IMG/VR virus record: IMGVR_UViG_3300045257_000098
Source: an uncultured virus (IMG/VR IMGVR_UViG_3300045257_000098)
Lineage: Duplodnaviria; Heunggongvirae; Uroviricota; Caudoviricetes
Strand: one strand, 5' to 3'
DNA length: 20,000 nt
Below, piece after piece: positions 1-20,000 of this stretch; the first letter of the stretch is position 1; each line of letters begins with the position of its first letter. Position numbers and translations under genes: made by a program. The notes below the pieces were generated by a model. That model made no database searches and was not told the origin of the DNA. It was given only the letters and a program-made list of their open reading frames with translations.

Positions 1-504
1 GAACTCCACTCCTGGGCCGTCTTTGGGGATGTAGCGGCGGCTGGCGTGCCGATGGTCCTACACTTGGTCGAGATTGGAACAACTAGAAACGGTCATCGCC
101 ACTCGCCATGGTGCCGGATCTACAAGCATCCCGCCATCCCCGGGCGATACAAATTCAGGAGCGTCCAAGGGCGCAAACTGGCTGGCGGATGGGAGCCCAA
201 GTGGCTCTCGCAGATGCGAGATTTTGACATTAGCCTGTGGGTGGACCTGATGGATCATGACGAACTTCAACTGGTGCAGCACTTCCAGGTGAAACAACCG
301 CCCACAGAGGCCGTGGAGCGGTGGAAACTCCAACTGAAAGAGGAGGTCCGCTGGATGGACCCGGGAACTAATCCATTCATGATCCTGGGACGCCGTGGAA
401 GCTGCGACTGGCCTGTGATATGCCCGTGGCAGTGGTGCTGCTTTTCTCCGGAGCCATATAAACTGGAACGGTTCGGAGATTTAGGGTGTACAATCGCGTC
501 ATGA
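1..504 (+). CDS. Hypothetical protein, 5'-truncated by the window edge
   Basis: Frame 1 is open from base 1 to TGA at 502-504; the stop overlaps the ATG of the next gene (ATGA). Confidence 0.55.
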   Translation, partial: ELHSWAVFGDVAAAGVPMVLHLVEIGTTRNGHRHSPWCRIYKHPAIPGRYKFRSVQGRKLAGGWEPKWLSQMRDFDISLWVDLMDHDELQLVQHFQVKQPPTEAVERWKLQLKEEVRWMDPGTNPFMILGRRGSCDWPVICPWQWCCFSPEPYKLERFGDLGCTIAS

Positions 505-911
505 TCGGCCGTTTTTCTGCCTTAGTTGGGATCGTGACGCTCTCTGCTATTGCACTTTCGCAAGTAGTGGCACCCAAACCCGCTGCCAAGTCCACCGGTC
601 CAATCAGAGCGCTCGTCACACCCCACTCCAACGCTTTAAGTTGGTTAGCTGGGGTAGGCGGTGATCCAGCACAGGGATTTCACGTTTGGAAATCTTCTAC
701 AAGCGGTGCTTATGGATCCACGCCGCTAGCTGCCACATCAGCGACCACGTTAACCTACACCGATCTAGCCGTGGTCGCAGGCCAGACAAACTACTACGTC
801 ATAACGGCGTACAACATGACAGGAGATTCGGCGCCAAGTAACCAAGTTACTTGCGTCACGCCCTTTCAAATCCCACCCCCGCCGACAGGGTTGTCTGGCG
901 CAGTGAACTAA
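501..911 (+). CDS. Exported fibronectin type III-like domain protein
   Basis: Signal peptide-like MIGRFSALVGIVTLSAIALS; FN3-style pattern ALSW...GFHVWK...YTD..V..GQTNYYVITAYN..GDS.PSNQV. Start moved to ATG 501 (ATGA overlap). Confidence 0.75.
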   Translation: MIGRFSALVGIVTLSAIALSQVVAPKPAAKSTGPIRALVTPHSNALSWLAGVGGDPAQGFHVWKSSTSGAYGSTPLAATSATTLTYTDLAVVAGQTNYYVITAYNMTGDSAPSNQVTCVTPFQIPPPPTGLSGAVN

Positions 912-1739
912 ATGAGAAGTCGCATAGCCGCCACAATAATGGCCGTGACGTTTGCTGCAATAGCAACGATGGCTCAGGGATTAACCCAAGAGGAGCAGTG
1001 GGCTACACAATTGGCTATTTACCACTCTCAGGATTGGCTCTCGTGGTGGCAGAAATCCCCACTCGATAACACGCTAACCGAACCATTTGAACCTGGCCCT
1101 AGGCCTCTGCTTGGACTGCCTATCTACTGGTCACCAGAGCCTAAACCGTCGGAGCCACCATTCGAACCTGAACAGCCACCGATCAGGGTCAACTTGGCAC
1201 AGATTACAACTGGGCCAAGGGCTATGGTCTCGCTCTCTCCTGGCCTGAATATCGGCCGAGGGGTCTGGTCATGGCGTGGCACGGCCTGCAACATGACAGA
1301 CGTGGCACAGCACGTGGACCAGGGAGACTTGGAACAGATCGCCAACGGCGCCGGCATCCCCACCATCGGCTATGGCGAGGCCTCGGTGAGCAATCAACTG
1401 TTCATCAACAAGTCCCGTCCTGTCGTAGGATCCCAGATCGTTCAGGGAGCTAGCGGACTCGGGACCGTGCTTATCGCCAGCCGGGTCATAGCGGCCAGCG
1501 GCGTATGGGGAGCAGCATTCGGTGGGGCTTTCTATGCGGCAGGAGAACTAGTAAAATACTTTAAGTCGGTGACGCCGGCTGATTTGGCCCAGAGGTTCGC
1601 AGGCACTACGATACTGGTGGATAATCTAACGGCTACCCTGGGGCCGAGGAGTGGCCCGAACCATTGCGCCAGTTGGGAGTTCTTTGCGCGGAACTCCGGC
1701 AAGAACGCCATCGCCAAGGCCGGGATACCGCTCTACTGA
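912..1739 (+). CDS. Exported/membrane hypothetical protein
   Basis: Signal peptide-like MRSRIAATIMAVTFAAIATMAQ; Pro/Glu-rich linker with EPFEP/PPFEP; Gly/Ala-rich hydrophobic segment near the C-terminus; abuts both neighbours. Confidence 0.7.
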   Translation: MRSRIAATIMAVTFAAIATMAQGLTQEEQWATQLAIYHSQDWLSWWQKSPLDNTLTEPFEPGPRPLLGLPIYWSPEPKPSEPPFEPEQPPIRVNLAQITTGPRAMVSLSPGLNIGRGVWSWRGTACNMTDVAQHVDQGDLEQIANGAGIPTIGYGEASVSNQLFINKSRPVVGSQIVQGASGLGTVLIASRVIAASGVWGAAFGGAFYAAGELVKYFKSVTPADLAQRFAGTTILVDNLTATLGPRSGPNHCASWEFFARNSGKNAIAKAGIPLY

Positions 1740-2053
1740 TGCGCTATAAACTGATCGAGGTTCCCGAAGATCCGCTTCACCCTAGATTCAACCTGTCTAC
1801 ATACTTAGCGGGGCACAAGACTTATCTGGTATTGGCGGTAAGCGCTGCCAAGGTTTGGTATGTAGCCACTTATGGACATCCGTGGAGCGACCAGGTGGAC
1901 AACGCCATCAACGATACGCTGGCACTGCTCGGAGTGGCCAGCCTGCGAAGTGCTCTCAAAAGTTCCACGGCACAGATATCGAATGCTGTAGTCAATCCCG
2001 CTAGTCCGGTGGCTAAGGCTGTGGCGGCGCAAGCGCAGCCGCCTCCTGCTTGA
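1739..2053 (+). CDS. Small membrane protein, possibly holin-like
   Basis: TGATG overlap gives start 1739 (MRYKLIEV...); LAGHKTYLVLAV...LALLGVASLRSALK resembles small two-helix phage holin-like proteins. Confidence 0.5.
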   Translation: MRYKLIEVPEDPLHPRFNLSTYLAGHKTYLVLAVSAAKVWYVATYGHPWSDQVDNAINDTLALLGVASLRSALKSSTAQISNAVVNPASPVAKAVAAQAQPPPA

Positions 2054-2273
2054 GCTTTAATCTGTCTTCCTGTAATTTTTCATTGATACAAGTAAGCATG
2101 TGTGAAATACCCTTTTGGTATTCCAGTCGCTTTTCCAGAGCCTCTTTAGCCGCGCTTAGATCTATTACTGCCTGAGCGAGAAGGGGAGCCACGGTTGCGA
2201 AATATCGCCCATCTGACGGATGATGATTCGGAATCTCTCGCGCAACGGTTAGGATATCAGAATCTTTTGGCAT
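2013..2273 (-). CDS. Hypothetical protein with coiled-coil C-terminus
   Basis: AAGGAG Shine-Dalgarno before ATG 2273 (MPKDSD...); converges on and overlaps the plus-strand gene by 41 bp. Confidence 0.55.
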   Translation of the reverse strand: MPKDSDILTVAREIPNHHPSDGRYFATVAPLLAQAVIDLSAAKEALEKRLEYQKGISHMLTCINEKLQEDRLKLKQEAAALAPPQP

Positions 2274-2352
2274 CGCTTGGCTCCTTTGCGAGTGCGGCGC
2301 GGGCTTCGTCATTTATACCCTACATACCAGTGAGTCCTTAACTTTGGCTTGG

Positions 2353-2535
2353 TCATTTGCCCAGTTCTTCCAGCCGCACGGCGGTCACCCAACATTCGCA
2401 ACGCGGGCACTCAAACCCACCAGCCGCCAAAATCTTTGGCGCCCATAGATTATCGTATCCGCAACGCGGGCACTGGATCTTATTTGCTGAATACTCGCCA
2501 TAGAACGACCCATCTGCTTGTTTACCTGGGGTCAC
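2353..2535 (-). CDS. Small zinc-ribbon protein (two CPRC knuckles)
   Basis: AAGGAGG SD plus GTGA overlap with the upstream stop; CPRC-x17-CPRC. Confidence 0.7.
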   Translation of the reverse strand: MTPGKQADGSFYGEYSANKIQCPRCGYDNLWAPKILAAGGFECPRCECWVTAVRLEELGK

Positions 2536-2858
2536 TTTGCAACCTCCTTCAGTTCCTCCAGCCGCTTGCGGAGAAACTGTTCGTGTTTTGCCCACCAATC
2601 CGGTAAGTTATCTTGGCTGACAAACACATTCTTCAGGTTCTCCATCTCTTCTGCCTTACCTTCCCACCTAGCGCGTTCGAGGGCTTGGGCGATCTTGACG
2701 GAGCACCACCCGTTATCAAATTCGGCTCGATTTAGTGGCCCGCAATTTACACAGTGATCTACTACAGACCATGGATCTTTTGACCCCTTACGCTCATGCC
2801 CCCAGTCCGTCTCCCGCGCCAGCTTATCGTAGTCCACGCCCGCCTTCGGTGCGCTCAT
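2532..2858 (-). CDS. Hypothetical phage protein
   Basis: ORF MSAPKAG...ELKEVAK coupled to the downstream gene; start could alternatively be 2897. Confidence 0.6.
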   Translation of the reverse strand: MSAPKAGVDYDKLARETDWGHERKGSKDPWSVVDHCVNCGPLNRAEFDNGWCSVKIAQALERARWEGKAEEMENLKNVFVSQDNLPDWWAKHEQFLRKRLEELKEVAK

Positions 2859-2886
2859 GCCGTCCCTTTTCTCGCCCCGCGATACG

Positions 2887-3309
2887 TTATGAGGCATGGT
2901 AGAAGCGAATCGCCCCCAATTGAATCGTTAAGTTGTATAGCGAGAACCACGATTGATTAGCCCGCACCTCTTCCAACATAGCCGGTGGGAAACTCTCGTA
3001 GAAGATCGCTCCTCCAGTTGGATCGGTGCCGGGATTTTCCACCACGTCGCAGCACTCGATCCAAGCCTGCCAGTCCTGAGGCTGTGACCTCCGGGGAAAC
3101 TTCCAGGAATTGGGGTCTGTGACCGACATAGAGGAGAACTGATGAGGAGCCAGCACCACATCCTCAATGCCGCGCATTGCGGCCCCGTCAGCGAATCGGT
3201 TGCGGATTACCCATGCTACCCCCTGCTTTGCTGCTCTGGACTCGCCACGGGCCTCTCTCCACACGCAGAGGGCCATCATGAAATTGCCGTAATCGTCGAT
3301 CAGGCTCAC
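2887..3309 (-). CDS. Cell wall hydrolase, SleB/CwlJ (Hydrolase_2) family; candidate endolysin
   Basis: Motifs ALCVWREARGE, VAWVIRNR, V...HQFS, DPTGGAIFY; GTG start overlaps the upstream TGA, with a GAGG SD. Confidence 0.85.
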   Translation of the reverse strand: MSLIDDYGNFMMALCVWREARGESRAAKQGVAWVIRNRFADGAAMRGIEDVVLAPHQFSSMSVTDPNSWKFPRRSQPQDWQAWIECCDVVENPGTDPTGGAIFYESFPPAMLEEVRANQSWFSLYNLTIQLGAIRFYHAS

Positions 3310-3515
3310 TTGGTTTTCCTCTTTCGTCCCATCGCCAGTTCCTTCTCTCGCTCTTTGCGGATGCGGTACGGACTCCATACCGGCAGCTCATGATCCCGTA
3401 TCCATCGGCTCCGCATCCGCTCCAGCCGCCTATGTTCCTGCGCCGCTCTCTGCTTCCATCTCCGCTGATGCAGCCGATGCTTGACCGCAGACGGCCATTG
3501 GGATGCCCATGCCAT
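3306..3515 (-). CDS. Small basic hypothetical protein
   Basis: Fills the gap between its neighbours exactly; Arg/Lys-rich. Confidence 0.5.
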   Translation of the reverse strand: MAWASQWPSAVKHRLHQRRWKQRAAQEHRRLERMRSRWIRDHELPVWSPYRIRKEREKELAMGRKRKTK

Positions 3516-3518
3516 TAC

Positions 3519-3815
3519 TTAGTCCCCCCTGACATATTTCTCCAACTGTTTCTGTGCCATACGCTTGTCGATATTTTCAGATAAGCATGCGCCGTCTCCT
3601 AGACATACCGCCCACGGATTTTTATTCAAATGGAAAATGTCACCCAAAACTTTCCCATTTACCGGGCAGTAATACACCATTTCTTCACCATCAGGAAGAT
3701 ACGGGACTACTATCCATACAGGTTCCTGGCCACAGGTGTCTCCTTGCAGTCTCCTTGAACAAGCCAGCAGAAACATTGAGATCAGAATCCCGCTCAGGAT
3801 GCCAGGCTTACTCAT
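3519..3815 (-). CDS. Putative lipoprotein
   Basis: MSK + hydrophobic stretch + lipobox-like LLAC; AAGGAG SD upstream. Confidence 0.6.
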   Translation of the reverse strand: MSKPGILSGILISMFLLACSRRLQGDTCGQEPVWIVVPYLPDGEEMVYYCPVNGKVLGDIFHLNKNPWAVCLGDGACLSENIDKRMAQKQLEKYVRGD

Positions 3816-3827
3816 GCGTTCTCCTTC

Positions 3828-4175
3828 TTATTCTCCAGCCAACGCCCTATACTGCCGCACCATGTCGTCAAAGTCCACAGCCGTCATGTTCACAGGCCAA
3901 TAATAGTTGTTCAGCTCGTCCAGCTCGGCGGAGTTCAACTGGTGCCCCTTCGGATATAGCGGGCGGACAACGGTGAACCCGTTACCAACGTAAGTAAAGG
4001 TGCCGAATCCACCTACACCATGTTCCAGCGTGAGATTGCCCCTAGCCACAGGCTTCTGTGGCTGGTCTGGAACAAACGCTGCCGTGGCTTTCATGTCCGA
4101 GTCGGAAGTGGTTTGGGCAGCCATCCACAGAAGACTGGCACCCGTGAGGGTAAAGATCGCGATAAGTGTTTTCAT
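3828..4175 (-). CDS. Exported hypothetical protein
   Basis: AGGAG SD before ATG 4175; signal peptide-like MKTLIAIFTLTGASLLWMAAQ. Confidence 0.65.
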   Translation of the reverse strand: MKTLIAIFTLTGASLLWMAAQTTSDSDMKATAAFVPDQPQKPVARGNLTLEHGVGGFGTFTYVGNGFTVVRPLYPKGHQLNSAELDELNNYYWPVNMTAVDFDDMVRQYRALAGE

Positions 4176-4185
4176 TTTCATTCTC

Positions 4186-4980
4186 CTACGGGCAATATAC
4201 ATGCCAGCTATACGCAGATTGCAGAGTCCCACCCCCGATTGGTGAAGTTTCATTCGGCCCACACATGCCATTCAGGCCGTTGAGCATGACGTTCCTGGCG
4301 GTTGTGTTCGTGGTGCTAGGGTTCTTCATGTCAAACTCAAGCCCATCCGGGTGTGCCTCGGTACTGGTGTTTGGCACCCAACTTCCCGGAGGACTCACGT
4401 CTAAGTCTCCGCCCCAAGGTATGGACATGCGAATTAAAGCTACACCACCAAGGACTGTGGACCATCCGGATTGATACCAAATGTCCGCAAGCCCATGAAT
4501 CGCTATGTTCACATGTCCTTGCGCATACAAATGAAGGTTGCTGTGCCCAGAATCTGGAAAGGTAGATAGCGGCGCCATTCCTGGAACAGTGGTAATGGCT
4601 TGCATTCCGCCGACCAATGCGTTGACTGTGACCCGCGCGACCACTCCACCACCGGAAAAGTACACCGTGTATACTCCAGCGAAATACGGAACCAAGCAAT
4701 TTGCCCGCGCGCATCCATCCCCACCCGTAACGCCAGTGGTCGAATACAGCGTGATGTTCGGCGCGGTTCCACCAGAATGGTAGTGGTAGCCTGATGGCGT
4801 GCCGCGTGCACCTAGCGTGAATGTGACAGGCACGCCAGTGGCAGGCCTGCCGTTGCCGTATGTCAAGCATCCAGTTATATTCCCGCCTGTACCGGGGATG
4901 ACGTTGATTGTGGAATCGGTCGCAAGCAGACACAACGTAGCTTGCGAAAAAAGAAGTAGCGTGAACAGCGTTTTATTCAT
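4186..4980 (-). CDS. Exported protein: Ig-like N-terminal domain plus putative LAS-type (MepA-like) Zn murein peptidase domain
   Basis: Signal peptide; beta-rich G.PA.GVPVTFT...G.T..DG...GVYTV region; C-terminal MSIPWGG...AHPDGLEFD (H-x6-D) and SWHVY. Confidence 0.55.
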   Translation of the reverse strand: MNKTLFTLLLFSQATLCLLATDSTINVIPGTGGNITGCLTYGNGRPATGVPVTFTLGARGTPSGYHYHSGGTAPNITLYSTTGVTGGDGCARANCLVPYFAGVYTVYFSGGGVVARVTVNALVGGMQAITTVPGMAPLSTFPDSGHSNLHLYAQGHVNIAIHGLADIWYQSGWSTVLGGVALIRMSIPWGGDLDVSPPGSWVPNTSTEAHPDGLEFDMKNPSTTNTTARNVMLNGLNGMCGPNETSPIGGGTLQSAYSWHVYCP

Positions 4981-5070
4981 TCTTTCCTTTCAATCGCGTA
5001 CACTTTTAGACATAAATCTGCCTTGGGCTCTTCTCTCGGCCTTCCCATTGGGGTATACTCTATAGCTGAG

Positions 5071-5272
5071 GGTGTTCAGTGGTTCTGGTTCTAGCCTGAG
5101 CCAATTAAGCTAGAACCTCAAGGTCTTTACCCTGGGTCTGGACCCCAGGAGCCTCCGCTCACCGTGGCAGCACGGCTGGGTCTCCACTGAACACCATCAA
5201 CAACTCGTTGCTCCTCCGTCCCAAGTAACGCTCGTGACAAAGCTGAGGAGCGCTGTGCGAGACTCCCACAGC
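5071..5272. ncRNA. Candidate structured non-coding element (multibranch fold)
   Basis: 12-bp stem 5071-5082/5184-5195 encloses hairpins 5087-5095/5109-5117, 5131-5136/5144-5149 and 5162-5166/5171-5175; further stems at 5210-5216/5245-5251 and 5252-5257/5267-5272. Confidence 0.5.
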
Positions 5273-5274
5273 AG

Positions 5275-5667
5275 CTATCGTGCATTTTTCCTTCTCCACT
5301 GATCTGCATCTGGCCCCGCTGATACTGTAGGGGACGCTGGAGAAGTCAAATACTCGCCGTCTTCTGTGATTTCTTTTCGTGCCTGAAAGTTCGTGCCGAG
5401 CAGTTCAAATTCTCCGCTATAAGCCAGAACATCGTTCCACCTATAGCCATTCAGCCACGTAGCGGCGTGTGGACGGAAATCTGGCTTGCGTTTCATCATG
5501 TGGCAGTACTGTAATCGGAGGCCATCCATGATCTCGGAGAAAATTTCCTCCGAACGCACGATCTTCAGCCAGGCCTTGAAAGCGTCCTTCTTGGCCACTT
5601 TGCGCCAGTATATGGTCCAGAACAGGTAGAACCACTCAACTTTTACTTCAATCGGAATATCGTTCAT
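5275..5667 (-). CDS. Phage replication-initiator C-terminal-type domain protein (stand-alone)
   Basis: F..FW..YWRKVAKKDAFKAW.K ... FRPHAATWLNGYRWND matches the conserved C-terminal block of many phage replication proteins; GAGGAG SD before ATG 5667. Confidence 0.75.
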   Translation of the reverse strand: MNDIPIEVKVEWFYLFWTIYWRKVAKKDAFKAWLKIVRSEEIFSEIMDGLRLQYCHMMKRKPDFRPHAATWLNGYRWNDVLAYSGEFELLGTNFQARKEITEDGEYLTSPASPTVSAGPDADQWRRKNAR

Positions 5668-5689
5668 AGCGCGCTCCTCTATAACGCGA

Positions 5690-5734
5690 TTGGGCTGGTG
5701 CTGGGATAGAGGCCCAGCACCGTAGACCGCCCAA
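5690..5734 (-). promoter_or_regulatory. Strong hairpin in the 5' leader of the replication gene
   Basis: GGTGCTGGG 5697-5705 pairs with CCCAGCACC 5713-5721; TTGGGC 5690-5695 pairs with GCCCAA 5729-5734. Confidence 0.5.
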
Positions 5735-5780
5735 ATCTCTGGCACAACGGAGGATCAGTCCGACTACATGCACCGCAGAT

Positions 5781-5809
5781 ATAGTAACTCTACTACGTGC
5801 GTGAATCAA
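5781..5809 (-). promoter_or_regulatory. Sigma70-like promoter for the replication gene
   Basis: Minus strand TTGATT-N17-TACTAT in an intergenic gap. Confidence 0.6.
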
Positions 5810-5827
5810 GATAAATTTCCACGAGGT

Positions 5828-6265
5828 TCATTTAACCCCAAACGACAGCCGCACGAACCCGGCAAAGTTGACATATTTATCAAACCATTCCGCTACCAGT
5901 CCGCGCGCTCTCATCTCAGCCATGAATTTGATCTGAGCGGCACTGGGTTTTTTGCCCTCTCCCTTGAACTCTGCCATAAAAACCAGTGCACTTCCTGTAG
6001 CTTGTACCGACCATTGCGTCCGCAGAAATAGCCAGTCGCACATGCCCTTCTCGCCAATGGTCATGGCTACACTGCCATCCCGGCGCCGCATCAGGCCTCG
6101 CTGGAGCCGGATCGCCTTCCAGCCGTGGGCTTCCATCAGTTGCACGCACTGTTTGGTGACATCGGCTTCTTTGAGCCTAGATTTCACGCGCGATTTCATT
6201 GGATGTGGACGGCGTACCATTGCGCCGTTTAGCTTGCGGTATTGGGATTCGGTGAGGCGGATCAT
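5828..6265 (-). CDS. VRR-NUC domain nuclease (PD-(D/E)xK; resolvase-like)
   Basis: E..V...C...M...GW, GEKGMCDWLF, AEFKGEGKKPSAAQ..F...M...G. Confidence 0.8.
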   Translation of the reverse strand: MIRLTESQYRKLNGAMVRRPHPMKSRVKSRLKEADVTKQCVQLMEAHGWKAIRLQRGLMRRRDGSVAMTIGEKGMCDWLFLRTQWSVQATGSALVFMAEFKGEGKKPSAAQIKFMAEMRARGLVAEWFDKYVNFAGFVRLSFGVK

Positions 6266-6471
6266 TTTGATTTTTCCGGCCCTTGATTCATCGCGGGAAC
6301 ATTCTTGAAGACATCAGAGGCCATACCTCTGTGTTTGCGGCCTTTACTTATTTTTCTGACGGATTGCGCTCCGGAAATAACTGTTCCATTATCGGCAATG
6401 CGCAATCCGCGCCTACATTCCTGGCCCCACTCGCTAATCGGCTTGATGCCGGTCTCTGGATCAACGCTCAT
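6262..6471 (-). CDS. Hypothetical protein
   Basis: ATGA-coupled on both sides. Confidence 0.55.
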   Translation of the reverse strand: MSVDPETGIKPISEWGQECRRGLRIADNGTVISGAQSVRKISKGRKHRGMASDVFKNVPAMNQGPEKSK

Positions 6472-6608
6472 TTACTCATTCCGTATTCGCGGTCAATTTC
6501 TTCGCGTGTCGCCCGAAATTCGCCCATGCCGTCACAGATCGGGCAATCCCGATCCGGTTCCAGTTCGCAGTAGGGGCACTTAACAGTTACAGTCATTAGC
6601 TCACTCAT
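6468..6608 (-). CDS. Small zinc-finger protein (CPYC...CPICDGMG)
   Basis: ATGA overlap at 6605-6608 gives a 46-aa protein with a CxxCxGxG motif. Confidence 0.65.
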   Translation of the reverse strand: MSELMTVTVKCPYCELEPDRDCPICDGMGEFRATREEIDREYGMSK

Positions 6609-6979
6609 AGCCCCTTCCATTTGCGCCAGCGTTCCAGTACAAAAGCTTTGGCTTCTGGGCCAAGCTTCATGAAACATGGGCTGGCCGTTGTCAGTCGGTC
6701 GAATGCGTACTCTTGCATCTCTTCCCAGAGTTTCCCGTAGTACCATGAATTTCCGCAAGTGAATACGTCCCGTATATCGACACAAATAGAACAGGTATCG
6801 TATTTCTGAAATTCGCCGTCGTACTTCCCGATGACGTGCTCGTACACGGCTCTTAGCGGAATCTCCATCCCGCACTCGCAGCACTTATGCGGCTTGCGGG
6901 CCTTGCGCTTATCGACGTGGAAAAAGTCAAACGACTCGTCGAGAGAGTCGGTGCCGATACAAACATCACAATCGCTCAT
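6605..6979 (-). CDS. Cys-rich phage protein (ARK.HKC.EC type)
   Basis: RKARKPHKCCECG..I....YE...G..DGEF..Y.TC..C; GAGG SD and ATGA overlap. Confidence 0.75.
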   Translation of the reverse strand: MSDCDVCIGTDSLDESFDFFHVDKRKARKPHKCCECGMEIPLRAVYEHVIGKYDGEFQKYDTCSICVDIRDVFTCGNSWYYGKLWEEMQEYAFDRLTTASPCFMKLGPEAKAFVLERWRKWKGL

Positions 6980-7287
6980 AGCAACCTCAACTGTTCCGCC
7001 CCGCCCCGCCGCTCGACCCACACCGTCGCATTCCTTCCCGCCTTCGTCTTCCGCATCATCCCCGAATCCATCACCAGCTTGCGATTCACGAGCTCGACGC
7101 GCCGGGGCCGCTGGGTGCTGGGATTCATTTGAAAGTAGTCTTGTATTTCCTCATCAGTAGCCCCATATTCCTTGGTCGCCACGATGAATCGGAACACCTG
7201 GGAGCGGAGCGTGGAGGCGCTGGACTCGGCCTCTATCGCGGCCTGATGGCTGGTGGAGGAGTGGGATTGATAGGGGAGCGTGGTCAT
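6976..7287 (-). CDS. Winged helix-turn-helix phage protein
   Basis: TS..AA...GATDEE...STQRPRRVELV...V.DSG..R.TKAGRNATVW; ATGA overlaps. Confidence 0.75.
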   Translation of the reverse strand: MTTLPYQSHSSTSHQAAIEAESSASTLRSQVFRFIVATKEYGATDEEIQDYFQMNPSTQRPRRVELVNRKLVMDSGMMRKTKAGRNATVWVERRGGAEQLRLL

Positions 7288-7697
7288 GCGCCATCCATTC
7301 TTCCCATATGCTCGCAAACATAAAGTACCTTGTGCCCCGCCACCGGAACGCCTTTTTTCCGGAGGTGGTTAAGACTTTTGCAATGCACCCTGAAAACTTT
7401 GTCCGCATCGCAGGGATAGCCACGGTTCTCTTCTGGTTCGGTATACACCGCAACGCGCACTGGAAGGAACTCCCGGATTGCCCGGATTCCCTTCATATTC
7501 TTTGTCTTAATTTTCGGGCACGGTTGCTCGATTATGAAATGCCGCGTTTCTCTTGTGTTCACCTTGTTCCTCCATGACGCGGGCAGTATCCACCGCCAGT
7601 GGGCCACAGGCATTTCGGGTGCGGGCAATACCGCTCCGGGTGCTTGCGTTTGTTCTCGGATACTTTGGCGGCCACTTGGTTGCGAGTCATGATACAA
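7284..7697 (-). CDS. Hypothetical protein
   Basis: ORF overlaps both neighbours in operon fashion; start uncertain. Confidence 0.5.
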   Translation of the reverse strand: MYHDSQPSGRQSIREQTQAPGAVLPAPEMPVAHWRWILPASWRNKVNTRETRHFIIEQPCPKIKTKNMKGIRAIREFLPVRVAVYTEPEENRGYPCDADKVFRVHCKSLNHLRKKGVPVAGHKVLYVCEHMGRMDGA

Positions 7698-7941
7698 GTT
7701 CCACCTGGTAGTAAAAATATGAGGTTCCGGTGTAATCCATGCGCATTTCTGGGTCGAACTTATTTAGCCCTTTTTCGAGATCGTAACGAGAGGGACGCGT
7801 GTTTTCGATCTCTCTGGCCCTAGCAGAGCATTTGGCAATGTATTTCTCGGACAACTCTTTATTAAGAAATGCTTTAACCGGCCAATAATCTTTATCCGAA
7901 TATTCCCCCGTGGATCCCATGACTACATAGATGGTGTTCAT
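7687..7941 (-). CDS. Conserved-looking hypothetical phage protein
   Basis: IYVVMGSTGEYSDKDYW.V.AF pattern, typical of small phage proteins. Confidence 0.7.
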   Translation of the reverse strand: MNTIYVVMGSTGEYSDKDYWPVKAFLNKELSEKYIAKCSARAREIENTRPSRYDLEKGLNKFDPEMRMDYTGTSYFYYQVELVS

Positions 7942-8166
7942 CTAGTTTCTACGCTCCACTGCCGCTATAATCCCGGCCGAAATCTCACATAGAATTTCTA
8001 TTTCACACCGACTTGGTGGCGTATCCATGGGATAGACGGATAAGTTGGGCAATTCGCCAATTATCACGACCCATTTGCCATCGTATTCCAGGATTTGCAC
8101 GAGGATATCGTTGATGCGCTCGGATATGACGAGATGGCTAATTTGCGCTCCAATTGAGCCCCGCAA
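7942..8166 (-). CDS. Hypothetical protein
   Basis: Abuts the downstream gene; start uncertain. Confidence 0.4.
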   Translation of the reverse strand: MRGSIGAQISHLVISERINDILVQILEYDGKWVVIIGELPNLSVYPMDTPPSRCEIEILCEISAGIIAAVERRN

Positions 8167-8259
8167 ACTTATCGTCGTTACCCTCCCCAGGGAATTACCG
8201 CCGATACCTTTCTGCGAGGCCCAATTCGAGGCCCACCACCTGCGCAGTGGGCCGCTTCC

Positions 8260-8901
8260 TTACTTCCTCCTTCCCTTGCGTGCCAGCGATCCCAGTACTA
8301 GTAGCACGCCACCCAATAGTGATATAGAGGCTGGTTCTGGCACTGAGTCAAGTGCCGCATCGAAGCTGGCTGTACCCGCATTACGATTTCCCAGGTCGAT
8401 GAATGCGCCGATGGTTACCGAATCATCCCCAGAGCCAACCGCTCCGCTCGTAGCGCCGCTGAAGGCCGTGGTGTTGAATGTGAGCTCAGTTCCGATAGGT
8501 TTGGACATGTCGAACTTACCATTGCCCGTCCATGCACCGAATCCCAAGGTTTTTGATCCGGTGGACGATGCCGTTCCGCCGACATCAAAAACGAAACCTG
8601 CTGGCAGTGTGAGCCCGTCATCGCTAAAGAACATGAGCAGTGGGCCGGTCTGCGATTTGGTGGAATCTACCGATACCAGATCAAAGAATGGCAGATCGCC
8701 TTCGAGACCCGTAGTGACGTTGATATCCCAGCCGCCTACTGCCCCAATGTAAGTGACGACACCGGCCGTTGGATAAGAGTCCAGGCCAGAGCCATCGAGA
8801 ATATTGACCGTTGTTGTGCCGCTGATCAGTTCCAGTTCAGCGGTAGCAAAAAGCGACGGCACCGAGGCCGCCAGCATTACCGTTAGCGCGATGTGTTTCA
8901 T
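8260..8901 (-). CDS. PEP-CTERM sorting domain protein (exosortase substrate)
   Basis: Signal peptide MKHIALTVMLAASVPSLFA; Gly/Ser/Thr-rich beta body; C-terminus VPEPASISLLGGVLLVLGSLARKGRRK (PEP + TM helix + basic tail). Confidence 0.93.
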   Translation of the reverse strand: MKHIALTVMLAASVPSLFATAELELISGTTTVNILDGSGLDSYPTAGVVTYIGAVGGWDINVTTGLEGDLPFFDLVSVDSTKSQTGPLLMFFSDDGLTLPAGFVFDVGGTASSTGSKTLGFGAWTGNGKFDMSKPIGTELTFNTTAFSGATSGAVGSGDDSVTIGAFIDLGNRNAGTASFDAALDSVPEPASISLLGGVLLVLGSLARKGRRK

Positions 8902-9043
8902 ATTGACTAACCCCAATGAGCCACCGAAAACTTCCACAATACGTGGAAGAACCCATCAAACATGTCAACGTGAGAGAGGAGTTTCGATGGCTCATTCGGG
9001 AGGGGCATACGTTACCAGGCCTGCCCCTACCGAACTCTGTGCC

Positions 9044-9253
9044 TTATGGCTGTGCCGTCTTAAGTATCTCTGGTTTGCCATCCTCCTTTCGTGAACGTGT
9101 CTTTCTCTGCCGCACCGGCATCGTCTGCGGGAACTCGATGTCGAACGTCAGCGCCATCAACTCTAGCATCAGCGTGCGCCTGTCGCTGGGCTTCATCTCG
9201 CGATAGAGGCCAACGACGAAGTTTAGGGTCGGATTGCTCTTTGGTCTCGGCAT
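9044..9253 (-). CDS. Small basic hypothetical protein
   Basis: GGAG SD; MPRPK start; followed by a 7-bp hairpin 9001-9007/9022-9028. Confidence 0.6.
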   Translation of the reverse strand: MPRPKSNPTLNFVVGLYREMKPSDRRTLMLELMALTFDIEFPQTMPVRQRKTRSRKEDGKPEILKTAQP

Positions 9254-9266
9254 GGTTTGCTCCGTA

Positions 9267-10361
9267 TTATGCTCCTGTCTCTACTTTGGAAGAGGTAACA
9301 AACGCGTCGAAGGCATCCGAGCCTTTTTTGTACGAAATCTCCGCGTCTATCGCGGATGCCATAGTGCGATAACATTCCCTCGCCGGCTTTGCTGACTTAA
9401 TCTCATTGGAATGCTCCGCTCCGAAATTGCCTAAAACTTTGTAGTAGATGGCATCTCCCTTTTCTTTTCCCAGCGACTCGCAGGCGAATTGATGTAGCTT
9501 TTGAAACTCGCTAATTGACTTGCACATGTTGAACGGCGGCTTTGGGTCAGGCGGTGGAACGATTGTAGGCTTCGGTGGATCGCGTCGCTCATCGCGCGAG
9601 GAAACATCCTCGTACTGAGCACCGGCCTTCATGGCTGCTAATTTCTCTTCGGCCACATCATTAGCCGCAGCCTGCGATCCGCGCACCTCGTCTTCCAAAT
9701 CCTGGGTAAAAAACTCGGAGGCGTTGACACCGATCAGCACAGCTGCGATGAGCGCGCGCTTTTGCCCCATCTTCTGGATGGTGTTGACGGTATCGGCTAC
9801 ATCCGGGTTTGGTGTTTTTCCTACCTGCTGGCTCTCAATGGATGTGTCGCCATCGGGGAACTTCGTTCCGCAGCCGCCTTTTTTCTTGAAGCACACCCAG
9901 CCGCCGCCGTACTCTTCACGTCCCTTAATGATCGTTGGTTTTTCGCACGAGGGACACACCCGCTCTGTCGTGCGGTAGCGATATTTGTTCTCCCATGAAT
10001 TGCAGGAGCCCTCGCCGTCACCGATCACTTTTCCGTTTCGCGTCAGGCGGCACTTGTACTTAACGTAAAAAAATGGTTCCCCATTGTGGCGCTCTCCGGT
10101 CCAGTCGTTGACCTCTTCGATGGTGACGAACTCGGGACTGAATCCAAAGAATGAGCATAGCCGCTCTGCCCCAGGCTTCAGCAGTACCTGTTTCTTCGTT
10201 CCGGGGATAACGCCGTAATCGGTATCAGGCACCATGATCTGTTTAACGAACTGTACGATGGCGTTGCGGCGCTGGATAGCGTTGTCGATGGAAAACACGG
10301 GCATCCAGTCATCCGACTCGCGACGTGCAATCTCGGCGTTTATCGGTATTAGTTCGTTCAC
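9267..10361 (-). CDS. Putative phage ssDNA-annealing protein/recombinase with inserted Zn ribbon
   Basis: DYGVIPGT.K..L.KPGAE.L...FG, GEGSCNSWE.KY, CPSC...C..KKGGC insert, NT..KM.QKRA...AV....ASEFFTQDLED. Assignment to the Rad52/ERF/Redbeta-like annealase class is inference from motifs and position. Confidence 0.65.
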   Translation of the reverse strand: MNELIPINAEIARRESDDWMPVFSIDNAIQRRNAIVQFVKQIMVPDTDYGVIPGTKKQVLLKPGAERLCSFFGFSPEFVTIEEVNDWTGERHNGEPFFYVKYKCRLTRNGKVIGDGEGSCNSWENKYRYRTTERVCPSCEKPTIIKGREEYGGGWVCFKKKGGCGTKFPDGDTSIESQQVGKTPNPDVADTVNTIQKMGQKRALIAAVLIGVNASEFFTQDLEDEVRGSQAAANDVAEEKLAAMKAGAQYEDVSSRDERRDPPKPTIVPPPDPKPPFNMCKSISEFQKLHQFACESLGKEKGDAIYYKVLGNFGAEHSNEIKSAKPARECYRTMASAIDAEISYKKGSDAFDAFVTSSKVETGA

Positions 10362-10453
10362 TGATCACCTCTCTTTGCCGCCGCCATCAGAGCAGCCGTG
10401 AAAAATCCGATACAGGCCACAACGAAGTGCGTCACCACCAGCAGTTCGATCAT
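10358..10453 (-). CDS. Small single-TM peptide
   Basis: GGAGG SD; MIELLVVTHFVVACIGFFTAALMAAAKRGDQ; overlap-coupled on both sides. Confidence 0.6.
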   Translation of the reverse strand: MIELLVVTHFVVACIGFFTAALMAAAKRGDQ

Positions 10454-10620
10454 TTGGCCTCCGAAATCTTGAACCACTTGCGTAGCGCCAGTTGAAACAC
10501 GTCCGATTTGCCGATGGATCGGTCGGCCGCATCGTGCTCTACCATGCGGTTCATCCAACGCGGGATGCGCACCGAGGTCGTCATCACTTCGTTGTCCTGT
10601 TTCGCCTTGTCATCAGGCAT
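10450..10620 (-). CDS. Ribbon-helix-helix (CopG/Arc-like) DNA-binding protein, absent from the ORF track
   Basis: Hand-translated MPDDKAKQDNEVMTTSVRIPRWMNRMVEHDAADRSIGKSDVFQLALRKWFKISEAK (56 aa); GGAGGT SD; strand TTSVRIP followed by two helices. Confidence 0.7.
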   Translation of the reverse strand: MPDDKAKQDNEVMTTSVRIPRWMNRMVEHDAADRSIGKSDVFQLALRKWFKISEAK

Positions 10621-11149
10621 TTATTTTTACCTCCACCTGACCATGCTTTTGTTGCATCTCCCACGCGCAAGATCCGCAAAGCCATCCCGAACCGCCATGC
10701 ATACAAATAACCGGCAGCGTTTCCAGTGTCAAGGTCGGATATTGCGGATTGAATTTCTCAACGAGCACGGCGCCATAGGCGTTCGGCTGTCCGTCTCGCC
10801 CTGTATATACTTCATTCAGTTCTGATCGAAAACGGTTCTGCTGGCTGAATATCCAGCGCTCGGATAACTTGACGGGCTTTGGCTTCGGCTGCCATCCTGG
10901 GGGAGCTAACTCATCGCGGAAAAGAGGAAAATCCTCGCCATACATCTCGCGCAATTCGTAGCCTTGATAACGGGATTCGTTCCATTTCGGGCGTAGTCGA
11001 AAGGGCAGGTACCGGGCATCACTTCCCGGAGGATGATCCGCAAAGCAAGGGCAAAGATTTCCGCAGCAGGAGCAGTAGCCGGCCCATTCCAGTTCATGCT
11101 TTTCGCCTTCGCTTGGTTCCCTATCCCAGAATTTCCAGAGAAATCTCAT
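10613..11149 (-). CDS. Hypothetical Cys-containing protein, first long gene of its operon
   Basis: 178-aa ORF with CSCCG..CPC and C.H....LC.SC clusters, downstream of a strong promoter. Confidence 0.65.
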   Translation of the reverse strand: MRFLWKFWDREPSEGEKHELEWAGYCSCCGNLCPCFADHPPGSDARYLPFRLRPKWNESRYQGYELREMYGEDFPLFRDELAPPGWQPKPKPVKLSERWIFSQQNRFRSELNEVYTGRDGQPNAYGAVLVEKFNPQYPTLTLETLPVICMHGGSGWLCGSCAWEMQQKHGQVEVKINA

Positions 11150-11175
11150 TTGTTGGCCTCGGATGTCATGTCAGC

Positions 11176-11204
11176 ACTATAAAGCAACATTTACTCCATT
11201 GCAA
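11176..11204 (-). promoter_or_regulatory. Sigma70-like promoter
   Basis: Minus strand TTGCAA-N17-TATAGT in an AT-rich gap. Confidence 0.75.
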
Positions 11205-11241
11205 ATCTTTCGCATGAACAGATTCAAGCATTTGCAAAATA

Positions 11242-11409
11242 TTATCGCTTGGGCTCACGATCCAGGTACGCTTTCCACGCCCGATCCCAGATGATCTTGC
11301 GAGATTCCTCATCGAGCCGCGCGACTCCGTAGTACATCCGTACGGATGGAGTTGAGTAGAATATGAACTCGACGTAATCCCACCACCAGTGCCTCAGCTT
11401 GAACCTCAC
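11242..11409 (-). CDS. Small hypothetical protein, absent from the ORF track
   Basis: GAGAGG SD + GTG; MRFKLRHWWWDYVEFIFYSTPSVRMYYGVARLDEESRKIIWDRAWKAYLDREPKR (55 aa). Confidence 0.45.
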   Translation of the reverse strand: MRFKLRHWWWDYVEFIFYSTPSVRMYYGVARLDEESRKIIWDRAWKAYLDREPKR

Positions 11410-11410
11410 C

Positions 11411-11439
11411 TTGCAATCCTCTCAGCCTCAAGATACGCT
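11411..11439 (+). promoter_or_regulatory. Sigma70-like promoter for the lone plus-strand gene (leaderless geometry)
   Basis: TTGCAA-N17-TACGCT-N6-ATG(11446). Confidence 0.6.
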
Positions 11440-11445
11440 TTGTCC

Positions 11446-11820
11446 ATGGACCCCATTGCCCAGCACGTCATCGACGTAAAGCAGTCTGCCGATGCCATCG
11501 CCCAGTGCGAAAAGATCAAAAACTATAGCATCGGGCGGCTGTCCATGCTCGAAGCTATTGCCCTGCTGTTGCAGGCCCAGGCACCTGGTCCCGGGCAGCA
11601 GGCCAACCAACTCAACGACTTGGACACGATGCGGGTACAGGAGGCCAACGCCCAGCGCGACGCATTCGGCTACGAGGGCACGGTTAAGGGTTGGATTGCC
11701 TACATCCAGACGCTGCGGGCCATCGAAGCACGTACCCCTGGCACGATCAGCGCTGACCGCCTCACGTTCCCCGACATGCCGCCTAGTCTCAAGGCCTACG
11801 CCGACGCAAACGCGCTGTAG
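11446..11820 (+). CDS. Hypothetical helical protein, moron-like (opposite orientation to its neighbours)
   Basis: 124-aa ORF MDPIAQHV... with its own promoter; converges on 11832-12125. Confidence 0.7.
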   Translation: MDPIAQHVIDVKQSADAIAQCEKIKNYSIGRLSMLEAIALLLQAQAPGPGQQANQLNDLDTMRVQEANAQRDAFGYEGTVKGWIAYIQTLRAIEARTPGTISADRLTFPDMPPSLKAYADANAL

Positions 11821-11831
11821 GGCCTGCGAAT

Positions 11832-12125
11832 TCACTCGCTACCAGCTTTGGGTATCGGCATATTATCCGGCAAGGTCTTCCAGACTTCTCTTCCGTGGGC
11901 CGCCCATGCACCTTCGCGTGTTTCCGGGTAAACCTGCCCCACGGAACGCCAGAACTGGCTGCGCGCATAGGCGATTTGTTTGCAATACTCAGCCACAGCT
12001 TCCGCTGAGGGTCTTGTATGGAACCATCCTGGCCTGATGAAATCCTTGAGCGAGTCCTGCAAGAGGGTCAAATAGTTCAATCGCTCTTGATCATCCTCGG
12101 TGAGTCTTAACTTTTCAGTTTTCAT
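11832..12125 (-). CDS. Hypothetical protein
   Basis: AAGGGAG SD; 97-aa ORF. Confidence 0.65.
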   Translation of the reverse strand: MKTEKLRLTEDDQERLNYLTLLQDSLKDFIRPGWFHTRPSAEAVAEYCKQIAYARSQFWRSVGQVYPETREGAWAAHGREVWKTLPDNMPIPKAGSE

Positions 12126-12278
12126 TTTCTCCCTTTTGCAAATCTATCCTGCGAGACAATTCCTCCCTGAGCTTCCTGCGCCGCCCAATAGAAGCAGGCG
12201 GGCTGATGTATAATCTGCGTTTTAATTCTTGGGGGGCCATGCTCCGTAGCCATTTTTTAGTCCAACTGATCACGTGTT

Positions 12279-12563
12279 CTATAGTCCTCGGGAAAGCCTA
12301 CTCTCGCATTTTTCTACTCTCTTGTAATCCTGATCTAGTTGTTCCTGAACGGACTTCAGGGCGAGTTTGAATCCCCGGTCTAGGTCCAGACTAGTCGTCA
12401 GTGAACCGTTCTTCACCCGATAGGCATCCAGGCCTTCTCCGGATGGTAAATTGACCGAGATCCAATAATCGTAGTGGTTAAACCGGGGCGAGGAACGGAG
12501 TTTCATGTCGTCCCAAACAATTGCGCTCATCATAGCTATGAGCAGCCAAATCAACGCGCGCAT
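12279..12563 (-). CDS. Membrane-anchored/exported hypothetical protein
   Basis: MRALIWLLIAMMSAIVW hydrophobic N-terminus; overlaps the end of the PEP-CTERM gene. Confidence 0.6.
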   Translation of the reverse strand: MRALIWLLIAMMSAIVWDDMKLRSSPRFNHYDYWISVNLPSGEGLDAYRVKNGSLTTSLDLDRGFKLALKSVQEQLDQDYKRVEKCESRLSRGL

Positions 12564-13162
12564 TTGCGCCCCCAGCCAGCCAGCCCCAGCAGTACCGCGC
12601 CAAGTAGCCAGATCGTAGCTGGTTCCGGCACGGGGTCGGGCCGTATTGTGGCAAATCGGGCAGGTCCAGCAGCCGTCAGGTTCCAACGCACATCATCCAG
12701 CCGTATCGAATGGTCGAACAACTCCTCAAAATCCCACGTGGCCGTCCCGGAGCCGCTACCTGCGAACGTAAAATCAATCAGCCCATCAGGCGTGGACCCG
12801 CCTCCTGATGCGTCCCAGGTCACCGGAACGGTCAAGGAACGGGTTTTATGTGGTGTCTTAGGCGCGGCGCCAGAAACGTTAATAAACCCGAACATGCTCA
12901 GGCCATCGGGATTGTTGAACGTGCTCGATTCTGCGAATGGCGAAAGCAGCCAGCTAAAATCCAGCCCGAACGTGGCTGGGGATGGGCCACAGCCGCCATC
13001 GGTACCGCCGCCTGCGGTCAGGTCATTGGCATAGACTATAGTCGAGCTCCAATCGCTCAGGTTGGAGCAGGCGAGGCCGGCGCCGGTGAGGGTGAATGAA
13101 TCGGCTTGGAGCAGGGGCACGAATGCCGCTGATAATACGAATTGCGCGACTCTGCTGTTCAT
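12551..13162 (-). CDS. PEP-CTERM sorting domain protein (exosortase substrate)
   Basis: Signal peptide MNSRVAQFVLSAAFVPLLQA-DSF; C-terminus PVPEPATIWLLGAVLLGLAGWGRKCAR; ATGA-coupled to the upstream gene. Confidence 0.92.
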   Translation of the reverse strand: MNSRVAQFVLSAAFVPLLQADSFTLTGAGLACSNLSDWSSTIVYANDLTAGGGTDGGCGPSPATFGLDFSWLLSPFAESSTFNNPDGLSMFGFINVSGAAPKTPHKTRSLTVPVTWDASGGGSTPDGLIDFTFAGSGSGTATWDFEELFDHSIRLDDVRWNLTAAGPARFATIRPDPVPEPATIWLLGAVLLGLAGWGRKCAR

Positions 13163-13410
13163 TTTGGTAGTCCTGTTTCGATTCTGTAATTGCCTATGAG
13201 GGCACAGAATCTCCATTTGCCTTTGGCATCCGCAATGAAAGGATTTGAAAGATAACTCGCCAAGAAGTTGTTTTCATTCCAGATCGTTGCCAGTTTTTGC
13301 TCCTGGTAGACCGTAACAATGCAGGTTTTGGAGGGGCAAGAGCTTTCCACGCAGAAATGAGAAGGTTGCTTTACCATTAGGAACGCCAATAAAGCTGCAA
13401 GTGTGTTCAC
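13159..13410 (-). CDS. Small protein resembling a tail-fibre/tailspike N-terminal attachment domain, with a hydrophobic N-terminus
   Basis: VTVY....LATIW.......SNPFIADAKG.W.F.A..G.Y pattern; GAGGAG SD, GTGA overlap. Confidence 0.5.
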   Translation of the reverse strand: MNTLAALLAFLMVKQPSHFCVESSCPSKTCIVTVYQEQKLATIWNENNFLASYLSNPFIADAKGKWRFCALIGNYRIETGLPK

Positions 13411-13673
13411 AGTTCCTCCTCATCGCCACAGGTTAGTGTGTCGGGTATGGGTTTGGTTGCGCCTTTCGTTTTGGCCAAGTACTCATAGGCTTCTTTTAGT
13501 GCCTCATCGGTCCACTTTTTGAGCGGCATCTGCGGCGCATTGGTCCACACATTTTTAGGCCGCGCTTCGCACGCTGCTAGATGCACCCGTAACTGTGAGG
13601 TGGTCATGGGCTCGTGGCACCAGCCGCAGGGGATGAGCGGGCCAGGCGGCCGGCCGCTAGGTTTTGCTGGCAT
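13407..13673 (-). CDS. C2HC zinc-finger protein
   Basis: GRPP followed by CGWC-x11-H-x3-C; GGAGG SD. Confidence 0.65.
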   Translation of the reverse strand: MPAKPSGRPPGPLIPCGWCHEPMTTSQLRVHLAACEARPKNVWTNAPQMPLKKWTDEALKEAYEYLAKTKGATKPIPDTLTCGDEEEL

Positions 13674-13845
13674 TTTTGGCCTCCAGTTCTATTTCTTCAG
13701 CGATCTTGCGCGCGATGTTGGCATACACGCGTAGTTCTTTCGGGTATACGCGAACATCGTCATAGCCTTCACTTTGGGATGCGCGAAGCTCCAAGGAATC
13801 TGCCAAGGCGTGCAACTTGCGGATGTTCTCGCGGATGCCGTTCAC
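13657..13845 (-). CDS. Hypothetical protein
   Basis: Coupled to both neighbours. Confidence 0.6.
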   Translation of the reverse strand: MNGIRENIRKLHALADSLELRASQSEGYDDVRVYPKELRVYANIARKIAEEIELEAKNASKT

Positions 13846-13991
13846 AGGCGAGCCCGTTTCAGTGCCGCCAGAAACCGGCGCCGCTCGCGCCAGCCATCGA
13901 GAGCGGTATAGCTGCCCAGCAGGATTACGAATATGGCCGCCCAGAGCATTAGAAGCGTGAGGGCCAGGGCTATCGACATGTCGTTATGCAT
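13842..13991 (-). CDS. Small single-TM membrane protein, absent from the ORF track
   Basis: GAGG SD; MHNDMSIALALTLLMLWAAIFVILLGSYTALDGWRERRRFLAALKRARL (49 aa); GTGA overlap. Confidence 0.6.
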   Translation of the reverse strand: MHNDMSIALALTLLMLWAAIFVILLGSYTALDGWRERRRFLAALKRARL

Positions 13992-14025
13992 TTTGATATC
14001 CTCGTTTCATTGGTTGACTGTGAAT

Positions 14026-14120
14026 CCCAGGGCCATCCCGCCAGATACCGTCTGGAGTGTTCAGGGATGGCCTTGGGCCGTCCGGTGTCCCATCGCCAGA
14101 GCATGATGGGCTAACCGGAC
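14026..14120. other. Tandem long stem-loops in an intergenic gap
   Basis: 14-bp stem 14026-14039/14064-14077 with inner 14041-14045/14051-14055; second stem 14080-14086/14114-14120 with inner 14089-14094/14105-14110. Confidence 0.6.
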
Positions 14121-14284
14121 GAAACTTGTTCCTCCGAGGGCCACAGCCGCTCAAATTCTAGGGCCGCCGCGATGTAATCCTCCAGGCTCCATACTGAGCG
14201 CTTGCCCGCGCGCATGGAGCGATCTCCGGCATCGGTAGCAGCAGCGTGGGCGATTTCACGGGTGATGGGCATTTGGAGGGTCAT
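14111..14284 (-). CDS. Conserved-looking small phage early protein
   Basis: T.EIA.AAA.DAG.RSMR..KR..WS.EDY..A...F.RLWP; ATGA overlap. Confidence 0.7.
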   Translation of the reverse strand: MTLQMPITREIAHAAATDAGDRSMRAGKRSVWSLEDYIAAALEFERLWPSEEQVSSG

Positions 14285-14580
14285 GAGGATGCCCACCCAA
14301 AGAACAAATAGGTTTTCGGCTCATTCTCAATCTTTATGCAGCCCGCTGGTCCCCATTTGTCCGTTACGCGCTCGTCGTTTGCATCAAGTAAGTCCTCGGC
14401 CATTGATTCGGCTGATTTGGCATCCGGTGCCGATCCGATGAGGACAAAGGTTTGCTTTTCGGCAATGGATCCGGTGTAACCAGCGTGGCCGAAATCATAT
14501 TGCGCCTGCTTAACTGCCGACGCAAACGCCAGCTTCGATGTTTCGCCGATAGCCTTGGCGGTAAATTGTTCAGCGCCCAT
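14281..14580 (-). CDS. Conserved-looking phage early protein
   Basis: MGA..F...AF..AV.QA.YD.GH.GYTG.IAEK...DKWGPAGCI...YLFFGWASS; GAGGAG SD. Confidence 0.8.
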   Translation of the reverse strand: MGAEQFTAKAIGETSKLAFASAVKQAQYDFGHAGYTGSIAEKQTFVLIGSAPDAKSAESMAEDLLDANDERVTDKWGPAGCIKIENEPKTYLFFGWASS

Positions 14581-14923
14581 CTTCGTTCTCCTCTCCGATC
14601 CTGTTCTGATACTCGCTATCTCCTAGGTCCATGCGCGTGGTGCAGTCGTCGCAAAAGCGCTCACCGTGGGGGATGGGTGCGCCGCAGTCGCGGCAGTAGC
14701 TATTCTCTTTCACCTGAGATGCCGCTACTGCATGGGCGCAATCATAGGCACGGAAAGGTCTGGAGGTTTCCAGTGCCCTGTTGCGTAACGCAATCCACGC
14801 AGAAGATTTATCCAGGCCATCGTACTGCTCAAATACTTCGGCGGCCGTCTCGCGTTCATGTGGGCTCAGTGGGCTATTCTCCACGTGGGAGAAGGGGTTT
14901 ACGAGGTGCCAATTAGCTCTCAT
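14570..14923 (-). CDS. Hypothetical protein with C-terminal zinc ribbon
   Basis: YCRDCGAPI....RFCDDC. Confidence 0.7.
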   Translation of the reverse strand: MRANWHLVNPFSHVENSPLSPHERETAAEVFEQYDGLDKSSAWIALRNRALETSRPFRAYDCAHAVAASQVKENSYCRDCGAPIPHGERFCDDCTTRMDLGDSEYQNRIGEENEDGR

Positions 14924-15119
14924 TTGACCCCCTTAAACGCATTCAGCACGAGAATGGCAACATCAACAGGCAAGCTGCGCAGTTCGATCTGTACGGAGTC
15001 ATCGCCCGTCATGCGAACGCTGCCATAACCACGATCATATCCGCCACTTGCGCGGCATAATACAGCCGATGGTATTCGGCGATCTGTTCGAGTGCTGGGG
15101 TTGCTTGTACGTGTGTCAT
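14920..15119 (-). CDS. Probably two coupled mini-ORFs (15009-15119, 36 aa; 14920-15012, 30 aa)
   Basis: GAAAGGA SD precedes ATG 15119 (MTHVQATPALEQ...), whose TGA overlaps ATG 15012 (MTGDDSVQ...). The single ORF 14920-15132 is an alternative. Confidence 0.4.
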
Positions 15120-15138
15120 GGTGTCCTTTCATTGGGGG

Positions 15139-15381
15139 TTAGACTGCTGTCTGCCTGAACGCTGGACCGTAGGTGGAGCGAATGAACTCCGCCGCACCTT
15201 GCGGGTCGATCTTCGTCAGGTGAGCGCACGTCATGTCATAGGCGTGCATGATATTGGAGTACAGATACCCACGGTCGGTGAGTTCTTCTTCAGCCCGGGC
15301 GGCTGCGTAACCGGATTCGCGTACCAGGATGCGTGCCGACTGCCTTAATGATTCCATTTGCTCACGTTCACTGTGTGTCAT
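15139..15381 (-). CDS. Hypothetical protein, first gene of the early operon (leaderless)
   Basis: TATACT (15388-15393, minus)-N6-ATG 15381; MTHSEREQMESLRQ... Confidence 0.65.
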   Translation of the reverse strand: MTHSEREQMESLRQSARILVRESGYAAARAEEELTDRGYLYSNIMHAYDMTCAHLTKIDPQGAAEFIRSTYGPAFRQTAV

Positions 15382-15428
15382 GAACAGAGTATATGGCAGA
15401 TTTCTGTGAGATAAATCAGAATGCAACG

Positions 15429-15441
15429 TAAGCTATTGACT
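15429..15441 (-). promoter_or_regulatory. IHF-like site (1 mismatch)
   Basis: AGTCAATAGCTTA vs consensus WATCAANNNNTTR; part of a 20-bp near-copy of 15817-15835. Confidence 0.45.
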
Positions 15442-15526
15442 TAACTGGAGATATAATTATTGGAGGAAATGCACGTGCCAGGATACAAACCGCTAAATAT
15501 AGTGCTATCAACGGTTCAGAGATGCG

Positions 15527-15727
15527 CTACTTACCTGAGCTCTTACGACCGCCCTTATGGAATCCTTTGAGCGTTTCAGCCAACCGTGCCCGCTCACCTT
15601 CTTTGCCGCCCTTCTTAGCGGCAGCTACTAGCTTGTCGGACGGGATCTTCTTCCCTTGTGGCACGCCAAGTTCTTTGTGCAACGCGCCCGGCTTCTTTAT
15701 GGCGCCCGCAATCCAGTGATCTGCCAT
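15527..15727 (-). CDS. Small basic phage protein (WI..AIKKPGALH..LGVP.GKKIP type)
   Basis: MADHWIAGAIKKPGALHKELGVPQGKKIPSDKLVAAAKKGGKEGERARLAETLKGFHK...; a motif I recognise from uncultured tailed phages, function unknown. Confidence 0.8.
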   Translation of the reverse strand: MADHWIAGAIKKPGALHKELGVPQGKKIPSDKLVAAAKKGGKEGERARLAETLKGFHKGGRKSSGK

Positions 15728-15798
15728 TATGCGGCCTTGCCTTTCTCTGCTGGCTTCTCTGGCTCTGCCGGTACCAGCTGTGCGCAATCGAGCGATTT
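15650..15798 (+). repeat. 149-bp direct repeat, copy 1
   Basis: Identical base for base to 15940-16088 (CTTCCCTTGTGG...AGCGATTT). Confidence 0.97.
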
Positions 15799-15816
15799 CG
15801 ATCCGAAAGATCCACC

Positions 15817-15829
15817 TAAGCTATTGATT
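15817..15829 (-). promoter_or_regulatory. IHF consensus binding site
   Basis: Minus strand AATCAATAGCTTA is a perfect WATCAANNNNTTR match. Confidence 0.6.
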
Positions 15830-15883
15830 AACTGGCACTTTGCCGCGACCCCTTCAGCGTTCGGTGGCAATGAAATTTTTCTC

Positions 15884-15919
15884 GATAGCACGTGTTAATC
15901 CTGATTAACACGTGCTATC
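15884..15919. repeat. Perfect 17-bp inverted repeat with 2-bp core
   Basis: GATAGCACGTGTTAATC-CT-GATTAACACGTGCTATC. Confidence 0.97.
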
Positions 15920-15921
15920 CT

Positions 15922-16017
15922 CTATTTTGGTCGCCCGAGCTTCCCTTGTGGCACGCCAAGTTCTTTGTGCAACGCGCCCGGCTTCTTTATGGCGCCCGCA
16001 ATCCAGTGATCTGCCAT
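15922..16017 (-). pseudogene. Truncated duplicate of the small basic protein gene (31 aa)
   Basis: MADHWIAGAIKKPGALHKELGVPQGK-LGRPK*; leaves the repeat at 15940 and stops just before the palindrome. Confidence 0.75.
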
Positions 16018-16088
16018 TATGCGGCCTTGCCTTTCTCTGCTGGCTTCTCTGGCTCTGCCGGTACCAGCTGTGCGCAATCGAGCGATTT
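15940..16088 (+). repeat. 149-bp direct repeat, copy 2
   Basis: Identical to 15650-15798; offset 290 bp. Confidence 0.97.
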
Positions 16089-16442
16089 AATGAACTCCCG
16101 CAGTGCTTTGGGCACATAATGCACGCCAGCAGGTGTTAGCGCCGTGATGCTGTACTTGCCGACGCGCTTATAGTCCACTTTCCGCGAGTTCATGCGCGGT
16201 TGCGTGCCAACGTACAGCACAATGTGATACTTAGCCGGCAAGATGATCTTTCGACCGTTGGTTTCGCGTGGCGCGCGCACTGCCGAACGAAGGTCGATTG
16301 CTGGTACGTAATCTGGCTGCACTTGGCTTGCAGCGTACCACAGACTGTACGTTGAAGCAAAGCGCAACGTTGGGTGGAAGTACCGCCGAAGGCGCAACGT
16401 CCAGTGGGCTGGACGATTGTCCAACGGCATGTCTGTGACCAT
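16017..16442 (-). CDS. Hypothetical basic protein
   Basis: 141-aa ORF whose TAA overlaps the next ATG (TAATG); its 3' end lies inside the repeat. Confidence 0.65.
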   Translation of the reverse strand: MVTDMPLDNRPAHWTLRLRRYFHPTLRFASTYSLWYAASQVQPDYVPAIDLRSAVRAPRETNGRKIILPAKYHIVLYVGTQPRMNSRKVDYKRVGKYSITALTPAGVHYVPKALREFIKSLDCAQLVPAEPEKPAEKGKAA

Positions 16443-16920
16443 TGTCCCATTGTCCTGTCTGTCGCTATCTCAGCTGCACGCTAGGCCCACTCAGCCAGGT
16501 GCAGGATCAGCGCGCCGGCCGCTTGAGCACTACCCACCTTCCGATGTTCATGTCACGACCAGGCGCGTTGTTTTAACACGTTGTACGCGCTTACGAGTTG
16601 TCTGTGGGGGAGAAGGGGCGAGTGGCGGGGGCATCTTCTCACGAGCTGGCAAGTTTATTTTTTTGCAGTTTATTTTTTACCGGTCGGGCTTAGGGAGGTG
16701 CGGTGAGGGCACTACGAAGCCCGGTGGTCAGGGGGGCCGCAGATGAGGCAGAGTGCGGGATCGCAGGGGCGACAGGTCACGATATTAGTCTAATGACAAG
16801 AGCAGTGGAACACAAGATGCCTCCGCGATAAAGGCGTCGGAGGAAGGTGATTTTAAAGACACGTGTATCTTCCGTAGGTTTCAAGATGCACTCGATCCAC
16901 GGGGTGCCGTGGCGGCCTGC

Positions 16921-17430
16921 TTACGCTACAGCCTGTCCATTGTCCGCACGGTTGCCGTTATTCACCGGCTTGGTCGCGGGGGAACTTTGTTGCAGTGCTG
17001 CATCTCCCTCTGTAGGGTCTTCCGGCACTGGCACATCGCAGATGGCCGTCACGTGTGACTCAGCCCTGAGTATGCGCTGACATTCAATTGAAATTGCGTA
17101 AACTACCTCATTGGTCCAATGCTCGACCATAGCTGAGGAAACGTGAAAGACTTTGAACCCGTGAGATCGTAGTACGGCATCTCGCGCCATGTCCTTTTCG
17201 ATCTGCGCGGGTTGGAAATGATAACCGCCGTCGACCTCAACGATCAGTTTAGTTTTTGGGCAGTAAAAATCGGCAATCCAGCCGAGGATCACGGCCTGTT
17301 GTCGGAAACGGAATCCGGTCTGTTTGTCTCGTAGACGGTTCCAGAGAATGCGTTCCGATGGGGTTGTATTTCGGCGCATTTGACGCGCCTTTACGAACTT
17401 TCTTGGCGGGCAGTTATTCCTGAAGGCCAT
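16921..17430 (-). CDS. DUF559 (Vsr-like) endonuclease domain protein
   Basis: AR.MRR..T.SE..LW..LR..Q.GF.FR.Q..I.G.I.DFYC....LIVEVDGGYH......D..RD..L...G.KV. Confidence 0.9.
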   Translation of the reverse strand: MAFRNNCPPRKFVKARQMRRNTTPSERILWNRLRDKQTGFRFRQQAVILGWIADFYCPKTKLIVEVDGGYHFQPAQIEKDMARDAVLRSHGFKVFHVSSAMVEHWTNEVVYAISIECQRILRAESHVTAICDVPVPEDPTEGDAALQQSSPATKPVNNGNRADNGQAVA

Positions 17431-17734
17431 TGGGTACGGGTGCAGGGTGGGCTATGGGTTTCTCGTGTCCCCCACTGCTAGCTGCCGTTGGTAGTGGATT
17501 GCCTATGATTCCGTTTCTGAGAGAGTTTCCGTAATCAAGGAACTGACTATCACTAAAGTAAGGGATTCCCCTTACGGTCTGTACAAGAATATCAAGATCA
17601 TGTTCTGGAACCTGGATGCCCCACTGTGTGTTTACTGTTTCTTTAGGAAGGAATCGTGCTCCTACCGGGGCCAAAAGACTGGCGAACCATCCGCGTCTGG
17701 TGATATTGGGAATCGGATTGTCGGTGTTTATCAT
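17414..17734 (-). CDS. Hypothetical protein with twin-arginine-like N-terminal motif
   Basis: ITRRGWFASLLAPVG resembles the S/T-R-R-x-F-L motif, but the hydrophobic segment is short. Confidence 0.5.
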   Translation of the reverse strand: MINTDNPIPNITRRGWFASLLAPVGARFLPKETVNTQWGIQVPEHDLDILVQTVRGIPYFSDSQFLDYGNSLRNGIIGNPLPTAASSGGHEKPIAHPAPVPNGLQE

Positions 17735-17862
17735 TCGCCCTAGCCGACGTTGAAGGCGGGATGGTGGGCTAGCACCAGAGCCCGCCTATTCCTGTTGAGA
17801 GAACAGTGACAGATCAATATTGCTCATTTCTTTTTCCTTTGTCAAGTGTATACTTGGATTCG

Positions 17863-18522
17863 ATGCCAAGTTCTGTGTCTCAACCTCACAAGCCATCCAA
17901 AAACTTAGTCGATATCCTTACGGACGCAGTGGCCGAGATTCTGGATGACCACAATTCTAAGATCTTGCGCCGCCTAGATGCGATTGAGGAAGATATCGAG
18001 GAGTTGACAACGGCGGTAGCGGCTTTACCGACTCTGGAGCAGATTCGGCAAATCATTGAGGTAATGCTTGGAATCCCAGGATTCCCGGTGAAATTCGATG
18101 TGACCATTACCCAAGCGACACAACAAATTCAAAAGGAGTACGACATGGCTGCAAAAGTTGCAAAGAAACATTCGGTTTCACTAGAGATTCTGGAGAACGG
18201 TACCGTTCGTTATACGGCCACACCGACCGACGCCAACGGCAATCCGACCACCCTTCCGGCTGGTTCACCTCCAGCTACATGGGCGTCAAGTGATCCAGAC
18301 CTGACGCTGGCCGCCGATCCTACCGATACCAGCGGCTTTAACCTGTTGCAAATCGGCACGGCTGGAACGACTCCGGCGACGGGAGTGGTGGCGACGATTA
18401 CCGATACCATCACTAACCCGGCCGATGGTAGCGTTTCGACTATCACAGGCGCGGCTGATCCGGTAAACATCGTGCCGGCGCCTCCCGGATTTCCGACTTC
18501 GTTCGTGGTCACAGAAGCGTAA
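17863..18522 (+). CDS. Coiled-coil + Ig-like domain protein, with an internal in-frame start at 18145
   Basis: Heptad-rich N-half; C-half VRYTATPTDANGNP...TWASSDP is Ig-like; AAGGAG SD precedes internal ATG 18145. Confidence 0.7.
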   Translation: MPSSVSQPHKPSKNLVDILTDAVAEILDDHNSKILRRLDAIEEDIEELTTAVAALPTLEQIRQIIEVMLGIPGFPVKFDVTITQATQQIQKEYDMAAKVAKKHSVSLEILENGTVRYTATPTDANGNPTTLPAGSPPATWASSDPDLTLAADPTDTSGFNLLQIGTAGTTPATGVVATITDTITNPADGSVSTITGAADPVNIVPAPPGFPTSFVVTEA

Positions 18523-18541
18523 GTTTCCCCCGGTCGCAAGC

Positions 18542-18566
18542 GGGGCGGCTCCGGTCGCCCCTTTTT
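18542..18566 (+). terminator. Rho-independent terminator
   Basis: GGGGCGGC-TCCG-GTCGCCCC followed by TTTTT. Confidence 0.75.
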
Positions 18567-18568
18567 CC

Positions 18569-19357
18569 ATGCGTACTGTTGCCAAGTTCGGGTGGATACC
18601 GGATCTCCCGGATCAAAGGGACCGTCGATCCACGTTAAGGCCCCGTTCGGCCCCTCTGCCACCCAGCCTAAGCCTCCAGTCTGCCATGCCTCCCGTTTAC
18701 GACCAGGGACAACTGGGGAGTTGCGTGGCCAATGCCACCGCAGCCATCGTGGATTATGAGCGAAAACGCCAGGGTCTGCGGTTTATGACTCCATCCCGGT
18801 TATTTATTTACTGGAATGCGCGTGATCTGGAGCAGTCTACGGACTCGGATTCCGGATGCATGATCCGGGATGCTATGAAAAGCCTGGATAAGCAGGGTGT
18901 GTGCGTAGAGAGCTTTTGGCACTATACGGAACCATTTGACCGCCAGCCTAAATCTTTGTGCTATTCGACGGCTATCCGCCATCAGACGCTCCAATACTCT
19001 GCTCCATCCCAGTCCGCTATGGCACTCAAGTTGGGCCTGGCGGCTGGCATCCCATTTGTGTTCGGATTCAGCGTTTACGAGAGCTTTATGTCCGATCACG
19101 TAGCACAGACTGGGGTGGTGCCGATGCCGTCTCCGAGCGAGGGCCAGATTGGGGGACATGCAGTGGCGGGGATCGGTTATGATGACCTGTCGGGACCATC
19201 CGCGCTAGGATCTAGGCCACCAGTGCCGAGTTTCCTGTGCCGCAATAGCTGGGGAACGGCGTGGGGGCTTCAGGGGCATTTCTGGATGCCATTCGAGTAT
19301 GTGCTTAGTCCGGATCTGAGTGACGATTTCTGGCAAATTACTTCGGAGGAGGGATAA
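18569..19357 (+). CDS. Papain-like cysteine peptidase, family C1A
   Basis: GWIPDLPDQRD N-terminus; DQGQLGSCVANA (oxyanion Q, catalytic C); GGHAV (H); RNSWG..WG..G.FW (N). Confidence 0.93.
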   Translation: MRTVAKFGWIPDLPDQRDRRSTLRPRSAPLPPSLSLQSAMPPVYDQGQLGSCVANATAAIVDYERKRQGLRFMTPSRLFIYWNARDLEQSTDSDSGCMIRDAMKSLDKQGVCVESFWHYTEPFDRQPKSLCYSTAIRHQTLQYSAPSQSAMALKLGLAAGIPFVFGFSVYESFMSDHVAQTGVVPMPSPSEGQIGGHAVAGIGYDDLSGPSALGSRPPVPSFLCRNSWGTAWGLQGHFWMPFEYVLSPDLSDDFWQITSEEG

Positions 19358-19362
19358 ACAAA

Positions 19363-19572
19363 ATGAATCAGTTAATCCAACTCATCATCTATATCATCAT
19401 TTTCGCCGTAGTCGCGTATGGGTTATGGTGGATATGCGCCAAGTTCCAATTGCCGCAGCCGGTCATGTGGATCGTGGGAGCAATCCTGCTGATCATCTTG
19501 CTAATATTTATCTCAAACCAACTGGGTGTCGGATCGACGGGCAGTGCTCCGTTTCTGCGCCCATCCAGATAA
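19363..19572 (+). CDS. Small two-TM membrane protein
   Basis: GGAGG SD; two hydrophobic helices separated by LPQP. Confidence 0.75.
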   Translation: MNQLIQLIIYIIIFAVVAYGLWWICAKFQLPQPVMWIVGAILLIILLIFISNQLGVGSTGSAPFLRPSR

Positions 19573-19599
19573 GTCTTTCGTTAATCTCCTTCATGGGGA

Positions 19600-19628
19600 T
19601 TGTAATTTAGCGGTTTGTGGGGTATGAT
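19600..19628 (+). promoter_or_regulatory. Sigma70-like promoter (leaderless geometry)
   Basis: TTGTAA-N17-TATGAT-N6-ATG(19635). Confidence 0.7.
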
Positions 19629-19634
19629 CCACCC

Positions 19635-19892
19635 ATGCGCGGCCGGTTAGCAAAGAACATAGAGAAAGGCCACCAGTGGGGTCCCTGCACCCGCTGCCAG
19701 TACACCTGGGATTCCTACCGGTCTAAATCTCCGCGTCCCAGGGGCTGGAAGCCACCCAACTGCCCCAACTGCCATTCGGCCTATTGGGATAAACCACGCG
19801 TAAACCAGACACGTGCGATGCGCGAGCGGGCTGCGATACGGGAGCGGGCCATGGGCGCCCTGCCGCCTCCTCCAATTGCGAGGATGGGATGA
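19635..19892 (+). CDS. Zinc-ribbon protein
   Basis: CTRC...W...P..CPNC.S.YWDKPR. Confidence 0.75.
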   Translation: MRGRLAKNIEKGHQWGPCTRCQYTWDSYRSKSPRPRGWKPPNCPNCHSAYWDKPRVNQTRAMRERAAIRERAMGALPPPPIARMG

Positions 19893-20000
19893 GCACGAAA
19901 AAGACGTTGTATATGGAAACGACGCAGATCCCTGCCGAGCGTACGGCGGCGGAAATATCGTCTTGCTTGATACAGGCTGGCGCTACCCAAATCGCTACCG
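19889..20000 (+). CDS. Hypothetical phage protein, 3'-truncated by the window edge
   Basis: ATGA overlap; MSTKKTLYMETTQIPAERTAAEISSCLIQAGATQIAT... is open to the edge. Confidence 0.65.
   Translation, partial: MSTKKTLYMETTQIPAERTAAEISSCLIQAGATQIAT

Follow-up and report, generated by a model that had tools for sequence, protein, structure and literature searches.

Classic duplications in phages lambda and T4, and the scars left at mosaic boundaries in lambdoid phages and mycobacteriophages, are products of illegitimate or unequal recombination. Single-crossover integration of the Campbell type classically yields an insert with homology on both sides. Serine-integrase attP sites and the circle junctions of IS30/IS21-type elements share a geometry of inverted arms about an asymmetric 2-nt centre; telRL-type protelomerase targets need dyad symmetry through the centre. 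Replication template switching can turn an imperfect hairpin into a perfect one; in the FoSTeS/MMBIR type with filler insertion, or as quasipalindrome mutation, it is the subject of four reports (PMC7202029, PMC7643612, PMC3678771, 10.1101/2023.04.19.537475).

We analyzed a locus in an uncultured soil phage at which two copies of a 149-nt direct repeat (R) bracket a spacer (S) carrying a perfect palindrome. The window is the whole 20-kb stretch of DNA analyzed here. The original prediction had taken the locus for a compound site, namely a joined genome terminus, an attachment site or an insertion-sequence circle junction. We favor another account, to which we assign a probability of about 0.6: R-S-R would be a recent partial tandem duplication with a heterologous filler, which arose when an unequal or illegitimate exchange took place at a mosaic boundary and which can be lost again via its own repeats. 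R-S-R would then be one more instance of an event already known in kind, and no new class of system.

The locus shares several properties with phage tandem duplications, including exact head-to-tail repeats, two intact genes, a position at a module boundary, expected instability and a possibly mixed population. Unlike those duplications, it contains a 141-nt filler that is 56% identical to adjacent sequence and includes a perfect 36-bp palindrome. Template-switch products resemble it in combining a duplication with a short insert, possible microhomology at the joints (AAATC; AAG) and a perfect hairpin; they differ in that the filler in S is not templated nearby on either strand. Campbell integration offers the same order of homology, insert and homology, reversible by the same recombination, whereas the circle implied here measures just 290 bp and neither a site-specific recombinase nor an att core accompanies it. 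The inverted arms about an asymmetric 2-nt centre recall serine-integrase attP and IS30/IS21 junctions; unlike these, the arms here have duplicated phage genes on both sides, are possibly dispensable in part of the population, show no alternative junctions and lie in a window without a recombinase or transposase.

Results

A Coupled Gene Pair Is Partly Duplicated Head to Tail

Along the direction of transcription the locus reads gene A, a truncated copy of gene B (B′), S, an orphan tail of A (A′), full-length B, an intergenic region (IG) and the next gene, with all local genes on the minus strand (Table 1). The two copies of R are 100% identical over 149 nt, are arranged head-to-tail with a start-to-start spacing of 290 and represent the sole long direct repeat in the window; the identical repeats and the 141-nt spacer thus stand as first described. 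Each copy contains the last 24 codons of A, the TAATG in which the A stop overlaps the B start (a translationally coupled arrangement) and the first 26 codons of B, and tblastn of R returned A residues 119-141 together with B residues 1-26. R has a GC content of 57.7% vs 47.5% for S.

B′ and A′ are exact partial copies, and full-length A and B are both intact. Removal of one R plus S (290 bp) regenerates A-TAATG-B on the minus strand, which bears out the earlier statement that excision leaves a seamless operon. R-S-R therefore has the makeup by which a duplication is recognized: exact, contiguous, native direct repeats with intact flanking genes.

The two genes differ in their distribution. 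Three relatives of A, conserved mainly in the C-terminal third, were the only ones found among 5.8 billion clusters, and none was found in the viral_contigs and genome_contigs collections. B has 5409 matches (E<=0.001), which are viral proteins of 57-66 aa with ~80% identity, and in the Atlas it falls into unnamed Uroviricota clusters. Comparison with Pfam, NCBIfam, PADLOC and PDB sequences gave no match for either A or B. For the 54-aa ORF crossing S the only match was the ORF itself, and on this ground we rejected it as a genuine short paralogue of A.

Table 1. Coordinates of the duplicated locus, its assembly-graph nodes and named genes of the window
Feature	Position	Strand	Basis or remark
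Gene A, 141 aa, ORFan family, conserved C-terminal third	16017..16442	-	
R, upstream copy in transcription sense: A end and truncated B′ start	15940..16088	-	Exact repeat; tblastn
B′, truncated B: 26 native residues, LGRPK and stop	15922..16017	-	
Spacer S, 141 nt: B′ end (…LGRPK and stop), palindrome hairpin, unique sequence, 20-nt box	15799..15939	-	Own graph node
Perfect 17-2-17 palindrome	15884..15919	.	Starts 3 nt past the B′ stop, minus strand
54-aa ORF: GTG start inside the palindrome, in frame into the A′ tail, ends at the TAATG overlapping B	15727..15891	-	
20-nt box CCAGTTAATCAATAGCTTA in S, includes a chance-level IHF consensus	15817..15835	-	Local alignment
R, downstream copy: orphan A tail (A′), then full-length B start	15650..15798	-	Exact repeat
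Gene B, 66 aa, intact	15527..15727	-	Small viral protein from a very large conserved family
IG after B, 145 nt: 10-bp hairpin soon past the stop, GATAGCAC, CACGTGC, box, AAATC	15382..15526	-	
Paralogous 20-nt box CCAGTTAAGTCAATAGCTTA in IG	15429..15448	-	Local score 35
Next gene beyond IG	15381->15139	-	
Graph node	15000-15679		Depth 14
Graph node, 201 nt: S extended at both ends by exactly 30 nt of R	15769-15969		Depth 8.6
Graph node, R as a single unbranched 149 nt	15940-16088		Depth 23
Graph node	16059-16800		Depth 16.6
Endolysin	2890-3378		
Replication-initiation-like protein	5278-5745		

The Repeat Coincides with a Mosaic Boundary

A related locus, L001, is the sole relative with DNA for comparison. 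Its A protein shares 72% amino acid identity with A of the window, and the gene that follows is an unrelated one that starts MTTTAVVLKADVERYG and overlaps A through ATGA (L001 3513-3582), whereas here A passes into B through TAATG (16017-16019). The gene joined to A thus changes between the two phages, which makes the A end a mosaic boundary. The DNA of the A tail is 88.7% identical over 71 nt vs 78.5% region-wide, making it the best-conserved local DNA, and B has differing neighbors in the 10 loci that we examined out of 80 viral B loci. A conserved A tail with varying neighbors marks R as a conserved linker within a rearrangement hotspot.

The Repeat and Spacer Are Recovered in an Independent Assembly Graph

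One soil-metagenome run, possibly the source sample, has 99% of the sampled words of 15300-16500. We read the structure from the Logan contigs of this run (k=31), an independent assembly that gives contig-level evidence for one sample. R appears once in this graph, entered from the body of A or from S and exited toward S or the rest of B, and S occupies a node of its own (Table 1). Over 15000-16800 the k=31 contigs show no differing letters or indels and no further joints, nor do starts or ends pile up or hang loose; a complete R therefore flanks every S on both sides. Depth is also balanced, since R depth minus S depth gives 14.4, near the flank depth, and flow through R is conserved (23 ~ 14.4 + 8.6).

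These observations bear on the concern, raised in the original prediction, that the structure is a product of assembly, circularisation or chimeric reads. The concern arises from the lengths themselves, 149 being near a common read length and 141 near a common maximal k, and from the occurrence of the sequence in one run only, perhaps the source. We nevertheless consider an artefact highly improbable: A different assembler at k=31 gives an R of exactly 149 nt and joins it to S at either end with depth 8.6, flow is conserved, and sequence identity rather than k determines where the repeats begin and end. Recovery of the two nodes at k=31 means that 149 and 141 stem from the reads and not from assembler k or read length. 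For the single run that contains R-S-R, the structure is a real feature of the reads.

Depth ratios differ from those of a fixed insertion, which would give 1 for S/flank and 2 for R/flank; contig depths in the one run give 0.56 and 1.49, respectively. These values hint that about half of the genomes lack the cassette, that is, carry a collapsed single-R allele. The S/flank ratio amounts to a ~2-sigma hint: It comes from one node of 201 nt, the two flanks are already 17% apart (14 vs 16.6), and the palindrome may depress coverage. Perfect 149-bp repeats permit loop-out, so the population is probably a mixture of both alleles, and removal of the 290-bp unit by ordinary homologous recombination would explain the depth pattern. 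The fallback of the original prediction, a 290-bp excisable cassette, is compatible with these ratios as far as excision goes; the simplest route is homologous recombination, not the site-specific one.

The Palindrome Has the Geometry of a Recombination Site

The palindrome consists of two 17-nt arms (15884-15900 and 15903-15919) that are 100% complementary about a central CT, in agreement with the first description, and it is the only perfect local palindrome across the window. At <=3 mismatches the arm occurs at these two places only (0.03 expected; 0 of 200 shuffles reach two occurrences), and no arm sub-motifs or operator half-sites recur elsewhere in the 20 kb. The other elements first assigned to S fared less well. 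A minus-strand match to the IHF consensus WATCAANNNNTTR does lie at 15817-15829, at chance level: There is 1 match vs 0.56 expected, 87 of 200 shuffles contain at least one, and the consensus is broken in the paralogous box of IG (AGTCAA), so that the match is neither beyond chance nor conserved. An imperfect hairpin described at 15840-15870 contributes a minor part of the predicted fold.

Perfect 17-nt inverted arms about an asymmetric CT fit a crossover or terminus site, whether a serine-recombinase attP, an abutted-end junction of a transposon circle, a protelomerase target, or a linear genome joined at ends with 17-bp terminal inverted repeats and subterminal direct repeats, and a cognate recombinase could lie in the ~45 kb of the 64,965-bp contig outside the window. 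This origin is very unlikely in view of the surroundings. Among the 71 ORFs of the window (PHROGs on 49) there is no recombinase, transposase, protelomerase or terminase, and none of the 71 carries a Resolvase/Recombinase domain. The graph is unbranched, and its contigs show the joined form continuous across the palindrome centre (15901/15902) without an alternative junction; contigs of the S node, which can miss rare forms, contain no recombinant junctions (attL/attR, host) at the central dinucleotide.

The flanks and the centre of the palindrome point the same way. The arms reach R, and with it the duplicated coding DNA of A and B, after 36 and 85 nt, rather than a DDE transposase as at an IS30/IS21-type junction, and the asymmetric CT centre is unsuited to a protelomerase. 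The palindrome lies inside a translationally coupled operon and may be absent from part of the population, and the accompanying IHF match is at chance level. The palindrome and box have no exact match in the viral_contigs or genome_contigs collections (viral, prokaryote). Given no enzyme among the 71 ORFs of the window, an unbranched graph, coding flanks and no recurring motif, the joined-terminus, attachment-site and circle-junction claims retain their geometry alone.

The Spacer Partly Resembles a B Flank and Contains a Stable Hairpin

S and IG share an order of elements: GCTC(A/G)GG…TAG, which closes a B-type frame, then a post-stop hairpin, GATAGCAC, CACGTGC and the box. S spans 141 nt, and its collinear counterpart, which runs from the final B codons as far as the AAATC of IG, spans ~139-142 nt. 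The box has the common form CCAGTTAA(G)TCAATAGCTTA, and its alignment scores 35 vs 15.4 +/- 2.3 for shuffled sequence (0 of 1000 shuffles reach it), the best place window-wide. Over the whole length 79 of 141 columns are identical (56%), a score reached by 43 of 1000 shuffles. Because the likeness is weak outside the box, the view of S as a homologue of a B flank depends mainly on one 20-nt block and its position. Judged by this comparison, S would resemble a B flank, yet appears to be no copy of this phage's own flank. The IG counterpart of the palindrome is confined to GATAGCAC … GTGCAT.

Several searches for a template or a further copy of S gave no match. Exact matches of >=8 nt between S and nearby sequence on both strands number 17 vs 8.8 expected (max 18), and we rejected a patchwork of locally templated pieces as not above chance. 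S has 0 blastn matches in the 81 related loci compared, the 14000-18000 stretch that includes it has no near match among phage records, and Rfam assigns it to no family, with sub-threshold miRNA-like matches to the bare hairpin only. A candidate third copy at ~2503-2552 was rejected as a gappy alignment within coding sequence. At the joints of S, R begins AAATCG at the S|R joint, the AAATC of IG lies ~9 nt past the last aligned base, and AAG is present at the b|S joint. These matches are short, with an estimated chance of ~2% for a 5-mer within 20 nt; AAATC is a possible microhomology at the novel joint.

As RNA, the palindrome hairpin has an energy of -23.9 kcal/mol on the minus strand and -23.4 on the plus strand (-16.3 as DNA). 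S folds far better than its shuffles (z -4.0 and -5.0; 0 of 200 equal it). A maintained regulatory cassette would account for such a fold. In that case the hairpin and box would stand before B and the long downstream operon, the hairpin may act in termination or attenuation or be a site of the RNase III type, and gain or loss of S through recombination of one R copy with the other would be a population-level switch. The very stable hairpin close behind the B′ stop speaks for this possibility, as do the hairpin and same box at equivalent positions in IG, the TAATG coupling into B that is kept behind the 54-aa ORF, and a depth pattern that suggests coexistence of both states.

We hold the regulatory cassette to be unlikely, with several features of the hairpin and box counting against it. 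Behind the hairpin, the sense (minus) strand has GAGAAAAAUUUC in place of a U-tract (the tail on this strand is GAGAAAAATTTC). The terminator scan called the hairpin on the plus strand only, with the tail CTCTATTTTG, antisense to all local genes, where no gene needs a terminator. Half-sites and box recur nowhere else in the window, and one phage in one run supplies no conservation evidence.

A more specific proposal is that R-S-R forms a recombination-driven on/off cassette in the phage early operon, a form of bet-hedging via homologous repeats. If true, B′, the hairpin and the box would interrupt transcription or coupling into B and the ~13-kb downstream operon, and the switch would be built on homologous repeats rather than on a site-specific recombinase. 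We regard it as improbable.

Promoter-like elements were also considered. With just two copies in the window and none across the 81 related loci, the box was rejected as a dispersed phage promoter. No sigma-70 promoters were called in S; the one call in 15000-17000 (15475-15503) compares with 1.2 expected. A GATAGC-type motif upstream of genes was set aside as not significant (3 matches vs 1.0-1.2 expected). Within IG, 15393-15406 has a 14-nt inverted match (86%) to the B start ATGGCAGAT… (15714-15727 and 16004-16017), probably by chance.

Partial Duplication with Filler as the Probable Origin

Exact identity of R combined with ~44% divergence between S and IG cannot be produced by drift in place. 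We infer instead the following order of events for the partial duplication. The duplicated unit would be the A tail, B and the 3′ flank of B, of which the upstream copy lost most of B. S, a heterologous filler like a B flank, would replace the native 3′ flank in this upstream copy, its donor probably being a diverged, unsampled relative present during co-infection. R, as the best-conserved local DNA at the mosaic boundary, is where related phages would be expected to recombine, and an unequal or illegitimate exchange there would give A-B′-S-A′-B with both full genes intact. Any subsequent homologous recombination between the 149-bp repeats would loop out R plus S (290 bp) and return the locus to A-TAATG-B.

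The palindrome would enter this scheme as a feature of the filler, maybe the post-stop hairpin of the donor's B-type gene, perhaps perfected by a replication template switch. A perfect 36-bp palindrome together with a conserved box may also mean that S has been kept for function, which a pure scar would leave unexplained.

A donor for S was not found in the collections searched (81 loci, viral_contigs, genome_contigs and phage records), and the foreignness of S to all of these sequences would suit a Campbell-type single crossover, in which circular or concatemeric foreign DNA with R next to S recombined into the R of the phage. Such an integration classically leaves an arrangement like R-S-R, in which the repeats are exact and the genes on either side intact. 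This route seems doubtful on physical grounds, since a 290-bp circle is unlikely and a larger donor would leave >141 nt. The joints also fit an unequal phage exchange better: The start of S extends the B frame to a B-like end, and the end of S lies near AAATC.

Read as a partial duplication with filler, the locus would be a phage recombination intermediate at a module boundary, possibly segregating in nature. Such intermediates are rarely seen because duplications are short-lived. Mixed alleles, if true, would allow the turnover of duplications in nature to be estimated for an uncultured soil phage. The locus also serves as a worked example in which an apparent compound site resolves into gene fragments in a mosaic hotspot, with binding sites at chance level.

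Wider Window and Neighboring Genes

The window resembles part of a tailed-phage genome and consists mostly of ORFans; beyond the genes in Table 1, those that could be named include nucleases and a papain-like peptidase.

Upstream of A, comparison of 17064-17642 with L001 2375-2469 shows that L001 is without the nuclease core of a DUF559 (Vsr-like) endonuclease gene and also without most of the 106-aa gene that lies upstream. In L001, a 99-aa ORF fuses the N-terminus of the 106-aa gene product to the C-terminal part of the DUF559 protein (53% identity, residues 95-169). The DUF559 protein has a weak PADLOC "homing endonuclease" match and may be a mobile free-standing nuclease, situated ~480 nt from the duplication on the upstream side of A. 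The 478 nt between its gene and A (16443-16920) contain no convincing ORF, are ~78% conserved with L001 and include a terminator-like hairpin on the minus strand (16835-16819).

At 18569-19354 on the plus strand, opposite to the local genes and past a divergent junction at ~17735-17805, lies a gene for a papain-family (Peptidase_C1) cysteine protease. Two minus-strand ORFs, 8263-8937 and 12554-13216, end in a PEP-CTERM motif (E 0.001 and 8e-6, the second above the Pfam cut-off), which suggests that the host has an exosortase system and that phage proteins make use of it.
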